Part shown: piece after piece, positions 1 to 32,000 of the stretch
Position numbering within the stretch: the first letter of the stretch is position 1
Layout of the letters: each line of letters starts with the position of its first letter
Assembly: GCF_014697105.1 (NCBI RefSeq)
Contig: NZ_JACJRF010000001.1
Location: 231,020 to 263,019 of the forward strand
DNA length: 32,000 bases
Direction of reading: 5' to 3'
From: Anabaena subtropica FACHB-260
Lineage (GTDB): Bacteria > Cyanobacteriota > Cyanobacteriia > Cyanobacteriales > Nostocaceae
Notes under the pieces: generated by a model
What the model saw: only the letters and a program-made list of their open reading frames with translations
What the model was told of the DNA's origin: nothing
The model's database searches: none
Made by a program: the position numbers and the translations under genes

Positions 1-84
1 CTGAAAGAAAAACTGGAAAGTATTAAAGCTTGAGTTTTTTTGTTAGTAAGATTCATGTGAGCAATCATAACTGTCAATTAATCT

Positions 85-90
85 AAGGAG
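85..90 (+). promoter_or_regulatory. Shine-Dalgarno-like AAGGAG in front of the leuC-like gene
   Basis: AAGGAG at 85-90 lies 9 nt upstream of the in-frame GTG at 100. The tracked TTG at 91 abuts the motif and is a less likely start. Confidence 0.5.
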
Positions 91-99
91 TTGTGTCTC

Positions 100-1545
100 G
101 TGGGAAAAAGCTTATATGAGAAAGTGTTTGAGTATCACACTATCAAACAATTACCTTCTGGACTCTATCAAATATTGGTAGGATTACATCTCATCCATGA
201 AGCTACTTCCCCGCAAGCCTTCTCCATGCTTCAGGAGCGCAATTTAAATGTCATGTTTCCTGATCGCACCTTCGCCACAGTTGATCACATCATCCCTACA
301 TCAGGATGCGATCGCCCTTTGTCAGATCCACTGGCTGAAGATATGTTAGTAGCTCTGGAAAAAAATACTGCTGAATATGGAATTAAGTTTTTTTCTCCTA
401 ATACTAACCAGCAAGGAATTATTCATGTAATTGCACCAGAAAAAGGTTTGACACAACCAGGTATGATTATTTGTTGTGGTGATTCTCATACTTCTACTCA
501 TGGGGCATTTGGAGCCATTGCATTGGGTATAGGTACCACCCAAATTCGTGATGTTTTAGCCTCTCAAACATTGGCAATGCCAAAATTGAAAGTTAGAAGA
601 ATTGATGTCAACGGTAAACTCAAATCTGGTGTTTATGCCAAAGATGTCATCTTACATATTATCAATCATCTCGGTGCCAAAGCTGGAGTAGGTTACGCTT
701 ATGAATACGGAGGTGATTTAATTGATAATTTGTCAATGGATGAGCGCATGACTATCTGTAATATGTCTATTGAAGGAGGCGCACGCTGCGGATATATCAA
801 CCCAGATCAAAAGACTTATGATTATCTCCAAGGACGAGAATTTGCCCCTCAAGAAAATAGCTGGAAACAAGCTATTGCTTATTGGGAATCTATAAAATCT
901 GACCCTGATACCTATTACGATGATCGGGTAATGTTCAAAGCAGAAGATATTGAACCGATGGTGACTTGGGGTATTAGCAGTGACCAATCTATAGGTATTA
1001 ATGAAACCATTCCTAGCTTCAGTCAGTTTCATGAATCAGAGCGCAACTTGATTGCAGAAGCTTATCAATATATGTCCTTTCAACCAGGTGCTTCCATCAA
1101 AGGTACTAAAATTGATGTAGCATTTATCGGTTCTTGCTCCAATGGTCGGTTTTCAGATTTAGAAACAGTTGCTCAATTATTAATTCAAAATAGAGGACTG
1201 AAAGTATCTCCCCATGTCAAGGCTTTAATTGTTCCTGGTTCTCAACAAGTCAGAGCCGAAATAATTAAACATGGTTATGACAAAGTATTCCAAGATGCTG
1301 GCTTTGAATTCCGAGAATCGGGATGTTCAATGTGTGTAGGAATCAATCCGGATAAACTCATCGGAAATCAAATTTGCGCCTCTTCATCAACTCGTAATTT
1401 TAAGGGAAGACAAGGTTCTCCTCAAGGTAGAACATTATTAATGTCTCCAGTTATGGTAGCTGCTGCTGCTATTGCAGGTGAACTTGTTGATGCGCGAAAT
1501 TTTTGGAAAATTAATTCAATTACACCCGCATTAGTTGGCGCTTGA
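100..1545 (+). CDS. leuC: 3-isopropylmalate dehydratase large subunit-like protein (aconitase family, LeuC type)
   Basis: ORF 91-1545, with the start moved to the GTG at 100 (gives [10 protein letters not shown], typical of LeuC N-termini). LeuC-type motifs are present: [44 protein letters not shown] (three Fe-S cysteines retained) and NFKGRQG. Confidence 0.85.
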
Positions 1546-1562
1546 GTTAGAAGATAAGCACA

Positions 1563-2177
1563 ATGAAAAATAATAAATCTATTATCTCTGCAACAGCAAT
1601 TAGTATTCATGGTGATGATATTGATACGGATAGAATTTTACCTGCTCGTTTTGTAAAAACACTAGTTTTTGACAAATTAGGTCAATACATTTTTGCAGAT
1701 GAAAGAATACAAAAACAACAACAATTTCAAATACATCCTTTAGATAATCCTGTCTATGCTGATGCTCAGTTGATGTTTGTTAATAAAAACTTTGGCTGCG
1801 GCTCTTCACGAGAACACGCGCCGCAAGGTATCAAACGATGGGGTAAAGGTATCAAAGCAATTATTGGTGAATCATTTGCAGAAATTTTTTTTGGTAACTG
1901 TAACGCTATTGGTCTTTTGTGTCTAACAGCTAGTACTGATATTCTAACGCAACTGATTAACTTGAATAAATGTGATCCGCAAATGAAATTTCATTTAGAT
2001 ATTCAGTCTTTAACTATTGCTTGTGAAAATAACAAATTTCCTGTATGGATGCCTGAAGGATTAAGGCAAAATTTTCTATCTGGTCATCAAGATTCGTTAC
2101 TGGAATTATTATCAGTTAGGCAGGAAATTATTAATACTGCTGAAAGAGTTCCTTATTTCCAATATTTAGAAGCATGA
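1563..2177 (+). CDS. leuD: 3-isopropylmalate dehydratase small subunit-like protein (LeuD type)
   Basis: 204-aa ORF starting 17 nt after the leuC-like stop. Motifs GDDIDTDRILPARF and NFGCGSSREHAPQ are typical of LeuD / the aconitase swivel domain. Confidence 0.85.
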   Translation: MKNNKSIISATAISIHGDDIDTDRILPARFVKTLVFDKLGQYIFADERIQKQQQFQIHPLDNPVYADAQLMFVNKNFGCGSSREHAPQGIKRWGKGIKAIIGESFAEIFFGNCNAIGLLCLTASTDILTQLINLNKCDPQMKFHLDIQSLTIACENNKFPVWMPEGLRQNFLSGHQDSLLELLSVRQEIINTAERVPYFQYLEA

Positions 2178-2246
2178 AGCAAATAAAAATCTTGTTTTAG
2201 TGTAGATATTTACATTTTTTTGAGTGTTAACTGTGGAAAAACGTCA

Positions 2247-3626
2247 ATGAGTAATGATAAAAATTCAGTTGCAGATATGAAGATTGAGCAACTTAATGGA
2301 AGTAACTCGGTAACTACAATTATTAAAGAAGAAGAAACTCTCACTAACAATTTAACAAAAGAACCTAGTCCAGATTCTGTAAAAAATCCTGAGCATCAAT
2401 CAGATTTTCGATTTAAGAAACAATTTTTGATTTTATTATGTGGTTTAGGTATAGTAGGGCTATTAGTAGCCTTCCTCTGGCAAAGACAAGGGAAAGTAAA
2501 AAGTATTCAAGCCTTTATTAATAGTGAAATTGTCTACGTTCGCGCTCCTATACCAGGAAAATTATCTTTAACAACTCAGCCAGAATTAGGTCAGCAACTG
2601 ACAAAAACAAAAGTAATTGGTAGTATTTCCGGTGATGTCGAAAACCAATTGGTATCATCGCTAAAAATCAATCAACAGACGCTAACATCACGTCTTGATA
2701 ATAATCGAGAGCGCCTAGCCGGACTCAATCAACAACTGAGAAATCGCACTAATTTACTAACGCAATTTAGTAATGCTAGTCAAGAACAACAAAAACTTCA
2801 GATTAAATTTGGACAATCTCAAGTTGATCAATTTGAAAATGATTTGATGAGAGCGCAAGCTGAGGCTGATATAGCTCAATCTGATGCAAAGCGTGCGGAT
2901 TTTTTACTGACAGAAGGTGCTATCAGCAAAGCAGCTCAAGAGCAGAAAGTCACACAAGCAAGACAAGCTCAAGCAGCATTATCAGCAGCGCGTTCCAGAG
3001 TTGAGCAACATAAACTCAGTTTGAATGCTGCGGCTAAGGGGTTACAGTTAGATGGCCCTCGTAGTTATAGTTATCCAGATATTCGCACCATTGAACTGAA
3101 GACGGAAATTGCAGATTTAAAAAATCAGATTTCTGACTTGCAGATTGAAATTCGAGGTAACGAAGCTGAGTTAGCTAGAGTACGTCAGGAGTTGAAAACC
3201 CAGAATCACATTTTAGTGCGATCGCCACAAGAAGGAGTGATTTGGTCGATTGAAGCACATTCCGGCGAAGTTCTTACAGCCAATGCTCCTATTTTGAAGT
3301 TAATTAACTGCAAGAACGTATGGGTAGAAGCCTTTATTGATGAGCGAGATGCTATTGCATTACAAATTGGACAATCTGTAGATGTTCATCTCATTGGCTC
3401 TCAAAAGATGTGGCCGGGAAAAATACAAACTATCAGAGCCGGTACAGGACGAGTGACAGTTGGACAATATGTTGTCGAACCACCCCCAGAAATTGAACGT
3501 CGCCAACTTCCCGTTCGTGTTGTCACTGCAAAAATTCAAGTTGATTGGTCAGACTCTTTGGACGCAGATAATTTCTGTAGTGCAGGTAGGAGTGTTGAAG
3601 TTAAAATTCGGAAAAATCAAAATTAA
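2247..3626 (+). CDS. HlyD-family periplasmic adaptor (membrane fusion protein)
   Basis: ORF 2220-3626; the first ATG is at 2247, with alternatives TTG 2220 and ATG 2277. It has one N-terminal TM helix (FLILLCGLGIVGLLVAFLW), a VRAPIPGKL lipoyl-like strand, a long Q/A-rich coiled coil, and a C-terminal beta domain (VRSPQEGVIW, VWVEAFIDE). Confidence 0.75.
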   Translation: MSNDKNSVADMKIEQLNGSNSVTTIIKEEETLTNNLTKEPSPDSVKNPEHQSDFRFKKQFLILLCGLGIVGLLVAFLWQRQGKVKSIQAFINSEIVYVRAPIPGKLSLTTQPELGQQLTKTKVIGSISGDVENQLVSSLKINQQTLTSRLDNNRERLAGLNQQLRNRTNLLTQFSNASQEQQKLQIKFGQSQVDQFENDLMRAQAEADIAQSDAKRADFLLTEGAISKAAQEQKVTQARQAQAALSAARSRVEQHKLSLNAAAKGLQLDGPRSYSYPDIRTIELKTEIADLKNQISDLQIEIRGNEAELARVRQELKTQNHILVRSPQEGVIWSIEAHSGEVLTANAPILKLINCKNVWVEAFIDERDAIALQIGQSVDVHLIGSQKMWPGKIQTIRAGTGRVTVGQYVVEPPPEIERRQLPVRVVTAKIQVDWSDSLDADNFCSAGRSVEVKIRKNQN

Positions 3627-3631
3627 CTGGT

Positions 3632-4810
3632 ATGAAATCTAATATTTTCTTTTTCTATTCATACCGAATTATATCAAGAATGTATTTCCATTTACCTGTG
3701 TTATTTCTGCACTTATTCTTATCAGGTATGGGTATTTTACTCACCGAAACATTGCTGATGGTTTATGGTTTATCAATTATGTTGAATACCAAAACAAATT
3801 CCTTTTTGTTAAACTATATGCCACAAAAATCTGTGATCGCTTTAGGGGAACTATTAAAGGCGATCGGTTTGTTTCTCATTATTTGGGGAACAAGAGTAGG
3901 TAATACTAACTTTTGGCTACCTTTTTTGGGGCAAATAATCGGCGGAAGTGGATTTAGTTTAGCGATTAGTAGTGATTCTAGTTTATTACGTTCAATTACT
4001 AGTAAATCTTCAACAGACTTATTTAATAATATTCAATCTAAATCTCAAAGCTTGATGTTCTTGTCTACTCTATTAGCAGGAGTTATCGGTAGCATTTTAT
4101 TTGATTATGAAGCCCATTGGCCTTTTTATATCTCAATGTTGGCGAATGCTATGGCAATTATATCTATTTTGTTAATTTCCGAAGAACCAAATTTAAGTAA
4201 GCAAAAAACATCCTCCTCTAAAACTCACAATTCAATTCAAAAGCCCAAAATTACTGCGGAACAAGGATTTTGGATGAATTACTATGCTTTATCTCGTGCT
4301 TTTTTACTAGCATCCTTTGTAGGGTTCTTACCTTTTTTCTTTTTGATGCTGCAAGTAGATATACCATTTTTTGGTCTAGTTCTCAGTTTATTTAGTATAG
4401 GTGCATTTTTTTCCGCACTTTATAGTTCTCAACTGATGAAAGTCATTGGTATTAATAATTTTATAATTATCACTATGGGATGTACTTTAATTTCTATGAT
4501 TTTGTTTAGTATATTTGAGGATTTTGGTATTAGCTTAATTGCTATATTATTGCTGGGATTTGGCTCAGGCTGCATACGACCACTGACAATGAAAAACTTA
4601 GACCTCAGCAACCTAAATCCTCAACAGAGAGCAAGTATTTTATCTACTATGGAACAACGTTTTAGCATAATAAATGCCGTGTTGTTATTAGTAGGTGGAT
4701 ATATATTGATTGAATATAACTTTCAATCTCTCATGATTCAAATAACAATAGCCTACGTCATAGCTATTCTTATTGGATTTACATCAAGTACAATGACAAG
4801 CAGGAGTTAA
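3632..4810 (+). CDS. MFS-type multi-pass membrane transporter
   Basis: 392-aa ORF starting 5 nt after the HlyD stop. It is hydrophobic throughout, with about 10-12 predicted helices split by a polar central loop (EEPNLSKQKTSSSKTHNS), which is the usual MFS 6+6 layout. Confidence 0.65.
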   Translation: MKSNIFFFYSYRIISRMYFHLPVLFLHLFLSGMGILLTETLLMVYGLSIMLNTKTNSFLLNYMPQKSVIALGELLKAIGLFLIIWGTRVGNTNFWLPFLGQIIGGSGFSLAISSDSSLLRSITSKSSTDLFNNIQSKSQSLMFLSTLLAGVIGSILFDYEAHWPFYISMLANAMAIISILLISEEPNLSKQKTSSSKTHNSIQKPKITAEQGFWMNYYALSRAFLLASFVGFLPFFFLMLQVDIPFFGLVLSLFSIGAFFSALYSSQLMKVIGINNFIIITMGCTLISMILFSIFEDFGISLIAILLLGFGSGCIRPLTMKNLDLSNLNPQQRASILSTMEQRFSIINAVLLLVGGYILIEYNFQSLMIQITIAYVIAILIGFTSSTMTSRS

Positions 4811-4814
4811 ATTC

Positions 4815-5243
4815 ATGGCTAATTTAGTTACCAAGCAAAGCATTTCTCAAGAACTAGCTCAAAAATTATTAAATGAGGCTGAATTTAAAGCACAAGAATT
4901 AGGCATACCTGCATCGATTGCAATATGTGATGAAAGTGGTGTACTTAAAGTGTTTGCTCGGATGGACGGCGCGCCTTTAATGAGTATTGAATTAGCAATT
5001 AAGAAAGCAAAAACATCTGTAGGATTTGGATTATCTACTGCTGATTTATTTAACTTTATCAAAAATGATCCTCCATTATGTATGGGTGCGCCACACATTG
5101 AAGATTTGGTTGTTTTTGGTGGCGGTCATCCTATCAAGGTTGATGGTCAAATCGTCGGAGGAATTGGAGTTAGTGGTGGCCACTATTCTTATGATGTCCA
5201 ATGTGTCGAAAAAGCTTTAGAACTTCTTGAAAATTCAGTTTAA
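4815..5243 (+). CDS. GlcG/HbpS-like (DUF336) heme-binding family protein
   Basis: 142-aa ORF starting 4 nt after the MFS stop. Family-typical stretches: IAICDESGVLKVFARMDGA, SIELAIKKAKTS and GGIGVSGG. Confidence 0.75.
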   Translation: MANLVTKQSISQELAQKLLNEAEFKAQELGIPASIAICDESGVLKVFARMDGAPLMSIELAIKKAKTSVGFGLSTADLFNFIKNDPPLCMGAPHIEDLVVFGGGHPIKVDGQIVGGIGVSGGHYSYDVQCVEKALELLENSV

Positions 5244-5265
5244 AAACTAAATATCTAAATATTTG

Positions 5266-5304
5266 GGATAGTTATAAATTTTTATATAACTATCCTATTT
5301 TTTT
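5266..5304 (+). terminator. Rho-independent terminator closing the leuC-like to DUF336 operon
   Basis: Perfect 11-bp stem GGATAGTTATA (5266-5276) / TATAACTATCC (5285-5295) with an 8-nt loop, followed by TATTTTTTT. Confidence 0.8.
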
Positions 5305-5378
5305 AAATTTTTCGTAAAACTGCATATTTTTAATAAAAATCATAGTTATTTATATATGATTTTTATCTTGATTTTATT

Positions 5379-6389
5379 ATGACAAGTACTTTCTTTTGTT
5401 CTCATCAATCAAGACTGGCAAGCGAATCACTTATTGGCAGTGCTAATAATGTCCAGGCTTATATTTTAATTGAATGTCCTCCACCTTGGGAATCAGAAGC
5501 GTTTGATTCTAAATATATCCCTAGTGACTTAAAAATTCTGGTAAATGAATGTAAAACAGCTAAATTACCTATCAAATTTCTTCTGATCGCTAACAATAAT
5601 TCTGAAAAATCAGGGCAGACAAAATTATTAATTTATCACAGGAAAGCTGGGCTAAGTAATGGATATAATAAGCGAGAATTCAACCTAAAAAATATTGAAG
5701 AAGTAGCAGAAATTGTTAGAGCATGGTTTTGGGGAAAAAATATTAGCAATGAAGTAGATATAACTGTAAGCAGAGATATTTTAGTTTGTACTCATGGCAG
5801 TCATGATAAATGCTGTGCTAGATATGGAAATCCCTTTTATTATCATGCTGCGGCTACTATTACTGATTTAAATTTGAAAAATGTGCGTATTTGGAAATCA
5901 ACTCATTTTGGTGGACATAGGTTTGCACCGACAATGATCGACCTACCGGAAGGAAGGTATTATGGTGTTCTTGAGCAGAATTCATTTAAGTCAATTTTGA
6001 CTCGCACTGGCAATATTAATCTTTTGAAGGATGTTTACCGGGGATGGAGTATTTTTCCTAGTTCACTTCAAATTCTTGAAAGGGAATTGCTTTTACGCTA
6101 TGGATGGGACTGGTTTAACTACAAGGTAGGGGGGAGAATTATTGAACAGAGTTCAGACCAAAGTATGATTTTAGCTGAACTGAATTTTGAAAATACTGGT
6201 GGTGATCAATTTACTTACCAAGCTGATATTTTAAAAGATGAAACTTTAACTGTGAGCTTGAAAAATTCTTGCCATGCAATGCTAGAGTCAGTAATTTTTC
6301 AATATTCCATATACAATCTGAAACAAGTAGGCAATAGAAATAACTTATTAGAAGCTGCCAACAATTCACTACTGACAACGCTGATTTAA
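5379..6389 (+). CDS. Sucrase/ferredoxin-like (thioredoxin-like fold) family protein
   Basis: 336-aa ORF with the family Cys/His signature ILVCTHGSHDKCCARYG and STHFGGHRFAPT. It has its own AT-rich upstream region after the terminator. Confidence 0.65.
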   Translation: MTSTFFCSHQSRLASESLIGSANNVQAYILIECPPPWESEAFDSKYIPSDLKILVNECKTAKLPIKFLLIANNNSEKSGQTKLLIYHRKAGLSNGYNKREFNLKNIEEVAEIVRAWFWGKNISNEVDITVSRDILVCTHGSHDKCCARYGNPFYYHAAATITDLNLKNVRIWKSTHFGGHRFAPTMIDLPEGRYYGVLEQNSFKSILTRTGNINLLKDVYRGWSIFPSSLQILERELLLRYGWDWFNYKVGGRIIEQSSDQSMILAELNFENTGGDQFTYQADILKDETLTVSLKNSCHAMLESVIFQYSIYNLKQVGNRNNLLEAANNSLLTTLI

Positions 6390-6582
6390 TTAAAAGTTTA
6401 GTGAAAACACTGTTAAACATGATTACTGCTCTGATTCTGGAAATCTTGCTTGGTAACGCGGTGATAACTCTAGCAGTGGCACTATTGAAGCTAGGCTTTT
6501 CTACTACATCTGCGTTTTGGCTCAGTCTTGGTTAATTGTGTTTGTTGTCTGGTGATGGGGAGATATGCGTTTAGCGATGTGG

Positions 6583-6691
6583 ATAATGACTAATTGACCA
6601 ATTACGTGGGATGCTGGTTGATTGGTGAGGTGAGTAGTCTATAGTCCAAAAGCTAGTAACTAATGACTATTGACTAATGACCAATGACTGT
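6583..6691. repeat. STRR-like heptamer repeats (TGACTAA/TGACCAA family)
   Basis: 6657-6691 reads TAACTAA TGACTAT TGACTAA TGACCAA TGACTGT, five tandem 7-mers. Related TGACTAA / TGACCAA copies occur at 6587-6601. Short heptamer tandems also occur at 18176-18196, 21346-21368, 23985-24012 and 29710-29723. Confidence 0.7.
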
Positions 6692-6708
6692 TAGGTGAGT
6701 ATTTAGCA

Positions 6709-7614
6709 ATGTCTGTTGTTTCTTCTGTCACAGTAAAGGTTCCCGCCACAACTGCTAATTTGGGGCCTGGTTTTGACTGCATCGGTGCAGCCTTGACTAT
6801 ATATAATCAGTTCCAGTTCAACCGCTTGGATGAAGGGTTAATTATTCAGGTCACGGGCGCAGAAGCGGAACGAGTGCAAACAGATGAGAGTAATTTACTT
6901 TATCAGGCGTTTGTCAAGTTATATCAATATATAGATCAGCCAACGCCAGGAGTGAAAATAGAGATTGAGTTGGGTGTACCTTTGGCGCGGGGTTTGGGTA
7001 GTTCGGCCACAGCCATTGTTGGGGGTTTGGTGGCGGCGAATAGATTAGCGGGTGAACCCCTATCTCAAGAGCAGGTGATGGAATTAGCGATCGCCATTGA
7101 AGGACATCCTGATAATGTAGTCCCAGCTTTGTTGGGGGGATGTCGTCTGGCTGCTACTAGTGCTAAGGGTTGGGAAATTTGCGATGTTCCCTGGCATAGT
7201 GATGTTGTTCCAGTGGTAGCGATTCCTGATTTTGAATTGTCAACCTCAGAGGCGCGGCGAGTTTTACCAACAGAATATAGTCGTGCAGATGCAATTTTCA
7301 ATACTGCCCATTTAGGTTTATTGTTGCGTGGCTTGGAAACAGGTAAGAGAGAATGGTTAAGGGCAGCTTTACAAGATAAGTTACATCAGCCTTATCGCCA
7401 AGCTTTAATTCCTGGTTACGATGCTGTGAATACTGCGGCTGTGAAGGCTGGTGCTTACGGTATGGTGATTAGTGGCGCGGGGCCAACATTGTTGGCTTTA
7501 GCTAATGTATCTCATGCGGGAGCTGTTGAGGCGGCAATGTCCACAGCTTGGCAAGAAGCAGGAATTACGGCTGTAGTGCGATCGCTTGCTCTCGATACTC
7601 ATGGCGCAACTTAA
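6709..7614 (+). CDS. thrB: Homoserine kinase
   Basis: N-terminus [21 protein letters not shown] and GHMP-kinase motif [14 protein letters not shown]. Length 301 aa. Confidence 0.92.
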
Positions 7615-7630
7615 CAATTCAAAATTCATA

Positions 7631-8170
7631 ATGAAAGAACTTAACCCCAGTTTGCCTTTAGAGCAAATTCAGTCGGAGATGACGGCGCTTAAGTCACAAA
7701 TCCAAGTGCTTGAGCAGGAACGTGCTGCACTCACCATTAATAATGATGTGATTACTCACGAGAATGATTCACCTTTCGCAATTGTCGAAGCTTATCGCCG
7801 CCAAGCGCGGGAAAATGCCCAACTATTTGCTGAACTCAAAGGCATAGAAGATGCGATCGCTGCTTTAGACTTGCAGTTACAGTACAAAAAAACTGAATTA
7901 GCCCGTTTACCAAGAAGACTTCAACAAATTAACCAAGAACAACAGCTAGAAGCAGCCAAAGAAGTCGCTCAAGTCCATGCTGAACGAATCAATCAAATAG
8001 CGGGGGAATTAGCCACGGAAATTCGCCTGCTCAAAGCTTGTGCCGATGAACTCAGTCCCTTGTATTGGCAAGTGTATTACAAGCCTTTCATCACGGGATT
8101 CAAAACGATCTCAGTTCCTTATGTCCGTTCAGATGGGGCAGTTTGGACTATTGTCAATCGCATTGTTTAG
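7631..8170 (+). CDS. Hypothetical coiled-coil protein
   Basis: ORF 7586-8170. The ATG at 7631 avoids overlap with thrB; the alternative is ATG 7601. Heptad-rich Q/E/L sequence with no recognised domain. Confidence 0.55.
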   Translation: MKELNPSLPLEQIQSEMTALKSQIQVLEQERAALTINNDVITHENDSPFAIVEAYRRQARENAQLFAELKGIEDAIAALDLQLQYKKTELARLPRRLQQINQEQQLEAAKEVAQVHAERINQIAGELATEIRLLKACADELSPLYWQVYYKPFITGFKTISVPYVRSDGAVWTIVNRIV

Positions 8171-8232
8171 CAAACCTTGACATTTTGATCGCTGATAACC
8201 ATATAGAAGTAGGCGTAATATTACAATTCGTG

Positions 8233-8258
8233 ACGGTGGTCTGAGCCACCGTTTTTTA
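8233..8258 (+). terminator. Rho-independent terminator
   Basis: Stem ACGGTGG (8233-8239) / CCACCGT (8246-8252), loop TCTGAG, then a T-run. Confidence 0.7.
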
Positions 8259-8471
8259 TTGACGTTGCAAAACTTTACAAATACAATGAGTCAGCGACCA
8301 ATTTTGATGAGTATTTATTCCTTTTTATGCTGATAATTGCCATTGTTATGGGTATATATTCTTATCAACTCTCAAAATTTAATTATTCAGAGATAAATAA
8401 AGTTTACAAAAGTACGAATTCCTTAATATAATGTAATTAAAAGCGAAAACAAAAAAAGATTGTCAGAAGTA

Positions 8472-10085
8472 ATGAATCTTATTCAATTTCCCTGGCTAAC
8501 AGCCATAATTGCCTTGCCCTTGGTGGCAGCCCTAGCCATCCCCATAATTCCCGATAAAGAAGGAAAAACAGTCCGATGGTATGGTTTAGGAGTCGCATTT
8601 GCAGACTTCGCCTTAATGATTGCTGCCTTTTGGCACTACTACGACTTTCAAAACTCGACCTACCAATTCGTAGAGAAATATGCCTGGGTTCCTCAAATAG
8701 GGCTGAATTGGTCCGTAGCAGTTGACGGCTTATCGATGCCCTTACTGTTGTTAACAGGCTTAATTAACACACTCGCAATCTTCGCGGCTTGGAAAGTAAC
8801 CAACAAGCCGCGATTATTTTATGGGTTGATGCTGGTGATGTACAGCGCCCAGTTGGGTGTGTTTGTAGCCCAAGACTTATTGTTATTCTTCTTAATGTGG
8901 GAAATCGAGCTAGTTCCCGTCTACTTGCTGATTTCCATCTGGGGAGGCCCCAAACGCCGTTATGCAGCGACCAAATTCATCCTATACACTGCTGCTGCTT
9001 CTATATTTATTCTCTTATCCGGATTTGCTTTAGCATTCTCTGGAGATACCGTCACTTTTGACATTGCAGCTCTGGGAATGAAACAATATCCCAAAGCGAT
9101 CGAATTATTAGCTTATGCAGGATTTTTAATTGCCTTCGGTGTAAAACTACCAATATTTCCTTTACATACTTGGCTACCTGATGCCCACGGTGAAGCATCT
9201 GCACCTGGTTCCATGATTCTGGCTGGTGTGTTGTTAAAGATGGGTGGTTATGCCCTAATCCGCTTCAACATGGAAATGTTGCCCGATGCTCATGTTTACT
9301 TTGCCCCAGTCTTAGCAGTCTTAGGTGTCGTTAACATTGTTTACGGTGCTTGCTGTGCCTTTGCTCAAACCAACCTCAAACGCCGCCTAGCTTACTCTTC
9401 AATTGCCCACATGGGATTTGTGCTAATCGGTCTAGCTTCCTACACAGAAATTGGTGTTAGTGGAGCCATGCTACAAATGGTTTCTCACGGTTTAATTGCT
9501 GCTAGCTTGTTCTTCTTAACTGGTGTAACTTACGAACGTACCCACACCTTGTTGATGGACAAAATGGGTGGTATTGGTAAAGTCATGCCCAAAACCTTCG
9601 CTCTTTACACAGCAGGCGCAATGGCTTCTCTAGCTTTACCTGGAATGAGTGGCTTCGTCGGTGAGTTGATGGTGTTCATCGGTATCGCTACCAGTGATGT
9701 TTACAGTTCCAGTTTCAAGGTTGTAGTTGTCCTACTCTCAGCAGTGGGTGTAATTCTGACTCCGATTTACTTACTGTCTCTGTTACGCCAAGTATTCTAC
9801 GGCAAACAAAGCGAAGAGTTACATCTCGATGCCTTTGTTCCTGATGTCAAACCTCGTGAGTTGTTCATCACCGCTTCTCTGTTGCTTCCCATCATCGGTA
9901 TTGGTTTGTATCCCAAGTTAATCACACAAACTTATGATGTGAAGACTGTAGAAATTGCTACCCATGCTCGTCAAGTGCTACCAGTGGTTGCCAGACAACA
10001 ACCATCAAGTCTGTACTCCCAGATTTTTACAGCGCCAACACTGGCTAATGCTCAAGTTGAAAGTTTAGTTAATATCTCTAAGTAA
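8472..10085 (+). CDS. ndhD: NAD(P)H-quinone oxidoreductase (NDH-1) subunit 4, NdhD1/D2 type
   Basis: ORF 8460-10085, ATG at 8472 ([13 protein letters not shown]...). Strong resemblance to cyanobacterial NdhD: [47 protein letters not shown]. Multi-pass membrane protein. Confidence 0.92.
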
Positions 10086-10136
10086 ATATATCTCTCAGCA
10101 ATGGTGCTGAATGTAAATCCTAAATATGACTAACAT

Positions 10137-10171
10137 TAGGGGTGGTTGCAAAACTACCCCTAAAATTTTTT
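10137..10171. terminator. Hairpin plus T/A runs between convergent genes (possible bidirectional terminator)
   Basis: Stem TAGGGGT (10137-10143) / ACCCCTA (10156-10162), followed by AAAATTTTTT. It sits between the ndhD stop (10085) and the stop of the minus-strand gene (10174). Confidence 0.6.
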
Positions 10172-10173
10172 AG

Positions 10174-10590
10174 TTATTTTGGCAATTTTTTAGACCATTC
10201 CTGAAAATCATGTTCATAAGATTCTCCACTAGTTTTATAAGCATTCATACCAGAAAAGAATAAACCTAATCCCCAACCCAACAGGGGAAAAATTGCCCAG
10301 AAGTAGGAAGGACTTGTCAAGAAATTCAACACAATCAAAAATCCATTGACACCAATAAAAGAAATCAGGTGTGTTTTAAACTCTTCACGTCGTTGAGCAT
10401 GAAATCTTTGCCGCTTCTTTTCTCCTATTTCTTGAGTCAACCATTCTTGTTCAGCCGCTTGTAGAGATGCTGATGAAACCCCTAATTCCGAAGCAATTTC
10501 TATAATTTGCTGTCGTGAAATTTCTCCCTGTTGCTGACGAGTAAAAGCTTTTTGAAGAATCTGCTGCATTTGTTCTGAATTGTAAGTCAT
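10174..10590 (-). CDS. 2TM domain-containing membrane protein
   Basis: 138 aa. A polar helical N-terminal part is followed by two adjacent hydrophobic helices (HLISFIGVNGFLIVLNFL, WAIFPLLGWGLGLFFSGM), the layout typical of the 2TM family. Confidence 0.6.
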   Translation of the reverse strand: MTYNSEQMQQILQKAFTRQQQGEISRQQIIEIASELGVSSASLQAAEQEWLTQEIGEKKRQRFHAQRREEFKTHLISFIGVNGFLIVLNFLTSPSYFWAIFPLLGWGLGLFFSGMNAYKTSGESYEHDFQEWSKKLPK

Positions 10591-11105
10591 ATAAATACCT
10601 CAAAAAGGAGAAAAGATAAATTTTGGAACTTTAGCTACAAAACCCTTAAAAATATATTTACCTGTTGTTACGAACTGCTAAGACTCACATTTTATATCTG
10701 AAAAAATAATCCATACAGTAATTGAAAACACAAATATATAAGACAATTTTTTTGTTAGAGTGCCTTACTTAGAGCCTATTTATAAAGTAAATATTAAGTA
10801 GGGGAGGCAAAAAGCGGTGTAGATCTTCTTCCCGCTTTATTGCCGTTGTGTTACGGCAGCGTGAGGACTTGAGTATGAACGACAGTATAAATTGCCGTAA
10901 CGCACCATAATCACACGGTGCGTTACGCGTTGCTTTAATACACCCCACAATTTAAGCTTTATGCCGAAAATATCGCTTGGGGAAGAAACTATCACCCAAA
11001 ACTTAAAATTCAGGTAGTAGTCTTTCGGAGGTGATAAATTGAGATTTTGATCATCACTTCTAACAAACTTGTAAAATGTAAACAGTGAACAATTATTTTC
11101 ACCTT

Positions 11106-11264
11106 ATGACTGTAAAAAATCAGCCTGAAAAAGATAAATTGGACGCAAGTGCTAACATAAATACCAACCAAGAAATAGAAAAAATTTTATGTTCTCATTG
11201 TCAGCGTACAGCTACAAACGGAATTAAATGTAAAGGAATCTGTATAACTGACAATGAATATTAA
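11106..11264 (+). CDS. Small Cys-rich protein (52 aa), not in the ORF track
   Basis: Translated by hand from ATG 11106 to TAA 11262-11264: MTVKNQPEKDKLDASANINTNQEIEKILCSHCQRTATNGIKCKGICITDNEY. The CxxC-x10-CxxxC spacing suggests a zinc-ribbon-like protein. No clear SD. Confidence 0.4.
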   Translation: MTVKNQPEKDKLDASANINTNQEIEKILCSHCQRTATNGIKCKGICITDNEY

Positions 11265-12724
11265 CAAGATTTTAACTGTGTTAGTAATACAACTATTTCA
11301 TCAATGGCTTGCCGTAAAACACTCGCTGGCTGTCCAGATTGATTCACCATAACACTAAAAACTAAAGGTTCATACGTAGGAGGATTCACATATCCAGATA
11401 GAGAAATTGCACCGCTTAAAGTGCCTGTTTTTGCTTGTACAATTCCCTCCGCAGGAGTATTACGCAAGCGGTTTCTCAACGTACCACTTTTCCCAGCCAC
11501 AGGTAAGGAAGCACGATATACATTGGCGACTGGTGTTTTGCTTATTCCTTGCAAAGTTTGTACTAAAGCTTCAGGAGTTATTAAATTACGTCGAGATAAA
11601 CCAGAAGCATCTACCAAAACATAACCTGTGGGATCAACACCTAATTGATTTAAGTTTGTTTTAATAGCTTCTAAACCAATGTCAGCAGTAGTTTTATTCT
11701 GCAATCTGGGTTGTTTAAATGCTAATGTTCTTAATAAAGCCTCAGCATACAAATTATTACTATTTTGATTTGTCTCTATCAACAATTGTGATAAAGGCGG
11801 GGACTGTACAGCAGCTAATTCCTGTTGATTAGCAGCACTAGAAGCAACTAATGTTGTACCCAAACTAATTTTTTCTGTGGATAAGGCACTACGAAAACGT
11901 CGCAGGAAGTAATAATTAGGATCAACTACGGGCAATTCTACTAAATATGGAGTGGAATTAGCTGCAACTTGTCCTTTAATTCGCAGCACTTTTCCTGTTA
12001 AATCACGGCTAACATCAATATAACTTGGTTGATTTGCTGCAACTGTTACAGATTGATTGATTATCAACCATTGTCTTGCTTCATTGGGGTCATTCCACAA
12101 CAATTGTGGAGTCTTACCTACAGTTTGAGGAATGAGTTTTAAACCAAATACATTTTGATTCAAAATAAAACTATTGACTGGCGCACCATAATTTGACTGC
12201 ACATCTTCCCATTGCCAAGTCGAGTTAACAATATCCCCTTGAATATAACTATCATCAGCAATTAGCTGACTAATTTGGGTGATACCTTTCTGTTTTAGTT
12301 GTTGTGCTAGTGATTGCAATTGAGTATCGCTGAGGCTAGGGTCACCTCTACCAACAACAGTGAAATTGCCATTACCATTTTGATAAACTGAGGTACGAAT
12401 ACGAAAGTCTGCACCTAGTTGTTGTAAGGCAGCAGCTGTAGTCAGCAATTTAGCATTAGAAGCGGGAGTGAAGTATTTCTCTGCATCTCGACTGTAGAGT
12501 GTTTGCACGGATGAGAGAGGTTTTACTAAGATACCCCAGCGCACTCGATTAAATAAGGGACGATTAACTATTGTATCTATGGCTGTTCTCAGTTCCGCCG
12601 GACAAATAGATTTTGTGGTGGGTGTAGGTGCGGTTGGGGTTTGGGCTTTAACTAGTTGCTGGGTAACACTAACTTGAACACTAATAAATAATGCCATCAA
12701 GCCAAGAGAAATTTTTCGGGGCAT
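11261..12724 (-). CDS. dacB: D-alanyl-D-alanine carboxypeptidase/endopeptidase (PBP4, peptidase S13)
   Basis: Signal peptide, then the active-site motifs SNAK (TPASNAKLLT), SGLSRRN and KTGT (VQAKTGTLSG). Confidence 0.88.
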   Translation of the reverse strand: MPRKISLGLMALFISVQVSVTQQLVKAQTPTAPTPTTKSICPAELRTAIDTIVNRPLFNRVRWGILVKPLSSVQTLYSRDAEKYFTPASNAKLLTTAAALQQLGADFRIRTSVYQNGNGNFTVVGRGDPSLSDTQLQSLAQQLKQKGITQISQLIADDSYIQGDIVNSTWQWEDVQSNYGAPVNSFILNQNVFGLKLIPQTVGKTPQLLWNDPNEARQWLIINQSVTVAANQPSYIDVSRDLTGKVLRIKGQVAANSTPYLVELPVVDPNYYFLRRFRSALSTEKISLGTTLVASSAANQQELAAVQSPPLSQLLIETNQNSNNLYAEALLRTLAFKQPRLQNKTTADIGLEAIKTNLNQLGVDPTGYVLVDASGLSRRNLITPEALVQTLQGISKTPVANVYRASLPVAGKSGTLRNRLRNTPAEGIVQAKTGTLSGAISLSGYVNPPTYEPLVFSVMVNQSGQPASVLRQAIDEIVVLLTQLKSC

Positions 12725-12821
12725 ACAGAGTGATTAAAACTACTTGACGATGATAGCTTGCTTATGAATTGAACCACTAGGCGCGGGAAAGCATTATTCT
12801 CTATTGAGAGGCTGTTAAACT

Positions 12822-13286
12822 GTGAAAAATCAGTATAATTGCGCTTTTATTGAGTTTATGTCATTAACTGCTGCTGCGATCGCTACTTTAATTGCCACTA
12901 AGGTCTTTGAAACAACCGTAGAGAAAATAACTGAAAGTACAATAGACAAGCTGAAACTGCTACGTCAGAAAATTTGGGACAAGTTCACGGGTAAGCCGAA
13001 AGCGCAAGAAGCTTTAACAAAAGCTGAACAAGGTTCTAAGGAAGATTTAAACTTGGTTACCGCCTACCTACAGGTAGAAATGGATACAGATAGTCAATTT
13101 GGCGAAGAAGTTCAAAGCCTTGCCCAAGAAATTCACCAAGAAATTAATATTGGTAAGATTCAAGGTAAAAATGTCCAAAATGTTTATGGAGGGCAAGGTT
13201 TTCAGAATATTGATAGTAAAGCACCCATCTTTCAAGGTGTAGAAAATAGCCCGATTACTATCAATTACAATAATTCTTCTGATTGA
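12822..13286 (+). CDS. N-terminal helical module plus Q/N/G-rich linker of an NLR-like protein, ended by an in-frame TGA
   Basis: ORF from GTG 12822 (alternative ATG 12858, MSLTAAAIATLIATKVFE...). It is in the same frame as the NB-ARC ORF at 13347, with one TGA at 13284-13286 and 20 sense codons between them. Confidence 0.6.
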   Translation: MKNQYNCAFIEFMSLTAAAIATLIATKVFETTVEKITESTIDKLKLLRQKIWDKFTGKPKAQEALTKAEQGSKEDLNLVTAYLQVEMDTDSQFGEEVQSLAQEIHQEINIGKIQGKNVQNVYGGQGFQNIDSKAPIFQGVENSPITINYNNSSD

Positions 13287-13346
13287 CTACAGTCGCCTGA
13301 ACGGGAACGGGCAGAGTTAAATCCCCATAGTAGAATACCGGAGAAT

Positions 13347-16013
13347 TTGCCCCTGAGTGGGGTAACAAAATTTGTTGGGCGGGAGGAGGAACTGCACACC
13401 CTCCGCCAACTTTTACAGAAAAATGACCGTGTAGCCATTGCGGCTATTGCGGGGATGGGTGGACTGGGTAAAACAGAACTGGCGTTGCAATATGCCATCC
13501 AGCATCGTGAAATTTATACGGGGGGAATTTGCTGGTTATTGCCCAAGTCTGGGGATGTGGGGCTACAAATTGTCCAGTTTGCCAGAACTTATTTTGATTT
13601 AAACCCACCGGATGATTTAGATTTACCCGGACGGGTGCAGTATTGCTGGCGGCGTTGGCGTGAGGGTGAGGTGTTGCTGGTGGTGGATGATGTCAGCGAC
13701 TATGAGGAAGTCAAGCTTTATCTTCCGTCCTCATCTTCTCGGTTTAAAGTGTTGTTGACTTCCCGCCAGCGTTTGGGAAAAATTGCCCAGTTATCTTTAG
13801 ATGTGCTGCAACCAGAGGCGGCGTTAGAGTTGTTGGTGTCGATTATTGGCAAGGAACGGGTTGAAAATGACCTAAACCCCCTGCCCCCTTCCCTACTAGG
13901 GAAGGGGGAGAGTGATTCCCCTCGCCTTGTAGGAGAGGGGTTAGGGGAGAGGTCAGAGGGTGAATTAGTGGCGTTGGGGTTGTGTGAGTGGTTGGGGTAT
14001 TTGCCTTTGGCTGTAGAGTTGGTGGGACGGTATCTGGCACGAAAGCAAGATTTATCGCTGGCGGAAATGTTGCGACGGTTGGAGAATAAGCGACTAGAAC
14101 AACGCGCCTTGATGAAGGCAGAAGCTGATATGACAGCAAAACGAGGTGTGTTAGCTGCTTTTGAGTTGAGTTGGCTGGAATTAGAGGAAAATGATCAGCA
14201 ATTGGGTTGTTTATTAAGTTTATTCGCCGCCGCGCCTATCCCTTGGAAGTTGGTGGAACAGTGCTTACCAGAGGAAGATGAGGAAGATTTAGAAGATATT
14301 AGAGACGATAAGTTGCTGAATCTGCATTTACTCCAGCGTAAAGGTGAGGGAATATATCAACTGCATTCCCTGTTGCGGGAGTTTTTCCAATTTAAGCTTA
14401 GAGGTTTAGAACAGGCAGAGGAATTTAAGCATTCTGTTTGTAGAGTGATGATAGCAGTTGCTCAAGATATTTCTTATACTTCCACACTTGTGCAAATTAA
14501 GAATGTCGCCCCAGCAATACCTCACTTAGCAGAAGTAGCAACCAATCTCTTTCAGTATATTAGTAATGATGATTTAATTTGGGCATTTGTTGGCAACGCT
14601 TTTTTTTATCATGGTCAAGGACTATATGATAAAGCAGTACCTTGGTTTGAGCAGTGCCTAGAAATTACCAAAAAACACTTAGGGGAAGAACATCCATCTG
14701 TCGCCACTAGCCTCAACAACCTAGCGTCACTCTACAAATCCCAAGGGAAATACAGCAAAGCCGAACCCTTGTACATCCAAGCTTTGGCTCTGTATCGCAA
14801 ACTCTTAGGTGAAGAACATCTAGATGTCGCACTCAGTCTCAACAACCTCGCAGCACTCTACGACTCCCAAGGGAAATACAGCGAAGCCGAACCCTTGTAC
14901 ATCCAAGCTTTGGCTCTCAAGCTCAAACTCCTGGGTGAAGAACATCTAGATGTCGCACTTAGCCTCAACAATTTAGCAGAACTCTACAAATCCCAAGGGA
15001 AATACAGCAAAGCCGAACTCTTGTACATCCAAGCTTTGACTCTCAAGCGCAAACTCCTGGGTGAAGAACATCCATCTGTCGCACTTAGCCTCAACAACCT
15101 CACAGCACTCTACCACTCCCAAGGGAAATACAGCGAAGCTGAATTCTTGTTCATCCAAGCTTTGGCACTGCGGCGTAAACTCCTGGGTGAAGAACATCCT
15201 GATGTCGCCCAAAGCCTCAACAACCTAGCTCTACTCTACAAATCCCAAGGAAAATACAGCGAAGCCGAACCCTTGTACATCCAAGCTTTGGCTCTGTGTC
15301 GCAAACTCCTGGGTGAAGAACATCCTGATGTTGCCACTAGCCTCAACAACCTAGCTCTACTCTATGACTCCCAAGGGAAATACAGCGAAGCCGAACTCTT
15401 GTATATCCAAGCTTTGGCACTGCGGCGTAAACTCCTGGGTGAAGAACATCCTGATGTCGCCACTAGCCTCAACAATCTAGCTGGACTCTATGACTTCCAA
15501 GGGAAATACAGCCAAGCCGAACTCTTGTACATCCAAGCTTTGGCTCTGTATCGCAAACTCCTGGGTGAAGAACATCCTGATGTCGCCACTAGCCTCAACA
15601 ACCTAGCGTCACTCTACTACTCCCAAGGGAAATACAGCGAAGCCGAACCCTTGTACATCCAAGCTTTGGCACTGCGGCGCAAACTCCTGGGTGAAGAACA
15701 TCCTGATGTCGCCACTAGCCTCAACAACCTCGCAGCACTCTACGACTCCCAAGGGAAATACAGCGAAGCTGAACCCTTGTACATTCAAGCTTTGGCACTG
15801 CGGCGTAAACTCCTGGGTGAAGAACATCCTGATGTCGCCCAAAGCCTCAACAACCTAGCTGAACTCTACGACTCCCAAGGGAAATACAGCGAAGCCGAAC
15901 CCTTGTACATCCAAGCTTTAGATATTTTTGAGCAACAGTTAGGAGTAAATCATCCTAATACGGTGACTGTGCGTAAAAATTTAGCATATTTGCGTGAGTG
16001 TTTAAACTCATAA
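13347..16013 (+). CDS. NB-ARC (STAND NTPase) plus TPR-repeat protein, NLR-like. May be the 3' part of a split or readthrough gene.
   Basis: P-loop GMGGLGKTELA, Walker B LLVVDDV, LLTSRQR and a GLPLA-like LGYLPLAVEL, followed by about 12 TPR units. The only start before the P-loop is TTG 13347; the first ATG lies inside the P-loop. Confidence 0.8.
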   Translation: MPLSGVTKFVGREEELHTLRQLLQKNDRVAIAAIAGMGGLGKTELALQYAIQHREIYTGGICWLLPKSGDVGLQIVQFARTYFDLNPPDDLDLPGRVQYCWRRWREGEVLLVVDDVSDYEEVKLYLPSSSSRFKVLLTSRQRLGKIAQLSLDVLQPEAALELLVSIIGKERVENDLNPLPPSLLGKGESDSPRLVGEGLGERSEGELVALGLCEWLGYLPLAVELVGRYLARKQDLSLAEMLRRLENKRLEQRALMKAEADMTAKRGVLAAFELSWLELEENDQQLGCLLSLFAAAPIPWKLVEQCLPEEDEEDLEDIRDDKLLNLHLLQRKGEGIYQLHSLLREFFQFKLRGLEQAEEFKHSVCRVMIAVAQDISYTSTLVQIKNVAPAIPHLAEVATNLFQYISNDDLIWAFVGNAFFYHGQGLYDKAVPWFEQCLEITKKHLGEEHPSVATSLNNLASLYKSQGKYSKAEPLYIQALALYRKLLGEEHLDVALSLNNLAALYDSQGKYSEAEPLYIQALALKLKLLGEEHLDVALSLNNLAELYKSQGKYSKAELLYIQALTLKRKLLGEEHPSVALSLNNLTALYHSQGKYSEAEFLFIQALALRRKLLGEEHPDVAQSLNNLALLYKSQGKYSEAEPLYIQALALCRKLLGEEHPDVATSLNNLALLYDSQGKYSEAELLYIQALALRRKLLGEEHPDVATSLNNLAGLYDFQGKYSQAELLYIQALALYRKLLGEEHPDVATSLNNLASLYYSQGKYSEAEPLYIQALALRRKLLGEEHPDVATSLNNLAALYDSQGKYSEAEPLYIQALALRRKLLGEEHPDVAQSLNNLAELYDSQGKYSEAEPLYIQALDIFEQQLGVNHPNTVTVRKNLAYLRECLNS
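13870..13965. repeat. Hairpin-type small dispersed repeat inserted in frame within the NB-ARC domain
   Basis: Palindrome CCCCCTTCCCTA-C-TAGGGAAGGGGG (13884-13908) and hairpin CCCCTC...GAGGGG (13918-13940). Together they encode LNPLPPSLLGKGESDSPRLVGEGLGERSEG between conserved NB-ARC helices. Borders are approximate. Confidence 0.65.
14679..15938 (+). repeat. Tandem 126-bp repeat array (ten near-identical 42-aa TPR units)
   Basis: The unit LGEEHPDVATSLNNLAxLYxSQGKYSEAEPLYIQALALRRKL recurs ten times with very high nucleotide identity. Degenerate units flank the array. Confidence 0.9.
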
Positions 16014-16076
16014 GCAGAATAATCAGGTTCATTCTTAAATACGCGATGCTGGCGGCGATGCTTTTCTACATTTAAA

Positions 16077-16309
16077 CACAAACTTTGGTGTTCTAACCTC
16101 GAACTTTCGTGTTCTGAACTCGAAGTTTTCTGTTTCAAGTGAGAATGTTTCTGTTTCAAGTGAGAATGTTCTTGTTTCAAGTGAGAATGTTTCTGTTTCA
16201 GGTGAGAATGTTTCTGTTTTAAGTGAGAACATTCCTGTTTTAAAGGAGAACATTTTTGTTTTAAGCGAGAACGTTTTAGTTTCAGGTGAGAACGTTCCTG
16301 TTTTAAGGT
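16077..16309. repeat. Non-coding tandem array of about 11 units of 21 bp
   Basis: The unit TGTTTCAAGTGAGAATGTTTC is identical or near-identical at 16121-16204 and degenerates toward both flanks. There are no spacers. Confidence 0.85.
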
Positions 16310-16340
16310 GAGTTCGACGAATAAAAAACCCCTCTCGAAA

Positions 16341-16540
16341 CCTCTCCCCTGCAAGGAGCTACGGTGTACACACAAGTCTGATAAACTTTGCCCTATAACG
16401 TTTTGATCCCCCCTAACCCCCCTTAGAAAAGGGGGAACAAGAATCAAAGTCCCCCTTTTGAAGGGGGATTTAGGGGGATCAAACTACATTTTGCACCTAG
16501 CACAAGGATGTGTGTACACGGTAGCCTGCAAGGAGAGAGG
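16341..16540. repeat. MITE-like palindromic element (two ~90-nt imperfect inverted arms)
   Basis: The left arm CCTCTCCCCTGCAAGGAGCTACGGTGTACACAC...GATCCCCCCTAACCCCCCTTAGAAAAGGGGG pairs imperfectly with the reverse complement of 16451-16540. Inner hairpins are CCCCCTT-AGAA-AAGGGGG and CCCCCTT-TTG-AAGGGGG. Confidence 0.7.
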
Positions 16541-16696
16541 TTTTAAAACCCTATTTTTCACTGATATTTTAACTCTTTACTCCCCTCTCCGCGTCGGCTG
16601 GGGGAAAGGTCAAAATCAAGTTGTTTTAAGGTGCAATTGCAATGATGATGTTTTGAGAGTAATCGTTAGGCGATCGCTTCACAGTGTTTTCCAGAT

Positions 16697-18112
16697 TTAA
16701 GTGGGTGAGGTAGTTCCTATCTTCATTTGCACTATTACCATAGTGCCTTCATCAATCTTGCTTCTGACATTAATAGAACCCCCACAATGCCATAACAATC
16801 TCTGCACAATGGTTAATCCTAAACCTGCGCCATTTGTCTCATCAATTAGCCCCGATCGCACACGATAAAAACAGTCAAAGATTTTGGGAATTTCGGTTTC
16901 AGAAATCCCGATACCTGTGTCACGAATTTCTAGTTGGACATATTCGCCTTGGACTTTAGCTCTGACCCATACTTGACCGCCCTTGGGTGTAAACTTCAGG
17001 CTGTTATGTAGCAGATGAATAACAATTTGCCGCAAGCCACCATTGACACACCAAACCGTGGGTAAGTCTGTAGGGATGGTGTAGCCTAGCATGATGCCTT
17101 TTTCTTGGGCTACTGGTTGGTAAGTGCTGACGACTCCAGGGACAATATCTACAAGCTTGACTAATTCTAAAGTTGTAGCTTCCAAATTATGCTCTAGTTC
17201 TACCAACGTCATGAGACCTGTAATCAAAACACTTTGGCGATCGCACTGAGTATTTAGCATTTGCAAATAGCGCTGTCGCTGATGGGGTTTGAGCGTCGGC
17301 GAATTTAACAGCGAAAGTGCAGTCTTCATTTGCGTTAGGGGTGTACGCAATTCTTGACACACATTGGTTAAATATTCATCTTTCAGTTGCTCTTTTGTTT
17401 GCAGTTTTTGATTGTGCTGCTGCAATTTAGCAATGCGTTCTACACTAATTCGCCGATTAATTTCATTTTGTCGCTGGAGTTGCTTGGTGAGAAGTTGGCT
17501 GATGAGTGCTGGTTCGCAAGCGTTTGGACAGATGAAATCACTGGGTGTAATTGGCTTTGATTCTGGGACAATCTCTTGTTTGATACCATCTAATACACGC
17601 TGAATTACTTGATTATCAACTGAAGTAATGGTAAATAAAGGTTGATTTTTACTATTTTGAGCCTTATCTAAAGTACTGATTTTATTATTTTGGCGCGGAC
17701 GATAAGCTGCAATTAAACTGCAAAATCTTGGCGATAATACTAACAAAAAGTATTCTCTTGGCAGATTATTATTTGGTAGTAATCGCACATCTAGATAATG
17801 GTCATATAAACTAGATAAAGATATTAACTTTTCTTCCCCTAATTCTAATTTTCCTTCCCCTACTTGACAATTGTAAATATTACTAGATTCACCCATAGAT
17901 GACTGATAACGGACTAATTCTGAAGTCCAAATTTTCCCTGGTGGAAGTTTAATCCACAGCGTTGCACTGATCTGCTGCTCAATTAGTAAGTCTATTTGCG
18001 CTCTCACCAGTGATAACAACGTAGCCGGATTGAGAGTCACTGTTTGGGAAGGCGCTTCCACTCCTAAAGCCAGCTGATAAACGGATAAATCCTTATGGAG
18101 AGAGTCATTCAT
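16697..18112 (-). CDS. Sensor histidine kinase-like protein (N-terminal sensory domain, HisKA-like, HATPase_c) with Gln at the H-box His position
   Basis: N box HLLHNSLKFT, G1 IRDTGIGI, F box IFDCFYRV and G2 GAGLGLTIV are all present. The H-box reads NVCQELRTPL instead of SHELRTPL. The N-terminal ~230 aa may be a DICT-like domain, but I am not sure of that. Confidence 0.8.
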   Translation of the reverse strand: MNDSLHKDLSVYQLALGVEAPSQTVTLNPATLLSLVRAQIDLLIEQQISATLWIKLPPGKIWTSELVRYQSSMGESSNIYNCQVGEGKLELGEEKLISLSSLYDHYLDVRLLPNNNLPREYFLLVLSPRFCSLIAAYRPRQNNKISTLDKAQNSKNQPLFTITSVDNQVIQRVLDGIKQEIVPESKPITPSDFICPNACEPALISQLLTKQLQRQNEINRRISVERIAKLQQHNQKLQTKEQLKDEYLTNVCQELRTPLTQMKTALSLLNSPTLKPHQRQRYLQMLNTQCDRQSVLITGLMTLVELEHNLEATTLELVKLVDIVPGVVSTYQPVAQEKGIMLGYTIPTDLPTVWCVNGGLRQIVIHLLHNSLKFTPKGGQVWVRAKVQGEYVQLEIRDTGIGISETEIPKIFDCFYRVRSGLIDETNGAGLGLTIVQRLLWHCGGSINVRSKIDEGTMVIVQMKIGTTSPT

Positions 18113-18527
18113 GAGTTAAGCACAACCAATAAAAATCATGGTAAGGAAAAAATAATTATCGCCTTTCTGGCAAGGCAGAAGGCAGAGGGCAGCAGGGAAG
18201 AAAAAAGTTTTAAGGTATGCCTTGTTGCTTTGACCAAACTAGGTTTAATACCCCCACTAAATCGTAGATTCATTGGTCTACAATTACTGGGGGTAAGAAT
18301 CCCCTTGTAATTGAACCTTCTGGTTTCTTCAATTTATCGATTTTTATCCTTATTCCTTATATATATGTTTTTTACACAAAAGCCCCGGAAACACAATAAA
18401 TTATGAATCACGAAATTACTAAATATTACTATTTTTAATGCAAATGACCACTTTATATTTCAAAGCTTATAGATTTATAATATATTTTTTACAATAGTAG
18501 TTATAAAACATTTGTAGTATTCAGTAA

Positions 18528-18815
18528 ATGCAATTAATTTTATACAGTAAACCCGGTTGTCATTTATGTGAGGGCTTACAGGAAAAACTGGAACAGATCC
18601 AAAATTTGAGTTTTGAGTTAGAAATTCGTGACATTACAACTCGTGAAGATTGGTTTATGGCATACCAATATGAGGTTCCGGTTCTTTATCTGGTAAAGCC
18701 TGAAGACGAGCAAGAGCGAGCTTTGCCCCGGCCTTCGCCTCGTGCTAGCGTTCAGCAATTGGAGCAAATGTTGTGTAAGTATTTAGCCAATCCGGAAAAA
18801 AATAATGCAGAATAG
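18528..18815 (+). CDS. Glutaredoxin-like protein (DUF836 / thioredoxin fold)
   Basis: MQLILYSKPGCHLCEGL carries a CxxC at the canonical position. 95 aa. Confidence 0.75.
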   Translation: MQLILYSKPGCHLCEGLQEKLEQIQNLSFELEIRDITTREDWFMAYQYEVPVLYLVKPEDEQERALPRPSPRASVQQLEQMLCKYLANPEKNNAE

Positions 18816-18847
18816 GCGCAAGAAAGGCGTGTGTCGAGGTTCACAAC

Positions 18848-20347
18848 ATGAAATTGCGGGAATTATTAGCGACAGTAGACAGTGTGGAAAATTTACCTCA
18901 AGCTTTAGGGGATGCGGAAGTAAAAGGAATCAAGACTAATTCCCATGCTTGTGGTGCAGGAGATTTGTTTATTGGAATGCCAGGAACACGGGTAGATGGT
19001 GGAGAATTTTGGCCTAGTGCGATCGCTTCCGGTGCGATCGCGGCGATCGTCTCTCCTCAAGCTGTGGAAAAAAATCCTCCTAGTGATGAGGCTGTTGTCA
19101 TTAGCGCTAACGACATGACTAAAGCTTGTGCCGAAATTGCCGCAGCTTTTTATGATTATCCTGGGCAGAAACTCAAGCTGGTAGGTGTCACTGGTACTAA
19201 TGGTAAAACTACCACGACTCACTTAATTGAATTTTTCTTAACCAAAGCGCAATTATCCACTGCTTTGATGGGGACTCTCTACACTCGTTGGCCTGGGTTT
19301 GAACAGACAGCCACCCACACCACACCCTTCGCAGTGGAACTACAACAGCAACTAGCACAAGCTGTCAACGCTGGGTGTGAGTTCGGAGTCATGGAAGTCA
19401 GTTCCCACGCCTTAGCACAAGGTCGGGTGCTTGGTTGTCCCTTTGAGGTGGGGGTATTTAGCAATCTCACCCAAGATCACCTGGACTATCACAGCGACAT
19501 GGAAGATTATTTCGCAGCGAAAGCGCTGTTATTTAGTCCTGACTACCTCAAAGGACGAGCAATTATCAATGCTGATGATACCTACGGTCAAAGATTAATT
19601 AAGGCATTGAGTCCTGAGAAGGTGTGGAGTTATAGCGTTAATGATAGCAGTGCTGATTTATGGATGAGTGATTTGAGTTATGAGCCAAACGGTGTCAGTG
19701 GAATATTGCATACACCAGAAGGTGATGTCAGTTTCCGTTCCCCCTTGGTTGGTCAATACAATTTAGAAAATCTCTTGGCGGCTATAGGTGCAGTTTTACA
19801 CTTAGGACTAGACTTACAATTAATCGCCAATGCTATCCCAGAGTTCCCCGGTGTCCCCGGACGAATGGAAAGGGTGCAGATTCATCCTGACCAAGATATT
19901 AGCGTCATTGTCGATTATGCCCATACCCCAGATAGTTTAGAAAACTTACTCAAAGCTGCTAGACCATTTATTCCTGGGAGAATGATTTGTGTGTTTGGCT
20001 GTGGTGGCGATCGCGATCGCACCAAGCGCCCCAAAATGGGTAAAATCGGGGCTGAACTAGCCGATTTAGCTGTGGTGACTTCAGATAATCCGCGCACGGA
20101 AGACCCAGAACGAATCTTAGAGGATATTCTGGCGGGAATCCCTGACACCGTACAACCGATAGTTATAGGCGATCGCGCTTCTGCCATTCGTACTGCAATT
20201 TTACAAGCCCAACCCGGTGATGGAGTACTACTGGCTGGCAAGGGTCATGAAGATTACCAAATTCTCGGTACAGAAAAAATCCACTTCGACGACCGAGAAC
20301 ACGCACGCGCCGCTTTGACTGAGAGAGTAAAAACATCCGATAAATAG
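18848..20347 (+). CDS. murE: UDP-N-acetylmuramoyl-L-alanyl-D-glutamate--2,6-diaminopimelate ligase
   Basis: Mur ligase P-loop GVTGTNGKTTT, DYAHTPDSL, and the DNPR motif (SDNPRTEDP) typical of DAP-adding MurE. Confidence 0.92.
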   Translation: MKLRELLATVDSVENLPQALGDAEVKGIKTNSHACGAGDLFIGMPGTRVDGGEFWPSAIASGAIAAIVSPQAVEKNPPSDEAVVISANDMTKACAEIAAAFYDYPGQKLKLVGVTGTNGKTTTTHLIEFFLTKAQLSTALMGTLYTRWPGFEQTATHTTPFAVELQQQLAQAVNAGCEFGVMEVSSHALAQGRVLGCPFEVGVFSNLTQDHLDYHSDMEDYFAAKALLFSPDYLKGRAIINADDTYGQRLIKALSPEKVWSYSVNDSSADLWMSDLSYEPNGVSGILHTPEGDVSFRSPLVGQYNLENLLAAIGAVLHLGLDLQLIANAIPEFPGVPGRMERVQIHPDQDISVIVDYAHTPDSLENLLKAARPFIPGRMICVFGCGGDRDRTKRPKMGKIGAELADLAVVTSDNPRTEDPERILEDILAGIPDTVQPIVIGDRASAIRTAILQAQPGDGVLLAGKGHEDYQILGTEKIHFDDREHARAALTERVKTSDK

Positions 20348-20506
20348 AGCTTTTTAAACGCAGAGTGACGGGGAGGTTACAATACATCCTGCCCGTCCTT
20401 AGTTATTAGCACCGTTTTAAGATAATCTGAAAAATCAGGCTAGATACTAGCTCACACAATGTCTAAAATGATTCCCTTGTTAGCTTAAAAAAGCGTTTTC
20501 CTAATT

Positions 20507-21343
20507 ATGACAAATCAAGCTCCTATCCCAGTTATTGTCAATGGTGCTGCTGGCAAAATGGGTCGTGAAGTAGTCAAAGCAGTAGCCCAAGCGCCAGACT
20601 TAAATTTATTGGGTGCAATTGACCACAGTCCCGAACATCAAGGTAAAGACGCTGGGGAACTAGCTGGTTTAAGTGAAGCCCTAGAAGTTCCAATTACAGA
20701 CCAATTGGAACCAATGCTGGGTTATGTGGCTGGTGAAAGACAAGGGCCACCAGGGGTCATAGTAGACTTTACTCACCCTGATTCAGTTTATGATAATGTT
20801 CGCAGTGCGATCGCCTATGGTATTCGTCCAGTGGTCGGAACTACGGGGTTAAGTCCATCACAGATTGAAAATTTGGCAGATTTTGCCGAAAAAGCTAGTA
20901 CTGGTTGTCTCATTATTCCTAACTTTTCCATTGGTATGGTGTTGCTGCAACAAGCCGCCATCACCGCATCACAATATTTTGATCATGTAGAAATTATCGA
21001 ATTACACCACAATCAAAAAGCCGATGCGCCCAGTGGGACAGCGATTCAAACCGCGCAATTACTAGCGGAGTTGGGTAAAACTTTTAACCCTGCAATTGTG
21101 GAAGAAACGGAAAAAATACCCGGAGCTAGAGGTAGTTTAGCTGGCGAAGGCATTAGGATTCATAGCGTCCGCCTACCAGGATTGATAGCCCATCAAGAAG
21201 TGATTTTTGGCGCACCAGGACAAATTTATACCTTACGCCATGATACAAGCGATCGCGCCTGCTATATGCCAGGAGTTTTGCTTGCGATTCGCAAAGTCTT
21301 ACAGCTAAAGTCATTAGTATATGGTTTAGAAAAGATACTATAA
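20507..21343 (+). CDS. dapB: 4-hydroxy-tetrahydrodipicolinate reductase
   Basis: NAD(P)-binding [12 protein letters not shown] and the DapB signature [15 protein letters not shown]. Confidence 0.92.
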
Positions 21344-21368
21344 ACTCACCACTCCCCACTCCCCACTC

Positions 21369-22049
21369 ATGTTAGTTCCACTGACTCGCCAGAAATTTGA
21401 ACAAATAATTCCCCTAATTGCCACTGGCCCGCAGTACAAGTACTACTGGGGAAAGTTTTCCAACTTTTTGCAGCGCCTGTTAATTTCTGTAGTTGCGATA
21501 GTTGTGATTCTGCTGATTAGAACAGTTTTTCGGTTAGATTTTGGCCTTATCGTCTTTTTTGTGGGAGTATTCGCCGCCTTTTTTTGGTTATGGTATCCCG
21601 TTCTTCAGGCGAGTCTAAGGAATGCAAAATGCCGTCGTTACAAATACAGTGGCTTTTTCCGTGGTCGAATTCTAGATTGGTGGATTACAGATAAGTTGAT
21701 GGGTAAACAAGAAACCGTCAACAGCAAAGGCGAATTGGTAATTGTGGAAAATCGAGAAAAACGGATCAACATTGAAGTAGGTGACGATACAGGATTTAGC
21801 ATCGAGTTAGAAGCACCTCTACGTCCTTTTCATAAAGAGATCGCCCGTGGTCAAATAGCAGAAATGATTGTCCTGTCAAATCGCCCCGATTTAAGCAGGA
21901 TAGAAGAATTTAGTGATGTTTATATTCCCAGTCGTAACATCTGGGTAAATGATTATCCCTATCTACGAAGGGATTTCTTTAACGAAGTCAGCGATCGCCT
22001 ACGCGAAGACCGACAAAACAGACCACGCCGCCGCCGCCGGAATAATTAG
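21369..22049 (+). CDS. Conserved hypothetical membrane protein with an Arg-rich C-terminus
   Basis: 226-aa ORF with two TM helices (LLISVVAIVVILLI, IVFFVGVFAAFFWLWYPV) and a soluble C-terminal part ending RPRRRRRNN. No domain recognised. Confidence 0.6.
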   Translation: MLVPLTRQKFEQIIPLIATGPQYKYYWGKFSNFLQRLLISVVAIVVILLIRTVFRLDFGLIVFFVGVFAAFFWLWYPVLQASLRNAKCRRYKYSGFFRGRILDWWITDKLMGKQETVNSKGELVIVENREKRINIEVGDDTGFSIELEAPLRPFHKEIARGQIAEMIVLSNRPDLSRIEEFSDVYIPSRNIWVNDYPYLRRDFFNEVSDRLREDRQNRPRRRRRNN

Positions 22050-22081
22050 GGGAGTGAGGAGAAGAAGCACAAGAGCATGGA

Positions 22082-22702
22082 CTATGGACTAATTTTCCCG
22101 TAGGCTTGCCAAGCCAAATCTATCAAACCACCAGCGATCGCAGCTGCTACAACTGCGTTTCCTTTGCGGCTGTCAATTGTGATATTTGGAACTAAGGAAT
22201 CTTGCAAGCGTCTTTTGGCATCTTCCACATCTCCTAATCCCACAGGAGTAGCAATAATTAAAGCTGGGTTAATCTCTTCTGCTTCAAATAAATCAACGAG
22301 TGTAGTCATTGCTGTTTGCGCTTGACCTACTATAAAAATTCCTTCTGGATAGCGTGTGGCTAAGGTTTCAATTCCCCAAGCTGCGCGAGTTTTATTTGTT
22401 TGGGGACGGGTCAAAGCTTCCATGCTGCAATACACCGGATTAGCAAAAGTCTTTTGAACATCGGAGGCAATACCTACTTGCACCATCGGCACATCTACCA
22501 CAATAGTAGTTCTAGCTGCCAATGCTGCTGCCCCAGCTTGCAAAGCACGTTCAGAGAACCGGATTAAAGATTTGTACTCAAAGTCAGCCGTAGCATAAAT
22601 CACTCGGCGGACAATTTCATATTCTGCTGGCGAGAACACATGATCGCCAATTTCGCTATCGATGATTGCTAAACTTTGAGCATCAGTTACGTGCCATTCC
22701 AT
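22082..22702 (-). CDS. cobH: Precorrin-8X methylmutase (CobH/CbiC)
   Basis: 206 aa. SLAIIDSEIGDHVFSPAEYEIVRRVIYATADFEY and the size are typical of CobH/CbiC. Confidence 0.85.
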   Translation of the reverse strand: MEWHVTDAQSLAIIDSEIGDHVFSPAEYEIVRRVIYATADFEYKSLIRFSERALQAGAAALAARTTIVVDVPMVQVGIASDVQKTFANPVYCSMEALTRPQTNKTRAAWGIETLATRYPEGIFIVGQAQTAMTTLVDLFEAEEINPALIIATPVGLGDVEDAKRRLQDSLVPNITIDSRKGNAVVAAAIAGGLIDLAWQAYGKISP

Positions 22703-22847
22703 TGCTATTAACTGCTGAGAGACTAGCTTTCAGCTTATCAGTTTGAGCGATCGCTAGGTAAGAGGGACTAAGACCGCCATGAAGTCCATAGTCATTGGTT
22801 TTCTCCTCCCCCTTCCTTGCCTCTATTCCCTACTCCCTACGCCTCAT

Positions 22848-23657
22848 TTAAGAATTCGCATTAGAGGAAGGACGACTGAAAACTGGGGATAAATAAGCCA
22901 CCAAAGCCCCAATAAAAAAACCAGAGATATTACGCACTAGAGGTAGCCAGTCACTGGTACGTGTAACCACAGGCCCAATACCAAAGGCAATAAACAAAAT
23001 TCCCCACAAAGGCGAGAAAATTAAAGCCCATTGCCAAGCAAAAACTTGCCCTTCCGTCCGGGGTTGAGCTGCGAAGCCACAAATAATCCCACCAATGACT
23101 GATGTAATTAAGGTTAAAATCCACTGTTCCCTTGGTAGCCCAGGAACAACGTTACAACCACCTCTAATTAAACAGCCTTTAACTGAATCTAAGGCTTGTA
23201 AAATCGCCTGGTCTTCCCCTTGTTCTCGAACAAAATACAAATTTCCAAAGCGGGTTTGTAATTCTATCCAAAAAGTCCGGGGTAAAAGTTCATAAACTGC
23301 GTCACCCACACTAAAGCTGAGGATGTTACCCCCACGGGAGTCAGCAACCAAGAGAATGCTTTTGTCATCCAATCCCCAGTAATTGATTACAGCCCTACCC
23401 GGAGTCCGGTCATATTGAGTCAGTACGCGCAGTTTCCAACCAGTATCCGCTTCAAATTGCTCTATTTCTTGGATGAGCTTTTCTTCTTGCGGATCAGGTA
23501 GGGATTTAGCTAGGTCTACAACTGGGGTAAAAAAATTAGGTAACAACTCAGGATTGTCATAAGCCAGCGCAGGGGGAGAACTCATCACCCAAAGTGACCC
23601 AGCCAAGAAAAATACTGTAATAGATACTAAAATTCGTCGCCAAAAACGAGACTGCAT
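22848..23657 (-). CDS. psb32: TPM-domain protein, Psb32-like (photosystem II repair)
   Basis: ORF 22848-23696, with the start set at ATG 23657 (MQSRFWRR, signal-anchor). TPM-like core VVDLAKSLPDPQEEKLIQEIEQFEADTGWKLRVLT plus C-terminal TM helices. The symbol assignment is tentative. Confidence 0.7.
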   Translation of the reverse strand: MQSRFWRRILVSITVFFLAGSLWVMSSPPALAYDNPELLPNFFTPVVDLAKSLPDPQEEKLIQEIEQFEADTGWKLRVLTQYDRTPGRAVINYWGLDDKSILLVADSRGGNILSFSVGDAVYELLPRTFWIELQTRFGNLYFVREQGEDQAILQALDSVKGCLIRGGCNVVPGLPREQWILTLITSVIGGIICGFAAQPRTEGQVFAWQWALIFSPLWGILFIAFGIGPVVTRTSDWLPLVRNISGFFIGALVAYLSPVFSRPSSNANS

Positions 23658-23839
23658 GGACGTTCTTATACAAATATCAACAGTAAAAGTGAACAAGTTG
23701 CTTTAAAACAGTATGAGAAAAGTGATACTTTGTTACACTTGTTTACTTTACTCTAATCTTAGGGTTGAAAGCAAAGATTATTGTTAGGAAGTAGGAGTCG
23801 GGAATAGAAGCAGAGGAACAGGGTAGCCACTGCGGTCTT

Positions 23840-24012
23840 CTCTACGTTCCCTACGGAGAAGCAAGCTACGCGGAACGTGTCGGAGACATACGCGCGCGCC
23901 GCGTTGGCGGAAGCCTCTCGTAAAGAAGGGGTCTCCCCAAGTGGAGCAAGTGGCGTAGCCGGGATTAGGGAGAGAAGAAAACTCATGATTATGAACTATG
24001 GACTATTGACTA
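23840..24012. repeat. Cluster of small dispersed repeats and heptamer repeats
   Basis: CCCTACGGAGAAGCAAGCTAC at 23849-23869 belongs to the same family as 24538-24557. GC-rich repeat-like segments (GCGCGCGCCGCGTTGGCGGAAGCCTCTCGTAAAGAAGG) follow, then the heptamers TGATTAT GAACTAT GGACTAT TGACTAT TAACCAT at 23986-24020. Confidence 0.6.
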
Positions 24013-24507
24013 TTAACCATCATGAGAACGGTATGCTTCTGCTTTGGGGCGGCGATTTTCTGGTTTCAGTGTCTCTCGTTCTCGGAGGGTTAGAGAAGAT
24101 TGTTCTGTGATGGATAAACGCTCAACCGTTCGCCTTGTAGGTTTTTGGCGGGTAAAGGTCTTCCAAGCTGCTTTGACACCAACAAATATGCTACGTGTAC
24201 CTACTTGTAAATTTTGAGCTTGTTTTCTCGCACCATCTAAGCTTTGGTCAACTTGTTTCACAACTTGACCGGCACTTTTGACTCCTTCGCTGACATCATC
24301 GGTCAAATCGGTAATTTCTAAGCCTGTGGTGCGGATAGCTTCTAATGTGGGTGGTAGTTCTCGTGAGAGTGTATCAAATAACTTTTCTGCACTGCGGGCT
24401 GCTCTTGCCAATTCCTGCAAAGCAGGTATCGCCGCTACCAAAACAGCAGTTAAGCTGGTAGCGACTAAGACAATAGACAGTCCCAACCAAAAAAGGGGTT
24501 CAATCAC
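24013..24507 (-). CDS. DUF948 domain-containing membrane-anchored protein
   Basis: N-terminal TM helix, then a helical region (ALQELARAARSAEKLFDTLSRELPPTLEAIRTTGLEITDLTDDV) characteristic of DUF948. Confidence 0.7.
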   Translation of the reverse strand: MIEPLFWLGLSIVLVATSLTAVLVAAIPALQELARAARSAEKLFDTLSRELPPTLEAIRTTGLEITDLTDDVSEGVKSAGQVVKQVDQSLDGARKQAQNLQVGTRSIFVGVKAAWKTFTRQKPTRRTVERLSITEQSSLTLRERETLKPENRRPKAEAYRSHDG

Positions 24508-24536
24508 GGCGATAAAAATTCAAAATACCCTACGGG

Positions 24537-24557
24537 AAGCAAGTTACAAAATTCAAA
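24537..24557. repeat. 21-nt small dispersed repeat flanked by a perfect 12-bp direct duplication
   Basis: AAAATTCAAAAT (24525-24536) + ACCCTACGGGAAGCAAGTTAC + AAAATTCAAAAT (24558-24569). Confidence 0.7.
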
Positions 24558-24581
24558 ATTAGGAAACCCATATCACTATAA

Positions 24582-24932
24582 TTATGAGCGTTCTAATTCT
24601 TGAGCAAGAGGATCTGAGTCTTGGTTAGCTTGTTGGCGTTTCAAGACCTGGCTTTCGCGCTGACTAGCATCTATACCAGATGCGATCGCATCCCGTAATC
24701 TATCTAAAGTTTCATCCCAATTTCGCAAAGCTGAGGCAGAAAGTCGATCTGCTTGGATTTGCACACTTGTTGACAAATCTTCCGCTAGTTCGGGGATGGC
24801 ATCAGCAGATTTTTTCAAAAGTTTACGAGTTTCGCGCCCTGTGCGTGGAGCTACAAGCACACCTGTTAAAGCACCGATGGTAGCTCCCAGCATCAAACCG
24901 CCAATAAATACTCCGGAACGGTTATTAGACAT
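24582..24932 (-). CDS. YtxH domain-containing protein
   Basis: The N-terminus GVFIGGLMLGATIGALTGVLVAPRTGRETRKLLKK is the typical YtxH motif. 116 aa. Confidence 0.8.
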   Translation of the reverse strand: MSNNRSGVFIGGLMLGATIGALTGVLVAPRTGRETRKLLKKSADAIPELAEDLSTSVQIQADRLSASALRNWDETLDRLRDAIASGIDASQRESQVLKRQQANQDSDPLAQELERS

Positions 24933-25046
24933 CTTATACTTTTTCTCTCTTTACAACCATTTTAGGTGGTTTTCGTTCATTGAAAAACGCAAATAATTTA
25001 ATCTAATTAGCTTATCGTGACAATATATCCAGCCAAAAAGTTGCTT

Positions 25047-25373
25047 TCAGGAGTTGATTGATTTTATCGGCTTCTTTTTGCCAACATAACGCTTCCAGCT
25101 ACGCTGACCAAGTAATAGTAAACTAACAATTTGCCTTAGTTGTTGAATTTGTATTTGTAAACTTTGGTTACTTTGTCTAAGATTCAAAAGATTTTGCTGC
25201 CCAAGATAGATATTTTCTGGTGCTTTATATAGCAAATCATGACTACAGCGTTCATAGTCAAGTAAGCGATCGCCGATAAATGCGATTTTTCCTTTTAGTC
25301 GCCACACTTGCCAAGCTACACAAAGCAGTGTCAGTGAAATCAGCAAGTTAATAACCACAACTACTGTTACCAT
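25047..25373 (-). CDS. Hypothetical membrane-anchored protein
   Basis: 108-aa ORF with one N-terminal TM helix and a Q/L-rich helix. It sits upstream of, and on the same strand as, the YtxH and DUF948 genes. Confidence 0.5.
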   Translation of the reverse strand: MVTVVVVINLLISLTLLCVAWQVWRLKGKIAFIGDRLLDYERCSHDLLYKAPENIYLGQQNLLNLRQSNQSLQIQIQQLRQIVSLLLLGQRSWKRYVGKKKPIKSINS

Positions 25374-25574
25374 CGTTGACCCCCACCAATGTCAGCGAAG
25401 AATGATAATGTGCGCTTGACTTGGTTCTGATTTGATCATAACGGCATCGCTTCATATTATTTGAGATGACCACATATCGCATATCTCCAGAACAAGCAAG
25501 TTCGTAGTCAGGACTTTAGTCCTTTTTATTCCCCTCTTATCATGGAAACTAAGCCTGTCATCTAAAATTAAGCA

Positions 25575-26759
25575 ATGCTCACCCTTATTAAAGACTTAGC
25601 CACAAAACTAGCGCCTCGCCTCGTTGAGATTCGTCGTCACATCCACTCTCATCCAGAACTTAGCGGTCAAGAATATCAAACTGCTGCCTTTGTGGCTGGT
25701 GTCTTATCTTCTAGTGGTCTGCGTGTACAAGAAGGTGTCGGTAAAACAGGTGTAGTTGGTGAATTACAAGTTACTAGTAAAAATCAGAGTTTCTTGGCAA
25801 TTCGCACAGATATGGATGCTTTACCCATTCAAGAACGTACTGGGTTGGAATATGCTTCTCGGACAGAAGGGGTGATGCACGCTTGTGGTCACGATATTCA
25901 CACTACTGTTGGTTTGGGGGCAGCCATGATACTGTCTCAGATGACAGAGGAGTTAGGCGGAAATGTGCGGTTTTTGTTCCAGCCTGCGGAAGAAATTGCT
26001 CAAGGTGCAAGCTGGATGGTAGCAGATGGAGCAATGAAAGACGTTTCCGCTATTTTAGGTATTCATGTTTTCCCTTCGATTCCGGCTGGCTCTATTGGGG
26101 TACGTTACGGGGCTTTAACGGCGGCGGCTGATGATTTAGAAATTGTGATTATCGGCGAATCTGGACATGGTGCGCGTCCCCATGAGGCGGTTGATGCGAT
26201 TTGGATTGCGGCACAAGTAATTACTAACTTGCAGCAAGCCATTAGCCGTACCCATAACCCCTTACGTCCTGTGGTGTTATCTATTGGGAAAATTACTGGT
26301 GGGCGAGCGCCGAATGTAATCGCTGATAAAGTACAGTTATTGGGAACAGTGCGATCGCTCCACCCAGAAACCCGCACTCAACTTCCCAACTGGATTGAAA
26401 AAATTGTCGCCAATGTCTGCAATTCTTACGGAGCGCGTTATCAAGTCAATTATCGTCAAGGTGTCCCTGGTGTATACAATGATTATGCCCTGACTCAGTT
26501 GTTTCAATCAGTAGGTGAAGAAGCTTGGAATAGCGATCGCGTCCAGGTATTACCAGAACCTTCCTTAGGCGCGGAAGACTTTTCCATATATTTGGAACAC
26601 GCCCCTGGTTCGATGTTTCGTTTGGGTGTAGGCTACCCTGACCGAATTATTAATTATCCCTTACATCACCCAGAATTTGAAGTAGATGAATCTGCAATCA
26701 TTACAGGCGTTGTGACGATGGCTTACGCTGCTTATAAATATCTTTTAAGGATAAACTAA
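25575..26759 (+). CDS. M20-family amidohydrolase (N-acyl-L-amino acid amidohydrolase / hippurate hydrolase type)
   Basis: IRRHIHSHPELSGQE, MHACGHDIHT, FQPAEE and GESGHGARPH are typical metal and catalytic motifs of the M20D group. Confidence 0.85.
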   Translation: MLTLIKDLATKLAPRLVEIRRHIHSHPELSGQEYQTAAFVAGVLSSSGLRVQEGVGKTGVVGELQVTSKNQSFLAIRTDMDALPIQERTGLEYASRTEGVMHACGHDIHTTVGLGAAMILSQMTEELGGNVRFLFQPAEEIAQGASWMVADGAMKDVSAILGIHVFPSIPAGSIGVRYGALTAAADDLEIVIIGESGHGARPHEAVDAIWIAAQVITNLQQAISRTHNPLRPVVLSIGKITGGRAPNVIADKVQLLGTVRSLHPETRTQLPNWIEKIVANVCNSYGARYQVNYRQGVPGVYNDYALTQLFQSVGEEAWNSDRVQVLPEPSLGAEDFSIYLEHAPGSMFRLGVGYPDRIINYPLHHPEFEVDESAIITGVVTMAYAAYKYLLRIN

Positions 26760-26781
26760 ACATTTATTACGGAAATTGCCA

Positions 26782-27552
26782 ATGCAACTTCTTGAATTCC
26801 CCAGTATTGCCATCATTGCCGGAGAAAATGCTGTTCCTGTTGCTCAACTACCCACTGTGTGGCAAGACATTGCTAAGGGTACAGCTAACGTCGGACTCTG
26901 CAATCCCCAAATTTATCTTGAGATGGCACAGTTGTTCTTATACAAGTTAGAACAGGGTGATGTTGACTTGTTTAATGAACGTCCAGAATTAACCCACCTC
27001 AAGCCCTCATTTTGTCAGTTATTTGGACAATTAGCACGAGAAACTCTTGAGTTCTACGGTTATGATTTCATGACTCATAACTATCCCAACTTTGAAGAAA
27101 TTCTGCGGGATGTGGCATCTCAGGATGCTGATTACTCGAAAGTTGCCCGAATTGGCTTAGAACTCTTCCAAGAGTTTGGTTATGAACTACCAGCTAGTTT
27201 CTATCATGTGCATCTAGCGCCAATTTACCGAGATCACGTATTTGAAGAACGCGCCCTGAGATTTGACAAGCGCGACATCGAACATAAACGTTCTTGGGAT
27301 GCTATACTCCATGCTGGCAAAGTATTTGCCATGCAAATGAAAGTGCAGAGTATCGCCTCCAAATACGGTTTTACTTACCAGCATGGTTGTGGTTGTAACT
27401 CTCACCTATCTTCAATTGATGAATCTCGCGGCGTCTTTGCTTATGAACTGAGCCAAGAAAAACGCGATCGCTGGATTCGCAGTTTTATCTGGACTGCTTG
27501 GTATGAGTATGCCTTTTTCCCCATTGTGCCAAATACAACTTATCTAGTTTAA
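26782..27552 (+). CDS. Hypothetical protein, no recognised domain
   Basis: ORF 26776-27552, ATG at 26782, 22 nt after the M20 stop. Soluble-looking 256 aa with a HGCGCNSH stretch. Confidence 0.55.
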   Translation: MQLLEFPSIAIIAGENAVPVAQLPTVWQDIAKGTANVGLCNPQIYLEMAQLFLYKLEQGDVDLFNERPELTHLKPSFCQLFGQLARETLEFYGYDFMTHNYPNFEEILRDVASQDADYSKVARIGLELFQEFGYELPASFYHVHLAPIYRDHVFEERALRFDKRDIEHKRSWDAILHAGKVFAMQMKVQSIASKYGFTYQHGCGCNSHLSSIDESRGVFAYELSQEKRDRWIRSFIWTAWYEYAFFPIVPNTTYLV

Positions 27553-27623
27553 GAATATGGGGATATTATCTATAGGCATCCGATTTGATTCTTGAAAAAG
27601 TAACCTACTCTTGAAGCTTAAGT

Positions 27624-27648
27624 GTTGGGTGGGAATCGCCTACCCAAC
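27624..27648 (+). terminator. Stem-loop downstream of 26782-27552 (weak terminator candidate)
   Basis: 10-bp stem GTTGGGTGGG / CCTACCCAAC with one G-U pair and a 5-nt loop. Only a short T-stretch follows. Confidence 0.4.
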
Positions 27649-28070
27649 TCGTATTTCCCAAATCAAACTTTTAGCCAGACGCTCATGTGATAACTCACAC
27701 AACAAGGATATGAAAATCTCACTTCTTTAGGCTCTAGACCTATTTTCATTGCTATTAAAATTTTATTGATAAATCTTGCTGAAGGAGTATAAATTTTTAA
27801 TAAACATACTACTATATTTTCAGTAATAGGAAATATTTTAACCAGTCCCTAATATAATAGCAATTTTCAAAAATAATAAGGCGGATGGATGCCCAAAAGC
27901 TAGATACAGAGGGGAATTTGCAGTCCAAAATCTAAAATGTTATAAGATTTAACAATTACATCATCTAATAAATTTGTAGCTAATTATCTGCCTTCCTTTG
28001 TCTTTCAATCTCCACCTCAATCCGCCAATTTTTACGCAAACATGAAATTAAAATAGGCAAAAACTTAACT

Positions 28071-29570
28071 ATGAATACTGAAATCAGATTGCAACAAAAT
28101 GTCCAGAACGAAAACTCATCCCATGACGCAACTGACGAGCAATTGCAAACAGAAGAAAATATCTTCCAATGGACAAAGCAGTGGTATCCAGTAGCAGTAG
28201 TAGAGTATCTTGATCCTAGTCGTCCCCATGCCATGCAATTATTAGGCAAGGATATTGTCTTGTGGCGGGATGCTTCTGCTCAATGGCGATGCTTTGAAGA
28301 TTTTTGTCCCCATCGACTTGTACCCCTTTCAGAAGGTCGAGTCGAAGCCGATGGTACAATTTTATGTGCTTATCATGCTTGGCGCTTTGATGCTCAAGGA
28401 AATTGTGTGAGTATGCCCCAGTCTGAAAATGAACAGACTATGGCTAAGAACTGTGAAAATCAGAAATCCTGTGCAGTAGTTTATCCTACCCAAGAACGCC
28501 AGGGGCTATTGTGGGTATGGGCTGAAGCTGGAGAAGAAGCCAAGGTAGAAAGCCAATTGCAGACACCGCGTCTTGTGACTGAATTAGAAGATAACTCAGA
28601 TAAGGTAGTGAAATCCTTTTGGAACTTCCGCGATGTGCCTTATGGATGGGACTATTTCATGGAAAATGTCTCAGACCCAGCCCATGTACCAGTTTCCCAT
28701 CACGGGATTATAGGCGATCGCTACAAGGATGCTAAATACTACGATATGATTCCTGTACGCAACATATCCACTCAAGATGGGTTCGCTTTTGAAATTCAAC
28801 CAACACAAGGCAATATAGTCAAGGCAATTCACGATTTTCAACCACCTTGTTACATGAAAATTGTCTCCACCTCTCAAGATGGTGGACAGTTAATATTAGC
28901 GTTGTATGCTACACCAACCCGTCCTGGGTGGTGTCGTCATATTGGTTGCCAAGTTTTCGTCAAAAATTCCCAAGGAAAGAAACCCCAAGGATTATCTTTC
29001 TTTGGACTACCACTACCTACTTGGTTGGGTCATGTGTTAGCATCCTTATTCCTGCACCAAGATGTGGTATTTCTGCATTACCAAGAAAAGATTATTGCTC
29101 AGAGAAGAAAGGGTAAATGGCTAGATGCTGTGTATACACCAAATCCTCAAGACAAGATGGTAATTACATTGCGTAAGTGGCTGGAGAAACGAGCTGGTGG
29201 TGGTATACCTTGGGCAGAAGGATATAGCAGCGACATACCTCAAGCTGAAGCAGATAAGCAGAAGTTGTTTGATGTGTGGACAACCCATACTCAAAATTGC
29301 ACAGTTTGCCAAAATGCCTTGAAAAATATCAATCGCCTGACTGTATCAGCTTATGTGGCTGCTGCTATGTGCTTGTTTCTGGCAGTGATTTTAGATGCAA
29401 GAACTGTAGCAGTACAAGCTGCGTTGGGTGCATCTGTATTCACTATTCCGCCGATGGAATTTTGGTTAGCCCTTGGGGGTGGGATCTTGTTGGCAGTAGT
29501 AGGATACCAACTAAAAAGGTTCAGTCGGCTATTTTATGTCTACGAATTTGAACACGCCCGTAATGATTGA
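28071..29570 (+). CDS. Rieske [2Fe-2S] non-heme iron oxygenase, PaO/Tic55 family
   Basis: Rieske CPHRLVPLSEG...CAYHAWRF, mononuclear iron site DPAHVPVSHH, the family-typical C-terminal CxxC (NCTVCQ) and two C-terminal TM helices. Confidence 0.85.
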   Translation: MNTEIRLQQNVQNENSSHDATDEQLQTEENIFQWTKQWYPVAVVEYLDPSRPHAMQLLGKDIVLWRDASAQWRCFEDFCPHRLVPLSEGRVEADGTILCAYHAWRFDAQGNCVSMPQSENEQTMAKNCENQKSCAVVYPTQERQGLLWVWAEAGEEAKVESQLQTPRLVTELEDNSDKVVKSFWNFRDVPYGWDYFMENVSDPAHVPVSHHGIIGDRYKDAKYYDMIPVRNISTQDGFAFEIQPTQGNIVKAIHDFQPPCYMKIVSTSQDGGQLILALYATPTRPGWCRHIGCQVFVKNSQGKKPQGLSFFGLPLPTWLGHVLASLFLHQDVVFLHYQEKIIAQRRKGKWLDAVYTPNPQDKMVITLRKWLEKRAGGGIPWAEGYSSDIPQAEADKQKLFDVWTTHTQNCTVCQNALKNINRLTVSAYVAAAMCLFLAVILDARTVAVQAALGASVFTIPPMEFWLALGGGILLAVVGYQLKRFSRLFYVYEFEHARND

Positions 29571-29577
29571 TATCAAG

Positions 29578-29608
29578 TCCGGCTAATTACTGACAATGGT
29601 TAGCCGGA
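29578..29608. terminator. Hairpin between convergent genes
   Basis: 9-bp stem TCCGGCTAA (29578-29586) / TTAGCCGGA (29600-29608), followed by TGTTTGT. It lies between the oxygenase stop and the thrS stop. Confidence 0.5.
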
Positions 29609-29737
29609 TGTTTGTGGCGAAATCGCCCTTATCCTCGCTTTTTTCAAGGATAACTAACAACTGAAACGCACAACGCAGTCAAGATATCGAAAGAAGTAGC
29701 TGAGGATACTATGACTTATGACTTAGCCTGCTAATTG

Positions 29738-31585
29738 TTAGAAGTTATCGAAGTTAGCGATCGCATTCTTCATCTTCTCCACCACTTCATCTACAGCTAT
29801 AGCGCCTAACTCCCCAGAAGCGCGGGTACGGATGCTTAAGGAGTTAGTTTCAACCTCCTTAGCTCCGACCACCGCCATAACTGGTATTTTATCTTTCTCA
29901 GCATTGCGGATGAGTTTACCCAAGCGATCGCCACTAGTATCAACTTCTGCCCGAATACCCAAAGCCCGCATCTTTGCTGCTACCTCTTTGGTAAAGTCTA
30001 ACTGTACTTCGCCTACAGGTAGCAATCTCGCTTGCACTGGTGCTAACCATAAAGGGAAATCCCCTGCATACTCTTCAATTAAGATCCCAATCAACCGTTC
30101 TAGAGAACCAAAAGGTGCGCGGTGAATCATCACTGGACGTTTGCGGGAACCATCTTCGGCGACGTATTCTAAATCAAAGCGTTCAGGTAAGTTGTAATCT
30201 ACCTGGACAGTTCCTAATTGCCACTCTCTCTCTAGAGCATCGCTGACAATGAAGTCTAATTTAGGCCCATAGAATGCTGCTTCCCCTATACCTTCAAAGT
30301 GATCCATCCCCAAGGTTTCAACTGCACGGCGAATAGCATTTTCGGCTTGGTTCCAAGCTTCATCTGAACCAATGTATTTGTCGCTAGCTGGATCACGGAA
30401 ACTGAGTCTCGCTTTAAAACTGCCTAATTTTAAAGTCTTAATCACCGACAATATCAAATCTACGACGTTGAGAAATTCTTCATCTAACTGTTCTGGTGTG
30501 ACAAATATATGAGCATCATCTTGAGTAAAGCCACGTACACGGGTTAAGCCCCCCAATTCCCCAGATTGTTCATAGCGGTAAACCGTGCCGAATTCCGCTA
30601 ATCTCATAGGCAGATCCCGATATGAGCGTAACTCACTCTTATATATTTGAATATGAAAAGGGCAGTTCATTGCTTTGAGAACAAAGCCTTGTTCCTGTGC
30701 TGCTGCTTTTTCATCCTCTGCCATCATAGGAAACAGATCATCTTTATATTTCTGCCAATGTCCAGAGGTTTTAAATAAATCAACTCTGCCAATGTGGGGA
30801 GTCACAACCTGCTGGTAGCCACGCTTGATCTGTTCCTGCTTGAGATAGTCTTCTAAAATACTGCGTAACAAAGTACCTTTGGGTGTCCACAAAGGTAAAC
30901 CAGGCCCTACTTGCTCAGAAAAGATAAATAATCCCAGTTCTTTACCAAGTTTGCGGTGGTCACGCCGTAAGGCTTCTTCTTTCCGCCGCTTATACTCAGC
31001 CAGTTGTTCTGGAGCTTCCCAAGCAGTAGCATAAATACGTTGCAGTTGGGCTTTGGTTTCATCTCCACGCCAATAAGCACCCGCCACACTTTCCAATTCA
31101 ATGGCTTTGGGGTTTAATTCTTTGGTGTTTTCTACATGAGGCCCGGCGCACAAATCCCACCACTCATTGCCCAAGTGGTAAATGGTAATCGGTTCTTCTT
31201 TAATATCTGCCAGGATTTCTAATTTATAAGGTTCCTTGATTTCCTGAATGCGCTTTTGGGCTTCTTCGCGGCTAACTTCTTCCCGAATTACTGGTAGTTT
31301 GCGATTAATAATTTTCACCATCTCTTTTTGGATGGCTTTGAGATCCTTGTCAGTAAATGGCTCTGGATTGTCAAAGTCATAATAAAATCCATTCTCAATC
31401 CAAGGGCCGATTGTAACTTGCGCCTTGGGGAACAGCTTCTGCACTGCCATTGCCATCACATGGGAAGCGGTGTGGCGAATCTTTTTTAATGACTCTGATT
31501 CGCTGGTACGAGGTAAATAGATTTTTTCAGGTTGTTCTGGCTGATTGTTGGGGTCTTGATTAGGCGACATCGGCTGCTGAACCAT
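29738..31585 (-). CDS. thrS: Threonine--tRNA ligase
   Basis: Editing-domain HxxxH (RHTASH) and CxxxH (CAGPH), class II catalytic core (FRDP-like region, GFTQDDAHIF, RAPFGSLERL) and a C-terminal anticodon-binding domain. Confidence 0.92.
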   Translation of the reverse strand: MVQQPMSPNQDPNNQPEQPEKIYLPRTSESESLKKIRHTASHVMAMAVQKLFPKAQVTIGPWIENGFYYDFDNPEPFTDKDLKAIQKEMVKIINRKLPVIREEVSREEAQKRIQEIKEPYKLEILADIKEEPITIYHLGNEWWDLCAGPHVENTKELNPKAIELESVAGAYWRGDETKAQLQRIYATAWEAPEQLAEYKRRKEEALRRDHRKLGKELGLFIFSEQVGPGLPLWTPKGTLLRSILEDYLKQEQIKRGYQQVVTPHIGRVDLFKTSGHWQKYKDDLFPMMAEDEKAAAQEQGFVLKAMNCPFHIQIYKSELRSYRDLPMRLAEFGTVYRYEQSGELGGLTRVRGFTQDDAHIFVTPEQLDEEFLNVVDLILSVIKTLKLGSFKARLSFRDPASDKYIGSDEAWNQAENAIRRAVETLGMDHFEGIGEAAFYGPKLDFIVSDALEREWQLGTVQVDYNLPERFDLEYVAEDGSRKRPVMIHRAPFGSLERLIGILIEEYAGDFPLWLAPVQARLLPVGEVQLDFTKEVAAKMRALGIRAEVDTSGDRLGKLIRNAEKDKIPVMAVVGAKEVETNSLSIRTRASGELGAIAVDEVVEKMKNAIANFDNF

Positions 31586-32000
31586 TAGCGAAGTGACTGC
31601 AAGAATAATTTATCAATTGAAGTTCTTAAAATCTACCCAAATATAACATGGGCTTATGTTCCTGCTGCGTCAGCATTTCCTTGTTACCAAGCTGCTTTGG
31701 CATCAAGCAGGAATATGGGGCTAAAGATTGTCTGAGATTTTTTCATTGTAATCAAAACAGCCGATTGACTTCTTGTCGTCAACTCTGAGATGGGGGAGTG
31801 CTGAGTAAGTAGTCCATTGTCAATCGTCCCAGTTTTTCCCTCCCACTCACTGTCTTAAGTAGTTGCCGAGAATATTTTTGTATTTATTTTTACAGAAAAG
31901 ATTAAATAATTCTTTAGAGATAGCATATAGTAATGTTAAGAAACGTAAATAGAGTTAATATTAATAAAGAAATTAGAAGTATCCCTCTCATTTATGTCAG

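Follow-up and report, generated by a model that had tools for sequence, protein, structure and literature searches.

The Hph genes of Nostoc punctiforme (HphA/HphB/HphCD) are a cyanobacterial paralogous set that applies the logic of leucine biosynthesis outside that pathway (PMC12961565). Aminotransferases are usually encoded outside homologation clusters of this kind (PMC12961565). The synthases are distinguished by their specificity positions, which read L/E/S in IPMS, H/R/T in homocitrate synthase (HCS) and A/D/A in HphA; the His/Arg pair of HCS binds the distal carboxylate of 2-oxoglutarate (PMC12961565). The stretch of DNA analysed here (the window, 32,000 nucleotides from Anabaena subtropica FACHB-260) opens with a LeuC/LeuD-type isomerase pair followed by an export pair. 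Positions 1-5304, and probably the sequence up to 6389, are likely to form the distal half of a cluster that is conserved, rare and horizontally mobile, occurs in several bacterial phyla and serves an exported small molecule. A preliminary description had taken the pair not for housekeeping leuCD beside a chance pump but for the 3′ half of a biosynthesis-plus-export module. That reading gains support from synteny in nine other loci and from the upstream genes, which have now been identified.

Layout of the putative operon

The features at the start of the window are as follows.

1-33, + strand: 3′ end of a divergent Sua5/YciO/YrdC-family gene (YrdC-b, P0123); the window frame ends LKEKLESIKA, then stop
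100-1545, + strand: LeuC-type large subunit, aconitase-family isomerase, 481 aa (Pfam Aconitase, 2e-160)
1563-2177, + strand: LeuD-type small subunit, 204 aa (Pfam Aconitase_C, 8e-17)
2247 (ATG) or 2220 (TTG) to 3626, + strand: HlyD/EmrA-type membrane-fusion (periplasmic adaptor) protein (HlyD_3, 4e-15; HlyD_D23, 5e-12)
3632-4810, + strand: MFS transporter, 392 aa (MFS_1, 2e-20)
4815-5243, + strand: GlcG/HbpS-like (PF03928) protein, final gene of the operon (HbpS-like, 5e-35)
5264-5304, + strand: intrinsic-terminator-like hairpin with a 13-bp stem and 8-nt loop, plus T-run (terminator scan, inverted repeat I1)
5379-6389, + strand: Suc_Fer-like thioredoxin-like [2Fe-2S] protein, last gene of the low-GC block (PF06999, 1e-31)

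The ORF list and direct reading agree with the five same-strand genes and the gaps first described (17, 42/69, 5 and 4 nt between LeuC, LeuD, HlyD, MFS and GlcG), and Pfam recognizes all five families. LeuC starts at a GTG 9 nt past AAGGAG (85-90), and the protein is database entry P0001. The spacing of the five genes suggests that they are co-transcribed. The terminator scan finds no terminator-like site between genes within 1-5243, and its sole other + strand match (5171-5185) lies inside the GlcG gene. The strong terminator reported after GlcG is confirmed as a hairpin at 5264-5297 followed by TTTTTTT.

Upstream genes and related loci

The gene upstream of LeuC was said to end at 31-33, and LKEKLESIKA is indeed the C-terminus of P0123, a YrdC-b protein of 231 aa from A. 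subtropica FACHB-260 (MBD2342708.1/WP_190405190.1; C-terminus ...YQLKEKLESIKA). Direct reading of its sequence shows that the KxR and SxN-like motifs are kept. The 5′ part of the module had been expected further upstream, including a leuA-like gene, and this was found three accession numbers up: P0188 (MBD2342705) is a LeuA-family protein of 393 aa without the LeuA_dimer (regulatory) domain, encoded on the same 342,035-bp contig as P0123 and the window LeuC. The specificity positions of the synthase are F/S/G(A). The accessions MBD2342705 and MBD2342708 imply that two genes separate the LeuA-like one from YrdC-b, as in locus L001. Together, the accession numbers and the gene order in close relatives suggest the following arrangement in Anabaena: LeuA-like, CADD-like dimetal oxygenase (HDO), TsaC-like YrdC-a, YrdC-b, LeuC, LeuD, HlyD, MFS, GlcG, terminator and Suc_Fer-like ferredoxin.

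The nine other loci with conserved synteny were recovered from metagenomes of cyanobacterial type, a Ramlibacter MAG and further MAGs. Their set comprises a LeuA-like protein, HDO, two YrdC proteins, LeuC, LeuD and MFS; frequent extras are an HlyD adaptor, an Amidohydro_2 protein and a divergent citrate synthase. The gene content is as follows.

L001: LeuA-like, HDO, YrdC-a, YrdC-b, LeuC, LeuD, MFS, HlyD
L002: YrdC-b, LeuC, LeuD; the contig opens with the 3′ end of YrdC-a
L003/L004: the shared set, with Amidohydro_2 and an ICL-like gene in addition
L006-L010: LeuA-like, YrdC-b, Amidohydro_2, HDO, YrdC-a, LeuC, LeuD, MFS

Within L006-L010 the adaptor is present in L006, L008 and L010 and the divergent citrate synthase in four of the five. 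Next to L001, L003 and L009 lie transposases or an integrase. Gene fusions join LeuA-like to YrdC-b (P0331, P0334, P0133) and YrdC-b to HDO (P0309), and YrdC domains are also fused to HpcH/CitE-type lyases. The YrdC-b family is very small: at E<=1e-30, 24 representatives out of 1.84 billion belong to it. No description of the cluster was found in the searchable literature.

The LeuC/LeuD pair

The three Fe-S cysteines noted at the outset are in place in LeuC as Cys346 (GSCSNG), Cys409 and Cys412 (GCSMCVG), and together with the catalytic motifs, also present, they point to an active isomerase. LeuC shares 69-76% identity with the cluster LeuC of L001-L005 and 57-65% with LeuC of canonical leu operons. 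A phylogeny had been proposed as a check: the window LeuC and the LeuC sequences of the cluster form a single clade, and by sequence the pair falls inside the canonical LeuCD radiation. The nearest relatives of LeuC outside the cluster are from Sumerlaeota and Polyangia, not cyanobacteria. LeuC has clade-specific changes where 59 canonical sequences do not vary (e.g., N431T, G48N and T347S/A). LeuC scores 662 against NCBIfam NF004016 (cut-off 510) and 548 against TIGR00170, under the equivalog cut-off of 560. LeuD lies under both NCBIfam LeuD cut-offs (157 against 167 and 96 against 116). It is 46-62% identical to LeuD of L001-L003, and its identity to LeuD from canonical pairs within the subfamily is about 40%; this divergence is the amount predicted from that of LeuC, and the substrate loop is near-canonical, like that of canonical LeuD of the subfamily. 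By themselves, the LeuC and LeuD proteins do not prove a role outside leucine biosynthesis.

Export pair and neighbouring genes

The adaptor has one N-terminal TM segment and is 54% identical to its counterpart in L001 and 34-40% identical to those in L006, L008 and L010. The MFS protein has about 11-12 predicted TM segments, with identities of 57-58% to L001/L003, 47-48% to L006/L008 and 38% to L010. The two genes adjoin or overlap in L001, L006 and L008 (overlapping in L006); L010 has both, with a LysR-type regulator gene between them.

The GlcG protein had been counted as part of the module. The gene has a GC3 of 0.21, in keeping with the rest of the block; no homologue occurs in L001-L010, making it at most a lineage-specific add-on. 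The Suc_Fer-like protein (GC3 0.25) carries CTHGSHDKCC at residue 137 and HFGGH at 176. Small thioredoxin-like ferredoxins come after LeuC or LeuD in L007, L009 and L010; the Suc_Fer-like protein may be their functional analogue, not their orthologue, and an accessory redox partner. GC3 is 0.19-0.29 across 100-6389 against 0.32-0.48 in most neighbours, and the block looks foreign in composition.

Proposed pathway and alternatives

The probable function of the cluster is to produce and export a small molecule, by a route whose every chemical step we infer. The LeuA-like enzyme would join acetyl-CoA to a 2-oxo acid other than 2-oxoisovalerate or 2-oxoglutarate to yield a 2-substituted malate; the chemistry of the family and the unusual specificity residues suggest this step. 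Window LeuCD would then convert the 2-substituted to the 3-substituted malate by [4Fe-4S] dehydration and rehydration, as the fully conserved catalytic apparatus and the obligatory pairing with the synthase indicate. More speculatively, the fusions of YrdC-b to the LeuA-like protein and to the oxygenase suggest that the YrdC-type proteins carry out ATP-dependent activation of the hydroxy-acid or of an amine derived from it, and that the dimetal oxygenase modifies it oxidatively. The transporter/adaptor architecture suggests that MFS and the HlyD adaptor push the product across the envelope, presumably via a TolC-type channel of the host. GlcG would be a lineage-specific passenger or helper.

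It is highly improbable that the pair is simply the organism's working leuCD, with an efflux pump and GlcG as chance neighbours. The score above the NF004016 cut-off, the place within the canonical radiation, the expected divergence of LeuD and its loop would all fit ordinary leucine biosynthesis. Against it stand the scores of both subunits under equivalog cut-offs, the LeuC changes at invariant positions, the foreign-looking composition and the non-cyanobacterial nearest relatives. LeuCD, MFS and the adaptor moreover travel with LeuA-like, two YrdC and HDO in the nine other loci across phyla. Canonical leuCD loci never have such partners: 80 loci with a LeuC 57-65% identical carry leuC-leuD, in many cases close to leuA and leuB, and none carries YrdC, HDO, MFS or HlyD. 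An Hph-type cassette that uses the LeuA/LeuB/LeuCD logic to feed a homo-amino acid to an NRPS peptide is improbable too, even though a LeuA-family synthase lacking its regulatory domain lies upstream and housekeeping LeuB and aminotransferases could close the homologation cycle. No LeuB-like gene, aminotransferase or NRPS/PKS was found within 10 kb in L006-L010, nor in L001/L003, which argues against an Hph-type homologation set, and the specificity residues of the synthase are unlike those of HphA. No RiPP gene was seen in any related locus. The analogy to homophenylalanine formation drawn earlier does not hold for this cluster; the conserved oxygenase, the two Sua5/YciO/YrdC proteins and the dedicated exporter point to a free small molecule as the product.

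A cluster for catabolism or salvage, in which an alkylmalate or tricarboxylate-type acid enters through MFS and is processed for breakdown by LeuCD and YrdC, is unlikely, though it has a parallel. Variovorax paradoxus CP063167.1 carries the arrangement GntR / esterase-TctC-ICL/PEP-mutase-TctC-YrdC-YrdC-acyl-CoA ligase-LeuC-LeuD, with YrdC genes of the YrdC-b type and an ICL-like gene that shares 45% identity with the ICL-like gene following LeuC in L003. The occurrence of YrdC-b-like and LeuCD genes beside uptake and catabolic genes means that biosynthesis is not an intrinsic property of the shared module, and the HpcH/CitE-type lyase fusions also fit breakdown. However, all members of the window family have a Claisen-condensing synthase, often plus a citrate-synthase-like one, and these are biosynthetic enzymes. 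The pairing of the transporter with an HlyD/EmrA-type adaptor is an efflux architecture, and neither a binding-protein uptake system nor a catabolic regulator occurs in the cluster-A loci.

Comparison with known systems

The export pair resembles EmrAB-TolC in its adaptor, which has a single N-terminal TM segment, a barrel-sandwich domain, EmrA/EmrK as its best NCBIfam subfamily match and an adjoining MFS gene. It differs in that the MFS protein has about 12 TM segments, against 14 in EmrB-type partners, and matches no EmrB/DHA2 model (its best matches, CynX/NimT and Tet(A), are weak), and in that no outer-membrane component gene lies near the pair. With canonical LeuCD (3-isopropylmalate dehydratase) the window pair shares the two-subunit aconitase-family architecture, Fe-S ligands and catalytic motifs; genomic partners, equivalog scores, clade-specific substitutions and composition set it apart. 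Homocitrate synthase and homoaconitase, of alpha-aminoadipate lysine synthesis and methanogen 2-oxoacid elongation, likewise combine a short LeuA-family synthase with HCS_D2 and a LeuCD-type isomerase. In the cluster synthase, however, Phe/Ser replaces the His/Arg pair, and homoisocitrate dehydrogenase is absent.

The upstream YrdC proteins have the Sua5_yciO_yrdC fold of TsaC/Sua5 threonylcarbamoyl-AMP synthase, and YrdC-a of L006 narrowly exceeds the TIGR00057 cut-off (127 against 123). In contrast, YrdC-b reaches only 38 bits on that model, is fused to LeuA-like, oxygenase or HpcH-type domains and has no tRNA-modification partner genes nearby. The oxygenase of the related loci is closest to structures of CADD (CT610), a self-sacrificing p-aminobenzoate synthase (1rcw, 8va9 and 9pj4; E about 1e-15), and keeps all six metal ligands. 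The sacrificial Tyr27 aligns to Val and the TIGR04305 score is 91 (cut-off 200); the cluster oxygenase, encoded outside the window, most likely acts on a free substrate. The Hph genes resemble the present cluster as a leucine-type set in cyanobacteria, and in both systems a LeuA-type synthase that has no leucine-feedback domain precedes a LeuCD-type isomerase. The Hph system has an HphB/LeuB-type dehydrogenase and a link to NRPS, both missing here, and its synthase reads A/D/A where the cluster has F/S/G(A) (PMC12961565); the constant partners of the present cluster are instead a CADD-like oxygenase, two YrdC-type proteins and an exporter.

Gene organisation in the window

The five genes at the 5′ end of the Anabaena subtropica window most likely make up the distal half of a so far uncharacterised cluster for biosynthesis and export, and are not leucine biosynthesis genes lying beside a random pump. 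This was the central proposal of the preliminary description, and a conserved gene set in nine related loci supports it. The ORF list, direct reading and strong Pfam scores for all five families confirm the genes themselves and their gaps:

100-1545, forward strand: LeuC-like large subunit (481 aa, the same protein as P0001 in the database), with a GTG start 9 nt past AAGGAG
1563-2177, forward strand: LeuD-like small subunit (ORF list and direct reading; Pfam Aconitase_C)
2247-3626 (alternative TTG start at 2220), forward strand: HlyD-type adaptor (ORF list, Pfam)
3632-4810, forward strand: MFS transporter (ORF list, Pfam)
4815-5243, forward strand: GlcG/HbpS-like protein (ORF list, Pfam)

The genes are separated by 17, 42/69, 5 and 4 nt, and it is from this spacing that we infer a single transcript. 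A terminator had been placed after the GlcG gene, where the terminator scan indeed finds a 13-bp hairpin (5264-5297) followed by a T-run. The scan gave no terminator-like site between genes within 1-5243; its sole other forward-strand match (5171-5185) is internal to the GlcG gene. The upstream gene does end at 31-33, its frame reading ...LKEKLESIKA and then a stop. Scans of the window for Rfam families, tRNAs and repeats returned nothing relevant, and repeats marking an island boundary are absent.

Upstream genes and related loci

The gene ending at 31-33 encodes P0123, a 231-aa 'Sua5/YciO/YrdC/YwlC family protein [Anabaena subtropica]' (C-terminus ...YQLKEKLESIKA) that was reached by searching with the YrdC-family protein preceding LeuC in a related metagenome locus. 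P0123 lies on a 342,035-bp contig, a length that the contig of the window LeuC shares. On the contig of P0123 a second search located P0188 (393 aa), annotated as 'LeuA family protein [Anabaena subtropica]'. It carries HMGL-like and HCS_D2 domains and lacks LeuA_dimer, so the leuA-like gene predicted upstream of the window exists on the same contig, in a form devoid of the regulatory domain. The FACHB-260 accessions of the two proteins lie three numbers apart, P0188 (MBD2342705.1) before P0123 (MBD2342708.1). Since protein accessions of WGS assemblies normally run in gene order, two genes should separate them. In the closest related locus (L001) the interval between the LeuA-like gene and the equivalent of P0123, here called YrdC-b, is occupied by a CADD-like oxygenase and a second, TsaC-like YrdC protein (YrdC-a).

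The nearest relatives of the window LeuC are only 74-76% identical and of metagenomic origin. More distant YrdC-b homologues (48-58% identical) led to a further group of loci, L006-L010, and the gene content of the related loci is as follows:

L001: LeuA-like, TenA/haem-oxygenase-like protein, YrdC-a, YrdC-b, LeuC, LeuD, MFS, HlyD, then a transposase
L002: 3′ end of YrdC-a, YrdC-b, LeuC, LeuD
L003/L004: LeuA-like, Amidohydro_2, oxygenase, YrdC-a, YrdC-b, LeuC, ICL/PEP-mutase-family gene, MFS, transposases; LeuD and a citrate-synthase-like gene nearby on the opposite strand
L006-L010: LeuA-like, YrdC-b, Amidohydro_2, oxygenase, YrdC-a, LeuC, LeuD, MFS, in slightly varying order

Within the last group an HlyD adaptor is present in L006, L008 and L010, and a divergent citrate synthase in four of the five. 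L007 comes from a MAG named Ramlibacter (Betaproteobacteria), and further YrdC-b or LeuA-like matches bear the names Sulfurifustaceae, Sulfurifustis and Kofleriaceae. L009 has an integrase and a transposase at its flanks. No LeuB, aminotransferase, NRPS or PKS gene occurs in L001-L010, where the search that does match LeuB at canonical loci gave no LeuB match; within 10 kb, L003 and L006-L010 also lack NRPS or other peptide-assembly genes. The plasmid search did not find the cluster itself, only a distant module in Variovorax, and a cluster joining YrdC/Sua5/TsaC, CADD and isopropylmalate-type genes is not described in the searchable, incomplete literature. Directly upstream of its cluster, the Ramlibacter MAG encodes two autoinducer synthases of LuxI type and a PEBP-family protein (L007 6526-8106), and the cluster of L010 contains a PEBP-family gene.

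Canonical or recruited isomerase

The window LeuC and LeuD are large and small subunits of the aconitase family (Pfam Aconitase and Aconitase_C). LeuC has the aconitase catalytic motifs and all three Fe-S ligands, Cys346, Cys409 and Cys412, as the preliminary description had noted. Both subunits fall below the NCBIfam equivalog thresholds, LeuC with 547.9 against a cut-off of 560.25 for TIGR00170 and LeuD with 95.8 against 116.25 for TIGR00171 (157 against 167 for the other LeuD model); the broader LeuC subfamily model NF004016 is the one model whose cut-off is exceeded. An unusually diverged LeuD, or one with an altered substrate loop, was considered and rejected. Its divergence is that predicted from LeuC by regression over 1,770 canonical pairs, and its loop, PARFVKTLVFDKLG, closely resembles PARFLKSVSFEGLE, the loop that canonical LeuD proteins of that subfamily carry. 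With divergence and loop both ordinary, the sub-threshold scores are weak evidence alone and do not argue for a new specificity. Clade-specific changes in LeuC at positions invariant in 59 canonical sequences include N431T, G48N and T347S/A, the last of which follows the first Cys ligand. In a neighbour-joining tree the window LeuC groups with P0003 and the LeuC proteins of L001, L002 and L003, in a clade adjoining Sumerlaeota- and Polyangia-type LeuC within the canonical radiation.

Ordinary leucine biosynthesis would be compatible with the proteins themselves, and the genomic context argues against it. Neither the window nor the nine related loci place these genes alone or with leuA/leuB-type neighbours free of secondary-metabolism partners. 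A metagenome scan supplied 80 control loci whose LeuC is 57-65% identical to that of the window; all of them read leuC-leuD, often followed by leuA and leuB. Not one of these canonical loci carries a homologue of the YrdC proteins, the oxygenase, the MFS transporter or the adaptor, and the association is therefore specific to the cluster.

The LeuC proteins of L006-L010, only ~40% identical to that of the window, fall into a clade of their own that lies closer to the E. coli type. The cyanobacterial-type (L001-L003) and proteobacterial-type (L006-L010) clusters accordingly use different LeuCD subfamilies at ~40% identity. Because the remaining cluster proteins stay orthologous between the two types, the isomerase pair seems to have been exchanged by non-orthologous replacement in the history of the cluster. 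By this argument the cluster would need no more than a fairly generic alkylmalate isomerase, with which the ordinary divergence and loop of the window LeuD agree.

The export pair and the 3′ end

The adaptor matches HlyD_3 and HlyD_D23, with a barrel-sandwich domain and an N-terminal anchor formed by its one TM segment (residues 60-78); its best NCBIfam match, EmrA/EmrK, stays below the cut-off. Adaptor type and gene pairing are shared with EmrAB-like pumps, whereas the MFS partner is not a 14-TM DHA2 protein of the EmrB kind: it has 392 aa with ~11-12 hydrophobic segments, and no EmrB-family match. The two genes, 5 nt apart in the window, lie side by side or overlap in L001, L006 and L008, and in L010 a LysR-type regulator gene stands between them. 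The window adaptor shares 54% identity with the L001 adaptor and 34-40% with its counterparts in L006, L008 and L010; for the MFS protein the values are 57-58% (L001/L003), 47-48% (L006/L008) and 38% (L010). Given these identities across loci, the export pair belongs to the cluster, and most likely it would serve as the efflux pump of the final product. No TolC-like gene was found in the window or the related loci.

The GlcG protein is a clear family member (E = 4.7e-35, covering 128/128 profile positions of PF03928), and none of the related loci has a counterpart. The gene, which is operonic by spacing and shares the low GC3 of its neighbours, is treated here as a putative lineage-specific accessory. 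Just past the terminator (5379-6389) lies a low-GC3 gene for a 336-aa Suc_Fer-like, thioredoxin-like [2Fe-2S] protein with Apd1/Aim32-type Cys/His motifs (CTHGSHDKCC...HFGGH). The related loci hold no orthologue of it; they have small thioredoxin-like [2Fe-2S] ferredoxins, of weak family-level resemblance, after LeuC or LeuD (L007 17406-17747, L009 17296-17575, L010 8290-8598). These positions point to a redox partner of ferredoxin type as a recurrent member of the cluster, where it may, for example, supply electrons to the dimetal oxygenase. The L009 copy seems to carry a frameshift.

The low-GC3 block (0.19-0.29) spans 100-6389 and ends before thrB (GC3 0.37) and other housekeeping genes. 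Low GC3 is not unique to it, as a second such stretch at 10174-13286 (0.24-0.30) encodes a 2TM-domain protein, a Peptidase_S13 D-Ala-D-Ala carboxypeptidase and a 154-aa ORF that matches no family. The highest GC3 in the window (0.48) is that of an 888-aa NB-ARC and TPR-repeat (STAND-type NTPase) protein at 13347-16013. A 194-aa ORF at 7586-8170, Gln- and Ala-rich by translation and matching neither Pfam nor NCBIfam, shares 29 nt with the 3′ end of thrB (6709-7614), a gene of the same strand.

Partner enzymes outside the window

The LeuA-like family keeps the catalytic motifs FDTTLRDGEQ, HxH and GIGERAGN and has no regulatory domain. Three positions discriminate between synthases of this type, reading L/E/S in IPMS, H/R/T in homocitrate synthase and A/D/A (A73/D157/A159) in HphA (PMC12961565). 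Aligned at the same positions, the cluster family reads F/S/G(A), so its substrate is probably none of those used by the three enzymes. Homocitrate synthase in particular was rejected, as the His/Arg carboxylate-binding pair is absent. Orthologues of at least 54% identity include WP_059875198/WP_176315800 of Burkholderia multivorans/vietnamiensis and WP_158103305 of Crossiella equi; the next identities are at most 46%.

The oxygenase of the related loci finds its nearest structures in CADD/CT610 (E ~1e-15) and scores 91 against 200 for TIGR04305. All six dimetal ligands are common to both proteins, but the sacrificial Tyr27 of CADD aligns to Val, and a self-sacrificing pABA synthase was rejected on this ground. 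The Amidohydro_2 protein is nearest to the diiron monooxygenase PtmU3.

The two YrdC proteins differ in their relation to TsaC. YrdC-a of L006 scores just over the TsaC model TIGR00057 (127 vs 123), and the YrdC-b orthologue P0130 far below it (38.5 vs 123.2). The best PDB matches of P0123 have E = 3e-5 or weaker. YrdC-b does not qualify as a TC-AMP synthase of the TsaC/Sua5 kind, and its genomic context is metabolic, not one of tRNA modification. The family is tiny: a total of 1.84 billion yields 335 representatives at E<=1e-3, falling to 84 at 1e-10 and 24 at 1e-30. It occurs in natural fusions with the LeuA-like synthase (P0331, P0334, P0133) and with the haem-oxygenase-like oxygenase (P0309), and YrdC domains are fused to HpcH/HpaI (CitE-like) lyases in P0395 and P0380. 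Such fusions imply that this YrdC subfamily would work directly with alkylmalate- or citrate-type enzymes.

A replicon of Variovorax paradoxus VAI-C (L092; CP063167.1 873239-883535) carries genes for an esterase, TctC, ICL/PEP mutase, TctC, two YrdC proteins, an acyl-CoA ligase, LeuC, LeuD and CapA, with a GntR regulator. Both YrdC genes are of the YrdC-b type, and the ICL-like gene is 45% identical to that of L003. The operon looks catabolic, reusing YrdC-b-type proteins, LeuCD and the ICL-like lyase in a different context. YrdC-b-type proteins thus recur beside enzymes that make, isomerise or cleave substituted malates or citrates, from which we infer that they may act on such hydroxy-acids. 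ATP-dependent activation of the hydroxy-acid by YrdC-b would be plausible by analogy with TsaC chemistry.

A putative pathway and its relation to Hph biosynthesis

Paralogues of leucine-pathway enzymes are known to supply unusual building blocks. Recruitment of such paralogues to specialised metabolism would be of this known type, and the chance that new enzymology is involved is substantial. LeuCD would most likely isomerise a 2-substituted malate that the synthase of the cluster itself produces. A bolder reading, which we advance tentatively and consider less likely than not, is a previously unknown pathway in which Sua5/YciO/YrdC enzymes act on alkylmalate- or isocitrate-like hydroxy-acids from the LeuA-like synthase and LeuCD, and not on tRNA-modification intermediates. 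The YrdC-type enzymes may adenylate a carboxylate isosteric with N-carboxy-threonine, and the CADD-like dimetal oxygenase would then remodel the product. The end product of the pathway, a secreted small molecule of a new class (e.g., a metallophore, signal or antimetabolite), would be exported via the unusual pair of a 12-TM MFS protein and an HlyD adaptor.

The cluster ties leucine-pathway paralogues to three kinds of enzyme whose small-molecule roles are barely explored, namely stand-alone TsaC/YrdC-like proteins, a CADD-like dimetal oxygenase without the sacrificial Tyr, and an Amidohydro_2 protein; a dedicated exporter completes the conserved set. Although the marker YrdC-b is very rare, the cluster occurs in cyanobacteria and in the Ramlibacter MAG. 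Orthologous synthases in cultured Burkholderia and Crossiella, and the spread across bacteria, offer a tractable entry to a possible new function of the Sua5/YciO/YrdC superfamily and to a putative secreted metabolite. Annotators should be aware that the names '3-isopropylmalate dehydratase', '2-isopropylmalate synthase' and 'threonylcarbamoyl-AMP synthase' in cluster loci are probably mis-assigned.

The analogy with the Hph genes drawn in the preliminary description stands in part. A LeuA-type synthase free of the C-terminal regulatory domain, as seen in P0188, and its coupling to LeuCD are common to both systems. In contrast, a dedicated LeuB-type dehydrogenase, HphB, belongs to the Hph set only and is missing from L001-L010, and the HphA residues A73/D157/A159 are replaced by F/S/G(A) in the cluster synthase.

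Follow-up and report, generated by a model that had tools for sequence, protein, structure and literature searches.

A conserved in-frame UGA and a predicted RNA pseudoknot between a putative effector and an NB-ARC/TPR receptor of Anabaena subtropica: a candidate for programmed readthrough

Layout of the locus

The window, i.e. the whole stretch of 32,000 nucleotides of Anabaena subtropica FACHB-260 that was analysed, contains an ORF of 142 aa (12858-13283) and an NB-ARC/TPR ORF of 908 codons, which lie in one frame with a lone TGA at 13284-13286 between them. The initial annotation had described this arrangement for ORF 12822-13286 and ORF 13347-16013, with the TGA as the sole intervening stop, and the window sequence bears it out. 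It is likewise correct that the 20 codons following the stop read LQSPERERAELNPHSRIPEN and continue into LPLSGVTKFVGREEEL and then into the P-loop GMGGLGKT, that no ATG precedes the P-loop, and that the sole canonical start is the TTG at 13347, with a GGAG at 13340-13343, 3 nt upstream. The features of the locus are as follows.

12858-13283, + strand: ORF of the short product, 142 aa; helical effector domain of Bell-like type over residues 1 to ~103, which has a hydrophobic helix at its N-terminus, and a G/N/Q-rich C-terminal tail
13167-13283, + strand: putative C-terminal amyloid-like signalling motif region, residues ~104-142, NIGKIQGKNVQNVYGGQGFQNIDSKAPIFQGVENSPITINYNNSSD; kept in the alignment, predicted disordered (AlphaFold2 pLDDT <50)
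13284-13286, + strand: UGA stop codon, putatively recoded, with C at 13287; TGA in 106 of 107 cassette loci
13287-13294, + strand: 8-nt spacer CUACAGUC from the stop to the pseudoknot, near-invariant in two alignments (A4 and A5)
13295-13325, + strand: predicted H-type RNA pseudoknot; stem S1, 13295-13299 GCCUG with 13308-13312 CGGGC; stem S2, 13303-13306 GGGA with 13322-13325 UCCC
within 13295-13325, + strand: pseudoknot loops L1 (AAC), L2 (A) and L3 (AGAGUUAAA)
13326-13370, + strand: linker codons from the pseudoknot to the NB-ARC lead-in FVGR, including the annotators' candidate start TTG 13347
13371-14099, + strand: NB-ARC (STAND NTPase) module, from FVGREEEL through the P-loop GMGGLGKT at 13452-13475; Pfam PF00931, E = 1.4e-12, residues 33-271 of the post-stop ORF
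14100-16013, + strand: helical and TPR sensor region, stop at 16011-16013; Pfam TPR_10 and TPR_12, E ~1e-155, 11 units
12858-16013, + strand: inferred readthrough product of 142 + 1 + 908 = 1051 residues (effector, motif, linker, NB-ARC, TPR), in a single frame open save for one TGA; proposed on comparative evidence

With regard to the upstream protein, the most likely start is the ATG at 12858 rather than the ORF start at 12822. The resulting 142 aa equal an NCBI hypothetical protein of Anabaena subtropica, to which the product is 100% identical. The start position used by the homologues reads ATT in the window. Each of the 81 homologues of the small ORF is a free-standing protein of 129-167 aa, and their alignment exhibits a conserved N-terminus composed of MEP and a hydrophobic helix (MEP followed by LTAAAIATL). 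The AlphaFold2 model is a helical bundle with a pLDDT of ~90 over residues 31-100. For the tail, the predicted disorder and the G/N/Q-rich composition point to an amyloid-like character. Pfam, Foldseek against the PDB and a PDB sequence search returned no match for the small protein; a model of the Bell domain is absent from Pfam and NCBIfam. As judged from the AlphaFold2 model and the alignment, the protein displays the features expected of Bell domains, namely a length of ~120-140 aa, a hydrophobic helix at the N-terminus, an acidic second or third residue and a helical-bundle fold. It is probably Bell-like, with an amyloid-like tail. The Bell-like character of this putative effector, its amyloid-like tail and the RNA pseudoknot had been missed by the initial annotation.

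The downstream ORF exhibits the organization of a STAND NTPase of the NB-ARC-TPR type, with Pfam detecting an NB-ARC domain with its P-loop followed by a TPR array. Tandem repeat finder places 9.8 tandem copies of a 126-nt unit at 14685-15919. The effector gene lies directly next to this gene and runs colinear with it, as in BASS pairs. The lead-in IPENLP-SGV--FVGRE had been regarded as internal sequence rather than as an N-terminus, and the paralogous NLRs agree with this, as they bear an EAD4 domain or an amyloid-like motif ahead of it.

Conservation of the stop codon, the frame and the pseudoknot

The same layout recurs in 107 distinct loci, which come from metagenomes and from at least 15 genera of cyanobacteria; Nostoc punctiforme PCC 73102 is among the carriers. 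The stop codon is TGA in 106 of these loci and TAG in one. It had been suggested that orthologues might reveal a sense codon such as TGG or CGA at this position; none of the homologues exhibits a sense codon there, and none a Cys codon. The sole apparent fusion (P0213) contains the TGA at the DNA level. When the pseudoknot core was searched without requiring a stop, TGA preceded it in 95 of 95 cases. The base following the stop is a C in every cassette locus, the unbiased count being 58/58 in the set retrieved by protein similarity, as the C was imposed by the search pattern in the metagenome set. In most loci a CUA codon comes directly after the stop, so that the context mostly reads UGA-CUA. 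UGA-C is weak for bacterial RF2. Both C at +4 and UGA-CUA are also established leaky contexts, stated for 'various organisms' with viral and eukaryotic genes, and 3' RNA structures are known stimulators of readthrough (PMC7026636).

In these loci, an ORF continues in frame past the conserved stop. The median open length downstream is 531 codons in frame 0 compared with 10 and 14 codons in the other two frames; short downstream ORFs occur in ~5% of the cassette loci. From the stop codon to the FVGR motif, 46 loci together contain 86 and 63 stops in the two alternative frames and none in frame 0. With 107 distinct loci and this distribution of stops, the single-stop arrangement is far beyond chance. 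The distance from the stop to the P-loop varies among loci by multiples of 3 only (150, 153, 156, 165 and 186 nt), as do the indels in the linker, and in one locus (L027) a +1 insertion is offset by a -1 deletion ~27 nt further on. The conservation of the linker by codon position (0.61/0.67/0.48) is coding-like.

The stretch immediately following the stop behaves differently. Nucleotide identity is maximal at +0 to +45, where the relaxation of third positions is absent, and it is only in the pseudoknot stretch that third codon positions match first and second positions in conservation. The predicted pseudoknot is paired at 97.9% on 46 sequences and at 95.6% on 35 diverse sequences, and 7 of the 9 pairs show changes on both sides; none of 500 shuffles reached the observed values. 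S1 was recovered by RNAalifold. Covariation is present in both stems, that in S2 coming mostly from a few divergent sequences. Two loci (L053 and L056) carry re-written versions of the pseudoknot with the pairing intact, and the divergent L053 keeps all 9 pairs despite its different sequence, as well as the spacer of 8 nt found in the window. Under a strict rule, such a pseudoknot turned up in 18 of 5000 shuffles, and about 2 of 1205 control stops had one. Both stems are short, with 5 and 4 bp (~-5.8 and -4.4 kcal/mol), and the 111-nt region shows no extra stability over shuffled sequence (z = 0.05). The position ~8 nt downstream of the stop and the covariation are those expected of the RNA structure in a MuLV-type readthrough signal.

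The cassette formed by the stop codon and the pseudoknot is not restricted to one gene pair. It is also present ahead of unrelated in-frame ORFs, including a NACHT-HEAT type, a second NB-ARC type, an AAA_16 type and others, and the effectors upstream of it are varied, including an alpha/beta hydrolase. Sister loci without the cassette are classical two-gene pairs, in which the NLR has its own ATG in a different frame and its N-terminus duplicates the C-terminal amyloid-like motif of the effector (L060-L079). BASS pairs are defined by this presence of the motif on both effector and NLR (Dyrka et al., bioRxiv 10.1101/2020.01.06.895854). In the window, the NLR ORF has no amyloid motif of its own from the stop to FVGR; the pairing of motifs, which this ORF alone does not show, would be provided by a readthrough product carrying the motif once.

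Readthrough and other explanations

Based on these observations, programmed UGA readthrough, in which the free effector would be abundant and the effector-motif-NLR fusion rare, is the probable function of the cassette. The initial annotation, which offered four readings and favoured none, had listed programmed readthrough as a means of setting the ratio of free N-terminal module to full-length receptor, and this proposal is strongly supported by the comparative evidence, which comprises the conserved stop, the reading frame, the pseudoknot and the missing starts. From this evidence we infer the readthrough itself, the tRNA used, the ratio of the products and the amyloid signalling.

The majority of ribosomes would stop at 13284-13286 and release the 142-aa protein, which combines a Bell-like helical, probably membrane-targeting domain with a C-terminal amyloid-like motif. 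In a minority of ribosomes, a near-cognate tRNA, most likely tRNA-Trp, would decode the UGA and translation would continue in frame, giving a fusion of ~1051 aa with the same effector and motif N-terminal to the NB-ARC/TPR (NLR-type) sensor. The weak UGA-C context and the compact H-type pseudoknot located 8 nt past the stop would promote this event. Once the TPR sensor is triggered, the NB-ARC modules may oligomerise, and the clustered N-terminal motifs could nucleate a fold that templates the abundant free effector, which would execute cell death. A single copy of the motif would thus do both jobs, with the effector-to-sensor ratio set by the stop codon, whereas the sister systems would reach the same outcome with two genes and two motif copies.

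It is conceivable, if doubtful, that the cassette is a regulated switch rather than a fixed-ratio device, with readthrough tracking the state of the translation apparatus. Inputs could be, for example, RF2 activity, the supply or modification of tRNA-Trp, temperature, or the perturbation of termination by phages. The level of the effector-NLR fusion, and hence the threshold of amyloid-driven death, would then report translational stress or infection. This level could also vary from cell to cell along the filament, as bet-hedging or as part of developmental cell death. As a corollary, with the templating and the templated motif encoded once, their sequences would be perfectly identical and the co-evolution of two copies would not be needed; the effector and sensor modules could then be freely shuffled, as the many partners of the cassette suggest.

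Among the alternatives to programmed readthrough, the one that survives best, albeit unlikely, is that of two ordinary genes, in which the NLR would be initiated independently (at TTG 13347 in the window) and the RNA element would serve mRNA stability, translational coupling or the control of NLR initiation. Annotation pipelines call a pair, and the TTG of the window has a GGAG nearby. Some GTG or TTG precedes FVGR in 26/46 NB-ARC loci, so independent initiation is possible in those loci and in the window, and codon 16, which is an AUA or AUU Ile codon in most loci, is a possible rare start. However, ATG, GTG and TTG are all absent before FVGR in 20 of the 46 loci, and one locus (L043) exhibits neither a canonical nor a near-cognate start there. 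Among the 92 loci with a P-loop, a canonical start is absent more than 25 codons ahead of it in 45 and more than 10 codons ahead of it in 17. The start position of the NLR is not conserved among loci, the annotated N-termini are inconsistent or 'partial', and the GGAG of the window, which is as close as 3 nt to the TTG, is missing in the homologues. Two ordinary genes would also leave unexplained the bias of stops by frame (0 against 86 and 63), the multiple-of-3 indels, the compensated frameshift, which lies upstream of every candidate start, and the fact that the NLRs of sister systems, which have a real start, bear a motif of their own and cassette NLRs bear none. The genuine two-protein arrangement envisaged by the initial annotation holds for the small protein, which is conserved as a free-standing product, but not for the NLR ORF, for which about half of the loci offer no independent start.

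A very unlikely variant is that termination is followed by a restart at the next codon without any start codon, giving a separate NLR beginning LQSPER..., with the pseudoknot retaining the ribosome. Such a restart equally demands conservation of the frame, no stops and no start codon, and it keeps two separate proteins, matching the annotation. Nevertheless, most loci have CUA as this codon, and CUA is no near-cognate start; the resulting NLR would have neither effector nor motif, unlike all characterised paralogue architectures. To our knowledge, no such mechanism exists in bacteria.

Dedicated decoding of the UGA, either as selenocysteine, in which case the downstream hairpin would be a SECIS, or by a specialised suppressor tRNA, appears highly improbable. 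As in bacterial selenocysteine insertion, a UGA is followed closely by a conserved stem-loop, and the distance of 8 nt fits the geometry of a bacterial SECIS. In contrast to bacterial selenocysteine insertion, one family member has UAG with the same pseudoknot, no homologue has a Cys or a sense codon at the site, and the site is located in a variable linker rather than in a redox centre; no tRNA gene was found within the window. The Sec trait has not been detected in Cyanobacteria, in which no Sec machinery has been reported. The candidate selenoprotein gene was rejected on account of this missing lineage trait, the lack of Cys homologues and the UAG variant.

Finally, the initial annotation had raised a recent nonsense mutation, with decay of a gene that was once fused, as well as an error in sequencing or assembly at 13284-13286. 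Both would match the classic signature of a lone in-frame stop within an apparent single gene in one sequence, but their probability is negligible and both are refuted, since the stop is conserved at the same place in more than 100 loci of many genera (107 distinct loci in independent genomes and metagenomes), with long, intact downstream ORFs and a conserved stop context.

Significance and comparison with known systems

If programmed readthrough is correct, the cassette would be a conserved, modular recoding element of bacterial cellular genes, in which a stop codon and a compact pseudoknot derive two products from one frame. It would call for an annotation fix in more than 100 cyanobacterial STAND/NLR genes, which are now 'partial' or carry arbitrary TTG/GTG starts. 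It would also define a third architecture of amyloid-signalling immunity, between two-gene pairs and all-in-one fusions. As a portable element of ~45 nt, it could be used in reporter assays to probe how bacterial ribosomes and RF2 respond to downstream structure, and in synthetic biology to set expression ratios. As Nostoc punctiforme PCC 73102 has the cassette, the prediction is directly testable in that strain; Npun_R4603 and Npun_R4604 are not mentioned in the literature searched.

Known systems close to this locus include the Bell/BASS pairs (Dyrka et al., bioRxiv 10.1101/2020.01.06.895854) and the Bab/Agp system of E. coli (bioRxiv 10.1101/2024.11.07.622273), with which the locus shares a helical protein of ~140 aa directly upstream of an NB-ARC/TPR gene. 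Like the effectors of Bell/BASS pairs, that of the window has a hydrophobic helix at its N-terminus, an acidic second residue and a C-terminal motif predicted to be disordered; the phyletic range, filamentous cyanobacteria, is also shared, and in the sister loci the window's protein family forms textbook pairs, both partners bearing the motif. The difference is that the window-type NLR lacks its own motif and often a start codon, the single motif copy being followed by a conserved stop and a pseudoknot. Neither bioRxiv 10.1101/2020.01.06.895854 nor 10.1101/2024.11.07.622273 mentions stop codons or readthrough.

The proposed fusion also resembles all-in-one Bell-NLR proteins, which are rare according to Dyrka et al. 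(bioRxiv 10.1101/2020.01.06.895854); the order effector-motif-NB-ARC-TPR is uninterrupted in two distant relatives, P0313 (957 aa) and P0324 (967 aa). In contrast, a conserved stop interrupts the fusion in the window family, so that the free effector would also be made. The proposed signalling logic is that of fungal HET-S/NWD2, where a motif at the N-terminus of the NLR templates the C-terminal motif of a pore-forming effector. Unlike the window system, HET-S/NWD2 is eukaryotic and comprises two genes and two motif copies, without recoding.

With regard to readthrough, the coat/A1 gene of phage Q-beta provides a precedent on bacterial ribosomes, which read through a leaky UGA at low frequency; the C-terminally extended protein that results is minor and is needed beside the major one. 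It differs in being a phage gene whose extension is a structural domain and not a STAND NTPase, and we know of no dedicated pseudoknot in it. In the literature searched, we found no demonstration of pseudoknot-stimulated readthrough on bacterial ribosomes and no description of RNA-structure-driven programmed readthrough in bacteria, insertion of selenocysteine and pyrrolysine aside; with the same exceptions, the descriptions found of such readthrough concern only eukaryotic viruses and a small number of eukaryotic genes. In MuLV, the spacer from the stop to the pseudoknot is 8 nt. The pseudoknot of the cassette (~31 nt, 5 + 4 bp) is much smaller than that of MuLV and resembles luteovirus-type pseudoknots in size. 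As in MuLV gag-pol, whose readthrough signal has been described (PMC5009743, PMC7026636), the short product, set off from a long fusion by an in-frame stop, would be abundant and the fusion rare, an 8-nt spacer precedes an H-type pseudoknot, and the identity of the stop and the first downstream bases are conserved. Unlike MuLV gag-pol, the window system is a bacterial chromosomal gene that would be read by 70S ribosomes and RF2, with UGA-C in place of UAG-G.

A conserved in-frame stop ahead of the NLR

As the initial annotation had proposed, the two ORFs lie in the same frame with a single TGA between them and no further stop. The features discussed here are as follows (plus strand unless stated).

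12858-13283: 142-aa ORF of the small protein
13284-13286: TGA closing the small ORF
13284-13325: cassette, comprising UGA, spacer CUACAGUC (8 nt), S1 GCCUG, AAC, S2 GGGA, A, S1' CGGGC, AGAGUUAAA, S2' UCCC
13347: TTG, sole canonical start ahead of the P-loop, with GGAG 3 nt 5' of it
13865-13957: palindromic in-frame insert within the NB-ARC coding region, encoding about PLPPSLLGKGESDSPRLVGEGLGERS
13884-13895 / 13897-13908: perfect 12-nt inverted repeat held by this insert
14685-15919: TPR region, 9.8 tandem copies of a 126-nt unit, 88% identity
16013: end of the NLR ORF
15950-16447, minus strand: 165-aa ORF with a TTG start, overlapping the 3' end of the NLR gene, probably spurious

The 20 codons following the TGA, LQSPERERAELNPHSRIPEN, run into LPLSGVTKFVGREEEL and then into the P-loop GMGGLGKT, and the stretch up to the P-loop is indeed devoid of ATG. 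The downstream ORF comprises an NB-ARC domain at post-stop residues 33-271 and an 11-unit TPR array (Pfam). The promoter and terminator scan of 12500-16400 gave nothing above shuffle expectation, with no terminator between both ORFs, and no tRNA genes were found within the window. The flanking genes are housekeeping genes, encoding an NDH/Mrp-type membrane subunit, a D-Ala-D-Ala carboxypeptidase, a histidine kinase, a Mur ligase and DapB. With regard to the TPR units, their high similarity makes them recombination-prone, which probably accounts both for the wide variation in NLR length and for gene models that are truncated or 'partial' in other assemblies. The palindromic insert has a similar counterpart in P0082 and none in the orthologues P0084 and P0087; it resembles a small mobile hairpin element that the ORF tolerates.

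Loci were scanned in one genome per species, using a close-relative alignment (A2) as seed since the wider alignment (A1) was too diverse, and 79 loci coding for small-protein relatives were returned. In a subset of 46 NB-ARC loci, the window counted in, the small ORF is closed by TGA and followed in the same frame, without any stop between, by the P-loop of an NB-ARC. The P-loop lies 150, 153, 156, 165 or 186 nt past the stop, all multiples of 3. From the small-ORF stop to FVGR, the conserved NB-ARC lead-in motif, these loci have no stop in frame 0; the two alternative frames have 86 and 63. The same junction and stop precede other in-frame ORFs in 12 more loci, including L080, which was found via the database protein P0213. 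The sources are Nostoc, Scytonema, Brasilonema, Tolypothrix, Calothrix, Rivularia, Fischerella, Plectonema, Hassallia, Iphinoe, Iningainema and Thainema, as well as coleofasciculacean and microcoleacean MAGs. When genomes and metagenomes were pooled, 107 distinct loci were obtained, with TGA as the stop in 106 and TAG in one, and with C as the +4 base in all of them. In 101 of the 107, frame 0 runs on for 100 codons or more or reaches the contig end without a stop. Its median open length is 531 codons, and those of the alternative frames are 10 and 14. The occurrence of the same stop junction in so many cyanobacterial genera rules out both a recent nonsense mutation and a sequencing error, two explanations considered in the initial annotation.

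An exhaustive profile search yielded 733 relatives. No variant with a sense codon at the stop position was found. P0213, the one protein of this family that appeared to be a natural fusion, with 'W' at the junction, was rejected: its DNA (L080) has TGA, and the public gene call had used a code in which TGA is Trp, creating an artificial effector-NLR fusion entry in the database. At locus L027 (5412-5450), a +1 insertion in the pseudoknot loop region (CGGGG for CGGG) is paired with a -1 deletion about 27 nt later, and together the indels keep the nucleotide element and restore the overall frame. Separately, L015 and L016 exhibit an identical 21-nt in-frame insertion (MSTTGYAY) just 5' of the P-loop, about 150 nt after the stop. 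This insertion is also present in P0100, an unrelated paralogue with an EAD4 N-terminus, pointing to gene conversion or to a very small mobile insertion.

The RNA element after the stop and its spread

The approximately 45 nt past the TGA are better conserved than the coding sequence on both sides, with a mean pairwise identity of 0.83, 0.80 and 0.78 in the 15-nt bins from +0 to +45, compared with 0.56 directly before and 0.58 directly after. The usual relaxation of the third codon position is missing in the cassette alone, which points to a constraint on the RNA, and the linker past the cassette looks coding-like again.

Conservation at codon positions 1/2/3
Small ORF, last 50 codons: 0.76/0.80/0.58
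Cassette, codons 1-14: 0.74/0.81/0.83
Linker, codons 15-27: 0.61/0.67/0.48
NB-ARC start, codons 28-80: 0.75/0.85/0.47

RNAalifold predicted a 5-bp hairpin with compensatory changes, and inspection revealed that the hairpin loop can pair with a downstream UCCC, giving a predicted H-type pseudoknot. With a model derived from the same sequences and comprising short stems, 97.9% of cells are paired among the 46 sequences (both-sided changes in 5 of 9 pairs) and 95.6% among 35 diverse sequences (both-sided changes in 7 of 9 pairs). None of 500 shuffles reached the observed pairing values in either set, and slid registers were all far lower. The most divergent member, L053, has a UAG stop and rewritten stems (GUCGAG/CUCGAC and GCAGA/UCUGC), with the 8-nt spacer and the loop layout kept. 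A strict pseudoknot rule was satisfied by 18 of 5000 shuffles of the window sequence and at 5 of 1205 control stop codons, three of which are further cassette copies. The local fold of 13272-13382 is no more stable than shuffles (z = 0.05), so the element is not detectable by thermodynamics alone. An Rfam scan of 12500-14000 with E up to 10 gave no match at the junction and no fitting family; its miRNA-like matches, all located on the palindromic insert, were dismissed as chance.

The stop, spacer and pseudoknot also head in-frame ORFs of unrelated types, as listed below.

Downstream ORFs at other cassette loci
L033: NACHT-HEAT-NCC-H, 1042 codons
L041: different NB-ARC with APAF1_C, 1432 codons
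L047: AAA_16/NPHP3_N type
L032: transmembrane Ser/Pro-rich protein
Two further loci: small ORFs without Pfam match

A metagenome scan with a 25-nt cassette pattern returned 56 contigs, in nearly all of which the TGA ends an ORF of about 115-180 aa and frame 0 is open for hundreds of codons; the same pattern gave no match in viral contigs. Among the upstream metagenomic ORFs long enough for the test, 41 of 51 match a Bell-like profile, and the non-matching ones are more divergent small proteins that start with MEP or MDP and a hydrophobic helix and have a G/N/Q/hydrophobic tail. The exception is L115 (JAAUYH010089630.1), where the cassette follows a 301-aa alpha/beta-hydrolase-like ORF (DUF676/PGAP1-like), which recalls the NLR-associated fungal SesB-type lipase effectors. 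When the pseudoknot core was searched without requiring a stop, a TGA preceded it in 95 of 95 matches.

Several genomes harbour more than one copy. Second cassette copies are found on the same metagenomic contig at L083 (position 4003) and L134 (position 8112), and two or three cassette loci with differing downstream sensors are present in Nostoc sp. LPT, Iphinoe HA4291, Tolypothrix campylonemoides and Scytonema hyalinum. In Nostoc punctiforme PCC 73102 (L137, 7567-8455), HicA-toxin, UPF0150 (HicB-like) and MazE-antitoxin genes lie just 3' of the cassette NLR, suggesting a neighbourhood of defence or toxin-antitoxin genes in that genome; the window, by contrast, has a housekeeping context.

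The small protein and the N-terminus of the NLR

The small protein of the window probably starts at ATG 12858, and this 142-aa product is 100% identical to an Anabaena subtropica hypothetical protein. The start codon of its homologues (M of MEPV...) reads ATT in the window (12849-12860), and the next usable start is ATG 12858, a V in homologues; the window copy is therefore three residues shorter at its N-terminus and has no conserved acidic residue at position 2. In the database search, all 81 homologues are free-standing proteins of 129-167 aa and none is fused, and on this record we take the small protein to be a genuine free-standing product. The alignment shows a shared N-terminus comprising MEP and a hydrophobic helix, a helical body, and a conserved G/N/Q-rich C-terminal stretch. 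In the AlphaFold2 model, residues 1 to about 103 form a helical bundle, with a pLDDT of about 90 over residues 31-100, and residues 104-144 are disordered. Bell-domain effectors of bacterial amyloid-signalling NLR pairs are 120-140 aa long, start with a hydrophobic helix at the N-terminus, have an acidic second or third residue and carry a motif at the C-terminus (Dyrka et al., bioRxiv 10.1101/2020.01.06.895854). The predicted features of the small protein match this description. The small ORF had no significant match in Pfam or NCBIfam, no Foldseek match of its model in the PDB reached E < 1, and a profile search of PDB sequences gave none. The structural searches thus revealed no link to the Bell or HeLo families.

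With regard to the NLR, no ATG, GTG or TTG occurs from the TGA to FVGR in 20 of the 46 NB-ARC loci, or ahead of the P-loop in 4 of them, and an ATG ahead of FVGR occurs in none. Among the 92 cassette loci with a recognisable P-loop, 72 are ATG-less, 45 lack any canonical start located more than 25 codons 5' of the P-loop, and in 17 the same is true of starts more than 10 codons 5' of it. Candidate starts, if any, are at differing codons from locus to locus. The NLR N-termini in databases vary accordingly in form (MPLSGV..., MLKFVGRE..., MGREHQ...) and many are tagged 'partial'; in N. punctiforme PCC 73102, the annotated start is an in-frame GTG located 25 codons past the TGA. In paralogous NLRs, an EAD4 domain or an amyloid-like motif precedes the same IPQNLPLSGVxxFVGRE lead-in, which is thus normally an internal segment, as had been suspected.

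The small-protein family also offers a natural control, in the form of about 20 sister loci that are free of the cassette and have their NLR in another frame or beyond further stops. The sister-locus NLR begins at its own ATG, 11 nt past the small-ORF stop, and its N-terminus MNQSNQDNAKGWQTQVEGGTVYQGDIRINNY... is a near-copy of the C-terminal motif ...QDNAKGWQTKVEGGTVYQGDINIHH of the small protein, which is the published layout of the bacterial amyloid-signalling (BASS) pairs (Dyrka et al.). In the more distant relatives P0313 and P0324, effector, motif, NB-ARC and TPR are fused in one uninterrupted ORF. In the cassette family, the motif occurs once and the NLR has no motif or start of its own, which places this family between the two-gene pairs and the fusions. 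From this arrangement, only translation through the stop would supply the cassette NLR with an N-terminal module.

Possible readthrough and its alternatives

Programmed UGA readthrough is the best-supported reading of the junction. Independent initiation of the NLR in the window itself, at TTG 13347, is possible. It cannot account for the start-less loci, the conservation of the frame, or the compensated frameshift of L027, which is 5' of every candidate start. Selenocysteine insertion at the UGA is unlikely, as the Sec trait has gone undetected in cyanobacteria, one cassette member has UAG, no homologue has Cys at the site, and the site is within a variable linker. In-frame 'stop hopping' was dropped because the take-off codon of the window, GAT, has no matching landing codon downstream. 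The literature searched neither describes such an arrangement nor mentions Npun_R4604 (the small ORF) or Npun_R4603, the cassette genes of N. punctiforme PCC 73102.

Returning to programmed readthrough, a C at +4 has been tied to leaky termination, above all at UGA; the sequence UGA-CUA is among the contexts known for readthrough, and 3' structures likewise promote it (PMC7026636). Judging from the comparative sequence evidence, we consider it quite probable that readthrough of the stop is programmed and, with somewhat less confidence, that the pseudoknot is the stimulator. Termination at the UGA would yield an abundant 142-aa effector, and readthrough would yield a fusion of about 1051 aa with the junction peptide ...SPITINYNNSSD-X-LQSPER, where X is expected to be Trp. 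Once the sensor oligomerises, its N-terminal motifs would be brought together, and these could nucleate the fold and convert the free effector. For this amyloid-signalling logic, which is drawn by analogy, we regard the chances as evenly balanced.

Two known systems offer a comparison. The cassette shares its geometry with the MuLV gag-pol signal, in which the stop is followed by a spacer and then a pseudoknot. The spacer of the MuLV signal is 8 nt. The putative motif-templating step, for its part, is modelled on HET-S/NWD2 and on Bab/Agp of E. coli (bioRxiv 10.1101/2024.11.07.622273).
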